Sequence record: MT446390.1
Strand: one strand, 5' to 3'
Length of the DNA stretch: 64,000 bases
Source: Escherichia phage TH12
Shown here: in pieces, positions 1 through 64,000 of the stretch
Numbering within the stretch: the stretch's first letter is position 1
How the letters are laid out: each line of letters begins with the position of its first letter
Program-made: the position numbers and the translations under genes
The notes under the pieces: generated by a model
The model's input: only the letters and a program-made list of their open reading frames with translations
Told to the model about the DNA's origin: nothing
Database searches by the model: none

Positions 1-1385
1 AAGCATTGTCATTTGATAAACGTACAGTAGCAAATATCCATAAACGCGTTGCAGAAATCGATGCTAAATTGTTTGCTGAAGATTCTAAGAAATGGATTGA
101 TTGTAAATACCCACGTCATGTGTTCCGTGAAATTGATTCTCTTGGCTATACCGCTCGTAAATACATGGAAAAGGCCGGGTCTAATATTGAATCACTGAAA
201 TACTCTAAAGAACAACTAACTTATTCTGAGTTGTACAAACGTTTTAAAATGGGGCCTGAGTGGTGTAATCTTGGCGTCGTATACGATATCGTTGAATCCC
301 CTCGTCTTCGTCGTATTCGTGAAAGTGGTAGCTCATCATCAACCATTTCAATTAACAGCCTGATTGGCATTAACATTAAAAACGTTGAAATTGTTATTGA
401 CGACGTTAAGGGACGCGTTCCATTAATGCGAGCTCTTAATTCAATTGAAATGTCTAAAGACGAGGTTAAATTAACTGGTAAAGTTCCACGCGGTTTTGGT
501 AAAAGCGTACTATTCGTTGACCCTACAGACGAAGATGCAATGAAACTTCTGGAACGCCTTAAAGTTATCTTTGATGGCGACAACATTAACATGTACAAGA
601 CTTCAGAGCTTTTACAAATCGTTAAGCCGTGGATTGAAGTCAGGAAACGGACTAATGAGCCTCGTCCTAAATCGCCAAGTGCTCATCGATTCTTTAAGAA
701 TGAAAACGATGTTTGGGTATCAGAAGACCTCTTTATTCCGGCAAGTGAAGCAGATGAAATCCAAGGTTATGCTATAGTTCGTAATCGTTCTAATGCTGAA
801 TGTCTTGACGCAGATAAAGGTTGGTTGAACTATGACTCTAATTTCTTGACCCGTATTGCTGATTTGTCAGGTATTAAAGAGTTCACTGTAGTCCGTCCAC
901 AGATTGCTAAGAAAGTTCGTAAACTTGGTGAAGTAGAATGCTTGTTCGAAAAATCAATTAATGACTATATTACGCTAATTGATAAAGTGGATTATGATGA
1001 GTATGTATCACCAAGTCGTAGAGCACAGCCTTATTTGAATCATATTACTCGTAATGAAGAGCTTAACTTCCTTAGTAAGTATTTTAGCTCTAAAAACAAA
1101 GAAATCAGTAAAGATTTTGCAAAACTCTCAACAGTAAATAATCGTTGGGGATGGAATCGATTCGCAGGTGCTGATAACAGAGACCTTAACAGGAAGTTAG
1201 AATTGTGTGCTAAAATTTTCGATAAGCTTAAAGATAATGCTTACGATAATGATGATAAAATGGTTATTGAATTCAAAACCAATTATCATATTGTGTCAGA
1301 ATACATGGGACGACGTGGTACTCTTTCCAAAGAACAGGTCGCTCAAATCGTTAAATTCATGAAGGCTGTGGAAGCAGCCAAATAA
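1..1385 (+). CDS. rIIA: rIIA protein, C-terminal part; 5' end lies outside the window
   Basis: Long ORF running off the window start, directly upstream of and co-oriented with a recognisable rIIB; called by synteny, sequence itself not recalled. Confidence 0.55.
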   Translation, partial: ALSFDKRTVANIHKRVAEIDAKLFAEDSKKWIDCKYPRHVFREIDSLGYTARKYMEKAGSNIESLKYSKEQLTYSELYKRFKMGPEWCNLGVVYDIVESPRLRRIRESGSSSSTISINSLIGINIKNVEIVIDDVKGRVPLMRALNSIEMSKDEVKLTGKVPRGFGKSVLFVDPTDEDAMKLLERLKVIFDGDNINMYKTSELLQIVKPWIEVRKRTNEPRPKSPSAHRFFKNENDVWVSEDLFIPASEADEIQGYAIVRNRSNAECLDADKGWLNYDSNFLTRIADLSGIKEFTVVRPQIAKKVRKLGEVECLFEKSINDYITLIDKVDYDEYVSPSRRAQPYLNHITRNEELNFLSKYFSSKNKEISKDFAKLSTVNNRWGWNRFAGADNRDLNRKLELCAKIFDKLKDNAYDNDDKMVIEFKTNYHIVSEYMGRRGTLSKEQVAQIVKFMKAVEAAK

Positions 1386-1394
1386 GGAAACATT

Positions 1395-2342
1395 ATGTAC
1401 AATATCAAATGCTTGTCCCAAGAAGAACAGTTAGAAGCTTACGGCCTGGTTGAATCAGGCAAATGGACTCGTAAAGAAATTGCCGATTACTTCGACATTT
1501 CAACAGATACTCTTCGTAAGATTGTTAAGAATTTTAAAGCAGAAGGCGTTGTCCCTGAAGCAAACGATGCCTCTTATGTAATCGAAGAAGTTCCAGAAAA
1601 TGATGAACCTATTATCGGCGGACATCGTCCTGAAATCGTATGGAACGCGTCATCTAAATTTATTTCAATCATTGAAGGACGCGTAGCATACAATGCGACC
1701 CCATCAAGTCATGCAAATTTTGAAGAAATTAAAGCTAATCTGGTCGCAGGAAACCTTAGTAAAGCTGTCGAACTTATTAACATCAAGAAAGCTATTAGTA
1801 AGTTTGTTGACGGTAATGTTGTTATTGAAGGTGGTAGTTTATTTTATCAAGGTATAGAAATTCGTTCAGGACTGGTTAATCGTATTATTGATTCCATGGA
1901 AAAAGGCGAAGACTTTAAATTCTATCTGCCGTTCCTTGAAAACCTGTTAGAAAACCCAAGCGAAAAAGCTGTACAACGTTTATTCGACTTCTTGGTTGCA
2001 AATGATATTGAAATCACTGAAGATGGGCATTTCTACGCGTGGAAAGTAGTTCGTAAAGATTATTTAGATTGCTATAGCGGTACATTTGATAACTCACCAG
2101 GTAAAGTTGTTTCAATGCCTCGTACTCGAGTTAACGACGATGATACTCAAACCTGTTCTCGCGGTCTCCACGTTTGTGCTAAATCTTATATTCGCCACTT
2201 TGGTTCAAGCTCAGATAAAGTTGTTAAGGTTAAAGTTCATCCACGTGATGTTGTATCCATCCCAGTTGACTATGGTGATGCTAAGATGCGTACTTGTCGT
2301 TATGAAGTAATTTCAGACGTTACTGAATTATTTGCAGAATAA
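1395..2342 (+). CDS. rIIB: rIIB protein
   Basis: 315 aa ORF starting MYNIKCL with C-terminal region matching recalled T4 rIIB (312 aa); RBS AGGAAAC upstream. Confidence 0.85.
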   Translation: MYNIKCLSQEEQLEAYGLVESGKWTRKEIADYFDISTDTLRKIVKNFKAEGVVPEANDASYVIEEVPENDEPIIGGHRPEIVWNASSKFISIIEGRVAYNATPSSHANFEEIKANLVAGNLSKAVELINIKKAISKFVDGNVVIEGGSLFYQGIEIRSGLVNRIIDSMEKGEDFKFYLPFLENLLENPSEKAVQRLFDFLVANDIEITEDGHFYAWKVVRKDYLDCYSGTFDNSPGKVVSMPRTRVNDDDTQTCSRGLHVCAKSYIRHFGSSSDKVVKVKVHPRDVVSIPVDYGDAKMRTCRYEVISDVTELFAE

Positions 2343-2347
2343 TAATT

Positions 2348-2368
2348 GGGGACTTCGGTCCCCTTTTT
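2348..2368 (+). terminator. rho-independent terminator (GGGGAC-TTCG-GTCCCC + T5)
   Basis: 6-bp GC stem with TTCG tetraloop followed by TTTTT, immediately after rIIB stop. Confidence 0.6.
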
Positions 2369-2382
2369 CTTTAGGGGTAATT

Positions 2383-2670
2383 ATGATTCATCCATTTGAC
2401 GTATCAGAATCCAAAATTGCTAATCTTCGTGGTCATCATAAGTGTAAATCAGTTTATTGTGCTAAATTGGTAAAACATCCTGGTGATGCACACTACGGCT
2501 GGTTAGAATGCGACGAAGTTGTTATTGAAATCCCACCGGTAGATGCTAACTATCTTGAAGAAGGAGACCGCATTTATTTTGGCGAACTACACATCAGAGG
2601 TATCTATGGTAAAGACGAACTTGGGACTGTTGAGACTGAAGAATCTTCCGACATTTATCCTGTCGAATGA
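2383..2670 (+). CDS. hypothetical protein (rIIB-proximal small ORF)
   Basis: ATG at 2383 with AGGGG RBS-like purine run; 95 codons; position of T4 rIIB.1-type ORF. Confidence 0.45.
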   Translation: MIHPFDVSESKIANLRGHHKCKSVYCAKLVKHPGDAHYGWLECDEVVIEIPPVDANYLEEGDRIYFGELHIRGIYGKDELGTVETEESSDIYPVE

Positions 2671-2686
2671 GTTTTTGACTAGTGAA

Positions 2687-3163
2687 ATGAAAGTGAAGAT
2701 TGCTGACACTGCTCGGTATTCACTAAGCCAAAATCCAGACCAAAACAAAGAAGATGTAGTTCGACGTTGTAAGGTTGCAGTCTTTGCAGAGTATGTAGTA
2801 GCAAATTGGCTAGACGGATATGTTAATAAAGGTATTGAAGATGTAGAAGACCCGTACACGTATGCATGGGACGTGTTAGCCCATCCCAAATATTGTGGAA
2901 TTCGTGTAGAAGTCAAGACACATCAGATGGATTCTAAATGGATTTCTGTTACCACAGGATACAGTGGTGATTATCCGGGTGGCAACGGAATCAACATAGG
3001 GCCCTTCCTTAATCATCGAGTCGCTGACTGTATTATTATATTGAATGTCAAAGAAACCTCACCTGACGTCTTCTCTTATTCTATAAAGTTCGTTGGAGAC
3101 CATGAAGACCTAAAGAAAATCGTCCGCAAGAGCAACTACAACGGGTGGTATCTTCATCTTTAA
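2687..3163 (+). CDS. hypothetical protein at the position occupied by denB (endonuclease IV) in T4
   Basis: ATG at 2687 (MKVKIADTARY...) in frame with ORF-track 2543..3163; identity to DenB not verified. Confidence 0.5.
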   Translation: MKVKIADTARYSLSQNPDQNKEDVVRRCKVAVFAEYVVANWLDGYVNKGIEDVEDPYTYAWDVLAHPKYCGIRVEVKTHQMDSKWISVTTGYSGDYPGGNGINIGPFLNHRVADCIIILNVKETSPDVFSYSIKFVGDHEDLKKIVRKSNYNGWYLHL

Positions 3164-3175
3164 TTTCATAAAAGT

Positions 3176-3212
3176 GTTTACAACTAAGTAGGACTATGAT
3201 ATAGTAGTCCTA
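3176..3212 (+). promoter_or_regulatory. early-type promoter (GTTTAC -35, TATGATATAGT -10 region) embedded in inverted repeat TAGGACTA/TAGTCCTA
   Basis: GTTTAC at 3176-3181, AT-rich -10-like element in loop of 8-bp inverted repeat 3189-3212; ~20 nt upstream of RBS/ATG 3232. Confidence 0.4.
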
Positions 3213-3231
3213 TCTAAAAGAGGATAACATC

Positions 3232-3495
3232 ATGAAATTTAAATTTTTCTACGCAAAACATAAAGTGACTGGTGAGTTTGTTTCAATGTACAACACTGCA
3301 GATGACGAAGGGATGATTTATACTCATTTAGGTCTATCTCATTGGGACTCGGACGTGCCTTATATGTCATCTGAAGCCGAAATAACTCGTCTGGTTAACG
3401 GGCATATGAACGACCATTTTAATGTTATTCTTTCTAAAGACCTTAAAGAGGTTATCAACAAAGGATATATGGAACTCGCGGAAGTTGAGATATGA
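3232..3495 (+). CDS. hypothetical protein (87 aa)
   Basis: ORF with RBS AAGAGGA upstream, preceded by promoter cassette. Confidence 0.6.
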   Translation: MKFKFFYAKHKVTGEFVSMYNTADDEGMIYTHLGLSHWDSDVPYMSSEAEITRLVNGHMNDHFNVILSKDLKEVINKGYMELAEVEI

Positions 3496-3683
3496 GCTCT
3501 AAAATGTGGATAGGAATATGGTTGCTTAGTATCCCAATGATTTGTATAATATTTTCAATTGTGTTGAGGTACTTATGAAAAATGCACTTCTTATTGTACT
3601 AAAAACAATTTGTGATACTGGTTTTTACATTGCATGTTCGTTCACTGGAACATGGCTGGCTTTAACATATTTTAATGTAATTT

Positions 3684-3725
3684 AATTGTTTACATCACGG
3701 TAGGATTATGGTATAGTAGTCCTAC
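3684..3725 (+). promoter_or_regulatory. early-type promoter with imperfect inverted repeat GTAGGATTA/TAGTCCTAC
   Basis: GTTTAC followed ~17 nt later by TATGGTATAGT; near-copy of cassette at 3176-3212. Confidence 0.4.
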
Positions 3726-3745
3726 TGAAACATGAGGAACACAAA

Positions 3746-3946
3746 ATGGCTAAGCTTTTTAAAGATGTTGAAATTGGTGAAAAATTTGTTCTGAATAATG
3801 GACAGCAGCTTATTCGTGTAGCTTCTATAGCCGGACAAACTCATAACTGTATCGCCCCAACGTGTTGGACTCGATTCTTTATTGAAGATGACACTGAATG
3901 TTTAACTGTTGAAGAGCTTTTTGAACGTTCTGATATGACCGAATAA
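3746..3946 (+). CDS. hypothetical protein (66 aa)
   Basis: ORF with RBS GAGGAA upstream, preceded by promoter cassette. Confidence 0.6.
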   Translation: MAKLFKDVEIGEKFVLNNGQQLIRVASIAGQTHNCIAPTCWTRFFIEDDTECLTVEELFERSDMTE

Positions 3947-3948
3947 AA

Positions 3949-3984
3949 TTGTACAAACTCTTGAGAGCAGAGTATAATGCTCTC
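3949..3984 (+). promoter_or_regulatory. promoter with TATAAT inside inverted repeat GAGAGCA/TGCTCTC
   Basis: GTACAAAC -35-like, TATAAT at 3973-3978 in loop of 7-bp inverted repeat; upstream of ndd. Confidence 0.4.
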
Positions 3985-4022
3985 ATGGATTACAAAAACA
4001 TTAATCAATTGAGGAAATTAGC

Positions 4023-4469
4023 ATGTCCAAATATTTAACTCGTAAAGACCTTCTGGCAGTTGGCGGTGAAGTTGTTGCAGTAGTTCGTAATGGCGAATAC
4101 GGTTCTGAAGTTTCTAAAGAGTTTCGTTCTCGTGAAGGTTTTTACTTCTTTGTTAAAGGTTCATCTGACTGGCGACAAGTAGCAGCACGATTCTTTGTAG
4201 GACGTCAACGTTCTAAACAAGGGTTGGATGCAATTCTTTCTCACATTCGTCAAGGCCGTTCGCAACTAGCCCGTACCATGGGCACTAATAATATTGAATA
4301 TGACGTAATCTTTGTTTCAGCCAAGAACATGAAACCCCTGACTACTGGTTATGGTAAAGGTCAATTGGCTCTAGCATTCACTCGCAACCATACATCAGAA
4401 TATCAAACACTCACTGAAATGAACCGTCTTCTGGCCGATAATTTCAAATTTATTCTGCAGAGTTACTAA
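4023..4469 (+). CDS. ndd: nucleoid disruption protein Ndd
   Basis: 148 aa; motifs [58 protein letters not shown] match recalled T4 Ndd (151 aa). Confidence 0.85.
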
Positions 4470-4476
4470 TTTATAC

Positions 4477-4503
4477 AGGCCTATTAAGTTAGGCCTTTAA
4501 TTT
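4477..4503 (+). terminator. stem-loop terminator (AGGCCTA-TTAAGT-TAGGCCT) after ndd
   Basis: 7-bp inverted repeat followed by T-rich tract. Confidence 0.5.
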
Positions 4504-4521
4504 ATTTGTGAGGTAATTAAA

Positions 4522-4668
4522 ATGGTATCATGGATTATTGCATTGTTGTGTTGGTCGTTTTTATTCGTTAACACTTTAGTTACAGGCGAAACAACGGTAT
4601 TTCAACAGGCCGTATCACAAGGTACCTTAGCGGTCTTAGCTCTTCTTAACGTGTTAAAAGGCGAGTAA
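4522..4668 (+). CDS. small hydrophobic membrane peptide (48 aa); not in ORF track
   Basis: ATG with GAGG RBS; translation MVSWIIALLCWSFLFVNTLVTGETTVFQQ... is predicted single TM; region where T4 carries ac/stp-type small genes. Confidence 0.45.
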   Translation: MVSWIIALLCWSFLFVNTLVTGETTVFQQAVSQGTLAVLALLNVLKGE

Positions 4669-4808
4669 TGATTAAGAAAATCTTAGCAGGAGCCTTCGGG
4701 CTCTTGTTGTTGTTTACGATTCTGTACTACGGTGTGATGTTTGGACTAATCCAAGTAGTGCTTTTCATTTCAGATGTTATAATGGTTATTCGTTCATTAA
4801 TATGGTGA
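4668..4808 (+). CDS. small hydrophobic membrane peptide (46 aa); not in ORF track
   Basis: ATG overlaps previous stop (TAATG); translation MIKKILAGAFGLLLLFTILYYGVMFGLIQVVLF... hydrophobic. Confidence 0.4.
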   Translation: MIKKILAGAFGLLLLFTILYYGVMFGLIQVVLFISDVIMVIRSLIW

Positions 4809-4812
4809 AAAT

Positions 4813-6138
4813 ATGCAATTGAATTCTCGTAATCTAAAAAGTATTATTGATAACGAAGCCTTAGCATATGCTATGTACACCGTTGAAAACCGTGCAATCC
4901 CAAACATGATTGATGGATTTAAGCCGGTTCAACGTTTTGTGGTTCATCGTGCATTAGATTTGGCTCGTGGTAATAAAGAAAAATTTCATAAACTTGCGTC
5001 AATTGCAGGCGGTGTTGCAGATTTAGGTTATCACCATGGTGAATCTTCTGCACAAGATGCAGGTGCATTGATGGCTAACACATGGAATAACAACTATCCA
5101 CTATTAGATGGTCAAGGCAACTTTGGTTCTCGAACAGTCCAAAAAGCTGCAGCATCTCGTTATATTTTTGCTCGTGTAAGCAAAAATTTCTATAATGTCT
5201 ATAAAGATACCGAATATGCTCCAGCTCATGAAGATAAAGAACACGTTCCACCAAAATTCTATCTTCCTATTATTCCGACAGTTCTTTTGAACGGTGTCTC
5301 TGGTATTGCAACCGGTTACGCAACAAATATTCTGCCTCATAGTTTTAAATCGGTCAAAAAGGCTGTATTACAAGCTCTTCAAGGTAAAAATGTCACTAAA
5401 CCAAAAGTTGAATTCCCGGAATTCCGCGGTGAAGTGCATGAAGTTGATGGGCGTTATGAGATTCACGGAACATATAAGTTCACATCTCGCACTCAAATGC
5501 AGATAACTGAAATCCCATATAAATTCGACCGTGAAACGTATGTGAGTAAGGTTCTTGACCCGTTGGAAGACAAAGGTCTAATCTCATGGGAAGATGATTG
5601 TGGTGAACACGGTTTTGGGTTTAAGGTGAAGTTCCGTAAAGAGTACTCGCTTCCTGATGATGAAGAGCTACGTCATGAAAAAATCATGAAAGATTTTAGT
5701 CTCATCGAACGTCGTTCACAAAACATCACAGTGATTAATGAAAAGGGTAAATTAACGGTCTACGATAACGTAGTGGACTTAATCAAAGATTTTGTTGAAG
5801 TCCGTAAGACTTACGTTCAGAAACGTATTGATAACAAAATCATTGAATCTGAAAAAGCATTTAAACTGGCTTTTGCTAAGGCACACTTCATCAAAAAAGT
5901 TATCAGTGGCGAAATTGTGATTCAAGGCAAGACTCGTAAAGCTTTGACTGAAGAGCTAGCACAAATCGAAATGTATAAAGAACATATCGATAAATTGGTA
6001 GGTCTTAACATCTTCCATATCACTTCTGACGAAGCACGTAAACTAGCAGAAGAAGCTAAAGCTAAGAAAGAAGAAAATGAGTATTGGAAGTCTACTGATG
6101 TTGTGACAGAGTACACTAAAGACTTGGAGGCACTTTGA
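4813..6138 (+). CDS. 52: DNA topoisomerase II medium subunit (gp52)
   Basis: 441 aa; N-terminus MQLNSRNLKSIIDNEALAYAMYTVENRAIPNMIDGFKPVQRF is GyrA/ParC-like and matches recalled T4 gp52 (442 aa). Confidence 0.9.
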   Translation: MQLNSRNLKSIIDNEALAYAMYTVENRAIPNMIDGFKPVQRFVVHRALDLARGNKEKFHKLASIAGGVADLGYHHGESSAQDAGALMANTWNNNYPLLDGQGNFGSRTVQKAAASRYIFARVSKNFYNVYKDTEYAPAHEDKEHVPPKFYLPIIPTVLLNGVSGIATGYATNILPHSFKSVKKAVLQALQGKNVTKPKVEFPEFRGEVHEVDGRYEIHGTYKFTSRTQMQITEIPYKFDRETYVSKVLDPLEDKGLISWEDDCGEHGFGFKVKFRKEYSLPDDEELRHEKIMKDFSLIERRSQNITVINEKGKLTVYDNVVDLIKDFVEVRKTYVQKRIDNKIIESEKAFKLAFAKAHFIKKVISGEIVIQGKTRKALTEELAQIEMYKEHIDKLVGLNIFHITSDEARKLAEEAKAKKEENEYWKSTDVVTEYTKDLEAL

Positions 6139-6214
6139 GTGCCCTAGCCTTAGGATTTCTCGGTGCAATAGCTGCACTAGTGATTTGGCTGTATTGGTTG
6201 GACAAACATGATTA

Positions 6215-6234
6215 GGGAGCTTCGGCTCCCTTTT
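6215..6234 (+). terminator. rho-independent terminator (GGGAGC-TTCG-GCTCCC + T4)
   Basis: GC hairpin with TTCG loop and T tract downstream of gene 52. Confidence 0.6.
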
Positions 6235-6257
6235 GTGCATTTTTTTCTCACAAAACA

Positions 6258-6298
6258 GTTTACATGTGCTTCAAACATGATATTATAGACCTATCAAA
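6258..6298 (+). promoter_or_regulatory. early/middle promoter cassette (GTTTAC ... TGCTTCA MotA-box-like ... TATTATAGACCTATCAA)
   Basis: Near-identical copy at 6579-6619; contains TGCTTCA resembling MotA box plus -10-like TATTAT. Confidence 0.45.
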
Positions 6299-6325
6299 AC
6301 AAAACAACCAAATTGGAGAAATAAA

Positions 6326-6541
6326 ATGTCTAAAATGAAATTAACCCAAAACACAACTACTCGTTTCGGTAAAGTTAAACCTGGTATGAATGCTCTCCGT
6401 AAAGCACTTGTTGAAGAATTAAATTTCTTAGAAGTTGAAATCAATTCTTTAGTGGTTCGCGGTTCAAATGGACATCATTTAGAAAAGCTTCGTTCTAAAA
6501 AGGCAAAACTTATTAGCCTTATTAAAGAAATGAGTTTGTAA
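6326..6541 (+). CDS. hypothetical protein (71 aa)
   Basis: ORF with RBS GGAGAA; leader and first codons (MSK) duplicated from the motA leader. Confidence 0.55.
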   Translation: MSKMKLTQNTTTRFGKVKPGMNALRKALVEELNFLEVEINSLVVRGSNGHHLEKLRSKKAKLISLIKEMSL

Positions 6542-6578
6542 ATTTTACCAGGGCTTTTGAAAAAGAGCCCAAAATAAA

Positions 6579-6619
6579 GTTTACTTTTGCTTCAAACATG
6601 ATATTATAGACCTATCAAA
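6579..6619 (+). promoter_or_regulatory. early/middle promoter cassette for motA (duplicate of 6258-6298)
   Basis: Shares the 31-bp string GCTTCAAACATGATATTATAGACCTATCAAA with the upstream copy. Confidence 0.45.
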
Positions 6620-6643
6620 CAAATACTAATTTGGAGAAATAAA

Positions 6644-7276
6644 ATGTCTAAAGTTACTTACATCATCAAAGCTTCTGAAAACGCTCTGAATGAAAAAACT
6701 GCTGCAATAATGGTTTATATCATTAAGAACAACTTCACCACTGCTGCCAATGTCCGTGAAGCTCTGAAAGCGGAATACAACGCATCAGTTGTTAACTCTA
6801 ACATTGGTGTATTGATTAAGAAAGGTTTAGTCGAAAAATCCGGTGATGGACTTGTAGCAACAGGCGAAGCAATGGATATTATCCAAAAAGCTGCAGACCT
6901 CTTTGCCCAAGAAAATGCTCCAGAACTTCTTCAGAAACGTAACACTAGAAAAGCACGTGGAGTTACTCCTGAAATGCATGAATTAGCAAACTTTGTTTTT
7001 GAAAATATTAAAGATAAAGTTGAAGTTAAAGAAATTGGTGAAAACCGTAGTAACTTAGAAGTTCGATTCGCTAAACGAGTTCTAGGTATTCGTCAGATCG
7101 AAATTCGTCGAGATGGCGCTCTTAGAATCTTTGCATACAACATGTCAGAAACTGAATCAAAGCTGTTTACTTCTCTTGAAAATGATGTTAAGATTAAGAT
7201 CGGTGGTAAATATACCTACATTGACTTCCCTAATGTGTCCAAAGAAATCATTACCCTTGTAACTAACGTACTGTGA
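6644..7276 (+). CDS. motA: middle-transcription activator MotA
   Basis: 210 aa; MSKVTYIIKAS..., NSNIGVLIKKGLVEKSGDGL matches recalled T4 MotA (211 aa). Confidence 0.9.
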   Translation: MSKVTYIIKASENALNEKTAAIMVYIIKNNFTTAANVREALKAEYNASVVNSNIGVLIKKGLVEKSGDGLVATGEAMDIIQKAADLFAQENAPELLQKRNTRKARGVTPEMHELANFVFENIKDKVEVKEIGENRSNLEVRFAKRVLGIRQIEIRRDGALRIFAYNMSETESKLFTSLENDVKIKIGGKYTYIDFPNVSKEIITLVTNVL

Positions 7277-7286
7277 GGAATACATA

Positions 7287-7616
7287 ATGAATAAGCTTAA
7301 TATTATTAACGAACTTCGTAAATGTGCAGAACCTACTCAGGAAGGATGGGATATTTGGTACCACGGGGCTTATTTAGGGACAATTGTAAAGATTAAAGCA
7401 GGCCAATATACGGTTATTCGTGAAAATAATGATGCGCCATTTGGCCTTCGTAAAAACTACATGGCAGCGATCAGTTCATTTGTTGATGCAGCTTACGAAA
7501 TCTATAAAGAAGATTATAAAGAATACCACCAATCACAACCTGTTATTCGTTCGATTGGTGTAAATAAACAAGCACAAAAATCTATTTGGCAACGTATTAA
7601 GGAATGGTTTAAATGA
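7287..7616 (+). CDS. hypothetical protein (109 aa)
   Basis: ORF with RBS; stop overlaps next start (ATGA). Confidence 0.6.
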
Positions 7617-8074
7617 AATCATTTAAAGAACGTTTAGAGCTATTAGATTTGGCCTTGTCTCGTGAGACTCCTGAAAGTCTAGCAGAAAAATTCCAGTCCT
7701 ATGGTTATAATTATTCTGCTGATGATATAATGAATGAAGTTCCTGAAATCTGTTGGCAAACGTGCTATTGGAATAATGACCAAAAAGTTCAACGTGTTAT
7801 AGTATGTGCAGCTAATAGGTTTAAATTGAAGAGCGGTGGAACTCTGATTATTCCTGGAGTTCGTCATTACTCTAAAGATATGGCTGAAGTACTTGATATA
7901 GTTGGTCCTCAATTAGTCTCTCAACAAGTTTGTGGTGACGACCAAGGCTTTATCGACCAATACTCTAATTACTGGACACGTGAAGAAGCAATGGTTATTG
8001 CAACTTATGCTGGACAGGTACGTATTGAACGTGGCGGAAGTGAGAAAGAACTTTATTCAGAGGACCTTTATTAA
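7613..8074 (+). CDS. hypothetical protein (153 aa)
   Basis: ORF translationally coupled to neighbours. Confidence 0.6.
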
Positions 8075-8355
8075 TGAATATTAAACAACTCCAGAAAGAT
8101 GCTATTGAATCACGTATCCAAGATATCAAACGTCTTAATCATATGATGGAAGAAAACTATGGTATGTATGCTAATCAGCCTGGTTGGGATGCTTTAGACC
8201 ATCCTTATTTGGTTAATTTATGTAAAGGTGATACGTTAGCAATTATTCGTGATGGGTTAAAACCTTTCTTGCGTGACATGTATATTAAAATGAACGAAGA
8301 AATTATTAGCTCGTTGCAATATCAATTAAGGAAATTAGATGATGAGAATAATTGA
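8074..8355 (+). CDS. hypothetical protein (93 aa); size and position compatible with Arn (anti-restriction nuclease) but not verified
   Basis: ORF between motA and asiA; T4 Arn is 92 aa in this interval. Confidence 0.5.
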   Translation: MNIKQLQKDAIESRIQDIKRLNHMMEENYGMYANQPGWDALDHPYLVNLCKGDTLAIIRDGLKPFLRDMYIKMNEEIISSLQYQLRKLDDENN

Positions 8356-8566
8356 TTCTAAAGCAGATTATTTTAATTCTGTTAATGATAAGAATAAAGC
8401 TTTAATTCGCCACTTTATTACTGAGATGGGTTATACTGACTCTAAAGATTTGAAAGAGCACATTATCGAATGTTCTGTGGCTAAAAAGTTTTCTTTCACA
8501 GACAAATGTTTAAACGAGGTTATAAATCATTATGAACAATCTTGTAGCAAAACACGATTTCAATAA
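8339..8566 (+). CDS. hypothetical protein (75 aa)
   Basis: ORF, start overlaps previous gene. Confidence 0.45.
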   Translation: MMRIIDSKADYFNSVNDKNKALIRHFITEMGYTDSKDLKEHIIECSVAKKFSFTDKCLNEVINHYEQSCSKTRFQ

Positions 8567-8640
8567 GGCTTCTGTCCATAAGGACAAGAAGAAATCAGAA
8601 CTTCAATCTAAACGCAAACAAAAACATAAGGGTAAAGACT

Positions 8641-8940
8641 ATGTTTACTAAAATCAAAGAAAATCCTGCCACTGAACTTGTTATTCGATGTGAAGAACTT
8701 GCAGAGCTTTATCAGGTTAACCGAGAAGTGTGTCGTAGTGTTATCGTAGATATGGCAGACGAAGTATGTTCTCGTATTCCTTTTAGTGTCGATTTCAATC
8801 ATATGAAGCCTGGTGAAATCACTATCGTCTTTGGTTCTGACTATACTGAAGAACGGGCTCTTAATGTCCTAGAATATGAAATGTCATTCTTCGACATACA
8901 GGACTACATTGATAGTTATAAGGAACAATATGAGTCATAA
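8641..8940 (+). CDS. hypothetical acidic protein (99 aa)
   Basis: ORF with RBS AAGGGTAAAG. Confidence 0.55.
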   Translation: MFTKIKENPATELVIRCEELAELYQVNREVCRSVIVDMADEVCSRIPFSVDFNHMKPGEITIVFGSDYTEERALNVLEYEMSFFDIQDYIDSYKEQYES

Positions 8941-9091
8941 TCTTCAGAACGTAGTAGAGGCCGAACGTGAGCGTGAGGCTTTAATCTATATTGAACTATT
9001 GGCCTCGTTCTTAGCCTTACACTCGTACGAACAGGAAGACTACATTGATTACGTTAAAAGCGTAGAAAAAGCCGTTTACAATCAACACTGA
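8930..9091 (+). CDS. hypothetical protein (53 aa)
   Basis: Internal ATG of ORF-track 8876..9091 overlapping the previous stop; weak. Confidence 0.35.
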   Translation: MSHNLQNVVEAEREREALIYIELLASFLALHSYEQEDYIDYVKSVEKAVYNQH

Positions 9092-9137
9092 TAATGGTAC
9101 TATACTCCTAACAATTAAGTGGAATGAATAAAACGTT

Positions 9138-9410
9138 ATGAATAAAGACATTGAAATCGTACGTGAAATTATTACTATTGCTTCTATTTTGATTAAATTC
9201 TCTAGGGAAGATATTGTTGAAGACCGAGCAAATTTCATCGGATTCTTGAATGAGATTGGAATTAAAAAAGATGGTCGGCAGCTAAATCAGAATTCGTTCA
9301 GAAAACTAATTACAAATTTAACTGCCGAAGAAAAGAAAACACTGATTAGTGAATTCAATGAAGGTTTTGAAAATATTTATCGCCATTTGACGATGTATTC
9401 TAACAACTAA
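9138..9410 (+). CDS. asiA: anti-sigma70 factor AsiA
   Basis: 90 aa; MNKDIEIVREIITIASILIKFSREDIVEDRANFIGFLNEIG matches recalled T4 AsiA (90 aa). Confidence 0.9.
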   Translation: MNKDIEIVREIITIASILIKFSREDIVEDRANFIGFLNEIGIKKDGRQLNQNSFRKLITNLTAEEKKTLISEFNEGFENIYRHLTMYSNN

Positions 9411-10082
9411 TTATTTAGCCCGCCCTAATATCCTTGCTGCTTGGTTGCATATTGCAGCCAAGCGTTCTTCATTTAGCACATCCGATCCCTTATACCAATA
9501 CATAGAAACAGTTCCCGCATATATGTTATCCAAATTGAAGTAAGGACAACTATACATATACGCCAGTTCCGGAGTTTTTGATTTGGTAGGTAAGAAAGCA
9601 AAATCTGTTTTAGAAGTAAAGTGAAGTCCACTTAAATGGACCGAATATTCTGCTGTCGTTTTATCAACAGGAAATCCTCCCATAGATTTTTCAGTTACTG
9701 TGCTAGGTAACTTACCTTCATACGCAATAAGGTCGACGAAATAATTTAGATTTTTAGGTCTGAAAGAATACACCGAACTAAAATCCGCCCTTGATGTGAC
9801 GTGGACTATTTGTAGTTGTTCTAAAGCCGCAGATTCAAATCGTGTATTTCTTTCTTTTTGAATTACTTCTGTGTAAGTATCATATTTCGACCTCACGTAA
9901 TAATCCATAAAAATATTCCCTTTGTACCATATTAGTGCCATTAGGAACAAAAGAACTACAACAGCAACTCTTGAAATAAGAATATTTCCAGAGGCGTTAT
10001 CTTTGAAAATGCGGTCTAGCAACCCAAATAAAATATCACTAGGCGAAAATGATACTTTTGGTGCTGCCATATTACCTCCCAT
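9411..10082 (-). CDS. t: holin T
   Basis: 223 aa; single N-terminal TM plus large periplasmic domain; matches recalled T4 T holin. Confidence 0.9.
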   Translation of the reverse strand: MGGNMAAPKVSFSPSDILFGLLDRIFKDNASGNILISRVAVVVLLFLMALIWYKGNIFMDYYVRSKYDTYTEVIQKERNTRFESAALEQLQIVHVTSRADFSSVYSFRPKNLNYFVDLIAYEGKLPSTVTEKSMGGFPVDKTTAEYSVHLSGLHFTSKTDFAFLPTKSKTPELAYMYSCPYFNLDNIYAGTVSMYWYKGSDVLNEERLAAICNQAARILGRAK

Positions 10083-10089
10083 TTATCAA

Positions 10090-10097
10090 TATTTATA
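10090..10097 (-). promoter_or_regulatory. late promoter TATAAATA for t
   Basis: Minus-strand TATAAATA about 10 nt upstream of the RBS GGGAGG/ATG of t. Confidence 0.5.
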
Positions 10098-10115
10098 ATT
10101 GAGAGGTATTATCGT

Positions 10116-10895
10116 TTAAATCCAGGAGCCGTAGATTGTGCCTGTAGCACCCCATGACGGTGAACTTCCGAATACTGCTCTGCCAGGAGCACCGCCGCCA
10201 GATCTAGATAAGTGATTACCCCATCCATCTCCGCCCCGACCTCCAGCATCCCCGCCATTACCACCGCCGAATTGGGAAGTGTAACCGGCGCCGCCCGGGG
10301 CGTCATAACTAGCATTACCACCAGGCCAATTAACGCCGCCTCCGCCGAGGCCAAATGGTCTACCACCACCGCCACCTGCTGTAGCATTTGGCGCCCAGCT
10401 ATTCTGTAATGACACTGCACCACCTCCGCCACCGCCTGATGCAATAACGCCATAGTTCCAAATACGAAGTCTTCCGCCGATATCATTTTGGATTACATCG
10501 CCACCATTAGTGCCTGGGTTTCCGTTTACAGTACCGTTACCACCTCGTCCCCACATATGAACTCCGCCATGAATATTCAAAGTAACATATTCATTTGGCG
10601 TATCGCCATACATAAAGAATAATGGAACATCTTTACTATATGATACCAAATTTCCGGTGATATTAAACACTATAGGTGCACTACCTGCCTCAAAACATCT
10701 ATCTCGGAACCATTGACCATTGAAGTTATGGTCTGCTCCAAGTGTGTGAATTATTTCTCTTGAACGGCCCGCGAATTGGGACATCCATGAAGGGTTTCCT
10801 AAACGAAGTTCCCTTGAAGCAGCCGTCATCCATCTTTGCCCCGTTTCAGCAACGGCTGAAGTCCCAATCCAACCAGGGATTCCTACTACTGCCAT
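10116..10895 (-). CDS. 38: long tail fiber adhesin gp38, T2/T6 type with glycine-rich motifs
   Basis: 259 aa; N-terminus [11 protein letters not shown]...RWM...[43 protein letters not shown] and poly-Gly blocks (GGGGGG, GGGGG, GGGG) typical of T2-like gp38 adhesins. Confidence 0.85.
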
Positions 10896-10925
10896 ATAAA
10901 CCTCCAGGGCCCGAAGGCCCTTTTA

Positions 10926-13900
10926 TTATTTTATCAATGATTTAATTAATGCTTTCAATTCGGCAATTTCAGATTTCAATTCCTTGATTTCATCTGTATG
11001 CTCGTTTATTGCAGCTGTATTTAAACCAACAATACCGTTATAGTTCAAACGAAGCAGTCCGGTCTCTTTATCTTCAGAAACAAGTTCAGGTAATACTTCT
11101 TGAACTTCCTGAGCAATTAAACCTGCGGACGGTTTAACTTCGTCTGTAACAGAGTTTTTAAGCAGATAAGTATAACCGCCCAATAGTTTAGATTTCTCTT
11201 GAGCGTTCTTAATAAGCTTAATTTCCGACTTACAACGAATATCAGAACGAATATAAACGTCGTTAACATCAATGTTATCACGAACATACATACCTGCATT
11301 ACAGTGGAAGTTAACATCACCGAATGTCTGAGCTAAACCAGGTCTAAAACTAAACACACCTTGGCCGTTTGCATATGCGTTGAAAATACCATCGTTTTCC
11401 CAAAGCAAACCGGTATCGTTATCTCCAAGTACAATACACGGCCCGCCCCATGCAGGGTCACCACCACCAGCTGATACTCTACTGCTCTTAAGTAAGCTTG
11501 GAGCATAAAAAGTGCCGTTATGATGGAATTCATATACAGCTTGTGGGTCGTAACCGTTTTCCTGATTACCTACACGAATAATACCTTGTGCCCATGTATT
11601 AGTAATGCGTCGCATACCAAAATCTACACCAGATATGTATCCTTCATTAGTAATACCGGATTTTCCTTTAATAATAGGATAATAACTATCATTACCAACA
11701 TTACCAAAATCTACAAATACCGGTGCTTCTTGATTCCATTGATTTCCCCAACCACCTCCCTGGTGTGCGGTCCATTGTGTACCGTTTATATGGAGGCGGT
11801 CTCTATTAAAATTAAATGTTCCTTGGCCTTGAGGAGAAAGTGATATTTCTCCGTTATTTGTTATATATACACCGCCTTGTGTAACATAACTGTAAAAACC
11901 TAGACCATTGTCGGCACCGCCTTTACCAATATACCAATTATTGACCCCGGCCGTATCGGAACGAATAAATGATGAATCACTGGCCAAAGGAGGATTAAGA
12001 ACTATTCCAGCAGCATCTTTATTAATCCAAAGAGTGCCGGTCATCGTATCACCTTCTTTGGCAACACGAGTAGCTATTGCATCGCGAATATTAGTTACGT
12101 CGCCTGCAGAAGTAAACGTTTTCCAAATATCCGAGAAAATATTACCATTACGAGCAATAGCAGCTTCACCACCACCGACCAGAACATTATCAGGGAAATT
12201 AACTGTACCATCCATATTAAATCTTGATGTATGGCCTTGTGAACCATCTTCTTTCAGATGATGAATAACGAATGTACCTGATTCAATTTCGGTACCTAAA
12301 GACCAAACAGATTTACCGTTTAAAAACTTCTGTTTAACAATAGGATAATATTTGCTTACAGCATCATCATCAATTTCCTGGAAAATAGGAGCCGCTTGAG
12401 CATATTGAATGTCATAACCGCCGGCACCCGCTCCATGACCAACAAATTTAATATAACCGTTAGCAGCGAACGTATTGTAACTTGATTGTAAATCTGGAAT
12501 AGTAACTTTACCAGTATCTAAAGCCATACTAAATGGGCGAAGTGGACCAATATCGCCATCTTTGCCTTCGCCATAAGCAGTTGGAATAATATGAAGACTT
12601 CCTTCTGAACGTCTAAAAATGGCTCCATAATCTGCGTTCCAAATACGAAGAGCATTCACTGCTCCAGATGAAATTTCACCTGTTGTGTGAACTCCTCTAT
12701 CTCCAGCAGTAACACCAGATGATTCAAATGAACCATTAACGTTCATTTCTACTTCGCCAGTAGTAAGTCTTTGAATATAGCTCATCCAGCTAGTTGCATC
12801 AGAAATTTCCATAATGTTTTTACGGATACCTCCGCTTGGATCAACAAACGTATTACCCCAAACTTTAATATCCATATTATCAACCGAGCTGTATCCTGTT
12901 GTGTTGCCTCTAAACATTAGTGTAGAAGAATTATTTCTACCATCTATATTAACAGAACCGCCAATAACATCAATATTACCTGGAGTAACTAACAAACCGC
13001 CGTGAGTATTAATGTTTGTAGTACCCTTACCGCGAAAATAATGATGATAGTTACCGCCTTGATAATATCCTAAAAGAGTTTGACCGTCACCGTATGCGTT
13101 ATTATCATGGTAAGTAACAACAGTAGCCAAAGCATAGTTTTCTGTCGGTGGCGTTGTCATAAGAAGCCCATCTGGAGAATAACCCATAACCATTTTTCTA
13201 AGGCTTTGTGTTTCTGCAGGGCCGTAGATGAAAGTTCTTGTTCCATTGTTTACTGTATGGAAATATCCATCCTGGTGCCATTTTAACCCGGTGTCATTAT
13301 CGCCAATAGCAATAGAACCTTTACCTAAGGCTGAATATGTCATAGGACTTGATTCCATACCTACTGCAATTGAATGGCCTGCTTGAAGCCCACCGGAATA
13401 AGAAAATGACAACATGTAATCAGTAGGGGTTGAACCAGAATACCAACTGATGCCGTTATTTTCACAAATTTCATGGAGCATTGCGGCCGCCGGGTCGGTA
13501 CGTACGACACGTAAATTATTTTTATCTGTGTTAGAATTATTATTTGCTAATGAATAGATGTCATAATCACCGGCCTTCTTCCCGTCTGTAATGACTTTGT
13601 CAGTCAAAATCTGAGGAGTTGACATAGATTTCCGTGCCGATACTTCAGGTGAAATAAATTGTCCATTGCCTGAAAATGCATAAATGCTTTCGCTACCAGC
13701 GGCGTAGTCTTGAACCCTGATATTAAGTACTTGTGTAGTTAATCCATCATTAGCCGGGGCATAAATGATTCCACGTTCGCGGCTATTGCCATCGAAAAAA
13801 CGAACATGTGCTGTATCTGAACTTTTTGTAATAAGTTCACCGCCTTCAGTCATAATCTGCCCAGCGGCAATAATATCACGAGTTACTCGAGCAATACCAG

Positions 13901-14165
13901 TTAAATTAAAATTACCTGTCTGAGTGAAGGTGCCATTTAAAGTATAATCGCCGGTTTGGTTATAATTACCTGTATGAATAACATTCCCGTCAATACTACC
14001 GCCTTTAGCAAAACCTAGATCAATAATATTTCCTTGGTCATCTTTAGTAAAAAGTACACGGTCTTTTAAGTTTATAGCCAATTCACCTTCGGCTAATACT
14101 GAAGCGGCAGGACGTGCTCCTGCAGTTTTGCTTCTTTTAAATTGTATTTGTTTTAAAGTAGCCAT
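10926..14165 (-). CDS. 37: long tail fiber distal subunit gp37 (with C-terminal intramolecular chaperone-like domain)
   Basis: 1079 aa beta-rich fiber protein at the gene 37 position; C-terminal ~106 aa resembles the self-cleaving chaperone domain of fibers/endosialidases. Confidence 0.9.
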   Translation of the reverse strand: MATLKQIQFKRSKTAGARPAASVLAEGELAINLKDRVLFTKDDQGNIIDLGFAKGGSIDGNVIHTGNYNQTGDYTLNGTFTQTGNFNLTGIARVTRDIIAAGQIMTEGGELITKSSDTAHVRFFDGNSRERGIIYAPANDGLTTQVLNIRVQDYAAGSESIYAFSGNGQFISPEVSARKSMSTPQILTDKVITDGKKAGDYDIYSLANNNSNTDKNNLRVVRTDPAAAMLHEICENNGISWYSGSTPTDYMLSFSYSGGLQAGHSIAVGMESSPMTYSALGKGSIAIGDNDTGLKWHQDGYFHTVNNGTRTFIYGPAETQSLRKMVMGYSPDGLLMTTPPTENYALATVVTYHDNNAYGDGQTLLGYYQGGNYHHYFRGKGTTNINTHGGLLVTPGNIDVIGGSVNIDGRNNSSTLMFRGNTTGYSSVDNMDIKVWGNTFVDPSGGIRKNIMEISDATSWMSYIQRLTTGEVEMNVNGSFESSGVTAGDRGVHTTGEISSGAVNALRIWNADYGAIFRRSEGSLHIIPTAYGEGKDGDIGPLRPFSMALDTGKVTIPDLQSSYNTFAANGYIKFVGHGAGAGGYDIQYAQAAPIFQEIDDDAVSKYYPIVKQKFLNGKSVWSLGTEIESGTFVIHHLKEDGSQGHTSRFNMDGTVNFPDNVLVGGGEAAIARNGNIFSDIWKTFTSAGDVTNIRDAIATRVAKEGDTMTGTLWINKDAAGIVLNPPLASDSSFIRSDTAGVNNWYIGKGGADNGLGFYSYVTQGGVYITNNGEISLSPQGQGTFNFNRDRLHINGTQWTAHQGGGWGNQWNQEAPVFVDFGNVGNDSYYPIIKGKSGITNEGYISGVDFGMRRITNTWAQGIIRVGNQENGYDPQAVYEFHHNGTFYAPSLLKSSRVSAGGGDPAWGGPCIVLGDNDTGLLWENDGIFNAYANGQGVFSFRPGLAQTFGDVNFHCNAGMYVRDNIDVNDVYIRSDIRCKSEIKLIKNAQEKSKLLGGYTYLLKNSVTDEVKPSAGLIAQEVQEVLPELVSEDKETGLLRLNYNGIVGLNTAAINEHTDEIKELKSEIAELKALIKSLIK

Positions 14166-14173
14166 AAGTCCTC

Positions 14174-14830
14174 TTAATAATAGCCGAAATCTTGAACAGA
14201 ATCCTTAATAACAATTTGGTCAAATCGTGGAACATGCGAGGGTTGAGATGCAGGATTCTGTGAGAAAAAGTTTGGGGCGGTCAGCGCGCCGGTCATCGTA
14301 TCTCCTGAACGGAGTACACGACTGTTTGCATTAGCATTAACTGTATTTATTTGACTATCAACATAATCTTTGCGAGTAAGGTCGTAATTATTTAAAGGTG
14401 CTAACGTTGTGGCTCTGAATTGAGATGCTTCAATAACGCCTTTAGAACTTATATTACCGGTGCGAGTATCAATTACAACAGTTCTTTCACCTGTACCTTG
14501 AGATGATTTAAACCCAATACCATACCACGAAACAATATCCATGTTTGTTTGGTCGAATGTCGCGGCGTCACCACCACCAGAAAAAATACCATTCGTTTGG
14601 TCATCTGCTGTTTTGACTGCAATACCTTCGTTAAAGATTACCTTTTTGAGATATGTCCCACCATTTGCTTTAGATACGAAATCGTTATCAGCCGCTTTTG
14701 GCTTGTTATATTCGGTGTATAATTTAAATGTTTTATATAGGATGTCATCGCCAGCTGGCATTAAAGGAAAATTGCCTTGATGCCATATGACGGAACCACC
14801 AACTGTACTTCCGGCTTTTAAATCGGCCAT
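14174..14830 (-). CDS. 36: long tail fiber distal connector gp36
   Basis: 218 aa at the gene 36 position (T4 gp36 221 aa). Confidence 0.85.
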   Translation of the reverse strand: MADLKAGSTVGGSVIWHQGNFPLMPAGDDILYKTFKLYTEYNKPKAADNDFVSKANGGTYLKKVIFNEGIAVKTADDQTNGIFSGGGDAATFDQTNMDIVSWYGIGFKSSQGTGERTVVIDTRTGNISSKGVIEASQFRATTLAPLNNYDLTRKDYVDSQINTVNANANSRVLRSGDTMTGALTAPNFFSQNPASQPSHVPRFDQIVIKDSVQDFGYY

Positions 14831-14856
14831 TTCGTGTCTCCTTATTAATATTAAAG

Positions 14857-14864
14857 TATTTATA
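14857..14864 (-). promoter_or_regulatory. late promoter TATAAATA for gene 36
   Basis: Minus-strand GTATAAATAC followed by RBS AAGGAGA and the gp36 ATG. Confidence 0.5.
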
Positions 14865-14868
14865 CGCG

Positions 14869-14894
14869 AAAAGGAGACCGAAGTCTCCTTTATT
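14869..14894 (-). terminator. hairpin terminator after gene 35 (GGAGAC-TTCG-GTCTCC + T tract on minus strand)
   Basis: GC stem with tetraloop flanked by A run on plus and T run on minus strand. Confidence 0.5.
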
Positions 14895-16014
14895 CTGTGT
14901 ACTCTTTAAATTCCTGCCCAAATACCTTACCTGTGTCGTTAGATAACTGAGTAGGCAAGTCCATTATATCATTACCGGTTAACGATTCATCAATATAATT
15001 AACACGAATACCATTTATACCAAACTCAGCGGGTTTTGCTATACTTCCGTTACATGATACTTCAGTGAAAATAACATTTCTTAGTCCACCTTGACCGACT
15101 GAGGCCGTACGGTAACAATATACTGTAAAGCCATCAGCTTCAGCTGGTATTTCAACGTATTCTTCATATAGCTTCCACTCCCCGGCAGTTCCATCAAAGT
15201 TTATATCTTTAGATGATATAGGAGAGCTAGATGGAGACTTAAAGAAACGAATTGAAAGTCTTGTGGTTCCTTCCTCTAATAATTCTTCATCAGCCATTAA
15301 TTGAAATTTCAAATAAAGAAAATCTGTAGGCTTTAATCCATAGTTTGCGATAGGAGTAACAAGGGATGACGTAGGCATCCTTTTTATTTCATTGTTAGTT
15401 CCTCCAACAGGAGATAAAAACGTTTCTAGAGCTTCATATGTACGTCTAGGATAGCCGGTAGCACCTATATCAGCAATAGAGTCATATACAATATCTAATG
15501 GAGTTGCGTAATCAGAAATTGTTTTCTTATTACTGTATTTTATGTGTTCTAATGCAATAGTATTTTTACCTGAAACATAAAACGCTGAATATGAAATATC
15601 AACAAGACTAGCAACTTCAATTGACGGTATAACTGAACTCCCAGCAGCTTTAAACCATTCAATTATTTCCGGTGGCAAATTAAATTTGTTATTAGAAATA
15701 AATGCGAAAATGAAATTATCTGCGTATGTATTAACAAACGAAATAAATGCAGCTGAAGTTGCATTATTTGTAGGCGCAAAATTGTATAATTTACTATCAA
15801 CTATAGTTCCATTTTCCGGATTTATCACCCTAACATTTAGTCCAATACCAAAAGTCTGCAACCCTAAAGGCTCGTTTTGGAACAAAATATACGGATTAGT
15901 TGTTGAAAGCGGGCATGAACCCGCTATACTTAGCTTAAATCTAACTGAATTGCTTTCCGATAAAAACGGCGTTTGGACGTATCCATGTCCAAACCTTGCC
16001 ATAAATTTTTCCAT
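14890..16014 (-). CDS. 35: long tail fiber proximal connector (hinge) gp35
   Basis: 374 aa at the gene 35 position (T4 gp35 372 aa). Confidence 0.85.
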   Translation of the reverse strand: MEKFMARFGHGYVQTPFLSESNSVRFKLSIAGSCPLSTTNPYILFQNEPLGLQTFGIGLNVRVINPENGTIVDSKLYNFAPTNNATSAAFISFVNTYADNFIFAFISNNKFNLPPEIIEWFKAAGSSVIPSIEVASLVDISYSAFYVSGKNTIALEHIKYSNKKTISDYATPLDIVYDSIADIGATGYPRRTYEALETFLSPVGGTNNEIKRMPTSSLVTPIANYGLKPTDFLYLKFQLMADEELLEEGTTRLSIRFFKSPSSSPISSKDINFDGTAGEWKLYEEYVEIPAEADGFTVYCYRTASVGQGGLRNVIFTEVSCNGSIAKPAEFGINGIRVNYIDESLTGNDIMDLPTQLSNDTGKVFGQEFKEYTE

Positions 16015-16022
16015 ATAACCTC

Positions 16023-19000
16023 TTATTCAACCCATATAAATTTAACTGTTTTGTTAACCGGGTCTGGAACAATTCTCACATTTCCTAATTGTAAGAAGTC
16101 TCGAATAGTAAGGTTTCCAATAACAGCATTATCAGATGGGATAGCACCGACATCGCTAGGTGAAGGTGGGTTGCCACTATCAAATACCATTGCAAATGAA
16201 GTCCAAGCATCTTTATTTTTCTGCCAGGTACGAGTATAACGAATACTACCACCATTTGCACCTGTAGGATAACAAATCCAATCCTGATAAAGCGAATCTA
16301 AGCTATTGCCGAATTGAGTCAAAGTACCAGGATATTTAATTTCTTGGTCACGGTTACCTTTGCTATCACGCGTCCAGTATCCAGGGAATTGGCTATATAC
16401 AGCAGAATCGTTAATGTCAATAGACCAAAAACCTACAGTAGAAGCTGTTGGTTTATCGGTATAAACAGTGGCTGTTTTAACGCCGTTAGAAATAATTCTG
16501 CTATTTACAGTTAACCCACCGGTAGTTATTGTTGCACCACTCGTGATTTGAACACCATTGTCAAGACGAACTAAGCCTGTGGCGTTGTTAATCGTGATCG
16601 GGCGTAAGTTATTAAACGTCCCGGTCTGGTCACCTGAGTTAGTTAATGCAATATAAGAACTGTTACCAGCATTATAAAGCATAACACCATAGTTACCATT
16701 AATAGCTCTGAATGCAATAGGAGAACTAGAAACAATTTCGCCTGTAGCACTAATAGGCCCTGTAAAGGTAGAAACACCTGTAACATTTAATCCATTTGTA
16801 GAAACAATACCTGTTGAATAAAGTGTTCCATTAATATTAAATGATACTCTATTATCAGCAGCGCGCTGAGAATAGAAATGGTATCCGGTTTCGTCACCCG
16901 CTTCAAATACTGTATCACGGGCACCATCTGTAGCGCTATTACCCCATGCTCTAACAACGAAATTCTCTTTATTACTAAGAGATTGGGTTCCTTTAGTGAA
17001 AATTATTTCAGAACCGCTAGAATCATTAAGAGTTAATCTACGAGTAACAGATGCTTCGGAACCAAAAGAAGCAGTGCTTGTAGATACTAAAGGAGCACTC
17101 AGGTTGGTCTGTTTAGTAAGACTTAAAGAACCATTAACCGTCTGGTCGATGTCTCTACGGATGAACTGAAGAGAATCTAGACCATCTAACAAATTACTAT
17201 CAGCTGCTTTAGCTTTCAACGGTAAGTAGTTAGCAAGTACACGGTTTAATTCATATGGTGATACCGCATAGCTATTTTTCTCATATGATTCTAAAGATTG
17301 TGTTGAACCAACTGTATCATTACCAACAAATGTAATAGAACCAGATGAAGTTTTAACGAATCCACGAATTGCCGTAGTAGCAGTCCATGATGGTTCTGAT
17401 TGAACAATCCATTTTAAATTCTTAGGTGATACAGCAGTATTAGCAGAAGTTCCTGTTACAGTTTCAGCCTGAGTAGCAACCTTAATTACGCCTTCAGACG
17501 TTTCAGTGGACTTAGTCCCTAAAAGCTTTTTAGGAGTAATAAGAACATCATCTAAAGTTCCTGCATTAGATTCTGCCTGGGTCGCTACGCGAAGTGTACC
17601 GCGTTGTGTTTCATTTGCTTTAGAAATATCAAGAGTATAATGGTTCCACAAGGTTCCTTCTTCAATAAGTCCGGAATCAGAATTAACACTGGTACGGTCA
17701 GAAGAATCAAAATGAGTTTTAATTTTCAGTGGAGACGAGATACGAGTATCATCAGTTCCAGTATCAAATTCAACTTGCGTAGCAATTTCAGCTATGCCAG
17801 ATAATCCTTCCGTAGCTTTCCTATCATTTAACGTCTTAGGCGTTACTGCTCTAGTATAATCAGTTCCAGTGTTAGTTTCTGCTTGCGTAGCAATTTCAAT
17901 TAAACCAATACGTCCATCAGTAGAAGTTTTCTTATGCAGAGTTTCAGGGGTCACTACAGCATTAGGCCAACCTGCTTGTGATTCGCCAGCGATAACTTCA
18001 CTTTCAATAGCAAGAATTACTGCACCTTGCTGAGTAGGGGTAGCTTTATATTGGTCAAGGGCCTTTGGAGAAATAGTTAAATTATCTACGGCTTTGTTAT
18101 AAACGTTAGTCCCAGCATTACCACGAATAGTAGCAGCTGTAGTACCAGTCGTAGATGTGTATTTTACAATACCAGATAAAACTTCAGAACCTTGACGGGC
18201 ATCCAATTTCTTAGGAGTAATAATAGTGGTGTCATCTGTTCCAGCATTAGTTTCAGCCTGAGTTGCAACTTCAGCAACACCTCTACGGGTTTCAGTTGCT
18301 GTACGTTCGTTCAATTTCTTAGGAGAAATAATCAAGTCGTCTTGGAATGCAAAATCGGTATTCTGGTTAACTTGTGCAGTTGTTGCAATACGAGCAATAC
18401 CACGACGAGTTTCAGTTGCTGTACGATTTGCTAATGTTTCCGGAGTAATAGCCAGTTCTTTACCAGGAGCATTTTCTAAATCGACATTTGCTTGCGCTTG
18501 AGAAGCAAGAGCAATAACACCTAAACGAGCTCGAGTGGTATTGCTCGATGCATCGACTCGTTCGACGGTTACAGTGTTTTGTTGAACTACCCAATATTTT
18601 GTTTCAGATGAATAATCTTCTATATAAGCTAACTCAAGTACAGGTACATACGAAGTATCGCCATTAAATTCCAGCTCACTAACAGAAACCCATTGTGCAT
18701 CAGGTGGATACTCTGAACGTTTTGGGAACTGTAATAAAGAAATACTGGTAGCAATTGTATCGCCTTCAGCAGCTTTAATTTTTACAGTTTGCCCTTTACG
18801 CATATAATTCAACGATATTTTAACAGTATCGCCAGACAAAATATCTGTAGGCAAAGTAAGATTTACCGTCGAGATTGTATCATTATTAGTTCCAAAAACA
18901 AGAACTTCTTCATTAGGGCGTAAATCAGTATCATTACGAACTATACGTAAACGAGATTTCTGGTCACCTTCCCAAACACGCCATAAGCTATTAGCAGAAT

Positions 19001-19856
19001 CATAAACAAAGAATGCTTCTGCAGTATTACGTCCTTCTGCTACATGAACACCGGCTTCTCGTATAGAAGTTGTATCATCGTAAGTTTTGACAATTGTGTG
19101 ATATAACGGGTTTAATTTGTCTAAATCAACTAAATTAATAATATCGCCATTATTAGCATTGCGAGGCAATGTAATATTAATAGGAGCGGCTGATGTAAAA
19201 CGTCGAATGATAAAATCGTTAGGTTGCGCCTGATACGGCTTAGCAGGAGTTACTGTGACTGCATTACGTTCGTAATCAGAAACATACATTTGCCATAGGC
19301 GGTTGCTAAAAATGAAGACCATTTTAGATTTTGGGTGCGTCATTAAAACTGAACGAACCTGCTGTCCTCTAAAGTTTACAATACTTTGAGCCTCTGCAGT
19401 AATTTGAACTTTTACATAGCCTACTCTACCGCCAATATCAGACAAAATAACTGTATCGCCATCTAAAGGATTTTGAGGCAAAGTGAAATTAATATCAGTG
19501 CCAGCTGAAGTATCAACCGCAATAGAGTTACCTACTGATAATTGGAAATCTCCGCCTTGAACTGTAGTCCATTCTGCATCTGTACGAGTTGCCTTCCATT
19601 TAGCCAAAGAGAAAGGGCCTGCCGGAGCTGGAATATCGTTTAAAGCTTGATAAAAACGATTATCATAAAGAACAATAAAATCTTTTGTATACGCGCGCGT
19701 ATCGTCATAATTCTGTACGGTGTTTTCTTGCACCAAAAAGTCAACGTTCACGCCATCGGTGCCAACTGTGCGGTCAGCAAGCGCAACGTTAACTATCTTA
19801 TCACCGCCTGCGTCAAGACCATCTTCGGCCCTGAACTTACGTTTGATGTCAACCAT
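16023..19856 (-). CDS. 34: long tail fiber proximal subunit gp34
   Basis: 1277 aa (T4 gp34 1289 aa); internal fiber repeats. Confidence 0.9.
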   Translation of the reverse strand: MVDIKRKFRAEDGLDAGGDKIVNVALADRTVGTDGVNVDFLVQENTVQNYDDTRAYTKDFIVLYDNRFYQALNDIPAPAGPFSLAKWKATRTDAEWTTVQGGDFQLSVGNSIAVDTSAGTDINFTLPQNPLDGDTVILSDIGGRVGYVKVQITAEAQSIVNFRGQQVRSVLMTHPKSKMVFIFSNRLWQMYVSDYERNAVTVTPAKPYQAQPNDFIIRRFTSAAPINITLPRNANNGDIINLVDLDKLNPLYHTIVKTYDDTTSIREAGVHVAEGRNTAEAFFVYDSANSLWRVWEGDQKSRLRIVRNDTDLRPNEEVLVFGTNNDTISTVNLTLPTDILSGDTVKISLNYMRKGQTVKIKAAEGDTIATSISLLQFPKRSEYPPDAQWVSVSELEFNGDTSYVPVLELAYIEDYSSETKYWVVQQNTVTVERVDASSNTTRARLGVIALASQAQANVDLENAPGKELAITPETLANRTATETRRGIARIATTAQVNQNTDFAFQDDLIISPKKLNERTATETRRGVAEVATQAETNAGTDDTTIITPKKLDARQGSEVLSGIVKYTSTTGTTAATIRGNAGTNVYNKAVDNLTISPKALDQYKATPTQQGAVILAIESEVIAGESQAGWPNAVVTPETLHKKTSTDGRIGLIEIATQAETNTGTDYTRAVTPKTLNDRKATEGLSGIAEIATQVEFDTGTDDTRISSPLKIKTHFDSSDRTSVNSDSGLIEEGTLWNHYTLDISKANETQRGTLRVATQAESNAGTLDDVLITPKKLLGTKSTETSEGVIKVATQAETVTGTSANTAVSPKNLKWIVQSEPSWTATTAIRGFVKTSSGSITFVGNDTVGSTQSLESYEKNSYAVSPYELNRVLANYLPLKAKAADSNLLDGLDSLQFIRRDIDQTVNGSLSLTKQTNLSAPLVSTSTASFGSEASVTRRLTLNDSSGSEIIFTKGTQSLSNKENFVVRAWGNSATDGARDTVFEAGDETGYHFYSQRAADNRVSFNINGTLYSTGIVSTNGLNVTGVSTFTGPISATGEIVSSSPIAFRAINGNYGVMLYNAGNSSYIALTNSGDQTGTFNNLRPITINNATGLVRLDNGVQITSGATITTGGLTVNSRIISNGVKTATVYTDKPTASTVGFWSIDINDSAVYSQFPGYWTRDSKGNRDQEIKYPGTLTQFGNSLDSLYQDWICYPTGANGGSIRYTRTWQKNKDAWTSFAMVFDSGNPPSPSDVGAIPSDNAVIGNLTIRDFLQLGNVRIVPDPVNKTVKFIWVE

Positions 19857-19890
19857 GGTAGTCCTCTTATCATTATGTGTTCTATTTTAC

Positions 19891-19898
19891 TATTTATA
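19891..19898 (-). promoter_or_regulatory. late promoter TATAAATA for gene 34
   Basis: Minus-strand TATAAATA ~35 nt upstream of the gene 34 ATG. Confidence 0.5.
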
Positions 19899-19976
19899 AA
19901 TGAGTAAAAGACTATTTACGCTTTCGAACTAGTATGTTACTATGGTCTAAGTTGACTAACTGAACAAGAGGTTCAT

Positions 19977-20894
19977 ATGGATTTAGAAATGATGTTGGAT
20001 GAAGATTACAAAGAAGGTATTGCGCTTGCAGACTTTAGTAACATTGCATTGGCAGCTGCATTAAACAACTTTGAAGATGGTGATAAAATTACTGTTCCGA
20101 TGGTTCGTCATGTAGTCTTGAATTCAATTCGTAAAAACGTAGTGATGTTCCGTAAGCAAGGTTATACAAAATTTGTATTGTGCATGGATAACGCTACTTC
20201 TGGATATTGGCGTCGTGACTTTGCTTACTATTATAAGAAAAATCGTAAAACCGATCGTGAAGCTTCAAAGTGGGATTGGGAAGGATATTTTACTGCACTT
20301 CATCAAGTTGTTGATGAGATTAAGAAATATATGCCATACGTTGTAATGGATATTGACAAATACGAAGCGGATGACCATATCGGTGTATTAACTAAATATT
20401 TGTCATTAGCTGGTCATAAGGTGTGTATTGTTGCATCAGATGGTGACTTTACACAATTACACAAGTACCCTAACGTTAAACAGTGGTCGCCACCGCAGAA
20501 AAAATGGGTTAAAATTAAGAATGGTTCTGCTGAAATTGATTGCATGACTAAAATTCTTAAAGGCGACCGTAAAGATGGTGTTGCGTCTGTTCGAGTTCGT
20601 GGTGACTTCTGGTTTACTCGAGTTGAAGGTGAACGAACTCCAAGCATGAAAACATCAATTATTGAAGCAATTGCTAACGACCGTTCTCAAGCTGAAGTAT
20701 TATTAAGTGCTGAAGAATATAAACGGTACCAAGAAAATTTGGTTCTAATTGATTTTGATTATATCCCTGATAATATTGCTTCAACCATTATAGAGTATTA
20801 TAACTCGTATAAACAACAACCTAAAGGCAAGATTTATTCATACTTTGTAAAATCAGGTCTTTCTAAATTAACAAGTGTAATTAACGAATTCTGA
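19977..20894 (+). CDS. rnh: RNase H (5'-3' exonuclease / flap endonuclease)
   Basis: 305 aa, same as T4 RNase H; FEN-family acidic motifs; position upstream of dsbA/33/59. Confidence 0.85.
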   Translation: MDLEMMLDEDYKEGIALADFSNIALAAALNNFEDGDKITVPMVRHVVLNSIRKNVVMFRKQGYTKFVLCMDNATSGYWRRDFAYYYKKNRKTDREASKWDWEGYFTALHQVVDEIKKYMPYVVMDIDKYEADDHIGVLTKYLSLAGHKVCIVASDGDFTQLHKYPNVKQWSPPQKKWVKIKNGSAEIDCMTKILKGDRKDGVASVRVRGDFWFTRVEGERTPSMKTSIIEAIANDRSQAEVLLSAEEYKRYQENLVLIDFDYIPDNIASTIIEYYNSYKQQPKGKIYSYFVKSGLSKLTSVINEF

Positions 20895-20901
20895 GGTAAA
20901 C

Positions 20902-21171
20902 ATGGCTAAGAAAGAAGCAGTTGAATTTAATCAAGATGTGCATGGTGAAGAACTGGCTAAACTAGTCAAGGAAGCTTCCGATAACAAACTTAAAATTTCT
21001 GGTTATAATGAACTGATTAAAGACATTCGTACTCGTGCTAAAGAAGAGCTTGGTGTCGATGGAAAAATGTTTAATCGTTTGTTAGCTCTTTATCATAAAG
21101 ACGCTCGTGACCAATTTGAAGCTGAAAATGAAGAGGTAGTCGAGCTTTATGACACAGTTTTCACTAAGTGA
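20902..21171 (+). CDS. dsbA: double-stranded DNA binding protein DsbA
   Basis: 89 aa (T4 DsbA 89 aa) between rnh and gene 33. Confidence 0.7.
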   Translation: MAKKEAVEFNQDVHGEELAKLVKEASDNKLKISGYNELIKDIRTRAKEELGVDGKMFNRLLALYHKDARDQFEAENEEVVELYDTVFTK

Positions 21172-21487
21172 TATTAAACCGGTTGATGAGGCCGGTTTAT
21201 CTGAACAAGAATTAGCAGTAAAACACGATAAAGATGATATCGCTAAATTGCTTGACCGCCAAGAAAACGGATTCATTATTGAATCCATGGTTGAACAATT
21301 TGGTATGTCTTATTTAGAAGCAACAACTGCTTTCTTGGAAGAAAATTCTATTCCAGAAACACAATTTGCTAAATTTATTCCTACAGGAATTGTTGAAAAA
21401 ATTACAAGCGAAGCAATTGACGAAAACATGCTTCGCCCATCAGTTGCTCGTGGTGAAAAAACTAATACGTTAGATTTCTTATTATGA
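21149..21487 (+). CDS. 33: late transcription accessory protein gp33
   Basis: 112 aa (T4 gp33 112 aa); MTQFSL... start and C-terminal DFLL recalled from T4. Confidence 0.75.
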   Translation: MTQFSLSDIKPVDEAGLSEQELAVKHDKDDIAKLLDRQENGFIIESMVEQFGMSYLEATTAFLEENSIPETQFAKFIPTGIVEKITSEAIDENMLRPSVARGEKTNTLDFLL

Positions 21488-22167
21488 AATACGTTGTGTA
21501 TAAAACTACCAATAAAATAAATGGTAAAATTTATATAGGCGTACACAAAAAACATAAAGAGAAAGATTGGTATATTGGATCAGGCCGCGCTATATTAGCG
21601 GCCAAAGCTAAATATGGACTAAAAAATTTTTATACCGAAATTCTTTATGAATATGATAATGACAAGGACGCCTATAAAAAAGAAGCAGAATTGGTTAACG
21701 AAGATTTTGTTTTGCGAGATGATACTTATAACTTAGTTCCCGGTGGTAAAGGTGGTCCTGGTAAAAAACAAAGTGATGAAGCTAAAAGGTCTATTTCACT
21801 TTCTAAATTAGGTAAACCTAGATCTGAAGAGACTAAGGCTAAAGTATCTAAAACAAGACTAGAAAGAAAAATACCGTCACCTAATAAGGGTAAGAAACTA
21901 TCTGAAGCTCACAAATTGGCCTTGAGTAAAGTCCGAAAAGGGCGAAAAACGAATAAGCCGATGCCTGATTCAACCAAAGAAGCTCTTAGAATAGCAAATT
22001 CAAAGCCGCATTCTAAAGAAAGAACTATTAAAAAACAAAAACCTATAATTATTGATGGTATAAAATACGCCTCGTGTAAAGAAGTTTCAAATGTTTTTAA
22101 TATTTCTGCGTCTTTAGTTACATATAGACTTAAATCTTCAAAATGGTCCGGATGGAAATATGATTAA
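21484..22167 (+). CDS. free-standing GIY-YIG homing endonuclease (Seg-like)
   Basis: 227 aa; N-terminal VVYKTTNKINGKIYIGVH...YIGSG GIY-YIG module, central repeated basic motifs (NUMOD-like) and C-terminal I-TevI-like DNA-binding segment; overlaps gene 33 stop and gene 59 start. Confidence 0.8.
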   Translation: MKYVVYKTTNKINGKIYIGVHKKHKEKDWYIGSGRAILAAKAKYGLKNFYTEILYEYDNDKDAYKKEAELVNEDFVLRDDTYNLVPGGKGGPGKKQSDEAKRSISLSKLGKPRSEETKAKVSKTRLERKIPSPNKGKKLSEAHKLALSKVRKGRKTNKPMPDSTKEALRIANSKPHSKERTIKKQKPIIIDGIKYASCKEVSNVFNISASLVTYRLKSSKWSGWKYD

Positions 22168-22813
22168 AATACGCATGCCTCCTGATGGAGAACGTTATAT
22201 TAATGGAAAATCGGTATATAAACTATACTTGATGTGCAAAAACCATTTTGGTGGTCGGTATGACGTAATCAAATATAACTGGTGCATGCGTGTTTCGGAT
22301 AATGCGTATCAAAAACGCCGAGATAAATATTTCTTTGAGAAACTAGCAGAGAAATATAAGTTAAAGGAACTCACCTTGATATTCATAAGCAACTTAGTTG
22401 CTAACCAAGATGCATGGATTGGTGAGATATCAGACGCTGATGCATTAGTTTTCTATAGGGAATATATTGGACGTCTCAAACAAGCCAAGGAGACGTTTGC
22501 TGAAGATGTACGTAACATCTACTATTTCAGCAAGAAAGTGGAAGTTGGTGCGCTTCAAGAGATATTTGATTATAATAATAAAGTTCAGTCGAGCTATATA
22601 TTTAAATTGCTACAAAGCAATATAATTTCATTTGAAACCTTCTTGTTGTTGGATTCATTCTTGAATATTATAGATAAGCACGACGAACTCACCGACAATT
22701 TAGTCTGGCAAAATTATTCTACCAAATTAAAGGCATATCGAAAAATACTCCAAATTGATGGAAATGCTGCTAAGAAATTGTTCATAGAAACAATCAAATC
22801 ATGTAAGTATTAA
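22160..22813 (+). CDS. 59: helicase loader gp59
   Basis: 217 aa; MIKIRMPPDGERYINGKSVYKLYLM...YDVIKYNWCMRVSD matches recalled T4 gp59. Confidence 0.9.
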   Translation: MIKIRMPPDGERYINGKSVYKLYLMCKNHFGGRYDVIKYNWCMRVSDNAYQKRRDKYFFEKLAEKYKLKELTLIFISNLVANQDAWIGEISDADALVFYREYIGRLKQAKETFAEDVRNIYYFSKKVEVGALQEIFDYNNKVQSSYIFKLLQSNIISFETFLLLDSFLNIIDKHDELTDNLVWQNYSTKLKAYRKILQIDGNAAKKLFIETIKSCKY

Positions 22814-22842
22814 GCTTTATTTCTTGTGTGTTAAAATTACTT

Positions 22843-22850
22843 TATAAATA
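22843..22850 (+). promoter_or_regulatory. late promoter TATAAATA upstream of gene 32
   Basis: Exact TATAAATA 80 nt upstream of gene 32 ATG. Confidence 0.5.
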
Positions 22851-22854
22851 AATC

Positions 22855-22929
22855 ATACCAGCTACGAGGTATAAGTGTCGTAGCAACCAACTGTAAATAA
22901 ATTAAATAATCTAAATAAAGGTAAATATA
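22855..22929 (+). promoter_or_regulatory. gene 32 translational operator (hairpin/pseudoknot plus unstructured UAAA-repeat leader)
   Basis: Hairpin GCTACGA...TCGTAGC (22861-22884) followed by AAATAAATTAAATAATCTAAATAAAGGTAAATATA before the ATG, as in the T4 gp32 autoregulatory site. Confidence 0.6.
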
Positions 22930-23832
22930 ATGTTTAAACGTAAATCTACTGCTGACCTCGCTGCTCAAATGGCTAAACTGAACGGTAACAAAGGTTTCTC
23001 TTCAGAAGATAAAGGCGAATGGAAGCTGAAGCTAGATGCATCAGGTAATGGTCAAGCGGTAATTCGTTTCTTGCCAGCAAAAACTGATGATGCACTACCA
23101 TTTGCAATTCTTGTTAACCACGGTTTCAAGAAAAATGGTAAATGGTATATTGAAAATTGCTCTTCTACACATGGTGATTACGACTCTTGTCCTGTATGTC
23201 AGTACATTAGTAAAAATGACCTGTACAATACCAACAAAACTGAATATTCTCAACTGAAACGTAAAACTTCTTATTGGGCTAATATTCTGGTTGTTAAAGA
23301 CCCTCAAGCTCCAGATAACGAAGGTAAAGTATTTAAATATCGTTTCGGTAAAAAGATTTGGGACAAAATCAATGCAATGATTGCAGTTGATACCGAAATG
23401 GGTGAAACTCCGGTTGATGTTACTTGCCCGTTTGAAGGTGCCAACTTCGTTCTGAAAGCTAAGCAGGTTTCTGGTTTTAGCAACTATGACGAATCTAAAT
23501 TCTTGGGACAATCTGAAATTCCTCGTATTAATGACGAAGCATTCCAGAAAGAACTATATGACCAGATGGTAGACCTTACTACTTTGACGGCTAAAGACCA
23601 GTTCAAGTCCTTTGAAAAATTAAATGAATCTTTCGCTAAGGTTCTTGGTACTGCCGCTCTTGGTGGTGCAGCAGCCGCAGCAGCTTCTGTTGCAGATAAA
23701 GTTGCTTCTGACCTTGACGATTTTGATAAAGACATGGAAGCCTTTAGTTCTTCAAAAACTGAAGATGACTTCATGAGCTCTACCTCATCCTCTGATGATG
23801 GCGACCTCGATGACCTGTTAGCTGGTCTATAA
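22930..23832 (+). CDS. 32: single-stranded DNA binding protein gp32
   Basis: 300 aa; [23 protein letters not shown]..., Zn-binding region [12 protein letters not shown], acidic C-terminus; matches recalled T4 gp32. Confidence 0.95.
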
Positions 23833-23838
23833 TAAATC

Positions 23839-23860
23839 GGGAGACTTCGGTCTCCCTTTT
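23839..23860 (+). terminator. rho-independent terminator (GGGAGAC-TTCG-GTCTCCC + T4)
   Basis: 7-bp GC stem, TTCG loop, T tract after gene 32. Confidence 0.65.
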
Positions 23861-23945
23861 GAGTATCTGTAAATTACTGAAAAAGTTGTTTACTTCTTCC
23901 ATGGATGTGTTAGTATAGACCTATCAACAACATGAGGAAATCAAA

Positions 23946-24338
23946 ATGGAAATCGGAAAATCTTATATCATTAACCCTTTATTTAAAGACGACTTTGTTC
24001 AAGAAGCACCACATAATAACGCTAAGATGTTAAAATTGATTGAACTCCATGGGCCTAGTTTTGTTGTAAACGGAATGGAACCTGATTATGATAGCGATAC
24101 GCCAAACGTAGTAAGTGTAACTATGGAAGATGGTACTGTATGTTCTGCCGGTGGTGAAATTGGAACTTATTTTGAGATTTATCCTGACGAGTTCAAATAC
24201 TTTACTGAGGTAGATTTAGTAAAGCCTCAAACTACTAACGAAGGTATAACTTTAGGTGTAACAAAAATCCATTGTATCGTAGATGAAACCAACGTCGACG
24301 AAATCATCGAACTTTTGCAAAAAACTTTTAAAAAGTAG
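23946..24338 (+). CDS. hypothetical protein (130 aa), frd-proximal ORF
   Basis: ORF with RBS GAGGAAA and upstream promoter cassette. Confidence 0.6.
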   Translation: MEIGKSYIINPLFKDDFVQEAPHNNAKMLKLIELHGPSFVVNGMEPDYDSDTPNVVSVTMEDGTVCSAGGEIGTYFEIYPDEFKYFTEVDLVKPQTTNEGITLGVTKIHCIVDETNVDEIIELLQKTFKK

Positions 24339-24376
24339 TGTACAATCAGATAGGGTTATGTTATAGTAGCCCTATC
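24336..24376 (+). promoter_or_regulatory. promoter cassette with -10-like TTATGTTATAGTAG inside inverted repeat GATAGGG/CCCTATC
   Basis: GTGTACAA -35-like followed by a 7-bp inverted repeat flanking an AT-rich -10 region; upstream of ORF 24401. Confidence 0.4.
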
Positions 24377-24400
24377 AAATCAAAAGTGAAGGAGAATAAA

Positions 24401-24649
24401 ATGAGATTGCAACGTCAGAGCATCAAAGATTCTGAAGTTAGAGGTAAATGGTACTTCAACATCGTCGGTAAAGACGCTGAACTCCTTGAACAAGCTGAAG
24501 AAGCTTTACGTGAAATGGGTTGGAACGAAGAATGTGATGGATGTCCACTCTATGAAGATGGTGAAAGTGCAGGATTCTGGATTTGCCACTCTGACGTTGA
24601 AATGTTCAAAGCTGATTGGAAGGTTGTTAAGAAAAATCTGAGGAAATAA
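24401..24649 (+). CDS. hypothetical protein (82 aa)
   Basis: Internal ATG of ORF-track 24338..24649 preceded by RBS AAGGAGA. Confidence 0.55.
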   Translation: MRLQRQSIKDSEVRGKWYFNIVGKDAELLEQAEEALREMGWNEECDGCPLYEDGESAGFWICHSDVEMFKADWKVVKKNLRK

Positions 24650-24651
24650 AA

Positions 24652-25239
24652 ATGCTTAAATTAGTATTCGCATGCGCACCATCTAAAACAGTTGATGATA
24701 AACTGGAATATGCTTTTGGATTAGGTGATGGGCTGCCATGGAAGCATATCAAACAAGATATGAGTAACTTTGCTGCTCGCACTAAAAACACTGTAATGGT
24801 TATGGGTGCTAAGACTTTTGCATCATTACCTCGTCTACTCCCAGATCGTACTCATGTGGTTGTCACTGATATGGCCAGAAAACTGCCTAGGACTAAAAGC
24901 GACGAACTTGCACGGTTCTATATCACCCAAGCAGAATTTATTACCCTGGTGACTGGTAGTGAAATTAACTTGTTCGGCCCTTCAACAGACGTACCGTTTA
25001 AACTTTCTACTGAACATGTTGATGTATCTGTTATCGGCGGTCCTGCTCTATTAAAACAAGCACTGCCTTATGCCGATGAAATTGTGATGACTAAAATCAT
25101 TAAGAAATGTCGTGTTAATTCAGACGTTCAACTTGATAAAGATTTCATCCAAGATATTATGCTTCAACGTTCTATGGTAGAATCTCATTACTACAGAATC
25201 GATGAACTCACCGAAATTACTGAGAGCGTATATAAATGA
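24652..25239 (+). CDS. frd: dihydrofolate reductase
   Basis: 195 aa; FGLGDGLPW, VMGAKTF, VIGGPALL motifs; T4 Frd-like; stop overlaps td start. Confidence 0.85.
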   Translation: MLKLVFACAPSKTVDDKLEYAFGLGDGLPWKHIKQDMSNFAARTKNTVMVMGAKTFASLPRLLPDRTHVVVTDMARKLPRTKSDELARFYITQAEFITLVTGSEINLFGPSTDVPFKLSTEHVDVSVIGGPALLKQALPYADEIVMTKIIKKCRVNSDVQLDKDFIQDIMLQRSMVESHYYRIDELTEITESVYK

Positions 25240-25784
25240 AACAATACCAATACCTGATTAATGATATCCTAGAAAATGGCTACGAAACAGACGACCGTAC
25301 AGGCACAGGAACAATTGCCCTGTTCGGAACTAAATTACGTTGGGACCTGACTAAAGGATTCCCTGCAGTAACAACTAAGAAATTAGCATGGAAAGCTTGT
25401 ATTGCCGAGTTACTGTGGTTCATGTCCGGTTCTACTAATGTTAATGAATTACGTCTTCGTACTCATGGTAGTCTAATTGAAGGTAAAACTATTTGGGACG
25501 ATAATTACGAAAATCAGGCAAAAGACCTTGGTTATCATAGTGGTGAACTTGGTCCTATATATGGTAAACAATGGCGTGATTTCGGTGGTGTGGACCAATT
25601 AGTTGAAACAATCGACCGTATTAAAAAATTACCAACTGATCGTCGTCAAATTGTTTCTGCCTGGAACCCTGCCGAAATTGACCAAATGGCTCTTCCTCCT
25701 TGCCATATGTTCTATCAGTTCAATGTGCGTAATGGTCATCTTGATTTACAATGGTATCAACGCAGTGTAGATGTTTTCTTAGGT
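25236..25784 (+). CDS. td: thymidylate synthase, exon 1
   Basis: ThyA N-terminal motifs; ORF ends in ...SVDVFLG immediately followed by TAA that begins the intron. Confidence 0.9.
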
Positions 25785-26800
25785 TAATTTAGGCCTAGGT
25801 ATAAGGTGACTTATACTTGTAATCTATCTAAACGGGGGACCTCTCTAGTAGACAATCCCGTGCTAAATTGTAGGACTACCCTTTAATAAATACTTCTATA
25901 TAAAAAGAGGTGTTTATGAAAAGCGGAATTTATCAGATTAAAAACACTTTAAACGGTAAAGTGTATGTTGGAAGTTCTAAAGATTTTGAGAAAAGATGGA
26001 AGAGACATTTTAAAGACCTTGAAAACGGTGTTCACTCTTCTATAAAATTTCAAAGGTCTTTTAATAAACATGGTAATGTTTTTGAATGCTCTGTACTGGA
26101 AGAAATTCCATATGAGAAAGATTTGATTATTGAACGAGAAAATTTTTGGATTAAAGAGCTAAATTCTAAAATTAATGGATATAATATTGCTGATGCGTCT
26201 TTTGGCGATGTGCTTTCAAATCATCCATTAAAAGAAGAAATTGCTAAGAAACGAGCTGAAACTGTTAAAGCTAAGATGCTTAAGCTTGGTCCTGATGGTC
26301 GGAAAGCTCTTTATGGTAAACACGGAAGTAAAAATGGCCGATGGAATCCAGAAAACCACAAGTTTTGTAAATGCGGTGTTCGCATACCATCTTCGGCTGA
26401 TACTTGTGGAAAGTGCCGAAAACGTTCAGGTGAAAATAACCCGTTCTTTAATCACAAACATTCAGAAAAAACTAAAACTAAACTATCCGAAAAGATGAAA
26501 GGCAAAAAGCCAGCTAACATCAAAAAGATTTCATGCGATGGGATTATTTTTGAATGTGCAGCCGATGCGGCTAGACATTTTGAAATTTCATCAGGATTAG
26601 TTACTTACCGTGTAAAATCTGATAAGTGGAATTGGTTCTACATAAATGCCTAACGACTATCCCTTTAGGGAGTAGGGTCAAGTGACTCGAAACGATAGAC
26701 AACTTGCTTTAACAAGTTGGAGATATAGTCTGCTCTGCATGGTGACATGCAGCTGGATATAATTCCGGGATAAGATTAACGACCTTATCTGAACATAATG
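25785..26800 (+). mobile_element. td group I self-splicing intron (1016 nt) carrying I-TevI
   Basis: Begins TAATTTAGGCCTAGGTATAAGGTG and ends ...GGATAAGATTAACGACCTTATCTGAACATAATG, very close to recalled T4 td intron ends; splits the conserved ThyA peptide DVFLG|LPFNIASYA. Confidence 0.9.
25916..26653 (+). CDS. intron-encoded GIY-YIG homing endonuclease I-TevI
   Basis: 245 aa from ATG 25916; MKSGIYQIKNTLNGKVYVGS... and C-terminal ISCDGIIFECAADAARHFEISSGLVTYRVKSDKWNWFYINA match recalled I-TevI. Confidence 0.9.
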   Translation: MKSGIYQIKNTLNGKVYVGSSKDFEKRWKRHFKDLENGVHSSIKFQRSFNKHGNVFECSVLEEIPYEKDLIIERENFWIKELNSKINGYNIADASFGDVLSNHPLKEEIAKKRAETVKAKMLKLGPDGRKALYGKHGSKNGRWNPENHKFCKCGVRIPSSADTCGKCRKRSGENNPFFNHKHSEKTKTKLSEKMKGKKPANIKKISCDGIIFECAADAARHFEISSGLVTYRVKSDKWNWFYINA

Positions 26801-27112
26801 CTACCGTTCAACATTGCCTCGTACGCTGCCTTGACGCATATTGTAGCGAAGATGTGTAACCTTATCCCGGGTGATTTAGTGTTCTCAGGCGGCAACACGC
26901 ATATCTACAGCAATCATGTAGAACAATGCAAAGAAGTTCTTCGTCGTGAGCCTAAAGAACTGTGTGAACTTAAAATTGATTGGCCTGAAGGATTCTCTGA
27001 TTGGAGCACGACATTACAGCTTCATTGGGTAACAGAGCATATGAATCCGAGTGATTTCATTCTTAAAAATTACGAATCACATCCAGTTATCAAAGCTAAA
27101 ATGGCGGTATAA
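26801..27112 (+). CDS. td: thymidylate synthase, exon 2
   Basis: Begins LPFNIASYA (ThyA active-site region continuation); exons sum to 286 aa as in T4. Confidence 0.9.
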   Translation, partial: LPFNIASYAALTHIVAKMCNLIPGDLVFSGGNTHIYSNHVEQCKEVLRREPKELCELKIDWPEGFSDWSTTLQLHWVTEHMNPSDFILKNYESHPVIKAKMAV

Positions 27113-27114
27113 AA

Positions 27115-27368
27115 TGATTTTACGTTTTATTAATTCATATGGCACCACAATTTTTGAAATGAAAAATCCAAGTGAACTGGATATCCCTTCACCGAATAGT
27201 GAAATCACAGTTAAAGGTGAACGATTCATTTGTCATTCACACGAACGAATTTATGAATATCGTGAATTTTGTGGTGGTTACGGTATGGAAAAAGAACCGT
27301 TGGTTTATTTCAATATCACAGTCTTGACACCTAAAGAATACAAAGAAATTATTGCTAAGAATAATTAA
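27115..27368 (+). CDS. hypothetical protein (84 aa) between td and nrdA
   Basis: ATG at 27115 in frame with ORF-track 27051..27368; the earlier part overlaps td exon 2. Confidence 0.5.
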
Positions 27369-27455
27369 CGCTTCAGTTTAAAAGTGTATAATAAATTAAC
27401 GGGATAAATACTATCCCGTTTGGAGTAATGTCTATCAACCTATACTGAGGAATAT

Positions 27456-29711
27456 ATGCAAGTAACTAAGAGCAGTGGGGTATCCCAAAATTTTGATGCA
27501 CAGAAAATTATTCAAGTCTTAACTTGGCAGTGTGAAGGAACACAAATCGACCCATACGAATTGTATGAAGAAATTAAGACTCATCTGGTTGATGGGATGA
27601 GCACCAAAGATATCCAGAAGATTTGTATTAAAGTTGCAGCTAACTTGATTTCTGTCGAAGAACCTGACTATCAATATGTTGCCGCTAAAGGATTAATGTT
27701 TGCACTTCGTAAAGATGTGTATGGGCAGTTTGAACCGCCTGCTTTTATCGACCATATTTCTTATTGTGTTAATGAAGGCAAATACGACCCTGAGCTGTTG
27801 TCTCAATATTCAGCAGAAGAAATCATTTATCTCGATTCACAGATTAAACATGAACGAGACTTTGACCTGACTTATGCTGGTGCTATGCAGCTTAAAGAAA
27901 AATATCTAGTTAAAGATAAAACAACTGGGAAGATTTATGAAACTCCACAGTTTGCTATCATGGCTATTGGCATGGCCTTACATCAAGACGAAACTCATGA
28001 CCGTTTGAAACATATTATTCGTTTTTATGATGCCGTTTCTACTCATCAAGTTTCATTGCCAACCCCAATTATGGCAGGTGCTCGTACTCCAACTCGCCAG
28101 TTCTCTAGTTGTGTAGTTATTGAAGCCGGTGATTCGTTAAAATCTATTAACAAAACTTCAGCATCAATTATTGAATATATTTCTAAACGAGCTGGTATCG
28201 GTATCAACGTTGGTATGCTTCGTGCAGAAGGTTCTAAGATTGGTATGGGTGAAGTTCGACATACGGGTGTTATTCCATTCTGGAAACATTTCCAAACTGC
28301 AGTAAAATCTTGTTCTCAAGGTGGTATTCGTGGTGGTGCTGCTACAGCGTATTATCCGATGTGGCACTTAGAAGTAGAGAACCTGTTGGTTCTGAAAAAT
28401 AACAAAGGCGTGGATGAAAACCGTATTAGACATATGGACTACGGAATTCAGATTAATGACCTTATGATGGAACGCCTTGGTAAAAATGATTATATTACTT
28501 TATTTAGCCCTCACGAAATGTCAGGCGAACTATACTACTCGTTCTTTGAAGATCAAGATAAATTCCGTGAGCTTTATGAGAAAGCTGAAAAAGACCCAAC
28601 AATCAGAAAGAAAAGAATCAAAGCACTAGAACTCTTTGAATTGTTCATGACTGAACGCTCTGGTACTGCTCGAATTTATCCACAATTCGTTGATAACACG
28701 AACAACTACACTCCATTTATTCGTGAAAAAGCTCCAATTCGACAGAGTAACTTATGTTGTGAAATCGCTATTCCAACTAATGATGTGAATGGTCCTGATG
28801 CTGAAATTGGTTTATGCACATTATCTGCATTCGTGTTAGATAAATTTGATTGGCAAGACCAAGATAAAATTAATGAACTTGCTGAAGTGCAAGTACGTGC
28901 ACTTGATAACTTGTTAGACTATCAAGACTATCCGGTTCCAGAAGCTTTAAAAGCTAAAAAGCGTCGAAACCTAGGTATTGGTGTTACTAACTATGCAGCC
29001 TGGTTGGCTTCTAACTTTGCTTCATACGAAGATGCTAACGATTTGACTCATGAATTGTTTGAGAGATTACAATATGGCCTTATCAAAGCGTCAATCAAAC
29101 TCGCCAAAGAAAAAGGACCTTGTGAGTATTATTCAGACACTAAATGGTCTAGAGGCGAATTACCTATCGACTGGTACAATAAAAAGATTGACCAAATCGC
29201 AGCCCCGAACTACGTCTGTGACTGGGAAGAACTTCGAGCTGAACTCAAAGAACATGGAATTCGTAACAGCACACTTAGTGCTCTCATGCCATGCGAATCA
29301 AGCAGTCAAGTCTCAAATAGCACAAACGGTATTGAACCACCTCGTGGCCCAGTAAGTATTAAAGAATCTAAAGAAGGTAATTTCCGTCAAGTAGTTCCTA
29401 ATATTGAACACAACATGGGTCTTTATGACTATGCGTGGAAACTCGCTAAGAAAGGTAATAAGCCTTATCTGACACAAGTTGTTATCATGTTAAAATGGGT
29501 GTGCCAATCTGCTTCTGCTAATACATACTACGACCCTTCAGTCTTTGAGAAAGGCAAAGTGCCAATGTCTGTAATGCTTGATGACTTGCTTTACTTCTGG
29601 TACTTTGGTGGTAAGAACCTTTACTATCATAACACTCGAGATGGTTCTGGTACAGATGACTATGAGTTAGAAACGCCTAAAGCTGAAGATTGCTCCGCTT
29701 GTAAGCTTTAA
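27456..29711 (+). CDS. nrdA: aerobic ribonucleotide reductase large subunit
   Basis: 751 aa with class Ia RNR large subunit features (ATP cone, active-site Cys motifs, C-terminal CxxC). Confidence 0.9.
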   Translation: MQVTKSSGVSQNFDAQKIIQVLTWQCEGTQIDPYELYEEIKTHLVDGMSTKDIQKICIKVAANLISVEEPDYQYVAAKGLMFALRKDVYGQFEPPAFIDHISYCVNEGKYDPELLSQYSAEEIIYLDSQIKHERDFDLTYAGAMQLKEKYLVKDKTTGKIYETPQFAIMAIGMALHQDETHDRLKHIIRFYDAVSTHQVSLPTPIMAGARTPTRQFSSCVVIEAGDSLKSINKTSASIIEYISKRAGIGINVGMLRAEGSKIGMGEVRHTGVIPFWKHFQTAVKSCSQGGIRGGAATAYYPMWHLEVENLLVLKNNKGVDENRIRHMDYGIQINDLMMERLGKNDYITLFSPHEMSGELYYSFFEDQDKFRELYEKAEKDPTIRKKRIKALELFELFMTERSGTARIYPQFVDNTNNYTPFIREKAPIRQSNLCCEIAIPTNDVNGPDAEIGLCTLSAFVLDKFDWQDQDKINELAEVQVRALDNLLDYQDYPVPEALKAKKRRNLGIGVTNYAAWLASNFASYEDANDLTHELFERLQYGLIKASIKLAKEKGPCEYYSDTKWSRGELPIDWYNKKIDQIAAPNYVCDWEELRAELKEHGIRNSTLSALMPCESSSQVSNSTNGIEPPRGPVSIKESKEGNFRQVVPNIEHNMGLYDYAWKLAKKGNKPYLTQVVIMLKWVCQSASANTYYDPSVFEKGKVPMSVMLDDLLYFWYFGGKNLYYHNTRDGSGTDDYELETPKAEDCSACKL

Positions 29712-29761
29712 GAATTTTGTTTATAATTGACTCATGGATGAGTCACTATTGAGAGAATATA

Positions 29762-30940
29762 ATGAGTACAGTTTTTAATACCCAAAAAGTTGATGTTTTG
29801 AATGAACCAATGTTCTTTGGTTCCGGTCTTGGCCTTGCGCGTTACGATATTCAACGCCATAAAGTTTTTGAAGAGCTTATTGAAAAGCAATTGTCGTTTT
29901 TTTGGCGCCCTGAAGAGGTAAACTTGATGTTGGACTCTGCGCAGTTCAATAAGCTTCCACAGTTCCAACAGAACATCTTTACGAACAACCTTAAGTATCA
30001 ATCATTATTGGATTCTATCCAAGGCAGGGCACCATCTGCGGTACTTATGGCATTGCTTTCCGACCCTTCATTAGATACATGGGTTGCTACATGGACATTC
30101 AGTGAAACCATTCACTCTCGTTCATATACTCATATCATGCGAAATCTTTATACTGATCCATCGAAGGTATTTGATGAGATTGTATTAGATGAAGCAATTA
30201 TGAAACGTGCGGAATCAATCGGCAAATATTATGATGATGTTCTAGTTAAAACACGTGAATGGGAAAATGCTAAAGAAATTTTTAAATGTTTTTCCGAAAA
30301 TGAATATGATTTGGATGCATATTCAAATAGTCTTATGCATGTGGAAGAATGTAAACGTGCATTAATGAAGTCTCTTTATCTCTGCTTACACGTTATCAAC
30401 GCCTTAGAAGCTATTCGTTTTTACGTATCATTTGCATGTACCTTTAACTTCCATAAAAATATGGAAATTATGGAAGGCAATGCAAAGATTATGAAGTTCA
30501 TTGCTCGTGACGAACAACTCCACCTCAAGGGTACTCAGTACATTATCCGTCAACTTCAATCTGGTACTGATGGGGATGAATGGGTTCAAATTGCTAAAGA
30601 GTGTGAGCAAGAAGCAGTAGATATCTTTATGGAAGTAAATAGTCAAGAGAAGGAATGGGCTGCACACCTCTTTAAAGATGGTACATGTCCAGGTATCAAT
30701 ACGCAGAGTATGTGTGCTTTTGTTGATTACTTGACTGTGTCTCGTATTAAACAGTGCGGTTTGCCATGCCCAATCACTGATGCTCCGACCAAGCATCCAT
30801 ATCCTTGGATTCGTGAATATCTGAACTCCGATTTAGTTCAAGCAGCTCCTCAGGAAGTTGAAATCAGTTCTTATCTTGTCGCACAAATTGATAATGATGT
30901 AGACCAAAATGTAATCAATTCATACAAAAAATATTTCTAA
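29762..30940 (+). CDS. nrdB: aerobic ribonucleotide reductase small subunit (uninterrupted, no intron)
   Basis: 392 aa continuous ORF with di-iron ligand motifs; T4 nrdB carries an intron that is absent here. Confidence 0.9.
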   Translation: MSTVFNTQKVDVLNEPMFFGSGLGLARYDIQRHKVFEELIEKQLSFFWRPEEVNLMLDSAQFNKLPQFQQNIFTNNLKYQSLLDSIQGRAPSAVLMALLSDPSLDTWVATWTFSETIHSRSYTHIMRNLYTDPSKVFDEIVLDEAIMKRAESIGKYYDDVLVKTREWENAKEIFKCFSENEYDLDAYSNSLMHVEECKRALMKSLYLCLHVINALEAIRFYVSFACTFNFHKNMEIMEGNAKIMKFIARDEQLHLKGTQYIIRQLQSGTDGDEWVQIAKECEQEAVDIFMEVNSQEKEWAAHLFKDGTCPGINTQSMCAFVDYLTVSRIKQCGLPCPITDAPTKHPYPWIREYLNSDLVQAAPQEVEISSYLVAQIDNDVDQNVINSYKKYF

Positions 30941-30944
30941 GGAC

Positions 30945-30966
30945 GGGACTTCGGTCCCACTTTATT
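30945..30966 (+). terminator. rho-independent terminator (GGGAC-TTCG-GTCCC) after nrdB
   Basis: GC hairpin with TTCG loop followed by TTTATT. Confidence 0.6.
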
Positions 30967-31377
30967 ATGAAAGATATTGCCGCCGAATATTCCTTTATTA
31001 AATATACAGAATTGGAGCTATTAGAAGATGCAACAATTAAAACAGTTGATGTCCCTAATAAGAAAAATGTCATATACGCTATTGCTATAGATGACGAACT
31101 TGTGTATATTGGTAAAACCAAGAATTTAAAGAAACGCATTAACTATTATCGAACAGCCATAAATCGAAAAGACCAGACTTCAGATTCAAGAAAATCACTT
31201 ATGATTTTGGATGCCTTAATGCAAGGCAAAAAGGTTGAATTCTGGGCCCGCCAATGTTTTGACCTTTCAGTCACCAACGAACTTGGTTCAATGACCATCG
31301 CAACAATGGACCTTGAAGAACCGCTTTTTATCAAAAAGTTCAACCCGCCTTGGAATATCCAACATAAGAAAAAGTAG
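30967..31377 (+). CDS. denA: endonuclease II (GIY-YIG family)
   Basis: 136 aa (same as T4 DenA); VIYAIAIDDELVYIGKT GIY-YIG-like motif; position between nrdB and rnlA. Confidence 0.8.
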   Translation: MKDIAAEYSFIKYTELELLEDATIKTVDVPNKKNVIYAIAIDDELVYIGKTKNLKKRINYYRTAINRKDQTSDSRKSLMILDALMQGKKVEFWARQCFDLSVTNELGSMTIATMDLEEPLFIKKFNPPWNIQHKKK

Positions 31378-31425
31378 TTTACACACCACAAGGATTGTGG
31401 TACAATTTAAAAAAAAACTAACTGA

Positions 31426-32559
<1,134 letters not shown>

Positions 32560-32621
32560 TGGTTTACAAACACCAAGGATGGTGTTACTATGGGTTTTAT
32601 CAACAACACGAGGAGAAAATT

Positions 32622-33122
32622 ATGAATATGCAATTGATTACTAACGATATGGTTGTGGCAGCATTTGGTGATTCTACAGATGGAATCCGGGTCTTTAAGA
32701 AAGGCCGTCCAGTTGGTTATCTTACGGACCTTCGTACTACTCTAGCGAAAAATGCTAAAAAGAAGTTAAAGCAAAAGGAATATTCCACCCGATACGCTGA
32801 AGAGAAACGTGAAGCAATGCCGGAAGCAGTTAATGCTATGGTAGAATTTCTTCAAAACAATTTGACTAAATATGACGCTAATGTGTTCATTAATATTAGT
32901 CAACCAAACGTACATATCGCAGGTATAAAATTCTACATTATTTGCGACCCTCTTACCGACAAATTCAACCGTCTCGGAATCTCAAGTCCATATCATACAG
33001 CAGAAGAGTTGTGTGTATTGTTTGAATCGTACAAAATCCAGTGTGATGGTTTGAAAACCGTTCTTATCAATGGATTATCCCGAGATGAAATCATTGAGAT
33101 TATTAAAACATGCTTAAAGTAA
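32622..33122 (+). CDS. alc: Alc (unfolding/termination on cytosine DNA)
   Basis: ATG at 32622 with RBS GAGGAG; 166 aa (T4 Alc 167 aa); position after rnlA. Confidence 0.7.
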   Translation: MNMQLITNDMVVAAFGDSTDGIRVFKKGRPVGYLTDLRTTLAKNAKKKLKQKEYSTRYAEEKREAMPEAVNAMVEFLQNNLTKYDANVFINISQPNVHIAGIKFYIICDPLTDKFNRLGISSPYHTAEELCVLFESYKIQCDGLKTVLINGLSRDEIIEIIKTCLK

Positions 33123-33466
33123 ATCCGATTTACGCTATAGTAGCAGCTTTTGCTCTAGTTTCTACGGTAACAATAGTTGTCTTAAACAACAAAGTTGATT
33201 CGTTGAATACTGAATTAGCTTCTGTTAAAGAGGCTGCTAAAAACAATGCTAAAGTATTAGACGACTTCAAAGTTCAATATCAGTCAATCGAAGAAATGAC
33301 TTATAAGAACCGTGTTTTAGTTGACCAACTTAAGGCCGAAAATGAAAAGCTCCGTAAGGATTCGAAGAAGAAGAACGTGGTGGCAAGTAAACCAGGATTG
33401 GTCGAAAAACAAATCAACAGGTCCTTCGATTCCTTTGCAGAAGACCTCAGGAAGCTCTCAGAATGA
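33110..33466 (+). CDS. i-spanin (Rz-like; T4 pseT.3 equivalent)
   Basis: 118 aa, N-terminal TM, coiled-coil periplasmic region; overlaps and precedes a lipoprotein gene. Confidence 0.7.
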   Translation: MLKVNPIYAIVAAFALVSTVTIVVLNNKVDSLNTELASVKEAAKNNAKVLDDFKVQYQSIEEMTYKNRVLVDQLKAENEKLRKDSKKKNVVASKPGLVEKQINRSFDSFAEDLRKLSE

Positions 33467-33753
33467 TTAAATTAATCGCAGTTGTATTATCTATTGGCAT
33501 TTTGGCTGGATGTGCCCAGGATGTGCCCTTAAGCCCTAAAGAAACTTTACATCCGCCATGGCCTGAATCTATTGTTGAATATAACCAGAAATGGCAAGTA
33601 AAGGTTATTGATGGTAATCCGTGGGTTGGAATGCCATTTGAAGACTCTCAAGAATTTCGTATCTGGTTAAACGACGTAAAAAGATATGTACATGACCAGA
33701 AGACTATGATATGTTATTATCGTAGTGGTTTAAAAGAGGAAAAATGCCAATGA
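33463..33753 (+). CDS. o-spanin outer-membrane lipoprotein (Rz1-like; T4 pseT.2 equivalent)
   Basis: 96 aa with signal peptide and lipobox ILAGC. Confidence 0.75.
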   Translation: MIKLIAVVLSIGILAGCAQDVPLSPKETLHPPWPESIVEYNQKWQVKVIDGNPWVGMPFEDSQEFRIWLNDVKRYVHDQKTMICYYRSGLKEEKCQ

Positions 33754-33968
33754 CTAAAGAACAGCATGAATACATTAAAGGGCTTATCTATGAATCTGAA
33801 ATGGCGGCTATGATTTATGGGCGCCAGATTCAACGATTAGAATCTTTGCCTCCGACTAATGACCGATTGTTAGTTCAGTCTCGTGCTAATCTGAAAAATG
33901 AATATCAGAATAAGTGGGCAGTAGCGACTAAAGCTCTTCATGAGTATATCGAATCTTTAGTAAAATAG
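33744..33968 (+). CDS. hypothetical protein (74 aa)
   Basis: ORF overlapping previous stop. Confidence 0.5.
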   Translation: MPMTKEQHEYIKGLIYESEMAAMIYGRQIQRLESLPPTNDRLLVQSRANLKNEYQNKWAVATKALHEYIESLVK

Positions 33969-34003
33969 TTTACAAACTCTCGGGAGCAGAGTATAATGCT
34001 CCT
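33969..34003 (+). promoter_or_regulatory. early promoter with TATAAT inside inverted repeat GGAGCA/TGCTCC
   Basis: GTTTAC at 33969-33974, TATAAT at 33992-33997 flanked by 6-bp inverted repeat. Confidence 0.45.
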
Positions 34004-34025
34004 ATGGATAATTGAGGAAATCTAA

Positions 34026-34324
34026 ATGAAAACATTACTAGAGAATTACATCAAACGGTCTGATGAGTATATTGATATCTGTCGTGGAATGTCACTTGGC
34101 AATTATGACAAAGATGCAGCAAAGGCACTAGATGAAGCAGGTAAAGCTCTTCGTAAAGCTGCTAAAGAAAAAGGGTTGGATTTGCAACAACTCAAAAGTC
34201 ATATGATTAAATTTATTTCTTCAAACGTTAGAAGTACGTCAATTAATAAAAACGTTGCTGAAATTAATAAAGACCGGCGCGAGCATAACATTCGTATTCT
34301 TGAAATTTTCTTAGGAATAAAATA

Positions 34325-34325
<1 letters not shown>
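34026..34325 (+). CDS. hypothetical protein (99 aa)
   Basis: ORF with RBS GAGGAAA. Confidence 0.55.
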
Positions 34326-35411
<1,086 letters not shown>

Positions 35412-35412
<1 letters not shown>

Positions 35413-35603
35413 TGAAACGATTATATGAAGTGATTGAGGCCATCGAACAGCATAAAGAATATTTGTTTGTAGCCTGGCCTTTAGTAAATGGACAGTTCGG
35501 TATTGATGTGCTGGACTATGAGCATGAAGAACGTTTGGACGGTGGTATATTTGATAACGTCGACCAGGCAATTGAATGGTTAAATGAAAACTATGTACGA
35601 TAA
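35412..35603 (+). CDS. hypothetical protein (63 aa)
   Basis: Coupled small ORF (cd-proximal). Confidence 0.5.
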
Positions 35604-35808
35604 ACATCATGAAATCGAAGATGAAGCATACAAAATGCTTCGTAAACTAGTGGGACTTAATATGAGTCCTACATTAATCAACAAACTCGCAGGAATTCGT
35701 AATGATCTGAATACTCGTTACAAAGGCGAATATCATGTAGAGTTTGTTCCTGTAGGTGAACCGACCGAGCGATTTGTTGTTCGAGTTAAAGTAAATACTG
35801 TACACTGA
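35584..35808 (+). CDS. hypothetical protein (74 aa)
   Basis: Coupled small ORF. Confidence 0.5.
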   Translation: MKTMYDKHHEIEDEAYKMLRKLVGLNMSPTLINKLAGIRNDLNTRYKGEYHVEFVPVGEPTERFVVRVKVNTVH

Positions 35809-35815
35809 GGTAATT

Positions 35816-36091
35816 ATGTTCCCAACTTATTCTGAAATTGTAAAGGTAGTCTTCAGTCAGATTATTGCTAATAATATGTTTGAAGTGCTTGATAATGCAG
35901 CCGAACTCAGAGTTCATGCTCAACTAACTCATGTACTCAATGCTTTGCTCCCAGACCAAGTAGATTCTATTGCTATTACTCTTCTCCCTGGGTCTGCACA
36001 CGTCATAGTGGTATTTGGTCTTGACGGCGATTTAGTTATCCAATGTGATATCAATTTCGGTACACAAAAAATTGAATGCAAAGCAATTTAA
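35816..36091 (+). CDS. hypothetical protein (91 aa)
   Basis: ORF, weak RBS. Confidence 0.45.
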   Translation: MFPTYSEIVKVVFSQIIANNMFEVLDNAAELRVHAQLTHVLNALLPDQVDSIAITLLPGSAHVIVVFGLDGDLVIQCDINFGTQKIECKAI

Positions 36092-36151
36092 TGGTTTACA
36101 ACATGGTGGAGTTGTGATACTATAACTCTACCAACAAATGAGGAAATAGAA

Positions 36152-36388
36152 ATGCTAAGTGAAAACCCAATCACAGTACACGAATTTCAGATTAAAGTAA
36201 AAGAATTTGCTCAAGCACTCATCAATAAAGTGTCTGAACGTTTCCAAGATGCAACATTACGAGTTATTCAAGAATCTCCACGTTCTTTTCTCATAATCGT
36301 TAATCCTAAAGATGGTGACCAAATTACTAATCTTAAATTAGGCAGTGACGGTCTTGTTGAAGCAACTCGAGTGTATGGAACACTATAA
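36152..36388 (+). CDS. hypothetical protein (78 aa)
   Basis: ORF with RBS GAGGAAA and promoter cassette upstream. Confidence 0.55.
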   Translation: MLSENPITVHEFQIKVKEFAQALINKVSERFQDATLRVIQESPRSFLIIVNPKDGDQITNLKLGSDGLVEATRVYGTL

Positions 36389-36508
36389 TGAGAGTTATCT
36401 CATTACTATCGAGAATGGTCATAAATCTGAGCACTACCAACTTAGCCTGTCTAATCCGGTTAAAGGTATTGTTGAATCAGAATCTGTTTATATCTCCTAA
36501 GGATTGTT

Positions 36509-37501
36509 ATGTTACCTGTCGTCGGAAAACTTATTTCTCCAAAAGAACTGGCTGAGATTATTCCTTTGTCGGAAGCTTACGCATCACAAGTGGCTTCTCA
36601 TCGCGAACAAGTTAATTCGATTATGAACGGTGAAGACCCACGCAAACTTATTGTTGTAGGTCCTTGTTCAATTCATGACCCTATTGCTGCTGTTGAATAC
36701 GGCAAACGTCTGGCTGAACTTCAAACTCGTCTTCCTAATGTTCTGTTAGTGATGCGCGTTTATTTTGAAAAGCCTCGAACTACCGTAGGTTGGAAAGGTC
36801 TTGTAAATGATCCATATCTTGACGGAAGTTTTGATATGAACCACGGTCTTATAGTTGCACGAACATTGTGTCGTAAACTTCTACGTATGGGACTTCCATT
36901 AGCAACTGAAGTATTAGACCCATTCACGATTAAGTATCTTTCTGGTATTTTCTCATGGGTTGCTATTGGCGCACGTACGACTGAAAGTCAGACACATCGT
37001 GAAATTGCTTCAGGTCTACCGATGTGCGTAGGCTTCAAGAACGCAACCAATGGTTCTATTAAAGTAGCTACAGACGCGATGTATAGTGCCGCCTGGCCTC
37101 ATCGGTATATGGGTATGGACGTCGATGGTACTGTAGGCATTGTTGAAGCTGAAGGTAATCAGAATACGCATATCGTATTGCGTGGCGGGACCAACGGCCC
37201 GAACTATCATTCTTCTGATATTCAAGAAGCTTCTAACAAAGCAAGGGCAGTAGGTCTGAATCATTATGTAATGGTTGACTGTAGCCATGCAAACGCTGAT
37301 GGGCATTATAGCAATCAAATTGATATTGGTAAAAATTTAGCAGCTAATGATTTGGTCAAAGGAATTATGATAGAATCGTTCCTACATGAAGGAAATCAAA
37401 AAATTTCTGATAATATGTCCTATGGCGTTTCCGTTACCGATGCGTGCATCAGTTGGGAACAAACTAAAGAGCTGTTAACTTATATTAATAAGGTTCAATA
37501 A
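36509..37501 (+). CDS. 3-deoxy-D-arabino-heptulosonate 7-phosphate (DAHP) synthase, class I (AroG/AroF/AroH-like)
   Basis: 330 aa; LIVVGPCSIHDP, MRVYFEKPRTTVGWKGL, IGARTTESQTHRE, GFKNATNGS, ILRGG and MIESFLHEGNQ segments align with recalled E. coli AroG. Confidence 0.85.
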   Translation: MLPVVGKLISPKELAEIIPLSEAYASQVASHREQVNSIMNGEDPRKLIVVGPCSIHDPIAAVEYGKRLAELQTRLPNVLLVMRVYFEKPRTTVGWKGLVNDPYLDGSFDMNHGLIVARTLCRKLLRMGLPLATEVLDPFTIKYLSGIFSWVAIGARTTESQTHREIASGLPMCVGFKNATNGSIKVATDAMYSAAWPHRYMGMDVDGTVGIVEAEGNQNTHIVLRGGTNGPNYHSSDIQEASNKARAVGLNHYVMVDCSHANADGHYSNQIDIGKNLAANDLVKGIMIESFLHEGNQKISDNMSYGVSVTDACISWEQTKELLTYINKVQ

Positions 37502-38082
37502 TGAAAGCTAGCACATACCTTCAGATTGCATATCTGATTTCTCAAGAATCAAAATGTTGTTCATGGAAAGTTGGTGCCGTCATTGAAAAAGATGGACGCA
37601 TTATTTCTACAGGTTATAATGGCTCTCCTTCAGGTGGTGTTAACTGTTGTGAACATGCATCCGAAAACGGTTGGTTGAAGAATAAACCAAGCCCGGTCAT
37701 CGTTGCTGGGCATAAAGAAGGCACTACAGCATTTGGACGGGTGGATAATTTTGTTTTGGCTAAAGAACATCGGGCTGCTCATAGTGCATGGTCCGCTAAT
37801 AACGAAATCCATGCGGAACTGAATGCAATTTTGTTTGCAGCTCGTAAAGGTAATTCTATTGAAGGTGCTACGTTATATACTACGCTTTCTCCGTGTCCTG
37901 ATTGCACTAAAGCTATTACACAGTCAGGTATTAAAAAGGTTGTATATGCAGAATTATATGACCGATCTCCTGAAAATTGGGCAGACATTCTTAAACAAGC
38001 CGGTATTGAAGTAATTCAGTACTCTCGTAATAATCTTCGTTCTCTGAATTGGGAACAAATCCGAAACTTTTGTGGTGAATAA
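37501..38082 (+). CDS. cd: dCMP deaminase
   Basis: 193 aa; cytidine/dCMP deaminase zinc motifs (HAELNAI, PCPDC). Confidence 0.9.
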   Translation: MKASTYLQIAYLISQESKCCSWKVGAVIEKDGRIISTGYNGSPSGGVNCCEHASENGWLKNKPSPVIVAGHKEGTTAFGRVDNFVLAKEHRAAHSAWSANNEIHAELNAILFAARKGNSIEGATLYTTLSPCPDCTKAITQSGIKKVVYAELYDRSPENWADILKQAGIEVIQYSRNNLRSLNWEQIRNFCGE

Positions 38083-38083
38083 T

Positions 38084-38380
38084 ATGATTTTAACTGAACA
38101 AGAAACTATGGTTCTTCGTGAACGTATTAAAACTATTCTGTCTGTAGGCGTTCATTGTGTTGTATTTGAAAAGGCTAACGGCGATGTTCGTACGATGTTT
38201 GCCTCCCGTGATGAACTTGAAGTCAAATACGAAAATAACAATCCGGCAACAGAAGTTCGTTCTGAACCTCGTGAATCAGTTCGAGCATTCGATACCAAGT
38301 TAGGTCAGTGGCGTTCTTTCCGCCTTGATAAAGTAATTTCGGTTGATGGTACTCCGGTAGAACGTTTGCTTCTTATGTAA
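38084..38380 (+). CDS. hypothetical protein (98 aa) between cd and gene 31
   Basis: ATG at 38084 (ORF track begins at an upstream GTG). Confidence 0.55.
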   Translation: MILTEQETMVLRERIKTILSVGVHCVVFEKANGDVRTMFASRDELEVKYENNNPATEVRSEPRESVRAFDTKLGQWRSFRLDKVISVDGTPVERLLLM

Positions 38381-38437
38381 TATGCTTTACGAATAGTATG
38401 GTATTATTAATCTATCGTCAAACAATAAGGAAATAAG

Positions 38438-38770
38438 ATGTCTGAAGTACAACTCCCAATTCGTGCTGTTGGTGAATATGTCATTCTGGTTTCTGAACCC
38501 GCTCAAGCAGGTGATGAAGAAGTTACCGAATCAGGACTTGTGATTGGTAAACGTATTCAAGGTGAAGTTCCTGAACTATGTGTAGTTCATTCTGTAGGTC
38601 CTGATGTTCCTAAAGGTTTTGTTGAAGTCGGTGATTTGACTCCACTACCAGTTGGACAAATTCGAAATGTTCCACATCCATTTGTGGCTTTGGGACTTAA
38701 ACAACCTAAAGAAATTAAACAGAAATTCGTAACATGCCACTATAAAGCTATTCCGTGTCTTTATAAGTGA
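38438..38770 (+). CDS. 31: co-chaperonin gp31 (GroES-like)
   Basis: 110 aa; [39 protein letters not shown] matches recalled T4 gp31. Confidence 0.9.
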
Positions 38771-38894
38771 TATAAATAACTATATGAAGAGAACACTCTT
38801 CTAAGCGGTAGCCTACAACTGAGAGACTTGTCGAAAGAAGGTGAAATTCAGACGAACGTGGCTACTAAATATTATCTCGAATTGAGAATTTAAA

Positions 38895-39143
38895 ATGATT
38901 AAACAATTACAACACGCTCTTGAACTGCAACGCAACGCATGGAATAACGGTCACGAAAACTACGGCGCGTCAATTGATGTTGAAGCCGAAGCACTGGAAA
39001 TCCTGCGTTATTTCAAACACCTGAATCCTGCTCAGGCTACTCTGGCTTCTGAACTGGAAGCTAAAGATGAATTGAAATATGCTAAGCCTCTGGCTTCTGC
39101 AGCACGCAAAGCAGTTCGTCATTTTGTTATTACTTTGAAATAA
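38895..39143 (+). CDS. rIII: lysis inhibition accessory protein rIII
   Basis: 82 aa; MIKQLQHALELQRNAWNNGHENYGASIDVEAEALEILRYF matches recalled T4 rIII. Confidence 0.85.
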   Translation: MIKQLQHALELQRNAWNNGHENYGASIDVEAEALEILRYFKHLNPAQATLASELEAKDELKYAKPLASAARKAVRHFVITLK

Positions 39144-39306
39144 TTGCTATCATGCGTCAGCAAAAGGTTAGCTGTGTAAGTCATGGTAGGTATGATGACG
39201 GGTTTATGGTTATCCTGTCGTTAAATACCCAAAACCTATGTTCCCCTTGAGGGCTTGCGCAGGCAATGTCAATAAGTCCTGCATTTTCATTTAAAGAGAA
39301 TTTATA

Positions 39307-39486
39307 ATGGCAAAACAAGCTAAAGCAAAGAAAGCAGTTGAAAAGAAAGTTGATGGTACCTCTAAACGCGCTGGATACAAGCGTGGGTCGAACTCTCGTA
39401 TTAATCAAACAGTTGAGAAGATCATGCGCAGAGCACGTGCAGTTCTTCGAGATGATGCTTCTCGTTTTGGAAAGGTTGTTGCATAA
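39307..39486 (+). CDS. small lysine/arginine-rich protein (59 aa); not in ORF track
   Basis: ATG-initiated ORF MAKQAKAKKAVEKKVDGTSKRAGYKRGSNSRINQTVEKIMRRARAVLRDDASRFGKVVA, followed 5 nt later by a strong terminator hairpin. Confidence 0.45.
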   Translation: MAKQAKAKKAVEKKVDGTSKRAGYKRGSNSRINQTVEKIMRRARAVLRDDASRFGKVVA

Positions 39487-39490
39487 TTTT

Positions 39491-39514
39491 AGGGAGACTT
39501 CGGTCTCCCTTTTG
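39491..39514 (+). terminator. rho-independent terminator (AGGGAGAC-TTCG-GTCTCCCT + T tract)
   Basis: 8-bp stem, TTCG loop, TTTGTG. Confidence 0.65.
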
Positions 39515-39616
39515 TGCGTTTAGGGCAGAAAAAGTTTAAAAAAGATGTTTACTCTCCTGTAGGATGTGTTACTATAGACTTGTACCACCTAATCAATAAA
39601 ACAACCGGAGAATAAA

Positions 39617-39985
39617 ATGAAAATCAATCTGAACTCATACATCAAATGTAAAGACCACGATGGTTATAAAGCTATCGAAATTAAAGAATTCCAGTGGATG
39701 TTATACAAAGAGCAATTTGAGTTCGTAGGTTGTATGACCCCTGAAGGTCCTTCTGATGATTTCTCTTGGAAAATTGTGTTAGCAAACTTTTTCACAGGTG
39801 ACACGTACGAATTAAAAACTATTATTACCGGTAAAATTCGTTCAGAAACATATGTTGACGAAGAAACTGGTTACTCTGAAGATGTTACATGGTATCAAAA
39901 TGGACGCATTACAGCAGATAACCTGATCGAAAAAATGAAAGCCAAAGGTGTTTTAAATTTAGACAATTGGATTAAAGTTGCATAA
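39617..39985 (+). CDS. hypothetical protein (122 aa)
   Basis: ORF with RBS GGAGAA and upstream promoter cassette. Confidence 0.6.
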   Translation: MKINLNSYIKCKDHDGYKAIEIKEFQWMLYKEQFEFVGCMTPEGPSDDFSWKIVLANFFTGDTYELKTIITGKIRSETYVDEETGYSEDVTWYQNGRITADNLIEKMKAKGVLNLDNWIKVA

Positions 39986-39989
39986 AACA

Positions 39990-40029
39990 GTTTACTTTGG
40001 TACAGGTTATGTTATTATAGACCTGTACC
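39990..40029 (+). promoter_or_regulatory. early promoter with -10 region inside 9-bp inverted repeat GGTACAGGT/ACCTGTACC
   Basis: GTTTAC at 39990-39995; loop TATGTTATTATAG; upstream of ORF 40060. Confidence 0.45.
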
Positions 40030-40059
40030 AATAAACAACTTAAACATCTGGAGAATAAA

Positions 40060-40425
40060 ATGAACTACATCAACTTCGAACGCAAATATGTTTCTAACGG
40101 TATTGCTGGTTCTTCTGAAGTTATTTGCTTATGGAAACACGAAAACGGTACAGTTTGTGAAATCGAACAGTGCATGACTCCTAATTACGTTTATATGCGA
40201 TTTGAAAATGGTATCACGGTTTCAATCACGATGGAAGGTTCAAATTTTAAAATTGCATTAGATGATGATTTCCGTCAGCGTGATTTAGGTACTCATCCTT
40301 GCTGGAATGGTGTTAATCGTAAACTTCTGGTTAAAACTTGGATTCGTCATATCCTGAGTAACCGAGCTAAACCTGAACATCTCGAAGCAATCTTTGATGT
40401 AGTTCTTAACGAATTTGATATCTAA
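40060..40425 (+). CDS. hypothetical protein (121 aa)
   Basis: ORF with RBS GGAGAA. Confidence 0.6.
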   Translation: MNYINFERKYVSNGIAGSSEVICLWKHENGTVCEIEQCMTPNYVYMRFENGITVSITMEGSNFKIALDDDFRQRDLGTHPCWNGVNRKLLVKTWIRHILSNRAKPEHLEAIFDVVLNEFDI

Positions 40426-40461
40426 ATTAATTGGGAGCCGAAGCTCCCTATTGAGGAAATT

Positions 40462-41076
40462 ATGTTTAAAGTTAATACTTTTTATAAAATGAATTTTAAA
40501 AACGGGGATATTACTCCACGCCTTAAAAACATGTTCTCATATGACCTTATCGAGCCTTTTGAAGTTTTAGAAGTTACTGATGCTGGCTCGGTTTGTGAAA
40601 TTAGAACTTCTGAAGGTAAAATTTATCAGGCAGGTATTGGTAAATTCAGTAATTGTTTTACTTTAATATTCTCGACTGATTTAGATGAGCATTTTATTGA
40701 ATGTCCTAACCATAAGGTCTACGAAGTTCCATGGAAAGAAACTAAGAAAAATGGACCGCATGAATACACGAAGGTTGAAACTCCTCACGGCGATATGTGG
40801 CGGCATAACTCTCCTTTCGGAAGTAAAGGAACATTTGCTCAACTGCCTAAACCTTATGACGATGAAAAATACATCGTCGCCTTTTTATCTGAACAGGGTA
40901 CTCAAGACCGTGGATGTCAACGAAGTGGTTTACTAAGTGAACTTGAAGCTCATAACCAAGCACGTGAATTCGTTGAGAAAAATCCTGGCTCTGAAGCTCT
41001 AGTCATGAAAGCAATTACTCAATATATCACTGCTCAACCTGTTGTTCATCCGGTAGAAATTAATTTCATTAAGTAG
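40462..41076 (+). CDS. hypothetical protein (204 aa)
   Basis: ORF with RBS GAGGAAA. Confidence 0.6.
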   Translation: MFKVNTFYKMNFKNGDITPRLKNMFSYDLIEPFEVLEVTDAGSVCEIRTSEGKIYQAGIGKFSNCFTLIFSTDLDEHFIECPNHKVYEVPWKETKKNGPHEYTKVETPHGDMWRHNSPFGSKGTFAQLPKPYDDEKYIVAFLSEQGTQDRGCQRSGLLSELEAHNQAREFVEKNPGSEALVMKAITQYITAQPVVHPVEINFIK

Positions 41077-41130
41077 TTTACATCCAAGGACGGATTAGAG
41101 TATAATGATTTCTTTAGTAAGTGGAAAAAT

Positions 41131-41328
41131 ATGAAATTTTTAATAGCACAAACAGTCCAATTAAAAGGTGTTGGAATTCCTGGGGTGATTTTTAAAGTTC
41201 TCCCTGAATTTAAAACCGCCGCTGGAATTATCAATGAAGCGTATGCTGTTCAATGGGTTGATTGGACTTCTGACATACGTATGGGTAAAGAGTTATCTCC
41301 TATTAAAGGGTTGAAACATGTTGAATAA
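41131..41328 (+). CDS. hypothetical protein (65 aa)
   Basis: Small ORF, coupled to next. Confidence 0.45.
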   Translation: MKFLIAQTVQLKGVGIPGVIFKVLPEFKTAAGIINEAYAVQWVDWTSDIRMGKELSPIKGLKHVE

Positions 41329-41530
41329 ATTAATCCAGAAATTGTTAGGTACAGAAATGGTTGAAGTTACGTATCGTGTGACTGATGTAAGCCCATGGGC
41401 CCGAAAAGTTGAACCATATACTAAAACAATTAAAATGCTGAAATATGACGGTGGATTATCTATCAAAGACCGTCTACCGGCTTATGGTCATTGGGCTGAT
41501 GTTGAAATTATAAGTGTTAAAGATGTCTGA
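41318..41530 (+). CDS. hypothetical protein (70 aa)
   Basis: Small ORF. Confidence 0.45.
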   Translation: MLNKLIQKLLGTEMVEVTYRVTDVSPWARKVEPYTKTIKMLKYDGGLSIKDRLPAYGHWADVEIISVKDV

Positions 41531-41981
41531 GTTAGAGATTAGAAGCAATTTTAGATGGCCGTCATGTGCATTAAGTAATTTTGCCCAGTGGCCTTTCGTT
41601 ATGGATGGTATTCAATTCGGAGGTCTTGAAGGATTTCTCCAAGGATGTAAGGTGAAAAATGTTGAACAACAAAGACGTATATTTGGGCTGTCAGGACTGG
41701 CCGCACAGCAAGCTGGAAGGTCTTATGCAAGAGCTCAGGACCATGGGACTCTCTTCTGGTTAGGAGTTCCATTTTCAAGATACTCTGAAGCATGGAAAGA
41801 ATTATATACAAATGCATATTTTGAAGCAGCGATCCAAAACAAGGGGTTTCGCGATGCCTTACAAGCCTCTAAAGGAAAAATTTTGAAGCACAGCATGGCC
41901 AGCCACCTAACAAAAGATGATACAATATTAACTGAAGCTGAATTTATTGATGTGTTAAACCTATTAAGAGACTCTTTATGA
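41523..41981 (+). CDS. hypothetical protein, tentatively NADAR/DUF1768-like (YbiA-like)
   Basis: Segment LSNFAQWPFVMDG...FGGLEGFLQ resembles the FSNF..WP...DG motif of NADAR-family proteins; tentative. Confidence 0.55.
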   Translation: MSELEIRSNFRWPSCALSNFAQWPFVMDGIQFGGLEGFLQGCKVKNVEQQRRIFGLSGLAAQQAGRSYARAQDHGTLFWLGVPFSRYSEAWKELYTNAYFEAAIQNKGFRDALQASKGKILKHSMASHLTKDDTILTEAEFIDVLNLLRDSL

Positions 41982-42802
41982 AGCCTACTATTTTGACTGA
42001 TATTGATGGTGTATGTTTAAGCTGGCAATCTGGACTTCCTTATTTTGCCCAAAAATATAATCTTCCATTAGAACATATTTTAAAAATGATTCAGGACGAA
42101 AAATTTATTTCTCCTGGTAAACTATTCAATACCGATGATAACCTCGGTAAACAATTAATAGAAAAATATAATCGCTCTGATTTTATTCGTTACTTAGCGC
42201 CTTATTCGGATGCTCTTCGAGTTATCAATAAACTAAAAGAAGACTATAATTTTGTAGCCGTGACGGCGCTAGGTGATTCAATTGATGCTCGATTGAATAG
42301 ACAATTTAATTTGAATGCTTTGTTCCCAGGCGCTTTCTCTGAAGTAATGATGTGTGGTCATGATTCTTCAAAGGAACAATTATTCGAACTAGCTAAAACA
42401 AAATACAACGTGATTTGTTACGTTGACGATTTAGCTCATCACTGTGACCATGCGGCAGAAATTCTTAATGTACCGATTTATTGGTTGGCTCGTGGTGAAC
42501 GTGATGATATTCCTCGCACTGCACAACGTGTACACACATGGGATGATATTGAATCTCGTTTGGTTCTGCCTAAGAATAATTCAGATTCAGATCGTGAAGA
42601 CCTTTTAAAACGATTGGCGGATTTGCTTAAAGAATCTGGTGCAACAAGTCCAGGTGCATGGCCTAATCAAATTGGTGGCCCCTCGACAACACGTACTCCA
42701 TATACCTGGCGAACCCCAGGACCAACTGATATGCAGCCGTGGTGGACGATTCAAAACTTTCCTTTAGATTCGTCCAAATGGACTTGGTCTATAAATTGTT
42801 AA
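41978..42802 (+). CDS. hypothetical protein with HAD-like N-terminal motif (ILTDIDGV)
   Basis: 274 aa; DxDGV-type motif at residues ~7-11 suggests a HAD-superfamily phosphatase fold; unverified. Confidence 0.6.
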   Translation: MKPTILTDIDGVCLSWQSGLPYFAQKYNLPLEHILKMIQDEKFISPGKLFNTDDNLGKQLIEKYNRSDFIRYLAPYSDALRVINKLKEDYNFVAVTALGDSIDARLNRQFNLNALFPGAFSEVMMCGHDSSKEQLFELAKTKYNVICYVDDLAHHCDHAAEILNVPIYWLARGERDDIPRTAQRVHTWDDIESRLVLPKNNSDSDREDLLKRLADLLKESGATSPGAWPNQIGGPSTTRTPYTWRTPGPTDMQPWWTIQNFPLDSSKWTWSINC

Positions 42803-42811
42803 GGGCTAATT

Positions 42812-43081
42812 ATGTTTGTAGTTCATGATATTACAGATGGCAAAAACACCACACGTGACTACGGTCATGTTAACATGTTCTTTCGAGACTGGCCGGTGTT
42901 TCGTTCAGTAAAAGACGCAGAAATATTTAAAGAGTGTGTTGAACAAGGGTTCATCTACATTTCAGAATATTATGTTGAAGGACTCGGTAAATGGATTACC
43001 ACTTATCAGAAAACGCTGAAATCGCTTCTAGATGAAGTGGCTTATAATAGAACCGTAACCAAAATCGAGGACATCAAATGA
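42812..43081 (+). CDS. hypothetical protein (89 aa)
   Basis: ORF immediately upstream of the ligase gene, overlapping start. Confidence 0.55.
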   Translation: MFVVHDITDGKNTTRDYGHVNMFFRDWPVFRSVKDAEIFKECVEQGFIYISEYYVEGLGKWITTYQKTLKSLLDEVAYNRTVTKIEDIK

Positions 43082-44571
43082 TTTTAGATATTTTAAACCA
43101 AATAGCTGCGATCGGTTCTACTAAAACAAAACAAGAAATCCTTAAGAAAAATAAGGACAACAAATTACTTGAACGTGTGTATCGTTTAACATATGCACGT
43201 GGTATCCAGTATTATATTAAGAAATGGCCAGGACCAGGTGAAAGGTCTCAAGCGTATGGTCTTCTTGAATTAGATGATATGTTGGATTTTATTGAGTTCA
43301 CATTAGCCACTCGTAAACTCACTGGTAATGCTGCAATTAAAGAGCTCATGGGTTATATCGCTGACGGTAAACCTGATGATGTAGAAGTCCTTCGTCGTGT
43401 AATGATGCGAGACCTTGAAGTAGGTGCTTCAGTGTCTATCGCGAATAAGGTGTGGCCTGGACTTATTCAATTGCAGCCACAGATGTTAGCATCTGCATAT
43501 GATGAGAAATTGATTACTAAAAATATTAAATGGCCTGCATTTGCCCAATTAAAGGCAGATGGTGCTCGTTGTTTCGCTGAAGTTCGCGATGATGGCGTTC
43601 AATTCTTTTCTCGTGCCGGTAACGAATACCATGGTCTTACTCTATTAGCAGATGAACTAATGGAAATGACTAAAGAAGCTCGTGAAAGACACCCTAATGG
43701 GGTTTTAATCGACGGTGAATTAGTTTATCATTCATTTGATATTAAAAAGGCTGTGAGCTCAGGAAATGACCTGTCGTTCTTATTTGGCGATAATGAAGAA
43801 TCCGAAGAAGTACAAGTTGCAGACCGTAGCACTTCAAATGGTTTAGCAAATAAATCTCTTCAAGGGACTATTTCTCCTAAAGAAGCGGAAGGTATGGTTC
43901 TTCAAGCCTGGGACTATGTTCCTTTAGATGAAGTCTACTCTGATGGCAAAATTAAAGGTCAGAAATACGATGTTCGTTTTGCTGCTCTTGAAAATATGGC
44001 TGAAGGCTTTAAGCGAATTGAGCCAATTGAAAATCAGTTAGTTCGTAATCTTGACGAAGCTAAAGTGGTTTATAAAAAATATGTTGACCAAGGTCTTGAA
44101 GGTATTATCCTTAAAAACCGTGATTCATATTGGGAAAACAAACGCTCTAAGAACCTAATTAAATTTAAAGAAGTTATTGATATCGCTTTAGAAGTTGTAG
44201 GATACTACGAACACTCTAAAGACCCTAACAAATTAGGTGGTGTCGAACTCGTATCACGTTGTCGTCGTATTACAACCGATTGTGGTTCAGGGTTTAAAGA
44301 CACAACTCATAAAACAGTTGATGGTGTAAAGGTTCTTATTCCTTTAGATGAGCGTCATGATTTAGACCGTGAACGATTAATGGCTGAAGCTCGTGAAGGT
44401 AAATTGATTGGACGTATTGCTGATTGCGAATGTAATGGTTGGGTTCATTCTAAAGGACGTGAAGGCACTGTAGGTATTTTCCTTCCAATTATTAAAGGGT
44501 TCCGTTTTGATAAAACAGAAGCGGATTCATTTGAAGACGTATTTGGACCGTGGTCCCAGACAGGTTTATAA
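43078..44571 (+). CDS. 30: ATP-dependent DNA ligase (gp30)
   Basis: 497 aa; MILDILNQIAAIGSTKTKQEILKKNKDNKLLERVYRLTY and KADGARCFAEVR (adenylation lysine motif) match recalled T4 ligase. Confidence 0.9.
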   Translation: MILDILNQIAAIGSTKTKQEILKKNKDNKLLERVYRLTYARGIQYYIKKWPGPGERSQAYGLLELDDMLDFIEFTLATRKLTGNAAIKELMGYIADGKPDDVEVLRRVMMRDLEVGASVSIANKVWPGLIQLQPQMLASAYDEKLITKNIKWPAFAQLKADGARCFAEVRDDGVQFFSRAGNEYHGLTLLADELMEMTKEARERHPNGVLIDGELVYHSFDIKKAVSSGNDLSFLFGDNEESEEVQVADRSTSNGLANKSLQGTISPKEAEGMVLQAWDYVPLDEVYSDGKIKGQKYDVRFAALENMAEGFKRIEPIENQLVRNLDEAKVVYKKYVDQGLEGIILKNRDSYWENKRSKNLIKFKEVIDIALEVVGYYEHSKDPNKLGGVELVSRCRRITTDCGSGFKDTTHKTVDGVKVLIPLDERHDLDRERLMAEAREGKLIGRIADCECNGWVHSKGREGTVGIFLPIIKGFRFDKTEADSFEDVFGPWSQTGL

Positions 44572-44759
44572 TGAAAGCTTATTTAGAAACAGTTATTGTA
44601 GCTAAGAAGGATGGTGGAGATGTTTCCACCTCTTGTTCCCAAATTGTATTAGATTTTCCTAATAACGATTCCTATCATATTTTTATGGATAATTTTGATA
44701 AGTACGAAAAAGGCCCTAATTTTGAAGTTTATCGTACTTTGCTTCCGATTGTGGATTAA
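44571..44759 (+). CDS. hypothetical protein (62 aa)
   Basis: ATG overlapping ligase stop (TAATG); followed by terminator. Confidence 0.5.
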   Translation: MKAYLETVIVAKKDGGDVSTSCSQIVLDFPNNDSYHIFMDNFDKYEKGPNFEVYRTLLPIVD

Positions 44760-44780
44760 GAGCCTTCGGGCTCTTTTTGG
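44760..44780 (+). terminator. rho-independent terminator (GAGCC-TTCG-GGCTC + T5)
   Basis: Hairpin plus TTTTT. Confidence 0.6.
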
Positions 44781-44814
44781 CATAAATATAAATTATTACT
44801 AAAAGGAAAACACT

Positions 44815-46902
44815 ATGTCTGAACAATTAAATGAAGTGTTTGAATCTGAAGGCAGTCTTCCTGTCGTCAATTTGAACCCTAAAGCTAAAGTTCCACAAGT
44901 CTGGAAAATTGGTGATATCGATACAAACATCGTAGTTCGTTTATTCTCTTACCTTTCCGAAGGCGACGCTGTAAAACAAGTTAAACTTGGCGACAAATAC
45001 GCTCATGTTGTTATTATGAGTCTGTCTGAAAAGGGTAATCTCGCTGAATTGAAAAATGGCCTTGGTCCTGCTCCTATTGATGCAATCAACACCATTTTCA
45101 ATACAGTGTATGAACAGGTTAAAGCTCTTCGTATGGATGCAGTTCTGTTCCGATTCCCTACCAAGAAATTGAAAGGACGTGGACAACAACTTCAAACTCT
45201 TCTTGCTCGTCTAGTTTCTACTAAAACCGGTGGTCGTTTTAAAGTATTGTCTGCAATGTATCAATTCACAGGTAAACACACCTATGTGATGATGGTTCGT
45301 AAAAATGCCAACATTGAAGATATTAAAGGCATCCCTAACATTAACACAGAGTTGTACACGAAAGTAGATTCTGATGTTGGCGAAGTTTATGTGAGTAAAA
45401 AGACCGGCGAAAAAGTCACCAAAGAAACGGCTATCGCTGGTTCTATTGCTGCTGTAGAAGAAAAACGTAAAGATAAGCCTGTTATTGCTCGTACTAAAAT
45501 TTCTCGTCGTGCTATTGCAGCAAGTCAATCTTTAGAAGCTGACCGCCAAGAAGGTGAGTTATTCCAGAAATACGAAAATTCTGCTAAAGAAGTTAGTGGC
45601 CCGGCTACAGCTGAATTACTTCCTGAAGCATATGAAATCGTACTAGCCCAAGCATCGTCTACAGCAAAAGGCACTTTAGTTGCTGATATCGAAAATAAGA
45701 TTTATAATCGTATTGATGAATCATTTAAATTTGCTGATGAAGTTTCTTATGGTAGCGTTATTAAGCCGACTTTAGAAAAGTTTGCTAAGAAAATTAAAAC
45801 TGAAAAAACAACATCTGTTAAAGCATTAGCTGCTTTTGTTGAAGCTGCAAACGAAATTGCAGACTCTATTAGAGACGAATGGTTTGAAGATTTTAGACGA
45901 GATAATTTCCAACTGGCTGACGACGTTTTAGCTGAAGTATCTGAAAAAACTTGGAAACAACGTAAATCGGCGTTCTTGTCTAATGTGATGTATACTTATG
46001 CACGAGAATCGGCTAGAGGCACCTTTAATATAACAATGAATCGGGACCCTAAACAATACTCTGTTGCTGAAAAACGAGCTATTCGTGAATATGCCTCTTC
46101 TGCGTATACCGATATCAATAATATGTTGTTAGGTCGTTATAAACCGGATTTTTATGATGTTGCAGATGAAGATGAAGTTAAACGCGCTATTGATGGTCTT
46201 GATTCGGCGTTTTTAAATGGAGACCGTTTACCTGAAGGACTAACGTTATATAGAGCTCAGTCTATCAGAATGCCTATTTATGAAGCAATGGTTAAAAATA
46301 AGGTATTCTACTTCAGAAACTATGTTTCCACTTCACTAGCTCCTATTATTTTTGGCGGGTTTAAAGAGAACGTTGCCCTTGGACTTGCTCCTGAAGAAGT
46401 TCGTAAAGAGCTTAACATTGACAATAATGACGAAGGTGTTACTATTTCTCCTAGTCAAGTAAGAACAGCTATGCACGCACCAGAACAAATCCGTGTTAAC
46501 GTTGGATGGGCTATTGATGGCGCCCATAAAGTTAACGTGATTTATCCAGGACAGTTGAGTAATCACCCTAATGAGCAAGAAATTATTTTGCCTAGAGGCA
46601 TTCTCTTGCAGATAAATAAAATTACAGATGCGTCATCTGACACTGGTGCAGGTTTAGAATCCAACCTTAAATTTATTCAAGCTGAAGTCATGTCCTCAGA
46701 CCAGTTGGATGAAGCGGTCATTTACGATGGTGATGTTCTCATGGAAACAGGCGAGGTGGTTGCTATGACGGGTGAAATCGAATCAGATGAGCCGGTATCA
46801 TTCTCCTCATTTGTAGAAAAAACTAGTGCTCCTAAAGGATTGAAACTGTTAGCATCTTTAATGGATTTGGAATCGGTTCCGTTTAAATTTGTTCAAGGAT
46901 AG
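44815..46902 (+). CDS. alt: ADP-ribosyltransferase Alt (packaged internal protein)
   Basis: 695 aa (T4 Alt 682 aa) at the alt position; candidate ART motifs: Arg-containing LYRAQ, STS (YVSTSLAP) and E-x-E-like EQEIILPRG. Confidence 0.8.
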   Translation: MSEQLNEVFESEGSLPVVNLNPKAKVPQVWKIGDIDTNIVVRLFSYLSEGDAVKQVKLGDKYAHVVIMSLSEKGNLAELKNGLGPAPIDAINTIFNTVYEQVKALRMDAVLFRFPTKKLKGRGQQLQTLLARLVSTKTGGRFKVLSAMYQFTGKHTYVMMVRKNANIEDIKGIPNINTELYTKVDSDVGEVYVSKKTGEKVTKETAIAGSIAAVEEKRKDKPVIARTKISRRAIAASQSLEADRQEGELFQKYENSAKEVSGPATAELLPEAYEIVLAQASSTAKGTLVADIENKIYNRIDESFKFADEVSYGSVIKPTLEKFAKKIKTEKTTSVKALAAFVEAANEIADSIRDEWFEDFRRDNFQLADDVLAEVSEKTWKQRKSAFLSNVMYTYARESARGTFNITMNRDPKQYSVAEKRAIREYASSAYTDINNMLLGRYKPDFYDVADEDEVKRAIDGLDSAFLNGDRLPEGLTLYRAQSIRMPIYEAMVKNKVFYFRNYVSTSLAPIIFGGFKENVALGLAPEEVRKELNIDNNDEGVTISPSQVRTAMHAPEQIRVNVGWAIDGAHKVNVIYPGQLSNHPNEQEIILPRGILLQINKITDASSDTGAGLESNLKFIQAEVMSSDQLDEAVIYDGDVLMETGEVVAMTGEIESDEPVSFSSFVEKTSAPKGLKLLASLMDLESVPFKFVQG

Positions 46903-46960
46903 TTTACAAACACATGGATGTGTGATACTATCATCCCATCAACAACATGAGGAAAACGTT

Positions 46961-47254
46961 ATGAAATCTATGCTTCGCTTTAATGGTCAAGAACTAGTAG
47001 TTGAAGATGCCATCCCAGCGGATGATGTTTTTAACGAAGCTGTGATTGACGAATTGAATCGAGTATTCCCAGGTGCATTCCATATTGCTATGGAACCTCT
47101 TAAAAACTTTCGTGACCCTGAACACACTGACCAAATTTTTATCGGTGTAGTGACAGGTCATTTAGAAACAGAGGTACCAATGGTCGTATTAGTTAAATAC
47201 TCTAAAGATGATACTCCATTCCGAGCACCAGCATTCCTTTCATTCCGTAAATAA
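46961..47254 (+). CDS. hypothetical protein (97 aa)
   Basis: ATG at 46961 with RBS GAGGAAA (ORF track starts further upstream). Confidence 0.55.
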   Translation: MKSMLRFNGQELVVEDAIPADDVFNEAVIDELNRVFPGAFHIAMEPLKNFRDPEHTDQIFIGVVTGHLETEVPMVVLVKYSKDDTPFRAPAFLSFRK

Positions 47255-47260
47255 ACCCCT

Positions 47261-47286
47261 AAAGGGAGACGTTGTCTCCCTTTTTT
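47261..47286. terminator. bidirectional terminator between convergent ORF 46961 and gene 54
   Basis: GGGAGAC-GTTG-TCTCCC flanked by A run upstream and T6 downstream. Confidence 0.6.
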
Positions 47287-47287
47287 C

Positions 47288-48250
47288 TTATAGTCCTAAA
47301 ACTCTTGACGCAGAATTCACCACACCTGTCAATGTGTTTATATTAGACACACCTCCAGCAGTCCCACCTAATCTAGAAAGTCTTGATACTGCACTTCCTA
47401 GACCAGAATCATTCTGATTATTTCCAAACATTCCTGAAACACTACTAATAAGTCCTGATTCCAGCCATTCTAAAGCAGCCTGTCTATTTACAGCACCTGA
47501 TTGCATAACGCGATAAGCAAATGTTACATCAAAAACTGTTATCTGATTATCACCATCATACGTTAACTCAGGAGAAGAGACGCTAACAGGAATACATCCA
47601 GTGAACATGACAGCGGTATGTGGTAAACCATTTCGCGCATGTAAATTAACCTGAATATCTGCTTCGACGTCTTGTGGTAAAGCGCGAAGTCCTGTTACAG
47701 GGTCTTGGACCGAGTTTACCCAGTCTTGCATTGCTCTAAAGTTAGATGCTTCGGAATCCATTCTAAAGCTTATTACTAATGGGTCCATTTCTCTGCCGGT
47801 AATTCGGATGTTCGGGGAGTTATAGTTGAAATCCGTTTCATAAGATAATCGGTTCTCAGGCATTTTTACAGAATAAATCATTAAACCTGTATTATTATAT
47901 GCCATATTGAAGAAGTCTATCAGATAAGATCCTACCGTGAACTCACCTAACAAGCTTTGTACCGTACGTTGGCTCATTGCTCCAATCAGATATTTACTTA
48001 TACCTGATTTTCGAATTAATTTCTGTGTTCCTGCTGTAATCAGGGTTGTTACGCCCTGATTGATATCACCTTGAGTTAATCCTAACCAATCAGAATCCAA
48101 CCCTAAGTTATTATAAGCAAAACTACCAATTGACGAAATTAGTGAAGATGATTTGGTCGATGGCGTAGTAGCAAATACACAACTAAACATATTGTTTCGT
48201 TGGAAATCTGCATTTATAGCTTGGTTATTAAATTCTTCTAAAGAGTACAT
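47288..48250 (-). CDS. 54: baseplate tail-tube initiator gp54
   Basis: 320 aa (T4 gp54 320 aa), synteny 54-48-29-28-27-51. Confidence 0.85.
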   Translation of the reverse strand: MYSLEEFNNQAINADFQRNNMFSCVFATTPSTKSSSLISSIGSFAYNNLGLDSDWLGLTQGDINQGVTTLITAGTQKLIRKSGISKYLIGAMSQRTVQSLLGEFTVGSYLIDFFNMAYNNTGLMIYSVKMPENRLSYETDFNYNSPNIRITGREMDPLVISFRMDSEASNFRAMQDWVNSVQDPVTGLRALPQDVEADIQVNLHARNGLPHTAVMFTGCIPVSVSSPELTYDGDNQITVFDVTFAYRVMQSGAVNRQAALEWLESGLISSVSGMFGNNQNDSGLGSAVSRLSRLGGTAGGVSNINTLTGVVNSASRVLGL

Positions 48251-49359
48251 TAGAAAGTCCCCGCATAAAGTGAAGAACGGTTTAATGTAATAATTTCTCG
48301 CATTGTTATCTCTAACGTAAATGTTGACGGTAAGTTAGGAGCAACAGCGAGACCATTAAATTGTCCATTTGGAGTTTTATCAAAACGTACGCTTTGAATT
48401 TGGCATGGACCAAATACGTCAGTTAATCCATCAAATTTAGACGTATACCCAAAGTTTTTAACCATCCAAATTGTAGGGTTGCTTACAACTAATACATTTG
48501 TTAATGACGCAGTAATCTTTTCAAACAATGTCTTATTTTTTACTGCATCATCTGGCGTCATAGGCTCAATAAACGTTGAACGGTACCATTCGTCTAAATA
48601 ACTTTTAATCTCTTGGGCGTACTGTGATTTACCGGTCTCACCATATGAGAAATAGTTAAAATACTGGTAAATGTTTATAATAGCCATAAGGTCTTCAGTT
48701 GAACGTGGAGTTAAATCCCATGTAAAGACTTTAGTACGGTTCTCAGCACCGCCATACATACTACGAGAAGTCGTATAAATCTGCTCGTTATTATCAGCCA
48801 TAAGCCCTTGAGTAATAGAATCTAATGCACCAAAAACTGCAGTAGAAGCAATGTTACTTAAAACACCTGTAGCAGTACCTCCACCTTTAGTAATAAGGCT
48901 ATCACCGATATCATTAAAACGATGTGAAGTTGTATCAACGTCAGATTTGGAACGTGGCAAAAGTATATTAGCAACAGGAGTTTTATTTATAGTAGACTTA
49001 TTAGCTCCGGCAGGAAGCAATCCATTTGAGAATTTAGTCACCGCATCTTTCACATTATCAGTTAAATCTGATATGATACCATTAGATGAAGTCCCGGCAT
49101 ACGCCGGACGTAAATTCCTGAGGGATCCTGAATCGCGTGCAGACATATTGTACGCGGTAAATAATAATCCATTCTTATAAAGGTCTGTTACCTGGAAGTC
49201 TCCTGTGGAGTCATTTCCGGCTGCTCTTCCTGTAGGAAATTGAGCAACATAAGTTTTAGTAGTTGTTTCGGTTTTAGTGCTTTGCCCAGCACTTTCTGAG
49301 ACTGGGATTGCTTTATTTAAATCCTTTGCATCTACTACTATTTCTTTTACACTAATCAT
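48250..49359 (-). CDS. 48: baseplate/tail tube junction protein gp48
   Basis: 369 aa at the gene 48 position. Confidence 0.85.
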   Translation of the reverse strand: MISVKEIVVDAKDLNKAIPVSESAGQSTKTETTTKTYVAQFPTGRAAGNDSTGDFQVTDLYKNGLLFTAYNMSARDSGSLRNLRPAYAGTSSNGIISDLTDNVKDAVTKFSNGLLPAGANKSTINKTPVANILLPRSKSDVDTTSHRFNDIGDSLITKGGGTATGVLSNIASTAVFGALDSITQGLMADNNEQIYTTSRSMYGGAENRTKVFTWDLTPRSTEDLMAIINIYQYFNYFSYGETGKSQYAQEIKSYLDEWYRSTFIEPMTPDDAVKNKTLFEKITASLTNVLVVSNPTIWMVKNFGYTSKFDGLTDVFGPCQIQSVRFDKTPNGQFNGLAVAPNLPSTFTLEITMREIITLNRSSLYAGTF

Positions 49360-49367
49360 AATAATCC

Positions 49368-51140
49368 TTAATTAACACCGGTGGCATGGAAAATTCCAGG
49401 AGCCGTTGTACTTGTTACAGGGGTCATATTCTGGACTACGGTATTCTTTTTGACGACATTATTTGTGTTACTAATCGCCGCTACCGGTTGCTGTTGTTTA
49501 GATTCAGAAGCACGTCCTTTCTCTATTGACTGAACTTGTTTTGCTTCCGGAGATTTAGTCGAAGATTCAGGCTTAACTGTTGTCTGAGCCTTTTTGGCTT
49601 CAGCCATTTTATTATTTAGCTTTTCAAATCTAGCATCTATTTCCTTTTTAACAACAGGAGTTTTATTAAGTTCAGGGTCTTTAATAAGTTTACTTAAATC
49701 AGCATAAGACTTCTCGACGTTTTTAGCATTTTCCGGATTAGTCATATCGATTTTATCGATATAATCCTCAAATCTAACCAGTGCAGCACGAGTTTCATTC
49801 GCTTTTATATACGCCTCTTTACGTTCCTCTTCAGGTAACTCTTTTAATTTTGCTGATTCCGCAGCGCGCTCATCACTTGTACTAAACTCTTCTTTATTGT
49901 CGTTACCACGAACCCAGTTAGTAACGAATGTTTTGCCGCGTTGTAACATATCAAGACCTTTAGAAACGGTTCCTAATTCCCCGTCGTCACGCTTCATTTG
50001 ATATTTAGCGACTTTCTCTTGGTCTTCTTTCTTTAATTTGTTCCCAGTAGTTTCTTGGAATCCTTCTAAAGCACGTCCTTCTATTTCGTCTGCGGTATCA
50101 CCAAAACCTATAGCACGCAATATAGACGCGGAGAGTTTAGCCATTCCTAATTGAATTAGTTCACCTAAGTTCATTAATGCTGTTCCTACACCTTTGACAA
50201 TAGCAACGGTTAAACCACCCCAGTCTCCGGCTTCCCACAATTGTTTTATCGAGTCAATAGAAGTGAATATATCACTTAAGAATTTACCCCACTCTTTAGC
50301 TTCATCGGAGAATTTAGTAAAGTTTTCATCAAATAAATCCCAGGCAGAAGTGAACTTGTCTGTCCAATATTTGAAATGGACTATCAATAAATCAATACCG
50401 ATAACAATACCAAGAATAAGTGCGGCCATTTTTGCTGCTTCAATAGCAGCCGTTATAGTGTATTTGAAAAGCATTCCAGCAATTCTGTCTGAAATTGATA
50501 TTGATTTATTAAACCCGGTTTGAACTGTTTTAGTGAGCATTGCAATTTTATCGCTCAATTTAAAGCTAATACCGCCTTTAGAATCGGAAGTAGAATTAGC
50601 ACTTTCTTGAACCGGTGCTGGGAAGAAATCTTCGTCTGGCTTATTATCAATCTTTTCAGGTGTAGGTAATGCTTTAAACAACTCATCAGAAGTTTCGTTC
50701 TCAACCACTTTAACAGGTATTGCGTTCTCAATTACTTCAAGAGAGGTGCCTCCTGTATTTTGAATAGCGGTAGATGTTTGTAATTTTTGCTCTAATAATG
50801 TAGCTAATCGGTCTAACTTAGAGCTTATTGCACTAGAAACTTCATTTATACTTTTAGTGACTTCAGTTTGTTTTTCAATAACTTCTGCGATAAGCTCTGT
50901 GCCTTCAGCAGTATTATCTGTCGAATTCTTTAAGTCTCCAATTGATTCAATAATTCCATTGCCTTTATCTTCTACACTTTGTGATGTGAGTTCAGACGCG
51001 GCTTGGACATCGTCTAGTTTTGATGAAATGTCATTCAATGCTTCTAACGAATCGGTAGCTGCTGTTGCAGCTACTTTTTGTGGTTTATTATCGGCAATGA
51101 CCTTATTTCTACGCATGGATTTCATTTCTTCAGGTTTCAT
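49368..51140 (-). CDS. 29: tail length tape measure / baseplate hub protein gp29
   Basis: 590 aa (T4 gp29 590 aa); extended alpha-helical, low-complexity segments. Confidence 0.85.
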   Translation of the reverse strand: MKPEEMKSMRRNKVIADNKPQKVAATAATDSLEALNDISSKLDDVQAASELTSQSVEDKGNGIIESIGDLKNSTDNTAEGTELIAEVIEKQTEVTKSINEVSSAISSKLDRLATLLEQKLQTSTAIQNTGGTSLEVIENAIPVKVVENETSDELFKALPTPEKIDNKPDEDFFPAPVQESANSTSDSKGGISFKLSDKIAMLTKTVQTGFNKSISISDRIAGMLFKYTITAAIEAAKMAALILGIVIGIDLLIVHFKYWTDKFTSAWDLFDENFTKFSDEAKEWGKFLSDIFTSIDSIKQLWEAGDWGGLTVAIVKGVGTALMNLGELIQLGMAKLSASILRAIGFGDTADEIEGRALEGFQETTGNKLKKEDQEKVAKYQMKRDDGELGTVSKGLDMLQRGKTFVTNWVRGNDNKEEFSTSDERAAESAKLKELPEEERKEAYIKANETRAALVRFEDYIDKIDMTNPENAKNVEKSYADLSKLIKDPELNKTPVVKKEIDARFEKLNNKMAEAKKAQTTVKPESSTKSPEAKQVQSIEKGRASESKQQQPVAAISNTNNVVKKNTVVQNMTPVTSTTAPGIFHATGVN

Positions 51141-51670
51141 TCAAGCAATCCAATAATTTCTGCTATACCCTTAATAGGGCCATTAGGGCCTGGAATAGCA
51201 ATGGTTGTCGAAAGGTCTTCTGCCCATTTGATTACAAAAGCAGGCATCTCAAGGAAAGAAATTTCTTTCTCTTCGTCATTAACTTTTATTAAGCAATTTG
51301 ATAGCATTTCACTGATTGTAGCGAATTGTTCAAATTTGCCTGGGGGTCTAAAATAAAAAGTATTACCTTGAAATTGGAATTCTGTTCGTTGGCATACATA
51401 GACGTCATCTAGTTTATAAGTGAATCCATCTTTTTCAACTTCAGACTTAAGTTTGTTATTAAATTCCAATATGTGTAGACATGCAAAATCAAAATCTGCC
51501 GGACTCATATTTTTACAAATAGAATCAGCTAAGATTTTCATGTTTTCGTCAGGACCTTTAACGTCCTTTAAAAGATTATAATGTTTGAGCCCTAATTTGG
51601 GAATCATTACCTTTTTATTAGACTGTGGTAGAATTATTTTCTTTAGAGGTAGAATCAGATTTAAGTTCAT
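51137..51670 (-). CDS. 28: baseplate distal hub subunit gp28
   Basis: 177 aa (T4 gp28 177 aa); 5' region overlaps gene 27 by 53 nt. Confidence 0.8.
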
Positions 51671-52790
51671 TTTTAACCTTAACTGGGTTAACAGGTTCTA
51701 ACACCATTGAGTTGGTAAACATGTACAGATGAGTTTGTGAGTTGTTATTTGATAACTCATGAATAACTTCATCCACGTAAAATTCGGATTTGAATTGGTT
51801 CTTTTGGTCAACAAATATAATTTTAGTAGCAGGCGTTATGTTAAAATTGCCTGTAGTAGTGCATTTAGCATAACCGTCGTATTGAGCCATTGTCTGAAGA
51901 CGACTTGCTTCTTCAAATCCATTACGATAGGTCATTTCAGAATATCCACCAGATCTTGACACAAGAATAGCATTATCACCATCACCTGTAACAATAACCG
52001 GAATAGATGTATCTAAAAATGAATGGGCGAATATTGTGGCGTTTTTAATAGGGTCTCTTGTAAATTGGTTGGCTTTAGTCATCCAGGTAAAATCCCATAC
52101 TAATGGATACTCAAGCTCTTGAATATACTGACCTACGGTATTTGGCTCACCTACAATCATCTTAATGCCTTCCTGACCAATAAGAGTATCATAGTCAATC
52201 ATGTTTACGCCTAAAATATCTTGCCATACGAATACGAACTTATCACTCGCTGTAGCAAGTCCTAATTCTCTGACATATGCCAAATAATCATCAAATGTGC
52301 TTGTCCAAGGAATATCAGGAACATAAGCATTAATAGTGTTTATTGGCGGAGTAATTAACGTACGGTCTTTGTATATGACACCTAGCATTTCACGTATAGA
52401 TTCGCCTGCGTCTGGGAAGAATGGTCGCCCAAATTTAAGGTTCTCTATAGAATGTATTGTTCCAAGCTCAATTGCAATAATATTGTCACCTTTTGAGTCC
52501 ACAGACACAGAATAATGTCTACATCCGTAAATTCGAGTTCTAACTTGGAGAGGTGTGTTTGAATTTGAAACAGAGATTTGGACTATCTGTCTACCATCCA
52601 TTTTAGTGTGGATGTTTTTAGTGTCATAAAATTGAAGAATCCCTTCATTTCTTCCATATAGTGAATCTCGCATGGTTAAAGTTGTTATTGTTGCCGCGAG
52701 TTCAACGTATCTATTTTCTTGCCAAGCCGAATAATCTTGATATAATTTAACGCTTAAGTTAGGATATCCTGGACGTTGGAATACTGTCAT
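51618..52790 (-). CDS. 27: baseplate hub subunit gp27
   Basis: 390 aa (T4 gp27 391 aa). Confidence 0.85.
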
Positions 52791-53539
52791 TTTTTATGGT
52801 CCTTTTCTACTAATGTTAAAGCAATACCACGTTCAACAGGAATCATTTGCATAATAGAATCCAATGTGTATTGACTCTTTACTAGTGAATGGTTTATCTG
52901 ATAGAATGTAAAAATCTCATCAGGGTTAACTAACAATTTAAAAACCTCTAAGATATCAGTATATGTTTTAACATGACGTTCACAACAACCTAATCTAAGG
53001 GTCAAATTAATAGGATTCATAGAAGCAATAACCTTCTCGAGCGAGTCAATGTCTATTGCTTCTATTACTTGGATTTGGTTCTCTTCAGTCAAATCATTCC
53101 ATGGGTACCATTCATCATTATAATATATTTCTTTTATGTTTTCACTTATCATTAATGCCTTGTTGTCATAAAACTTTTCAGGGAAAGAAAAACGTATTTT
53201 TATACCAGCAACATCGAGTTCAGGTTCGACTAGTTCTTTTTGATATATCTCAAATGGTGCAGTTTTTTCTTTAGAGCATTTAGGGCAAGTGAAAATAACG
53301 GGAATTTTTGTTTTGCCTATAGAGCCTGCAAAAACTTGCAGGAATATAAATGGTTGCCATGTTTTAGGGTACTCGCCAAAATAATCATCAATCAGATCGG
53401 CAATTATTTCTTTTTGTTCTTGCGGCGAACGATGTTCGATATCATTTCTAACTAGTAAAAAGTCTCTATAATCCGCCACAGTGAACGGCTTAAAACGATG
53501 AACACCATCCGGTAATTTACAACGAATTATATTAGCCAT
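52787..53539 (-). CDS. 51: baseplate hub assembly catalyst gp51
   Basis: 250 aa (T4 gp51 249 aa). Confidence 0.8.
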
Positions 53540-53555
53540 AATTACTCCTTTTCTA

Positions 53556-53567
53556 TTATTTATAAAT
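53556..53567. promoter_or_regulatory. palindromic divergent late promoter TATTTATAAATA (TATAAATA on both strands) for genes 51 and 26
   Basis: The 12-mer is its own reverse complement and sits between divergent late genes, ~20 nt from each RBS. Confidence 0.5.
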
Positions 53568-53586
53568 ACACAATAAAGGAGTTAAC

Positions 53587-54213
53587 ATGTACAAATATAC
53601 GTTTACCGTACGTTTAGGCGATAAAGAAGTGAATTGTAGAGCCTTTACTTTAAAAGAATATTTAGGGCTCATAGGTGCTCGGGCTACTGGTACTATTGAA
53701 TCAGCAGTGAACAATATTATCACTAATTGCTCTAATGCTAAAAACTTGACTAAACAAGAAGCCGAGCTATTGTTGGTAAATCTGTGGGCACATTCATTAG
53801 GTGAAGTGAATCAAGAACACACCTGGAATTGTTCCTGTGGGCATTCATTTCAAGTCTATATGAATTTATTGCACACTCAATTAGATGAACAGGCCGATCC
53901 CTGGTATTCGTTCAGCGGTATTAAAATTAAGTTCCGTCAACCTAAATTATTTGATGATAAAAATATCGCATTAATGATTGCTTCATGTATTGAGGCCGTT
54001 TTTGTCAATGGTGAGTCCATCCCTGTTGAAGATTTAACTGAAGCAGAAATAAACGACCTTTACGGCCTTATAACAGAAGATGACATGATCAATATTAAAA
54101 ATCTTTTGGTATCGCCATCAATTTATCTGGCAACCCCTATTAAATGTCCCAAATGTGGGGCGTCACACGTTCACACAATACGAGGCCTCAAAGAATTCTT
54201 TGAGTTACTATAA
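53587..54213 (+). CDS. 26: baseplate hub subunit gp26
   Basis: 208 aa (T4 gp26 208 aa). Confidence 0.8.
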   Translation: MYKYTFTVRLGDKEVNCRAFTLKEYLGLIGARATGTIESAVNNIITNCSNAKNLTKQEAELLLVNLWAHSLGEVNQEHTWNCSCGHSFQVYMNLLHTQLDEQADPWYSFSGIKIKFRQPKLFDDKNIALMIASCIEAVFVNGESIPVEDLTEAEINDLYGLITEDDMINIKNLLVSPSIYLATPIKCPKCGASHVHTIRGLKEFFELL

Positions 54214-54611
54214 TGTCTAATATCAATAAACTTTATTCAGATATCGACCCAGAAATGCGTATGGATTGGAACAAGGACGTTGCTCGTTCTGTAGGACTTC
54301 GTTCTATTAAAAATAGTCTTCTCGGCATAGTGACAACTAGAAAAGGCTCACGCCCCTTCGACCCTGAATTTGGATGCGATTTGGTTGATGAACTTTTCGA
54401 GAATATGACACCACTTACAGCCGATACGATTGAGCGTAATATCCAGGCAGCTGTTCGTAACTATGAGCCACGCATCGACAAACTTTCTGTAAGTGTAACG
54501 CCAGTATATGACGACTATACGGTTATAGTAGAGATTAGATTTTCGGTCGTAGACAACCCTGACGATATTGAACAAATTAAACTTCAGTTAGCGTCAAGCA
54601 ATAGAGTGTAA
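54213..54611 (+). CDS. 25: baseplate wedge subunit gp25
   Basis: 132 aa (T4 gp25 132 aa); GPW/gp25-family pattern. Confidence 0.85.
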   Translation: MSNINKLYSDIDPEMRMDWNKDVARSVGLRSIKNSLLGIVTTRKGSRPFDPEFGCDLVDELFENMTPLTADTIERNIQAAVRNYEPRIDKLSVSVTPVYDDYTVIVEIRFSVVDNPDDIEQIKLQLASSNRV

Positions 54612-54691
54612 TGCTTCAAGGCAACCTATGTATAATGGTTTTAGGTCCTTCCGATACAGCCGGGAGATTATTAGTTAAAAGAGAGAACATT

Positions 54692-55105
54692 ATGAAGCTG
54701 GAAGATTTACAGGAAGAGTTAGACGCAGACTTAGCTATTGATACGACAAAGTTGCAATATGAGACGGCGAATAATGTTAAGTTATACAGCAAATGGCTAC
54801 GTAAGCACTCATTTATTCGTAAAGAAATGTTGCGTATAGAGACTCAGAAGAAAACTGCTCTAAAAGCAAGATTAGACTACTACTCGGGACGAGGTGACGG
54901 TGATGAATTCAGTATGGACCGATACGAGAAATCTGAAATGAAAACTGTCTTGGCTGCAGATAAAGACGTGCTTAAAATAGAGACTACTTTACAATACTGG
55001 GGAATTTTACTTGAGTTCTGTAGTGGTGCACTTGACGCAGTTAAGTCTCGTAGTTTTGCACTTAAACATATCCAGGATATGCGAGAATTTGAAGCGGGGC
55101 AATAA
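54692..55105 (+). CDS. uvsY: recombination mediator UvsY
   Basis: 137 aa from ATG 54692 with RBS AAAGAGAG (ORF track starts at an upstream in-frame ATG); T4 UvsY is 137 aa. Confidence 0.85.
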   Translation: MKLEDLQEELDADLAIDTTKLQYETANNVKLYSKWLRKHSFIRKEMLRIETQKKTALKARLDYYSGRGDGDEFSMDRYEKSEMKTVLAADKDVLKIETTLQYWGILLEFCSGALDAVKSRSFALKHIQDMREFEAGQ

Positions 55106-55329
55106 TGCGTTATTCAATTGAAGATGCCTTTAATAATGATGAAGAATTTGAAACAGAAATTAAATTCTTAATGGAAAAGTATCGTCTACGACGTCAGGAT
55201 ATTCGTATCCTGGCAGACCACCCTTGTGGTGAAGACGTCCTTTATATTAAAGGGAAGTTTGCTGGGTATATCGACGAGTATTTTTATACAAAAGATATGG
55301 GTATCGATATGTGCATGCGAGTGGTATAA
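55105..55329 (+). CDS. hypothetical protein (74 aa), uvsY.-1 position
   Basis: Coupled ORF after uvsY. Confidence 0.55.
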   Translation: MRYSIEDAFNNDEEFETEIKFLMEKYRLRRQDIRILADHPCGEDVLYIKGKFAGYIDEYFYTKDMGIDMCMRVV

Positions 55330-55361
55330 ATAGATATGTAATTTCAACTTAGGAGGCAATC

Positions 55362-55529
55362 ATGTCAGATAAGATTTGTGTTGTCTGTAAAACTCCAATC
55401 GATTCTGCATTGGTTGTTGAAACAGACAAAGGTCCAGCACATCCTGGTCCTTGTTATAATTATGTCCAACAATTGCCGGTTTCAGAAAGTTCAGAAGAGC
55501 AATTGAACGAAACCCAACTTTTACTATAG
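55362..55529 (+). CDS. small Cys-containing protein (55 aa), uvsY.-2 position; not in ORF track
   Basis: Strong RBS AGGAGG 6 nt upstream of ATG; MSDKICVVCKTPIDS...; preferred over antisense ORF 55360..55566. Confidence 0.5.
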   Translation: MSDKICVVCKTPIDSALVVETDKGPAHPGPCYNYVQQLPVSESSEEQLNETQLLL

Positions 55530-55550
55530 TGTTACCTTTTTTGCCTATGG

Positions 55551-55585
55551 TTTTTGGCCCTTCCAAAAAGGTCGGGCCTTTTTTT
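55551..55585. terminator. bidirectional terminator between convergent uvsY.-2 and uvsW.1
   Basis: GGCCC...GGGCC hairpin flanked by T5 upstream and T7 downstream. Confidence 0.5.
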
Positions 55586-55587
55586 AA

Positions 55588-55821
55588 TTAGAAGTCTTCT
55601 TCCTCATCCTCATCATCGTCGCCTTCAAGTTCGGCGCGCTTACCTGCTAAGGCATCCCTGACAGAAATATCATCTGTATCTTTTAATTCCGTTTCTTTTA
55701 TACGTTTCTTATAATAAGCTTCCAATTCTTCAAGCCCTTCTAAGGTATGACAACTAGCAATTTTACCCATGAATTCGTCAATAGATGCTTCGTATAAAAA
55801 TTGTTTAAATTCAAGTACCAT
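55588..55821 (-). CDS. uvsW.1: UvsW.1 (small acidic partner of UvsW helicase)
   Basis: 77 aa acidic protein immediately downstream of uvsW on the minus strand. Confidence 0.7.
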   Translation of the reverse strand: MVLEFKQFLYEASIDEFMGKIASCHTLEGLEELEAYYKKRIKETELKDTDDISVRDALAGKRAELEGDDDEDEEEDF

Positions 55822-55846
55822 TTTTATCTCCTAAGGGCCGAAGCCC

Positions 55847-57361
55847 TTATAAATTAATTGTTTTCATTACATAGTTAAATTTCTCATCAGCGTAACGCTG
55901 GATACGATCAATACCGTGTTTTAACAAGTAATTAAGATGAGTATACTTCTTTTTAGTATTTAATGATTTAGGTTTTACACCTGCGTCATCGATGAGATCC
56001 CAAACTGTAGCAACGGCTTTAGAACCATGCTTACGAAGCACACGACCTACTGTTTGAAGTACGATAATTTTTGATTTAACACCATGGGCAAAAATAACAT
56101 GATGAAGATTCTTGACTGAAATACCGGTAGAGAATACTCCATATGATGCGACAATAATAATGCCTTTACCATTTTCTGCCATGACTTTAAGCGCGTTACG
56201 TGTTTCAGTATCAACTTCACCTGATACGTAATAAACTTTTTCGTATCTAAGCTCTTTAATAGCTTCAAATATTTCTTTACCATGTGTAACATGTTTAAAC
56301 ATTACAAAGGCGTTCTCGTCTTTCTTAGCCAATTTGACCGAAAGTTGAGCAATCCACTTTGTACGACGTTTTAGTCCAGTAATAATTTTAACTTCTTCTT
56401 GGTATGTTTTACCTTTTAATTTAACGGTGAATTCGTCCGGATAACGAAGGAAAATACTATTAATCTTAAGCTCAGTTACTTGACCGTCTTCCATTAATTT
56501 AGACGTGCTAACAGGACGGAAGATTTCACCGAACATTCCTACGTACTGCATTACATTGGCTTTTCCGTCTCTTAATGAGCCGGATAAACCGAATTTAAAC
56601 ATGCAATTATTTAATCCTGAGATGATTGAAGAAATACTTTTACCTGTTGCTAAGTGGCATTCATCGTTCATCATCATACCGAACTGAGAGAACCATTCTT
56701 TAGGCTGCTTAACTACCGTTTGCCATGTGCCAACAATAATTGGAGCGTCGTTTTTAGATTTGTCTGCTTTATCAGCACCACCGCCAATTTTCTTAATCAT
56801 CGAATGACTAAACAAGCGATAATCAACAAAATCATTAGCCATCTGGGTTGTCAATGCTGTTGTAGGGACGATAATGAGAATTTTACCTTCATAGTTCTCT
56901 AGATAATATCGAGCTAAAAGTGCTTGGATTAGTGATTTACCTGCTGATGTCGGAAGGTTTAAAATTCGACGACGATTAACTAGTCCTTCATATACTGCAT
57001 CTTTTTGATACCAATGTGGTTCGATTTTGGTGTTGCCCGAATAAATTTCTTGTTTAGAAAGCCATGCGTCAAAATCTTCCCTGGTAAGGTCTTCAGTCTC
57101 AAAGATTTTAGGGTCAATCCATACAGAATAACTCATATTGTTACAGAACTTTTTTATTTGACCTACAAGTCCATATGGTAACAAACGATTGTAATCTAAA
57201 AGTCTAATTCTACCATCCCATTGCCCATAGCGATATTTTGGGTTAAATTTATACCCGTCAGCTTCAAAGCTAAAAAAGTCACGAAGTTCGTAAAACGTAC
57301 TTTCGTCGCATTCAATGCGAACGTGACTAAAATCATGAAAATGTACTTTAATGTCAGTCAT
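55847..57361 (-). CDS. uvsW: UvsW RNA-DNA / DNA helicase (SF2)
   Basis: 504 aa; helicase motifs incl. Walker A (PTSAGKS) and DECH box. Confidence 0.9.
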   Translation of the reverse strand: MTDIKVHFHDFSHVRIECDESTFYELRDFFSFEADGYKFNPKYRYGQWDGRIRLLDYNRLLPYGLVGQIKKFCNNMSYSVWIDPKIFETEDLTREDFDAWLSKQEIYSGNTKIEPHWYQKDAVYEGLVNRRRILNLPTSAGKSLIQALLARYYLENYEGKILIIVPTTALTTQMANDFVDYRLFSHSMIKKIGGGADKADKSKNDAPIIVGTWQTVVKQPKEWFSQFGMMMNDECHLATGKSISSIISGLNNCMFKFGLSGSLRDGKANVMQYVGMFGEIFRPVSTSKLMEDGQVTELKINSIFLRYPDEFTVKLKGKTYQEEVKIITGLKRRTKWIAQLSVKLAKKDENAFVMFKHVTHGKEIFEAIKELRYEKVYYVSGEVDTETRNALKVMAENGKGIIIVASYGVFSTGISVKNLHHVIFAHGVKSKIIVLQTVGRVLRKHGSKAVATVWDLIDDAGVKPKSLNTKKKYTHLNYLLKHGIDRIQRYADEKFNYVMKTINL

Positions 57362-57390
57362 GTCAAATTACCATGTAATAAATATAGTTA

Positions 57391-57398
57391 TATTTATA
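57391..57398 (-). promoter_or_regulatory. late promoter TATAAATA upstream of uvsW
   Basis: Minus-strand TATAAATA 30 nt upstream of the uvsW ATG. Confidence 0.4.
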
Positions 57399-57411
57399 AT
57401 GAGGAAATACT

Positions 57412-58080
57412 ATGATCGATAAAGACTATATTGAAGAGTTACGTGCTCTTTCTGATAAAAAGGAAGCCAAAGCTAAACTGTTTGAATATGCGGAACAATT
57501 TGGCATTAGTGTTAAGAAAACAAAATCATTCGATAATATTGTTATTGATATCGAAGAAGCTCTTAACGCACTGGCTGATGAACCGTTACCTGAAACTGAT
57601 GGATTATCTATCACCGATTTAATTACTGCCGCAGATGATGTGGACGGTGTTAATTTCACCAACGAAGAGGTTAAAGAAGAAGCTATTCTGTTGTTTGATT
57701 CTCCAACAGAACAAGTTGAAGTATTAGAAGTTGTCGAACAAGAAAAAGAATTCGATCATGATAAATTCGAAGAAGCAATTACTCAGGTTGTTGAATCTGA
57801 AAAAGAGCCTGAGTCAGAGGTAAATAAAGAAGTAAAATTTGTTCTGCCTGAAAATTTTAGTCCTACACTCATTAAATTAGGCAAAGGCCCAGGGTATGTT
57901 ACTGTTCCTTGGTGGATTTATCAATGGATAGCCGAAACCCCAGATTGGAAATCTCGCCCAACTAGTTTTGTACATGCTTCTGCTCACCAAACATTATTTA
58001 GCTTAATTTATTATATTAATCGCGAGGGATCAGTTCTAATTCGTGAAACTCGTAATTCTTCTTTCATAACATTAAAATAA
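57412..58080 (+). CDS. hypothetical acidic protein at the position of T4 inh
   Basis: 222 aa, highly acidic, between uvsW and hoc; identity to Inh not verified. Confidence 0.55.
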   Translation: MIDKDYIEELRALSDKKEAKAKLFEYAEQFGISVKKTKSFDNIVIDIEEALNALADEPLPETDGLSITDLITAADDVDGVNFTNEEVKEEAILLFDSPTEQVEVLEVVEQEKEFDHDKFEEAITQVVESEKEPESEVNKEVKFVLPENFSPTLIKLGKGPGYVTVPWWIYQWIAETPDWKSRPTSFVHASAHQTLFSLIYYINREGSVLIRETRNSSFITLK

Positions 58081-58089
58081 GGATAACTT

Positions 58090-59220
58090 ATGGCTTTTAC
58101 AGTTAATATAACTCCTAAAACACCTACTGGAGTTATAGGACAGACTCAGCAGTTTACTGCCACACCTAGTGGTCAGGCTGAAGGTGGAACTATTACATAT
58201 GCTTGGACTGTGGATGGTGTTCCACAAGATGGAGCTGAAGCAACTTTTAGTTATGTACTAAAAGGACCTGCCGGTCAAAAGACTATTAAAGTAGTTGCAA
58301 CAAATACAGTTCCAGAAGCTGAAGTTGAAACAGCAGAAACTACTGCAACTATCACAGTTAAAAATAAAACTCAGACAACTACTCTGGCTATAACTCCTGA
58401 TAGCCCTGCTGCTGGAGTAATCGGAACAGCTGTTAAATTTACTGCGGCTTTAGCTTCTCAACCGTCAGGCGCATCTGCTACGTATCAATGGCACGTTGAC
58501 GGTTCTCCTGTGAGCGAAGCAACTTCTGCTACATTCAATTACACTCCTACCACAAGCGGAGTTAAAACAATTAAGTGTGTGGCTCAAGTATCCGCGACAG
58601 ATTATGATGCAAAGGAAGTTACTTCTAATGAAGTATCATTAACGGTTAATAAGAAGACAATGAATCCACAGGTTACATTGACTCCTCCTTCTATTAACGT
58701 TCAGCAAGATGCTTCAGCTACATTTACCGCTAATGTCACTGATGCTCCAGAAGAAGCGCAAATTGAATATTCATGGAAGAAAGATTCTTCTCCTGTAGAA
58801 GGGTCAACTAATGTATATACCGTTGATACTTCATCTGTTGGAAGTCAAACTATTGAAGTGACTGCCATCGTTACTGCAGATGACTATGATAGCAAAACTA
58901 TTACAGCAGAAGGTCAAGTTCAAGTGACTGATAAAGTTGCTCCGGAACCAGAAGGTGAATTACCTTATGTTCATCCTCTTCCACATCGTACTTCAGCTTA
59001 CATCTGGTGCGGTTGGTGGGTTATGGATGAAATCCAAAAAATGACTGAAGAAGGTAAAGATTGGAAAACTGAAGATCCAGATAGTAAATACTACCTGCAT
59101 CGTTACACTCTTCAGAAGATGATGGAAGACTATCCAGAAGTTGATGTTCAAGAATCACGTAATGGATACGTCATCCATAAAACTGCTTTGGAAACTGGTA
59201 TCATCTATACATATCCATAA
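58090..59220 (+). CDS. hoc: Hoc, highly immunogenic outer capsid protein (tandem Ig-like domains)
   Basis: 376 aa (T4 Hoc 376 aa); internally repeated Ig-like segments TPTGVIGQTQQFTATPSG / SPAAGVIGTAVKFTAAL / PPSINVQQDASATFTANV. Confidence 0.8.
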   Translation: MAFTVNITPKTPTGVIGQTQQFTATPSGQAEGGTITYAWTVDGVPQDGAEATFSYVLKGPAGQKTIKVVATNTVPEAEVETAETTATITVKNKTQTTTLAITPDSPAAGVIGTAVKFTAALASQPSGASATYQWHVDGSPVSEATSATFNYTPTTSGVKTIKCVAQVSATDYDAKEVTSNEVSLTVNKKTMNPQVTLTPPSINVQQDASATFTANVTDAPEEAQIEYSWKKDSSPVEGSTNVYTVDTSSVGSQTIEVTAIVTADDYDSKTITAEGQVQVTDKVAPEPEGELPYVHPLPHRTSAYIWCGWWVMDEIQKMTEEGKDWKTEDPDSKYYLHRYTLQKMMEDYPEVDVQESRNGYVIHKTALETGIIYTYP

Positions 59221-59224
59221 TCGT

Positions 59225-59246
59225 AAGGGGCCTAAGCCCCTTTCTT
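59225..59246 (+). terminator. rho-independent terminator (GGGGC-CTAA-GCCCC + T-rich) after hoc
   Basis: GC hairpin followed by TTTCTT. Confidence 0.55.
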
Positions 59247-59315
59247 CGTTTTTAAAGCATACAAAACACAACTTGAGATTGATGTATATAATGGCACAAA
59301 CCAAATAATACGGGA

Positions 59316-59516
59316 TTGATTATGAGAGCTGAAGTTGAAGTTTATACATTACATGAGGCGGGATTTTCATTCGTAGAAATTGCTCAAAAAATTGGTTTAC
59401 AACCTAAAGAAGTTGGATTACTATGGACTAAAGCCGAGACAGCTCGGTCAAAGTTTAAAGCAAAAGAAAAAGTTGTATACCGTAAACGTTTGATTAACAA
59501 AAAGGTGAAGAAATGA
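59316..59516 (+). CDS. hypothetical protein (66 aa)
   Basis: Small ORF. Confidence 0.5.
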   Translation: MIMRAEVEVYTLHEAGFSFVEIAQKIGLQPKEVGLLWTKAETARSKFKAKEKVVYRKRLINKKVKK

Positions 59517-59764
59517 GTTTTGCACAGGAATTAAGAGAAAGGGCACTGGCCACTAAAGCTAATTTGTTGAGTGATTTTATTACTAACTTCTCTGTGATGG
59601 CAGAGAAAGCCGCTGATAAAGGCCAGACACAATTCACGTACTACCCGTCAAAGAACGATTTAACTATAACTGAACAAGTCGGTCAATGGCTTCGTGATAA
59701 CGGCTTTCAGTATAAAATTAATCACGACCAACGTGATGGGCACTGGATAGAAATCAAGTTCTAA
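59513..59764 (+). CDS. hypothetical protein (83 aa)
   Basis: Coupled ORF. Confidence 0.55.
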   Translation: MSFAQELRERALATKANLLSDFITNFSVMAEKAADKGQTQFTYYPSKNDLTITEQVGQWLRDNGFQYKINHDQRDGHWIEIKF

Positions 59765-59883
59765 TATGCTTTACATTTTTTGATGGTATAATGAATCTAG
59801 GTTCTATCCATTCAAATTAAACATCCGGCCAGAGACAGAGTCTCTGCTAATTATTTTGATATTATTATTTATAATGGTGATTT

Positions 59884-60891
59884 ATGTTTAAGAAATACAG
59901 CAGTCTTGAAAACCACTACAACTCTAAGTTTATTGAAAAACTCTACACTAATGGTTTGACTACTGGTGTTTGGGTAGCACGTGAGAAAATCCATGGGACT
60001 AACTTCTCGTTAATAATTGAAAGTGACAACGTCACATGCGCCAAGCGCACAGGCCCTATTCTTCCAGCAGAAGATTTTTATGGTTATGAAATCGTACTCA
60101 AGAAGTATGATAAAGCTATTAAAGCCGTTCAAGAAGTCATGGACAGTATTTCAACTTCAGTGCCGGTGTCATATCAAGTCTTTGGTGAATTCGCTGGTGG
60201 TGGAATCCAGAAAGGTGTTGACTATGGTGAAAAAGATTTCTATGTATTCGATATCATCATAAACACAGAAAGTGCTGATACTTATTACATGAGTGATTAC
60301 GAAATGCAAGATTTCTGTAATGAATTCGGTTTTAAAATGGCACCAATGCTTGGTCGTGGAACATTTGATTCTCTTATCATGATTCCAAATGACCTTGATT
60401 CCGTCTTAGCCGCTTATAACACTACGGCATCGGAAGACCTTGTCGAAGCAAATAATTGTGTATTTGATGCTAATGTTATTGGTGATAATACTGCAGAAGG
60501 TTATGTTCTGAAGCCTTGTTTCCCTAAATGGCTGCCAAACGGTACTCGTGTAGCGATTAAGTGCAAGAACTCTAAATTCAGTGAAAAGAAAAAGTCTGAT
60601 AAGCCTATTAAAACTCAGGTTCCATTAACCGAAATTGACAAAAACTTGCTTGATGTTCTAGCTTGTTATGTTACATTAAATCGTGTTAACAATGTGATTT
60701 CTAAGATTGGGGCTGTAACGCCAAAAGATTTTGGCAAAGTGATGGGACTAACTGTTCAAGATATTTTGGAAGAAACTTCTCGTGAAGGTATTGTATTAAC
60801 ATCATCTGATAATCCGAATCTTGTTAAGAAAGAATTAGTCCGAATGGTGCAAGATGTTCTGCGTCCTGCATGGATTGAATTAATATCATAA
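59884..60891 (+). CDS. rnlB: RNA ligase 2
   Basis: 335 aa; [21 protein letters not shown]...[16 protein letters not shown] (adenylation lysine motif KIHG) matches recalled T4 Rnl2. Confidence 0.9.
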
Positions 60892-60893
60892 CG

Positions 60894-60919
60894 AAAAAGG
60901 GACCTTACGGTCCCTTTTT
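60894..60919. terminator. bidirectional terminator between convergent rnlB and gene 24
   Basis: A5-GGGACC-TTAC-GGTCCC-T5. Confidence 0.65.
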
Positions 60920-60922
60920 CGT

Positions 60923-62206
60923 TTATTCATCTATAATAATTTTAGGCAATTTAACACCGAGTAAAACAGACAAGTCTGAACGTCCTGCCATTTTATCCAT
61001 GTCCCCGCCATCAATTATTCTCGCTTCTTTTTCGTCTTTTGCTACTGTGTAAGGATTTGCTGATAAAGCGTATCTAACTAATAAACCGATAGACGGTTGC
61101 AAGCTTTCCGGGTCAACTACAACTTTAAATGCACCAACATGTTCCGGGTCATCTAAGTCGAGACCTTCTGTATACGGAGCATAGAAAATTGATCCAACAA
61201 TTTCTTTTTCACCGATATTTTCTACTACGCCAACGATCACATAATCTAATGGACTGTTAGTATCGCAGTAAAGAGGTAATCCATTTGCCAAGAATCCATA
61301 AGCATTTTGTGAAAGATACTTATCATCTTCTGGTTTATGTTTTAACCAACCTGAAGCAGCAAGAATAGCAGCTGCACGAGCTGAAGCTACGCAAAACGTT
61401 GCAGTATAAGTTGACTCTTTTTGAATGTGTGATACCATTTCACACACCATTCGATATAACGAACGACCTGCTTCTGGAGCGGAAGCATAGCTCAAGTCAA
61501 TAAATCCAGTGTCAGTAATTCCAGTAACTTTATAACGTTTCGATACAGTAATTAAAGACTGAAGAATATCTTTATTAATTTCATCAGCCATTTCAGTAGC
61601 AAGCAAATCTTCTAAGAAGTTAGGGGCATCAAATCCATTCGCTTCTAAATCTTGCGCTAATTCAACCGTGAGGCCGGTTTTAAGTTTACGAGATTTGACT
61701 GAAGTTTGCCATTTATTAATCTGGAATCTTGCATCAGAAATTTCGCTACCGGAGCTTTCAAATTTGCTTGTCACCGCTGCATCTGAAAATAACCGTACCT
61801 TTAAATGAACGACCGCAATCTGAAGAGCTAATTCTAGATCACTTTCTTGAATATCTGCAAATGGTGTATCTTCTAGCACTTTATAGACGATATTATTATA
61901 TTTGAAAAAATCGCCTTTATTTAGTGTGACTTTTGATTCTTCTGTGAGCTCGGTAATTTTTTCTCGGTCTACATATCCAGCTTCACCTGCATAAGTAGCA
62001 CCAGTTTTAAACGTTAATTCGTTGTCTGGGTTAAGATATTTGATACCATAAAAAGCAGCAACAGGTTGATTAGTTCTTTGTGTTGCTACAATGTCAGAAT
62101 ATATTAATTTAGTCGTAGCGCGAGTCAAAGCAACGAGATTTGGGCGACCAATTGAGTTGCTAGTAGACGTTGTAGATTCACGCAATAATTTTTGGATTTT
62201 ACTCAT
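60923..62206 (-). CDS. 24: head vertex protein gp24
   Basis: 427 aa (T4 gp24 427 aa); paralogous to gp23 encoded next. Confidence 0.85.
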   Translation of the reverse strand: MSKIQKLLRESTTSTSNSIGRPNLVALTRATTKLIYSDIVATQRTNQPVAAFYGIKYLNPDNELTFKTGATYAGEAGYVDREKITELTEESKVTLNKGDFFKYNNIVYKVLEDTPFADIQESDLELALQIAVVHLKVRLFSDAAVTSKFESSGSEISDARFQINKWQTSVKSRKLKTGLTVELAQDLEANGFDAPNFLEDLLATEMADEINKDILQSLITVSKRYKVTGITDTGFIDLSYASAPEAGRSLYRMVCEMVSHIQKESTYTATFCVASARAAAILAASGWLKHKPEDDKYLSQNAYGFLANGLPLYCDTNSPLDYVIVGVVENIGEKEIVGSIFYAPYTEGLDLDDPEHVGAFKVVVDPESLQPSIGLLVRYALSANPYTVAKDEKEARIIDGGDMDKMAGRSDLSVLLGVKLPKIIIDE

Positions 62207-62232
62207 TGCATTTTTCCTTATGTGATATAGAT

Positions 62233-62240
62233 TATTTATA
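62233..62240 (-). promoter_or_regulatory. late promoter TATAAATA for gene 24
   Basis: Minus-strand TATAAATA ~27 nt upstream of the gene 24 ATG. Confidence 0.5.
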
Positions 62241-62306
62241 AAGATTGTTTACAACGTATTTGGTATGTGATACTATAGACTTATCAACTACAGAGGAGTA
62301 AACAAA

Positions 62307-62576
62307 ATGACTAAAGCACGTTTCTTACGAGATACTTTAAAAGTTCTGGAAGCTGAAGCAGTTAAGTTAGTAGAAAAATATGGTGCAAAAGTTAATGGTA
62401 ATGCCTTCAACAAAGTATGGATGAAAGTTGATTCTGAAGCTCGAGCTAAAGGTTATTGGGCTACTGATAAACTTGCATCATTCAAAAACAAAGACGGTTC
62501 TCCAGCATATGTCCAAGAAGGTATGCCTAATTGGCAAAATATTTTGAAAACTTACATCGAAATTGCACAGAAATAA
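62307..62576 (+). CDS. hypothetical protein (89 aa) between genes 24 and 23
   Basis: ORF with RBS GAGGAG and early-type promoter upstream; sits where T4 has segD. Confidence 0.55.
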   Translation: MTKARFLRDTLKVLEAEAVKLVEKYGAKVNGNAFNKVWMKVDSEARAKGYWATDKLASFKNKDGSPAYVQEGMPNWQNILKTYIEIAQK

Positions 62577-62577
62577 A

Positions 62578-62606
62578 ACCAAAAATGGGAGACCGAAGTC
62601 TCCCAA
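62578..62606 (-). terminator. hairpin terminator after gene 23 (also closes plus-strand ORF 62307)
   Basis: GGGAGAC-CGAA-GTCTCCC with T tract on the minus strand. Confidence 0.5.
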
Positions 62607-62628
62607 AATAAGATTTAATCAATTAAGA

Positions 62629-64000
62629 TTAGATGCCTTTTACATATACACGGCGGAAGTAAGCGTTCTTACCAAGGCTGTTCAGGATAGACGGCATACC
62701 GGACTGGATGCGAGCACCTGGAGCCTGCAGGGAACTTTCAGCAAACGGGTTAACACCGATACCGTAACGAGTTTTAAAGCCCATTACCGGCTGGAAGTTC
62801 TTAGGATCGGAACCACGCAGTGGGGTAAGTGCAACGTAAGGAGCATAGTAGATACCTGCATCCATTTCGTTAGCGCCTTTGTAACCAACGGTGAAGTAAT
62901 CCTGTTTAGCATACTGGTCGATGTATACGCGGTATTTACCACCAAGTACACCGGCAAATACAGACTTAGTAGTGTCGGTATTAAAACCAGAAGCCAGACC
63001 CTGTGCAGCGTAAGAAATACCAGTATCAACTGAAGCCAGTACGTTAACTACGTTACGGGAAGCGATAATGAAGTTACCTTCACCACGACCGGTTTGACGA
63101 GCAATTTCAACTGCTTCTTTATCAATCTGGAACAACAGAGATTTAAAGCTTTCACCAGCCCAACGAGCACCACGGATATCAATCGGGTCCTGGAAGTCAA
63201 ATACACCAGCTTTAGAACCAGGAGTCAGGGTCATACCAGATTTACCGACCTGTGCTGAGTAGTTAATCCAATCAACAACTTCACGGTTGATTTCTAGCAT
63301 AATTTCTGTAGCCAGAATACCGCTCAGTTCAGCATCAGCATCCATACCGTGTACTGCACGGAGGTCTTGTGCTAATTCGATAGAGTAAGCAGCTTTCAGC
63401 TGGCGAGATTTAGCTTCGATAACTTGTTTATCGATACGGAAGCCCATTTCATTCCATGGGTTATCGGTAGAACCGTTGAAACCTTCCTGGAGTTCAGCGA
63501 TAGAAGTAGCCATACCTTCAGCGATTTCTACCAGGGCACCAGCTTCCATTTGTTTCTTAACTTCTGCATCTAATTTAGCTGCATCAGTTGCACCAGAATC
63601 AAGTGTTACGATAGCAGAAGCTTGCAGATATACAGTACCAGTTTCTTGGAAGAAGTGAGTATAGATATCACCTACAACGGTGGTAGTGTCAGCAGCCAGA
63701 GCTGGGAATTTCTTAGCAGCACCCTGACCAGAGAACATCGCGTCTGGGGCATACATCGGATGGAAAGCTTCTTTAGCGCCAGCAGCGATAGGGTCTTTAC
63801 CATATACTGCACGGAGAGCAAATACCTGACCGGTCGGGCTGTTCATAGGCTGAACACCACAAATATCAAAAGCGATCAGATTAGGAATAGCACGACGAAC
63901 CATACCCATAACTGCCGGCCCAATTTGGGTTACTGCACCAGAGGTTTGACCTGCTGCAATATTCTGAGCATTATAACCGTGGTCACCACCAATTTCAGCT
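62629..64000 (-). CDS. 23: major capsid protein gp23, C-terminal ~457 codons; 5' end beyond window
   Basis: Translation matches recalled T4 gp23 (e.g. ...GKNAYFRRVYVKGI C-terminus); reading frame stays open to the window edge. Confidence 0.85.
   Translation of the reverse strand, partial: AEIGGDHGYNAQNIAAGQTSGAVTQIGPAVMGMVRRAIPNLIAFDICGVQPMNSPTGQVFALRAVYGKDPIAAGAKEAFHPMYAPDAMFSGQGAAKKFPALAADTTTVVGDIYTHFFQETGTVYLQASAIVTLDSGATDAAKLDAEVKKQMEAGALVEIAEGMATSIAELQEGFNGSTDNPWNEMGFRIDKQVIEAKSRQLKAAYSIELAQDLRAVHGMDADAELSGILATEIMLEINREVVDWINYSAQVGKSGMTLTPGSKAGVFDFQDPIDIRGARWAGESFKSLLFQIDKEAVEIARQTGRGEGNFIIASRNVVNVLASVDTGISYAAQGLASGFNTDTTKSVFAGVLGGKYRVYIDQYAKQDYFTVGYKGANEMDAGIYYAPYVALTPLRGSDPKNFQPVMGFKTRYGIGVNPFAESSLQAPGARIQSGMPSILNSLGKNAYFRRVYVKGI

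What the first reader, a model, noticed from the sequence alone, without database searches (positions are those of the whole stretch)
39144..39514. Unannotated small basic ORF with its own terminator, preceded by an atypical GC-richer leader
A 59-codon ATG-initiated ORF (39307..39486) encodes a Lys/Arg-rich peptide (MAKQAKAKKAVEKKVDG...RRARAVLRDDASRFGKVVA) and ends 5 nt before a strong hairpin terminator. It is below the ORF-track length cut-off, and the track instead shows an antisense 75-aa ORF that I consider spurious. The 160 bp upstream (39144..39306) lacks the usual promoter cassette and is comparatively GC-rich (CCCCTTGAGGGCTTGCGCAGGC), which could mean a structured leader or a small RNA. 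The basic composition suggests a nucleic-acid-binding protein.
Basis: seen in the sequence. Interest (0 to 1): 0.4.

Follow-up and report, generated by a model that had tools for sequence, protein, structure and literature searches.

The report
T4 gene 30.9 with pseudoknotted leader
The small basic ORF is the already annotated, function-unknown phage T4 gene 30.9, but the "odd" stretch in front of it is a conserved folded RNA (a pseudoknot plus hairpins) that is in no RNA family database and turned up in none of the papers I could search.

Summary
The window is a T4-like Mosigvirus, 100% identical to Escherichia phage 55 over the 726 bases compared. ORF 39307..39486 (59 aa, pI 11.4) is real. 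It is the ortholog of T4 gene 30.9 (PHROG 1427), which public records annotate as hypothetical. It lies between rIII and 30.8 in at least 9 genera, is under purifying selection (median dN/dS 0.30), and is followed by a terminator whose stem changes by compensatory substitutions. The antisense 75-aa ORF is spurious. So "unannotated" is not correct, and "GC-rich" is marginal (40.5% against 37.8%).

The new result concerns the leader. The last ~115 nt are as conserved as the flanking genes or more. They contain an H-type pseudoknot (39193..39240) with strong covariation, found in all 37 distinct rIII-30.9 spacers tested. A short hairpin (39243..39254) and a positionally conserved hairpin (39259..39282) follow. 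Rfam has no match, and neither do E. coli genomes or plasmids. The spacer has no late or middle promoter, so 30.9 is most likely the second cistron of an rIII-30.9 operon.

The likeliest role is post-transcriptional control of 30.9, possibly by gp30.9 itself. This is inferred, not shown. T4 data show an early transcript, no detected protein, and a dispensable gene.

Side observation: related phages carry a ToxI-like antitoxin repeat in this spacer. This window does not.

The parts
38895..39143 (+). rIII (lysis-inhibition accessory protein), the upstream cistron of the same transcription unit
   Evidence: PHROG 1457, E 2.6e-43; annotated in the identical record. Promoter-like sites lie upstream only: a perfect MotA box plus -10 at 38383, TATAAATA at 38771, and a sigma-70-like site at 38847-38875. 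This matches T4, where rIII has early, middle and late promoters (PMC9409239).
39144..39192 (+). variable part of the rIII-30.9 spacer
   Evidence: Not alignable with T4. Relatives carry insertions of 80-235 nt here. Only weak sigma-70-like matches: 39124-39153 and 39167-39196.
39193..39240 (+). H-type pseudoknot module. Stem H1 pairs 39193-39202 with 39214-39223. Loop bases 39208-39211 (GGUU) pair with 39233-39236 (AACC) after an A-rich linker.
   Evidence: Covariation on 37 distinct sequences: 79.8% of cells paired against at most 50% when partners are slid, and covariation score 0.253 against 0.122 shuffled (0 of 500). Three pairs have no unpaired cell: UA19/AU17/GC1, CG24/GC9/UA4, and pseudoknot pair GC28/AU5/GU4. 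Loop-tail complementarity is specific to each sequence (0 of 20000 partner permutations). G.U pairs fit the + strand only. This is the only significant hit in 114 kb of this phage genome. No Rfam match.
39243..39254 (+). hairpin H2, CCC(C)-UUGA-GGG(C), followed by the conserved CUUGCG
   Evidence: The sequence is conserved in most genera. Stem variants keep pairing: GCC/GGC (L054), CCUC/GAGG (L027), GCU/AGC (L031), UCC/GGA (L047). Single-sequence folds of most relatives recover it. It is a short stem, so support is moderate. PM2-type phages lack it or have it moved.
39259..39282 (+). hairpin H3, GCAGG(C) / (G)CCUGC with a conserved loop
   Evidence: A terminal-closing stem occupies the same position in all 18 sequence types, using at least 8 unrelated stem sequences. 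Fold z-scores run from -0.8 to -6.0; this window scores -1.9. The STML-198 stem CUGG/CCAG is compensatory to CAGG/CCUG here.
39284..39306 (+). pyrimidine-rich tract, weak Shine-Dalgarno (AAAGAGAA, 39293-39300) and spacer to the ATG; possible SD-sequestering hairpin AUUUUC/GAGAAU
   Evidence: The hairpin is predicted in the MFE and centroid folds, but the pairing is no better than in composition-matched shuffles across 28 sequences. It is therefore not supported as a conserved helix. An RBS is annotated here in the identical record.
39307..39486 (+). gene 30.9 ortholog: 59 aa, 6.6 kDa, pI 11.35
   Evidence: PHROG 1427, E 2.4e-31. T4 NP_049823 'gp30.9 conserved hypothetical protein'. Found in 1006 phage records. 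Start M[AS]K is fixed and the upstream in-frame extension is not conserved. Median dN/dS is 0.30 over 682 pairs of 38 distinct CDS. Invariant core SKRAGYKRxSNxRI(N/D) followed by a basic helix.
39491..39519 (+). intrinsic terminator of the rIII-30.9 unit
   Evidence: -19.2 kcal/mol, z = -4.4. A GC-rich hairpin followed by a T-run sits right after the stop in 35 of the 36 distinct downstream sequences read; the exception is the distant Pseudomonas phage PspYZU05, L013. Stems differ by compensatory changes: GGGAGAC/GUCUCCC, GGACUCC/GGAGUCC, GGGAACC/GGUUCCC, GGGGCUCC/GGAGCCCC. Annotated as a terminator in two relatives.
39181..39408 (-). antisense 75-aa ORF: not a gene
   Evidence: No PHROG match. 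The frame is broken in T4 and other relatives. Single-base indels between T4 and this window fall inside it.
39547..39575 (+). early-type promoter of the next unit (30.8): GTTTAC, 17 nt, TACTAT
   Evidence: Read directly from the sequence. The assignment is inferred from my recollection of the T4 early-promoter consensus. 30.8 matches Pfam PF06019.

Best explanation
The locus is the distal half of a two-gene transcription unit, rIII-30.9. The unit starts at the promoters upstream of rIII and ends at the terminator at 39491-39519. ORF 39307..39486 is the ortholog of T4 gene 30.9. It encodes a 6.6-kDa, very basic protein with a floppy Lys/Ala-rich N-terminus, an invariant SKRAGYKRxSNxRIN core and one long basic helix. 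The 163-nt spacer is not a promoter region. It is an intercistronic RNA whose last ~115 nt fold into a conserved H-type pseudoknot followed by two hairpins and a weak ribosome-binding site. I propose that this folded leader sets how much gp30.9 is made from the shared mRNA. It would act as a binding platform (operator) for an RNA-binding protein, most economically gp30.9 itself, in the way T4 gp32 and ribosomal protein S15 use pseudoknots in their own leaders. Shown: gene identity, coding selection, terminator, absence of phage-type promoters in the spacer, the pseudoknot and hairpin H3. Inferred: co-transcription with rIII, any effect on translation, and the identity of the binding partner.
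For: Identity and coding. Synteny 31-rIII-spacer-30.9-terminator-30.8 holds in Tequatro-, Mosig-, Dhaka-, Gapriver-, Karam-, Gelderland-, Moon-, Jiaoda- and Mosugukvirus. Promoters of all three T4 classes lie upstream of rIII and none lies in the spacer; T4 literature reports the same for rIII. In the Proteus phage (L010) stem H1 starts 6 nt after the rIII stop, and in L047, L039 and L029 the module begins within a few bases of it, which leaves no room for a promoter. The leader is as conserved as the flanking genes or more: against T4 it is 0.93 identical (0.87 rIII, 0.91 30.9), and against UPEC07 0.89 (0.81 and 0.65). Pseudoknot covariation. H3 keeps its position with unrelated sequences. 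H2 has a conserved sequence and compensated variants. The pseudoknot module is a single copy in 114 kb of the genome, which fits a cis element. The T4 30.9 transcript is classed early but the protein was not detected by proteomics (PMC9697503 Table S2). That is compatible with low translation, and equally with a protein that gives poor tryptic peptides.
Against: No experiment or computation here links the RNA to translation of 30.9. The predicted SD-sequestering hairpin is no better than chance. The distance from the pseudoknot to the 30.9 start varies from about 65 nt here to about 275 nt in Jiaodavirus, where other modules are inserted between them. That looks more like an independent module than an RBS-linked operator. 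Distant members of the protein family (L055, L057, L058, L013) have ordinary promoters and no pseudoknot. The RNA therefore goes with the rIII-30.9 junction, not with the protein. RNA binding by gp30.9 is only a guess from composition. The structure model has low confidence (pLDDT 66) and matches nothing.
Confidence: 0.5

Rival explanations
1. The pseudoknot module is an independent, possibly trans-acting RNA, for example a decoy for a host nuclease or defence protein, and merely resides in the rIII-30.9 spacer. Gene 30.9 would be an unrelated neighbour.
For: The module keeps its sequence and structure while its distance to both rIII and 30.9 varies widely. In relatives the same spacer holds a single ToxI-like unit, 93.5% identical over 30 nt to the tandem repeats that lie upstream of a ToxN/AbiQ toxin gene on a small E. 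coli plasmid; 65 plasmid records carry such repeats. The spacer is therefore a landing place for anti-defence RNA. Loop and linker nucleotides are conserved beyond what pairing needs. Knock-down of T4 30.9 has no fitness effect in a laboratory host, as expected for accessory functions in this region (PMC11879866 supplement).
Against: The module has no similarity to ToxI (z = -0.1) and no match in 72,556 plasmids or 5,426 E. coli genomes. It is not repeated. The AAAU in its linker is not conserved. No dedicated promoter or terminator was found.
Confidence: 0.2
2. The folded spacer is an mRNA stability or processing element. It would protect the 3' end of the rIII message, or the 5' end of a processed 30.9 message, from host or phage ribonucleases, without regulating translation directly.
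For: In several genera the pseudoknot begins within a few bases of the rIII stop, like a 3'-UTR structure. Compact stable hairpins occur in every genus. From established knowledge, T4 mRNAs are extensively processed by RNase E and RegB.
Against: Plain stability elements rarely keep conserved loop and linker sequences or a pseudoknot. A strong terminator hairpin already protects the 3' end of the unit.
Confidence: 0.2
3. The pseudoknot is a small-molecule riboswitch aptamer. Its topology resembles preQ1-I or SAM-II class H-type pseudoknots with an A-rich third loop.
For: It is an H-type pseudoknot with a conserved A-rich linker and conserved unpaired bases. A hairpin followed by a U-rich run (H3, 39259-39292) could serve as an expression platform.
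Against: No Rfam riboswitch family matches even at E <= 10. Stem 1 has 10 bp and the linker is about 10-11 nt (39224-39232 in this window), unlike the small preQ1-I fold as I recall it. The downstream gene gives no metabolic rationale.
Confidence: 0.05
4. The conservation of the leader is not RNA-based. It would reflect a DNA-level signal or recent recombination, or the ORF itself would be a chance frame.
For: One record annotates an 'ori type 2 repeat' 11-20 nt upstream of the ATG. T-even genomes are mosaic.
Against: Compensatory double changes, G.U pairs that work only on the + strand, and loop-tail covariation all point to RNA. The ORF is kept intact with dN/dS of 0.3 across genera.
Confidence: 0.03

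Closest known systems
Bacteriophage T4 gene 30.9 (NP_049823; UniProt P17310; PHROG 1427)
   Same: Same gene. The coding DNA is about 91% identical and the protein differs mainly by a one-residue indel and the last three residues. It has the same position between rIII and 30.8, the same terminator and the same leader.
   Different: Nothing essential. The old 97-aa '11.1 kDa' model of the T4 gene is an upstream over-extension. In this window it is excluded by a TAA stop five codons (15 nt) upstream of the ATG.
T4 gene 32 translational operator (5' pseudoknot that nucleates gp32 binding; from established knowledge)
   Same: An H-type pseudoknot tens of nucleotides upstream of the start codon, in a T-even phage mRNA that encodes a nucleic-acid-binding-type protein.
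   Different: There is no sequence relation. Here two hairpins lie between the pseudoknot and the RBS instead of an unstructured A/U-rich tract, and protein binding is untested.
Ribosomal-protein autoregulatory leaders, e.g. the S15 leader (Rfam RF00114)
   Same: A small, very basic protein gene preceded by a pseudoknotted leader.
   Different: The only hit is a chance-level match in one relative (20.5 bits against a gathering score of 39.5, E 0.91). gp30.9 matches no ribosomal-protein family.
ToxI / pseudo-ToxI type III antitoxin RNA mimics in phages (Blower et al. 2012, PMC3475682)
   Same: Non-coding pseudoknot RNA carried in a phage intergenic region. True ToxI-like units sit in the homologous spacer of related phages.
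   Different: This window has no ToxI-like sequence. Its pseudoknot module is longer, single-copy, and matches no plasmid antitoxin array.

Membership tests
T4 gp30.9 family (PHROG 1427) | Significant sequence similarity to family members | tested here: met
   PHROG 1427 at E 2.4e-31. tblastn identity to T4 is 97.5% over residues 17-56. The profile search finds only this family.
T4 gp30.9 family (PHROG 1427) | Position between rIII and 30.8, same strand | tested here: met
T4 gp30.9 family (PHROG 1427) | Conserved core SKRAGYKRxSNxRI(N/D) followed by a basic helix | tested here: met
   Alignments.
Intrinsic (Rho-independent) terminator | GC-rich hairpin directly followed by a U-run | tested here: met
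   Stem 39492-39498 / 39503-39509 (extendable by A39491-U39510), UUCG loop, then UUUUGUGCGUUU; -19.2 kcal/mol, z = -4.4. The simple scan missed it.
Intrinsic (Rho-independent) terminator | Structure kept through compensatory changes in relatives | tested here: met
   At least four different stem sequences, all perfectly paired.
Intrinsic (Rho-independent) terminator | Transcripts end there in vivo | not testable with these tools
   Needs 3'-end mapping.
Autoregulatory pseudoknot operator (T4 gene 32 type) | H-type pseudoknot in the leader of the regulated gene | tested here: met
Autoregulatory pseudoknot operator (T4 gene 32 type) | Unstructured tract between the pseudoknot and the RBS for cooperative protein binding | tested here: not met
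   Hairpins H2 and H3 occupy the interval.
Autoregulatory pseudoknot operator (T4 gene 32 type) | The encoded protein binds the leader and represses its own translation | not testable with these tools
   Needs EMSA, toeprinting or reporter assays.
Rfam cis-regulatory or riboswitch families (S15 leader, preQ1-I, fluoride and others) | Covariance-model score at or above the gathering threshold | tested here: not met
   No relevant hit at E <= 10 in the window. Only sub-threshold chance hits in 17 relatives.
Type III antitoxin mimic (ToxI-like) | Sequence similarity to a ToxI repeat | tested here: not met
   Window alignment score z = -0.1. Pattern searches are at chance level. No plasmid match. 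Relatives L005, L009, L014 and L031 do meet this feature.
Type III antitoxin mimic (ToxI-like) | Tandem repetition of the unit | tested here: not met
   No tandem repeat in 38800-39700.
Independent small-RNA gene | Own promoter and own terminator flanking the structured part | tested here: inconclusive
   Only weak sigma-70-like matches at 39124-39153 and 39167-39196. The second overlaps stem H1. H3 followed by AUUUUCAUUU is at best a weak terminator.

The most novel reading that the evidence does not exclude
The pseudoknot module (39193..39240), present in every rIII-30.9 spacer examined including T4 itself, is a previously undescribed functional RNA of T-even phages. It would be either the operator of a new RNA-binding regulator (gp30.9) or a stand-alone decoy or sensor RNA. 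In the decoy case it would sit in a spacer that serves as a hotspot for anti-defence RNAs, as the ToxI-like units in relatives suggest.
Probability: 0.3. Interest if true: 0.75.

Novelty: new member of a known kind. Interest (0 to 1): 0.45.

Why it matters
The gene itself adds nothing new. It is one of the many small T4 genes of unknown function and is dispensable in the laboratory. What matters is the leader. It is a covarying pseudoknot conserved across at least nine genera of the best-studied phage group, it matches no RNA family database, and I found it in no paper I could search. It gives gene 30.9 a concrete, testable handle: does the protein bind its own leader? It is also directly testable in T4. 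The neighbouring ToxI-like units in relatives suggest that the rIII-30.9 spacer is a site where phages keep RNA-based counter-defence modules.

Tried and rejected
1. The spacer folded alone has z = -0.59 and is uninformative.
2. RNAalifold on 11 close relatives recovered only H1. It proposed a different, unsupported fold for the rest, because those sequences vary too little.
3. SD-sequestering hairpin: my first test used wrongly placed windows. The corrected test shows the pairing is no better than in shuffled sequence, so I dropped the claim.
4. A 10-codon mini-ORF, ATGATG...TAA at 39192-39224, coincides with H1. I rejected it because single-base indels shift the frame in T4 and IME08 and the substitutions follow base pairing.
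5. TATGAT at 39191-39196 as a -10 element: it overlaps the covarying stem and is not kept in T4 (GAATGAT).
6. The terminator scan missed the real terminator.
7. Protein function: there is no significant Pfam, NCBIfam or PDB sequence match. Foldseek found nothing with a low-confidence model. The exhaustive profile search found only 17 clusters, all in the same small family apart from one repetitive artefact, P0068.
8. Similarity of the leader to E. coli genomes or plasmids: none.
9. Second copies of the pseudoknot module: none in the window plus 50 kb more of the genome. The remaining ~56 kb was not searched.
10. tRNA genes and tandem repeats: none.
11. Literature: Miller et al. 2003 is not held. 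Driukas & Nivinskas 2003 on rIII and 30.9 expression is cited in PMC9409239 but could not be read.

Full report
**What the window is.** The 726 bases around the finding are 100% identical to Escherichia phage 55 (OQ599310), a T4-like Mosigvirus. The local gene order on the + strand is DAHP-synthase-like gene, dCMP deaminase, 31.1-like gene, gene 31, rIII, the ORF in question, 30.8, 30.7.

**The observation.** The ORF at 39307..39486 exists as described. It encodes 59 aa of 6.6 kDa with pI 11.35. Its TAA stop at 39484-86 is followed after 5 nt by a perfect hairpin with a UUCG loop and a U-run (-19.2 kcal/mol, z = -4.4). The consensus terminator scan missed this hairpin. The spacer 39144..39306 has no T4 late promoter (TATAAATA) and no MotA-box middle promoter, only weak sigma-70-like matches. 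Two parts of the description do not hold.
- The ORF is annotated in the identical public record (Phage55_177). It is the ortholog of T4 gene 30.9, NP_049823.
- The spacer is only marginally GC-richer: 40.5% against 37.8%, the 73rd percentile of 163-nt windows.

**Is the ORF a gene?** Yes, on several independent grounds.
- It matches PHROG 1427 at E 2.4e-31.
- tblastn finds it in 1006 phage records from Escherichia, Klebsiella, Shigella, Enterobacter, Yersinia, Salmonella, Serratia, Citrobacter, Proteus and Pectobacterium phages.
- In 12 annotated relatives from nine genera it always lies after rIII and before 30.8.
- Across 38 distinct coding sequences the frame is intact and the start is always M-[A/S]-K. 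The in-frame sequence upstream of the start is unrelated between genera and is closed by a stop five codons upstream in this window.
- Median dN/dS is 0.30 over 682 pairs.
- The antisense 75-aa ORF has no family match and is broken in relatives.
- The old 97-aa '11.1 kDa' T4 model (P0005, UniProt P17310) is an over-extension of this gene.

**The protein.** The alignment shows a Lys/Ala-rich N-terminus of variable length. An invariant core SKRAGYKRxSNxRI(N/D) and a basic amphipathic segment follow. AlphaFold2 gives a disordered N-terminal half and one helix over residues 30-54, with low confidence (pLDDT 66). No significant match was found in Pfam, NCBIfam, PDB sequences or PDB folds. An exhaustive profile search of 1.8 billion representative proteins finds 17 clusters. 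All belong to the same small family apart from one repetitive artefact. Distant members on metagenomic contigs have ordinary promoters. In T4 the 30.9 transcript is classed as early and the protein was not detected (PMC9697503 Table S2). Translational knock-down has no fitness effect on a laboratory host (PMC11879866 supplement). Nucleic-acid binding remains a guess from composition.

**Transcription context.** Upstream of gene 31 there is a perfect MotA box with a -10 element (38383). Directly after gene 31 there is a TATAAATA (38771). A sigma-70-like promoter lies at 38847-38875, in front of rIII. [quoted passage not shown] The terminator after 30.9 is present in 35 of the 36 distinct downstream sequences read, with stems that differ by compensatory changes; only the distant Pseudomonas phage PspYZU05 lacks a comparable hairpin. 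The simplest reading is a bicistronic rIII-30.9 unit. This is inferred, not shown.

**The leader.** Folded alone, the spacer is unremarkable (z = -0.59). Comparison with relatives changes the picture.
- The last ~115 nt before the ATG are 93% identical to T4, against 87% for rIII and 91% for 30.9. They are 89% identical to a Gaprivervirus, whose 30.9 coding sequence is only 65% identical.
- Single-base indels rule out a coding function for this stretch.
- Upstream of that point the spacers are mosaic, ranging from 146 to 398 nt.

**The pseudoknot.** In 47 distinct upstream sequences I read a stem, 39193-39202 with 39214-39223. Its three base-most Watson-Crick pairs appear as GAC/GUC, GUU/AAC, GUG/CAC, GUC/GAC and GGC/GCC. 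The loop of this stem pairs with a stretch that follows an A-rich linker:
- GGUU:AACC in this window
- GUGAG:CUCAC in Karam- and Moonvirus
- CAAGGUU:AACCUUG in a Proteus phage
- UAGUAGUU:AACUACUA in locus L030
- GAUGG:CCAUC in locus L031.

**Covariation statistics.**
- On a MAFFT alignment of 23 sequences, 79.5% of cells are paired against at most 50% when partners are slid. The covariation score is 0.293 against 0.135 for shuffles (0 of 500).
- A covariance model of the stem finds the module in all 37 distinct spacers searched (E <= 1.5e-7). This includes Jiaodavirus-type spacers, where it lies about 28 nt after the rIII stop and about 275 nt before 30.9.
- On that model-based alignment the figures are 79.8% paired and 0.253 against 0.122. 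Three pairs never break while changing on both sides: UA19/AU17/GC1, CG24/GC9/UA4 and pseudoknot pair GC28/AU5/GU4.
- Dealing loops and tails out to other partners among 14 representatives never reaches the observed complementarity (0 of 20000).
- These sequences are related, so the counts are not probabilities. At least five independent helix versions exist.
- G.U pairs fit the + strand only.

**The rest of the leader.**
- H2 (39243-39254) is a short, sequence-conserved hairpin with four compensated variants.
- H3 (39259-39282) is a hairpin kept at the same place by at least eight unrelated stem sequences, with fold z-scores from -0.8 to -6.0.
- Single-sequence folds recover H2 and H3 in most genera.
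- The predicted anti-SD/SD hairpin is no better than composition-matched shuffles. I do not claim it.

**What the RNA is not.**
- No Rfam family matches in the window (E <= 10) or in 17 relatives (E <= 1).
- It has no tRNA gene and no tandem repeat.
- It has no similarity to 5,426 E. coli genomes or 72,556 plasmids.
- The module is single-copy in 114 kb of this phage genome.

**How it probably works.** The structure is well supported and its function is not. The leader sits inside an operon, directly upstream of a weak RBS, and it carries conserved unpaired bases. For these reasons I favour a cis-acting post-transcriptional control element for 30.9. It would probably be a protein-binding operator, with gp30.9 the most economical candidate, by analogy with the T4 gene 32 and S15 leaders. 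The variable distance between the pseudoknot and the start codon weighs against this. So does the absence of the pseudoknot from distant homologues of the protein. Both keep the rivals alive: an independent or decoy RNA, a stability or processing element, or a riboswitch.

**Side finding.** In relatives with longer spacers there is a unit closely matching the 36-nt ToxI antitoxin repeat of Pectobacterium ToxIN. I verified the repeat sequence in PMC8610362.
- The unit lies immediately after the rIII stop in ATK47 (a Mosigvirus), UPEC07 and locus L031.
- It lies right after the pseudoknot in the Klebsiella phage LilPanda.
- The LilPanda unit is 93.5% identical over 30 nt to tandem repeats on 65 plasmid records from E. 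coli, Salmonella, Klebsiella and others, 62 of them mobilizable. In the one plasmid examined the array sits directly upstream of a ToxN/AbiQ toxin gene.
- ToxI-like sequence occurs in 80 phage records of several unrelated groups, including phiTE, where it is annotated pseudo-ToxI.
- This window lacks the unit.

**Verdict.** The ORF is an ordinary, already annotated T-even gene of unknown function. The leader is a real, conserved, pseudoknotted RNA that appears to be undescribed. Its role is open and can be tested directly in T4.

Noticed in passing
L005 about 378-411; L014 about 288-320; L031 (after the rIII stop); L009 378-407; L020, L021, L022, L032: Related T4-like phages (Mosigvirus ATK47, Gaprivervirus UPEC07, Jiaodavirus Klebsiella phages) carry a single ToxI-like unit in the rIII-30.9 spacer. 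The LilPanda (L009) unit is 93.5% identical over 30 nt to tandem repeats on small E. coli, Salmonella and Klebsiella plasmids; in the one plasmid examined the array lies upstream of a ToxN/AbiQ toxin gene. 80 phage records of several families hold ToxI-like sequence. This window lacks it. T4 has only a diverged remnant (z = 1.3).
   Followed up: partly
window 36509-37501 (+): A 330-aa gene annotated as phospho-2-dehydro-3-deoxyheptonate aldolase (DAHP synthase) sits just upstream of dCMP deaminase. This is an unusual auxiliary metabolic gene for a T4-like phage.
   Followed up: no
L009 about 410-550; also L014, L025, L029, L039: Longer spacers contain further apparently structured modules. One is a hairpin with a GAAA tetraloop whose stem covaries (UCGA/UCGA, CUGA/UCAG, CCGA/UCGG, UAGA/UCUA). 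Another is a long-range CUUAUC/GAUAAG pairing. Karam-, Moon- and Jiaodavirus have a large insertion in hairpin H3. No Rfam match.
   Followed up: no
window 39192-39224 (+): A 10-codon mini-ORF (ATG ATG ... TAA) coincides with pseudoknot stem H1. The frame is not conserved: single-base indels shift it in T4 and IME08. It was rejected as coding.
   Followed up: yes
window 39307-39486; public records: Annotation noise around this gene. The old Swiss-Prot model of T4 30.9 is a 97-aa '11.1 kDa' over-extension. Several GenBank records label the ortholog '1,4-alpha-glucan branching enzyme'. Some call extra ORFs inside the non-coding spacer.
   Followed up: partly
window about 39287-39296 (equivalent to L005 641-650): RefSeq record NC_055708 (phage ATK47) annotates an 'ori type 2 repeat' 11-20 nt upstream of the 30.9 start codon. 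The basis for this annotation is unknown.
   Followed up: no
L040, L042, L049 (about 586-652, 558-624, 540-607): In these phages an H2-like hairpin (CCCUUCGAGGAC) lies before the pseudoknot instead of after it. The modules of the spacer can therefore be reshuffled.
   Followed up: no
L013 / L053 (Pseudomonas phage PspYZU05) 656-934: A distant homologue of gp30.9 is 92 aa long, with an extra Pro/Lys/Ala-rich C-terminal tail. It directly follows gene 31, with no rIII and no pseudoknot.
   Followed up: no

What the first reader, a model, noticed from the sequence alone, without database searches (positions are those of the whole stretch)
39617..42802. Variable early-gene island between rIII and DNA ligase, incl. 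NADAR-like and HAD-like proteins
Seven or eight ORFs with no recognisable T4 core function, several with their own PeSL-type promoter. ORF 41523..41981 has an N-terminal LSNFAQWP...DG segment reminiscent of NADAR/DUF1768 proteins, and ORF 41978..42802 begins with a HAD-like ILTDIDGV motif. A NADAR-family protein and a phosphatase next to each other suggest nucleotide or ADP-ribose processing; the phage also encodes the ADP-ribosyltransferase Alt (44815..46902). This is speculative.
Basis: inference. Interest (0 to 1): 0.4.

Follow-up and report, generated by a model that had tools for sequence, protein, structure and literature searches.

The report
T4 30.x early genes, including AdfN
This stretch is the well-known gene 30.9-to-30.1 early cluster of a T4-like (RB69-type) coliphage; its "NADAR-like" gene is adfN, already shown to strip ADP-ribose off phage DNA to defeat the bacterial DarTG1 defence, and its neighbour is an untested nucleotidase-like phosphatase.

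Summary
Seven + strand ORFs fill 39617-42802, with early-promoter/hairpin (PeSL-type) elements between some of them.

The window is a Mosigvirus (98% DNA identity to phage p000y, 96% to RB69 from 41315 on). Six ORFs are T4 genes 30.8, 30.7, 30.5, 30.4, 30.3 and 30.2. Only the 204-aa ORF (40462-41076) is lineage-restricted; it replaces T4/RB69 gene 30.6.

ORF 41523-41981 is gp30.3, also called AdfN.
- It is 97% identical to T4 AdfN, a published NADAR DNA ADP-ribosylglycohydrolase that removes DarT1-made guanine-ADP-ribose.
- E36, K43, H123 and the C-terminal helix are present. RB69's inactivating extra T is absent.

ORF 41978-42802 is gp30.2.
- It is closest to 5'(3')-deoxyribonucleotidases. 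Its substrate is unknown.

Both domain guesses were right. The proposed NADAR-phosphatase-Alt pathway is not supported: gp30.2 stays next to DNA ligase, whereas 30.3 is often elsewhere, and AdfN works alone in vitro.

Verdict: already known, low interest.

The parts
39307..39486 (+). Gene 30.9 homologue (59 aa).
   Evidence: phrog_1427, 2.4e-31. 93% amino-acid identity to T4 30.9 and 100% to RB69. T4 and RB69 annotation.
39491..39616 (+). Complete PeSL-type cassette. Order: hairpin GGGAGAC-UUCG-GUCUCCC (39491-39509) followed by a U run, an A-rich stretch, -35 (G)TTTACT at 39547-39553, N17, -10 TACTAT at 39570-39575, GGAG Shine-Dalgarno, then ATG at 39617.
   Evidence: Sequence. Hairpin -14.1 kcal/mol, z -3.8. 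Fits the PST/T4 PeSL consensus TTTACW-N17-TAYWAT with an upstream stem-loop (PMC4122927).
39617..39985 (+). Gene 30.8 homologue (122 aa). Function unknown; a divergent module.
   Evidence: Pfam Phage_30_8, 6.7e-44. Only 39% identical to T4 and 56% to RB69.
39991..40031 (+). Early-promoter-like site TTTACT-N16-TATTAT (39991-40018). Its -10 lies inside an inverted repeat, TTGGTACAGGT...ACCTGTACCAA (39997-40031).
   Evidence: RNA fold -18 kcal/mol, z -5.3.
40060..40425 (+). Gene 30.7 homologue (121 aa). Function unknown.
   Evidence: Pfam Phage_T4_Gp30_7, 2.3e-51. 93% identical to T4.
40433..40448 (+). Stand-alone hairpin GGGAGC-CGAA-GCUCCC between 30.7 and the 204-aa ORF. It sits at the left edge of the segment that has no counterpart in RB69.
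   Evidence: Fold -13.3 kcal/mol, z -3.5. Break in RB69 similarity at 40469.
40462..41076 (+). 204-aa ORF of unknown function. It occupies the slot of T4/RB69 gene 30.6 and is the truly variable gene of the island.
   Evidence: No Pfam or NCBIfam hit. phrog_17531 only. No similarity to T4 or RB69 gp30.6. Full-length in 113 of 50,697 phage records, by name Escherichia/Shigella/Enterobacteria phages, with the labelled best hits being Mosigvirus. 40469-41314 is absent from RB69.
41077..41106 (+). Best sigma-70/early-promoter match of the region, TTTACA-N18-TATAAT. It heads the tightly packed run 30.5-30.4-30.3-30.2-30.1-30.
   Evidence: 11 of 12 matches. Sequence. Start/stop overlaps or a 9-nt gap between successive ORFs from 41131 to 44571.
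41131..41328 (+). Gene 30.5 homologue (65 aa). Function unknown.
   Evidence: phrog_1690, 2.4e-28. 71% DNA identity to T4 30.5. Absent from RB69.
41318..41530 (+). Gene 30.4 homologue (70 aa). Function unknown. It overlaps adfN by 8 nt.
   Evidence: phrog_2042, 4.6e-34. 44% identical to T4 and 72% to RB69.
41523..41981 (+). adfN (gene 30.3), 152 aa. [quoted passage not shown] This is an intact allele.
41978..42802 (+). Gene 30.2, 274 aa. Residues 1-195 form a C1-capped HAD phosphatase allied to 5'(3')-deoxyribonucleotidases (NT5C). Residues ~200-274 are a variable tail: a predicted helix at 202-219, then a Pro/Trp/Thr-rich stretch that is disordered from about 225. Its start overlaps the adfN stop (ATGA).
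42812..43081 (+). Gene 30.1 homologue (DUF3045, 89 aa). It overlaps the ligase start by 4 nt.
   Evidence: Pfam DUF3045, 1.1e-26.
43078..44571 (+). Gene 30, ATP-dependent DNA ligase. Included as context: it is the conserved downstream neighbour of 30.2.
   Evidence: 99% amino-acid identity to the annotated RB69 ligase. Ligase lies within 700 nt downstream of 30.2 in 66 of 76 loci.

Best explanation
The span is the gene 30.9-30.1 early cluster of a Mosigvirus (RB69-like T-even phage). It is transcribed rightward from sigma-70 early promoters, some packaged as PeSL promoter/hairpin cassettes. These cassettes are thought to mediate module swapping, and one such swap put a lineage-specific 204-aa ORF where T4 and RB69 carry 30.6.

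Two genes have assignable biochemistry.

(1) ORF 41523-41981 is adfN (gp30.3), a minimal NADAR/YbiA-fold N-glycosidase. The host DarT1 toxin ADP-ribosylates guanine in phage DNA to block replication. AdfN hydrolyses the guanine-ADP-ribose bond and so restores replication. This activity and its anti-DarTG1 role are shown for the 97%-identical T4 protein and inferred here by orthology. All residues known to matter are present: E36, K43, the clade-specific His123 and the C-terminal helix. Unlike RB69, whose allele is frameshifted, this phage should therefore be DarTG1-resistant (inferred).

(2) ORF 41978-42802 is gp30.2, a Mg-dependent HAD phosphatase. Asp8 is the nucleophile, Asp10 the acid/base, and Thr96, Lys132 and Asp150/151 complete the site. 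It has a helical C1 cap, which points to a small phosphorylated substrate. The fold and family ties are closest to 5'(3')-deoxyribonucleotidases, so the most likely substrate is a (deoxy)nucleoside monophosphate. This is inferred, and the substrate is untested.

The two enzymes are neighbours through T-even gene order. They are not parts of a demonstrated common pathway.
For: Identity of the cluster:
- Pfam and PHROG families for 30.8, 30.7, 30.5, 30.4, 30.3, 30.2 and 30.1.
- Collinearity with annotated T4 and RB69.
- 98% DNA identity to Mosigvirus p000y.

AdfN:
- 147 of 152 residues identical to T4 gp30.3.
- Intact where RB69 has an extra T.
- E36, K43 and H123 conserved across 61 family members.
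- Family profile hits YbiA, E = 0.0028.
- Published genetics and biochemistry for T4 AdfN.
- 32 synonymous against 5 non-synonymous codon differences from T4. It is more conserved than ligase (97% against 65% amino-acid identity).

gp30.2:
- HAD motifs I-IV conserved in 48 close and 119 distant relatives.
- Confident model for residues 1-190 with the canonical strand/motif order and a helical insert at residues 12-88.
- Among the top Foldseek hits, the deoxyribonucleotidases combine the highest target-normalised TM (0.61-0.69) with the lowest rmsd.
- NT5C is the commonest Pfam family among relatives, 28 of 119.
- Some GenBank records already call homologues '5' nucleotidase' or 'HAD-like hydrolase'.

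PeSL: sequence and folds; definition in PMC4122927.
Against: - No experiment exists on this phage. DarTG1 resistance is extrapolated from T4 and T2.
- The window protein does not itself hit Pfam NADAR PF08719 at E <= 1. It hits only the sister model PF08010.
- gp30.2 hits no Pfam HAD model above threshold (HAD_2 15.5 bits against a cut-off of 23.8). It does not hit NT5C directly. Its PDB sequence hits are not significant.
- Five of the seven ORFs remain without any functional assignment.
Confidence: 0.88

Rival explanations
1. The NADAR protein and the HAD phosphatase form a two-step pathway that processes ADP-ribose or nucleotides, functionally tied to the phage's own ADP-ribosyltransferase Alt. 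For example, it could clear or recycle ADP-ribose adducts or products.
For: - The two genes overlap by 4 nt (ATGA at 41978-41981).
- They are directly adjacent in 18 of 76 related loci.
- Both are found in about 1,400-1,500 T4-like phage records with near-identical genus distributions.
- T4-like NADARs had been noted as early genes alongside ARTs (PMC9503650).
- AdfN works fully only in T-even infections, for unknown reasons.
Against: - In 39 of 76 loci, 30.3 is not within 5 kb upstream of 30.2, while 30.2 keeps its place next to ligase in 66 of 76. In phiR1-RT, 30.3 lies near gene 1 and 57B.
- Purified AdfN alone removes ADP-ribose from DNA, and adfN alone complements T4 and T2 deletions.
- AdfN's demonstrated substrate is guanine-ADP-ribose made by the host DarT1. 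No evidence ties it to Alt's products.
- Co-occurrence at genome level is expected for any two near-core Straboviridae genes.
Confidence: 0.07
2. gp30.2 is a DNA-end 3'-phosphatase, or another nucleic-acid-directed phosphatase, that prepares nicks for the adjacent DNA ligase. It would not be a small-molecule nucleotidase.
For: - 30.2 lies within 700 nt upstream of gene 30 in 66 of 76 loci spanning many T4-like genera.
Against: - The model has a roughly 75-residue helical C1 cap between motifs I and II (residues 12-88). From general knowledge of HAD enzymes, this is typical of small-molecule phosphatases, whereas macromolecule-directed HADs are usually capless.
- T-even phages already encode the Pnk 3'-phosphatase (pseT is annotated in RB69).
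- Synteny in a conserved genome backbone is weak functional evidence.
Confidence: 0.08
3. AdfN's main natural substrates are soluble ADP-ribose-derived immune signals or RNA-repair by-products, rather than ADP-ribosylated DNA. This was proposed for phage NADARs before the experiments.
For: - Contextual arguments in PMC9503650.
- AdfN cannot replace DarG1 in uninfected cells and barely rescues T5 or Bas25. Its in vivo action is therefore not fully explained.
Against: - Direct in vitro removal of guanine-ADP-ribose from DNA.
- Loss of DarTG1 resistance on deletion, and loss of function in E36A and K43A mutants.
- No soluble substrate has been shown.
Confidence: 0.05

Closest known systems
T4 AdfN (gp30.3), anti-DarT factor NADAR (PMC11825919; PMC11125620)
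   Same: Same gene in the same genomic slot between 30.4 and 30.2. Same length of 152 aa, with 147 of 152 residues identical. E36, K43, H123 and the C-terminal helix are present.
   Different: Five substitutions: H74R, E89P, I120V, M124I and H128G (window residue first). The host genome is a Mosigvirus, not a Tequatrovirus. Nothing suggests a different function.
RB69 gene 30.3 (truncated adfN allele; RB69 is DarTG1-sensitive)
   Same: Closest genomic background: 96% DNA identity from 41315 to 47500, with the same flanking genes.
   Different: RB69 carries one extra T that creates an early stop and removes the last 15 residues, the C-terminal helix. The window lacks it and encodes the full 152 aa.
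DarG1 / DarT1-associated NADAR antitoxins (Geobacter lovleyi 8bat) and stand-alone NADARs (Phytophthora 8bau, E. coli YbiA 2b3w)
   Different: - Only 14-19% sequence identity.
- The phage clade has His where YbiA has Glu and DarG1-type enzymes have Asp near the last strand.
- It has no fold extensions and is an orphan, not paired with a toxin.
- It does not act as an antitoxin in uninfected cells.
5'(3')-deoxyribonucleotidases of the NT5C family (human/mouse cdN and mdN; S. epidermidis 3bwv)
   Different: - Only 13-18% identity, and the window protein does not reach PF06941 itself.
- It has an extra ~75-residue tail beyond the HAD core, Pro/Trp-rich and disordered towards its end.
- Its activity and substrate are untested.
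T4 gp30.2 (uncharacterised)
   Same: Orthologue. Same position, with an ATGA overlap with 30.3. About 90% identity over residues 1-180.
   Different: The C-terminal tail diverges apart from a TWRTPG motif. No function is published in the searchable library.
PeSL promoter-early/stem-loop cassettes of T4-like phages (PMC2839356; PMC4122927)
   Same: The element at 39491-39616 has every listed part in order: hairpin, A-rich stretch, TTTACW-N17-TAYWAT, Shine-Dalgarno, ATG. Half-elements flank the segment that differs from RB69.
   Different: The other sites are partial: promoter only at 39991 and 41077, hairpin only at 40433.

Membership tests
NADAR superfamily, phage gp30.3/AdfN clade | [quoted passage not shown] | tested here: met
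NADAR superfamily, phage gp30.3/AdfN clade | Catalytic Glu and Lys in the N-terminal motif (E36 and K43 of T4 AdfN, needed for function) | tested here: met
   E36 and K43 are present in the window protein. Both are at least 90% conserved in 61 family members. Mutational data for T4 in PMC11825919.
NADAR superfamily, phage gp30.3/AdfN clade | Clade-specific histidine at the last beta-strand, in place of Glu (YbiA) or Asp (DarG1-type) | tested here: met
   H123 is invariant in 61 sequences. It directly follows the last strand, 120-122, of the model. Definition in PMC11125620.
NADAR superfamily, phage gp30.3/AdfN clade | Intact C-terminal helix (its loss in RB69 reduces activity) | tested here: met
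   No extra T, and the ORF runs to 152 aa. Helix 138-151 is present in the model.
NADAR superfamily, phage gp30.3/AdfN clade | Profile membership: Pfam PF08010 above cut-off, and a sequence link to canonical NADAR/YbiA | tested here: met
   PF08010 231.7 bits against a cut-off of 36. The family profile hits YbiA 2b3w, E = 0.0028. Four of the 120 listed relatives carry both PF08010 and PF08719. The window protein alone gives no PF08719 hit at E <= 1.
NADAR superfamily, phage gp30.3/AdfN clade | Hydrolysis of guanine-linked ADP-ribose on DNA, and protection of the phage from DarTG1 | not testable with these tools
   Shown for T4 AdfN, which is 97% identical, in PMC11125620 and PMC11825919. Inferred here by orthology.
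HAD (haloacid dehalogenase-like) phosphatase superfamily | Rossmannoid HAD core fold | tested here: met
HAD (haloacid dehalogenase-like) phosphatase superfamily | Motif I DxD (nucleophile plus acid/base Asp) at the end of strand 1 | tested here: met
   D8 and D10 are invariant in 48 close relatives and 119 distant relatives. Strand 4-7 precedes D8.
HAD (haloacid dehalogenase-like) phosphatase superfamily | Motif II Thr/Ser, motif III Lys, motif IV acidic pair | tested here: met
   T96 is at least 90% conserved, at the end of strand 91-96. K132 is invariant, before helix 133-142. D150 and D151 are at least 90% conserved, at the end of strand 145-150.
HAD (haloacid dehalogenase-like) phosphatase superfamily | Curated profile hit above threshold (Pfam HAD_2 or Hydrolase; NCBIfam) | tested here: inconclusive
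   HAD_2 15.5 bits against a cut-off of 23.8, E 0.02. TIGR01428 E 0.094. Among relatives, 12 of 119 hit Hydrolase and 9 of 119 hit HAD_2. This is a divergent branch, and motifs and fold carry the assignment.
HAD (haloacid dehalogenase-like) phosphatase superfamily | Mg-dependent phosphoryl-transfer activity | not testable with these tools
   No experimental report was found.
NT5C 5'(3')-deoxyribonucleotidase family (PF06941) | Profile membership in PF06941 | tested here: inconclusive
   The window protein gives no hit. 28 of 119 family relatives hit NT5C (best 4.2e-10), the most frequent family. P0368 scores 37.3 bits against a cut-off of 24.8.
NT5C 5'(3')-deoxyribonucleotidase family (PF06941) | Structural similarity to cdN/mdN, including the C1 cap | tested here: met
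NT5C 5'(3')-deoxyribonucleotidase family (PF06941) | dNMP substrate specificity | not tested
   No residue-level comparison of the nucleotide-binding pocket was made, and there is no assay.
PeSL (promoter-early stem-loop) cassettes | Stem-loop, AT-rich stretch, TTTACW-N17-TAYWAT, Shine-Dalgarno and start codon, in that order, in an intergenic gap of a variable region | tested here: met
   All parts are present at 39491-39619, matching the definition in PMC4122927. The other three sites are partial.

The most novel reading that the evidence does not exclude
gp30.2, the nucleotidase-like HAD phosphatase whose start codon overlaps the adfN stop codon, could be the unidentified T-even-encoded factor that AdfN needs to work fully in vivo. 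The AdfN paper reports that AdfN cannot protect uninfected cells, T5 or Bas25, and suggests that an additional T-even protein may be required. RB69, which ectopic adfN rescues fully, has an intact gp30.2 that is 97% identical to the window's, so published data do not exclude this. A weaker variant is that gp30.2 is an independent counter-defence or nucleotide-pool enzyme acting on a (deoxy)nucleotide-derived product.
Probability: 0.06. Interest if true: 0.6.

Novelty: already known. Interest (0 to 1): 0.15.

Why it matters
It matters little for discovery. The cluster is standard T-even gene content, and the NADAR gene's function was published in 2024-2025.

Three useful points remain:
- This RB69-type phage carries an intact adfN, so it should resist DarTG1 where RB69 does not. 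That is a simple, testable host-range prediction for about 110 related therapeutic or typing coliphages.
- gp30.2 is a near-universal but uncharacterised HAD/NT5C-like phosphatase of T4-like phages, always parked beside DNA ligase. It is a clean target for a substrate screen.

Tried and rejected
- **Recent T4 import of adfN.** I suspected this because the protein is 97% identical to T4. Rejected: the DNA from 41315 to 47500 is 96% identical to RB69 and only 84-90% to T4. The high protein identity reflects purifying selection (32 synonymous against 5 non-synonymous codon changes) and is shared by the whole lineage.
- **Strict NADAR-HAD pairing.** Rejected by synteny counts. My first reading, that half the phages lack 30.3, was also wrong. 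Genome-wide tblastn shows 30.3 in about 1,510 records and 30.2 in about 1,439, so 30.3 is simply elsewhere in those genomes.
- **Single-sequence and profile searches of PDB sequences.** Nothing for gp30.3 alone. Only non-significant hits for gp30.2.
- **NCBIfam.** No useful hit.
- **Rfam on 38500-45000.** No RNA family.
- **Literature search for gp30.2 or gene 30.2.** Only the AdfN paper's figure legend.
- **204-aa ORF against T4/RB69 gp30.6.** No similarity. Its function stays unknown.
- **Fusion relatives of gp30.2** (P0229, P0269, P0285, P0321). The partner regions have no Pfam domain.
- Foldseek against afdb50 was not available.

Full report
**What is there**

Between rIII (38895-39143) and DNA ligase (43078-44571), the + strand carries a tight row of ORFs:

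| Coordinates | Length | Identity |
|---|---|---|
| 39307-39486 | 59 aa | gene 30.9 |
| 39617-39985 | 122 aa | gene 30.8 |
| 40060-40425 | 121 aa | gene 30.7 |
| 40462-41076 | 204 aa | no T4 counterpart |
| 41131-41328 | 65 aa | gene 30.5 |
| 41318-41530 | 70 aa | gene 30.4 |
| 41523-41981 | 152 aa | gene 30.3 |
| 41978-42802 | 274 aa | gene 30.2 |
| 42812-43081 | 89 aa | gene 30.1 |

- Pfam and PHROGs identify them as T4 genes 30.9, 30.8, 30.7, 30.5, 30.4, 30.3, 30.2 and 30.1. The order matches annotated T4 and RB69.
- The best DNA match is Escherichia phage p000y, a Mosigvirus, at 98%.
- Against RB69 the window is 96% identical over 37500-39143 and 41315-47500, and 87% over 39147-40468. It has no counterpart for 40469-41314.
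- No Rfam family is present.

**How variable it is**

- Of 786 phage records with DNA similarity to 39200-43100, only 111 cover at least 80%.
- Amino-acid identity to T4 is mosaic: 30.9 93%, 30.8 39%, 30.7 93%, 30.4 44%, 30.3 97%, 30.2 68%, 30.1 56%, ligase 65%, Alt 42%.
- The one gene without a T4 or RB69 counterpart is the 204-aa ORF.
  - It sits where those phages have 30.6, and it is unrelated to 30.6.
  - It has no Pfam or NCBIfam hit.
  - It occurs full-length in 113 phage records, by name Escherichia, Shigella and Enterobacteria phages; the best hits with a genus label are Mosigvirus. All are annotated 'hypothetical'.

**Regulatory elements**

- The gap before 30.8 holds a complete PeSL cassette as defined for the PST/T4 pair (PMC4122927). 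It consists of:
  - a UUCG hairpin at 39491-39509 (-14.1 kcal/mol, z -3.8) with a U run;
  - an A-rich stretch;
  - TTTACT, N17, TACTAT at 39548-39575;
  - GGAG and the ATG.
- A promoter-only site precedes 30.7 (39991-40018). Its -10 is embedded in a 12-bp inverted repeat.
- A hairpin-only site follows 30.7 (40433-40448).
- The best promoter match of the region (TTTACA-N18-TATAAT, 41077-41106) precedes 30.5.
- From 30.5 to ligase, successive ORFs overlap or are 9 nt apart. This run probably behaves as one early transcription unit (inferred).
- The hairpin at 40433 and the promoter at 41077 flank the 204-aa ORF, which makes up most of the segment that differs from RB69. That fits the published idea of PeSL-mediated module exchange, but I did not reconstruct an event.

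**The NADAR gene**

ORF 41523-41981 is gene 30.3. Two papers in the library settle its function in T4.

- PMC11125620 shows that purified T4 gp30.3 hydrolyses guanine-linked, but not thymine-linked, ADP-ribose on DNA. It also defines phage NADARs by a His where YbiA has Glu and DarG1-type enzymes have Asp.
- PMC11825919 renames the gene adfN and shows:
  - it is necessary in T4 and T2, and sufficient for RB69, to overcome DarTG1;
  - E36A and K43A impair it;
  - RB69 is DarTG1-sensitive because a single extra T truncates its allele by 15 residues.

The window protein compares as follows.

- It is 147 of 152 residues identical to T4 AdfN, with E36 and K43 in place.
- The DNA alignment shows it lacks RB69's extra T.
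- In an alignment of 61 family members, E36 and K43 are at least 90% conserved and H123 is invariant.
- The PF08010 family is large: 3,123 proteins at E <= 0.001. A few members also hit PF08719.
- Against T4 the gene shows 32 synonymous and 5 non-synonymous codon differences. It is better conserved than the essential ligase next door.

I conclude, by orthology, that this phage has a working AdfN and should resist DarTG1, unlike RB69.

**The HAD gene**

ORF 41978-42802 is gene 30.2. I found no published function.

- Direct profile hits are sub-threshold: HAD_2 at E 0.02.
- The family alignment shows all four HAD motifs. D8 and D10 are invariant, T96 is at least 90% conserved, K132 is invariant, and D150/D151 are at least 90% conserved. 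This holds in 48 close and 119 distant relatives.
- The model is confident for residues 1-190. Each motif sits at its canonical place after strands 4-7, 91-96, 120-125 and 145-150.
- A helical insert at residues 12-88 forms a C1 cap.
- Beyond about residue 200 comes a variable tail: a predicted helix at 202-219, then a Pro/Trp/Thr-rich stretch with pLDDT below 50 from about residue 231.
- Among the top Foldseek hits, the cytosolic and mitochondrial 5'(3')-deoxyribonucleotidases and 3bwv combine the highest target-normalised TM (0.61-0.69) with the lowest rmsd.
- An exhaustive profile search found 1,043 cluster representatives. Of 119 scanned, 28 hit Pfam NT5C, 12 hit Hydrolase and 9 hit HAD_2.
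- Some GenBank records already label homologues '5' nucleotidase' or 'HAD-like hydrolase'.

The superfamily call is therefore solid. The nucleotidase reading is the best available guess, and the substrate is open.

**Are the two enzymes a pair, and is Alt involved?**

- In 76 related viral loci with enough flank, ligase lies within 700 nt downstream of 30.2 in 66. Gene 30.3 is directly upstream in 18, 61-1,500 nt upstream in 19, and not within 5 kb in 39.
- Those 39 have not necessarily lost 30.3. Genome-wide tblastn finds 30.3 in 1,510 records and 30.2 in 1,439, with near-identical genus counts. In phiR1-RT, 30.3 sits near genes 1 and 57B.
- Both are therefore near-core Straboviridae genes whose adjacency is specific to T-even relatives.
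- AdfN works alone in vitro, and its known substrate is a host-made DNA adduct. No evidence links it to Alt.
It is also not strictly excluded. AdfN is fully active only in T-even infections, for unknown reasons, and RB69 has an intact 30.2. I give the idea that gp30.2 is the missing helper about 6%.

**Verdict**

The domain calls are right, the mechanism proposed is not supported, and the real function of the key gene is already published. Novelty: already known. Interest: low.

Noticed in passing
window 41659-41763 (+), inside adfN: T4 annotates an internal out-of-frame gene 30.3' of 75 aa, starting 136 nt into 30.3. The same ATG exists here, but the frame closes after 34 aa. 30.3' is therefore not conserved and is probably not a real gene.
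   Followed up: partly
P0014, P0019, P0013/P0015; RB69 L003 10268-10681: Natural alleles exist in which 30.7 or 30.8 is fused in frame to the C-terminal half of 30.3. In P0014 the junction is at ...RDLGT|LFWLG.... These fusions delete the catalytic N-terminus of AdfN. Together with RB69's frameshift, they show recurrent loss of adfN in T-even phages despite its strong conservation elsewhere.
   Followed up: partly
window 41523-41981 against 43078-44571: AdfN is far better conserved between this Mosigvirus and T4 than the essential DNA ligase or Alt: 97% amino-acid and 90% nucleotide identity, against 65% for ligase and 42% for Alt. The rIII-30.9, 30.7 and 30.3 modules look either more recently shared or more constrained than their neighbours.
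   Followed up: partly
window 39997-40031: A 12-bp inverted repeat, TTGGTACAGGT...ACCTGTACCAA (-18 kcal/mol as RNA, z -5.3), encloses the -10 hexamer of the promoter in front of 30.7. The paralogous promoter before 30.8 (39540-39621) has only a degenerate version.
   Followed up: partly
window 40462-41076: A 204-aa ORF of unknown function occurs full-length in 113 phage records, by name Escherichia, Shigella and Enterobacteria phages (labelled best hits are Mosigvirus). Its last ~60 residues resemble 'gp30.6A' of Shigella phage SP18. Its N-terminal ~100 residues weakly match two other PHROGs of unknown function.
   Followed up: partly
window 42575-42802 (gp30.2 residues ~200-274): gp30.2 carries a variable C-terminal tail: a predicted helix, then a Pro/Trp/Thr-rich stretch predicted disordered. 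It shares a TWRTPG motif with T4. More distant homologues either lack the tail (about 200 aa in total) or have unrelated extensions. It could be a protein-interaction tail.
   Followed up: no
P0144, P0138, P0221, P0162: PF08010 ('bacteriophage protein GP30.3') members also lie on contigs of 275-319 kb, one named as a Candidatus Limnocylindrales bacterium. The 'phage' NADAR clade is therefore probably not confined to phages.
   Followed up: no
L002 5403-5783 (phage p000y) and P0004-P0006: Several database entries annotate adfN from an internal Met (126 aa, starting MDGIQF...). This omits the first 26 residues, which include the conserved SNF motif. It is an annotation start-site error.
   Followed up: no
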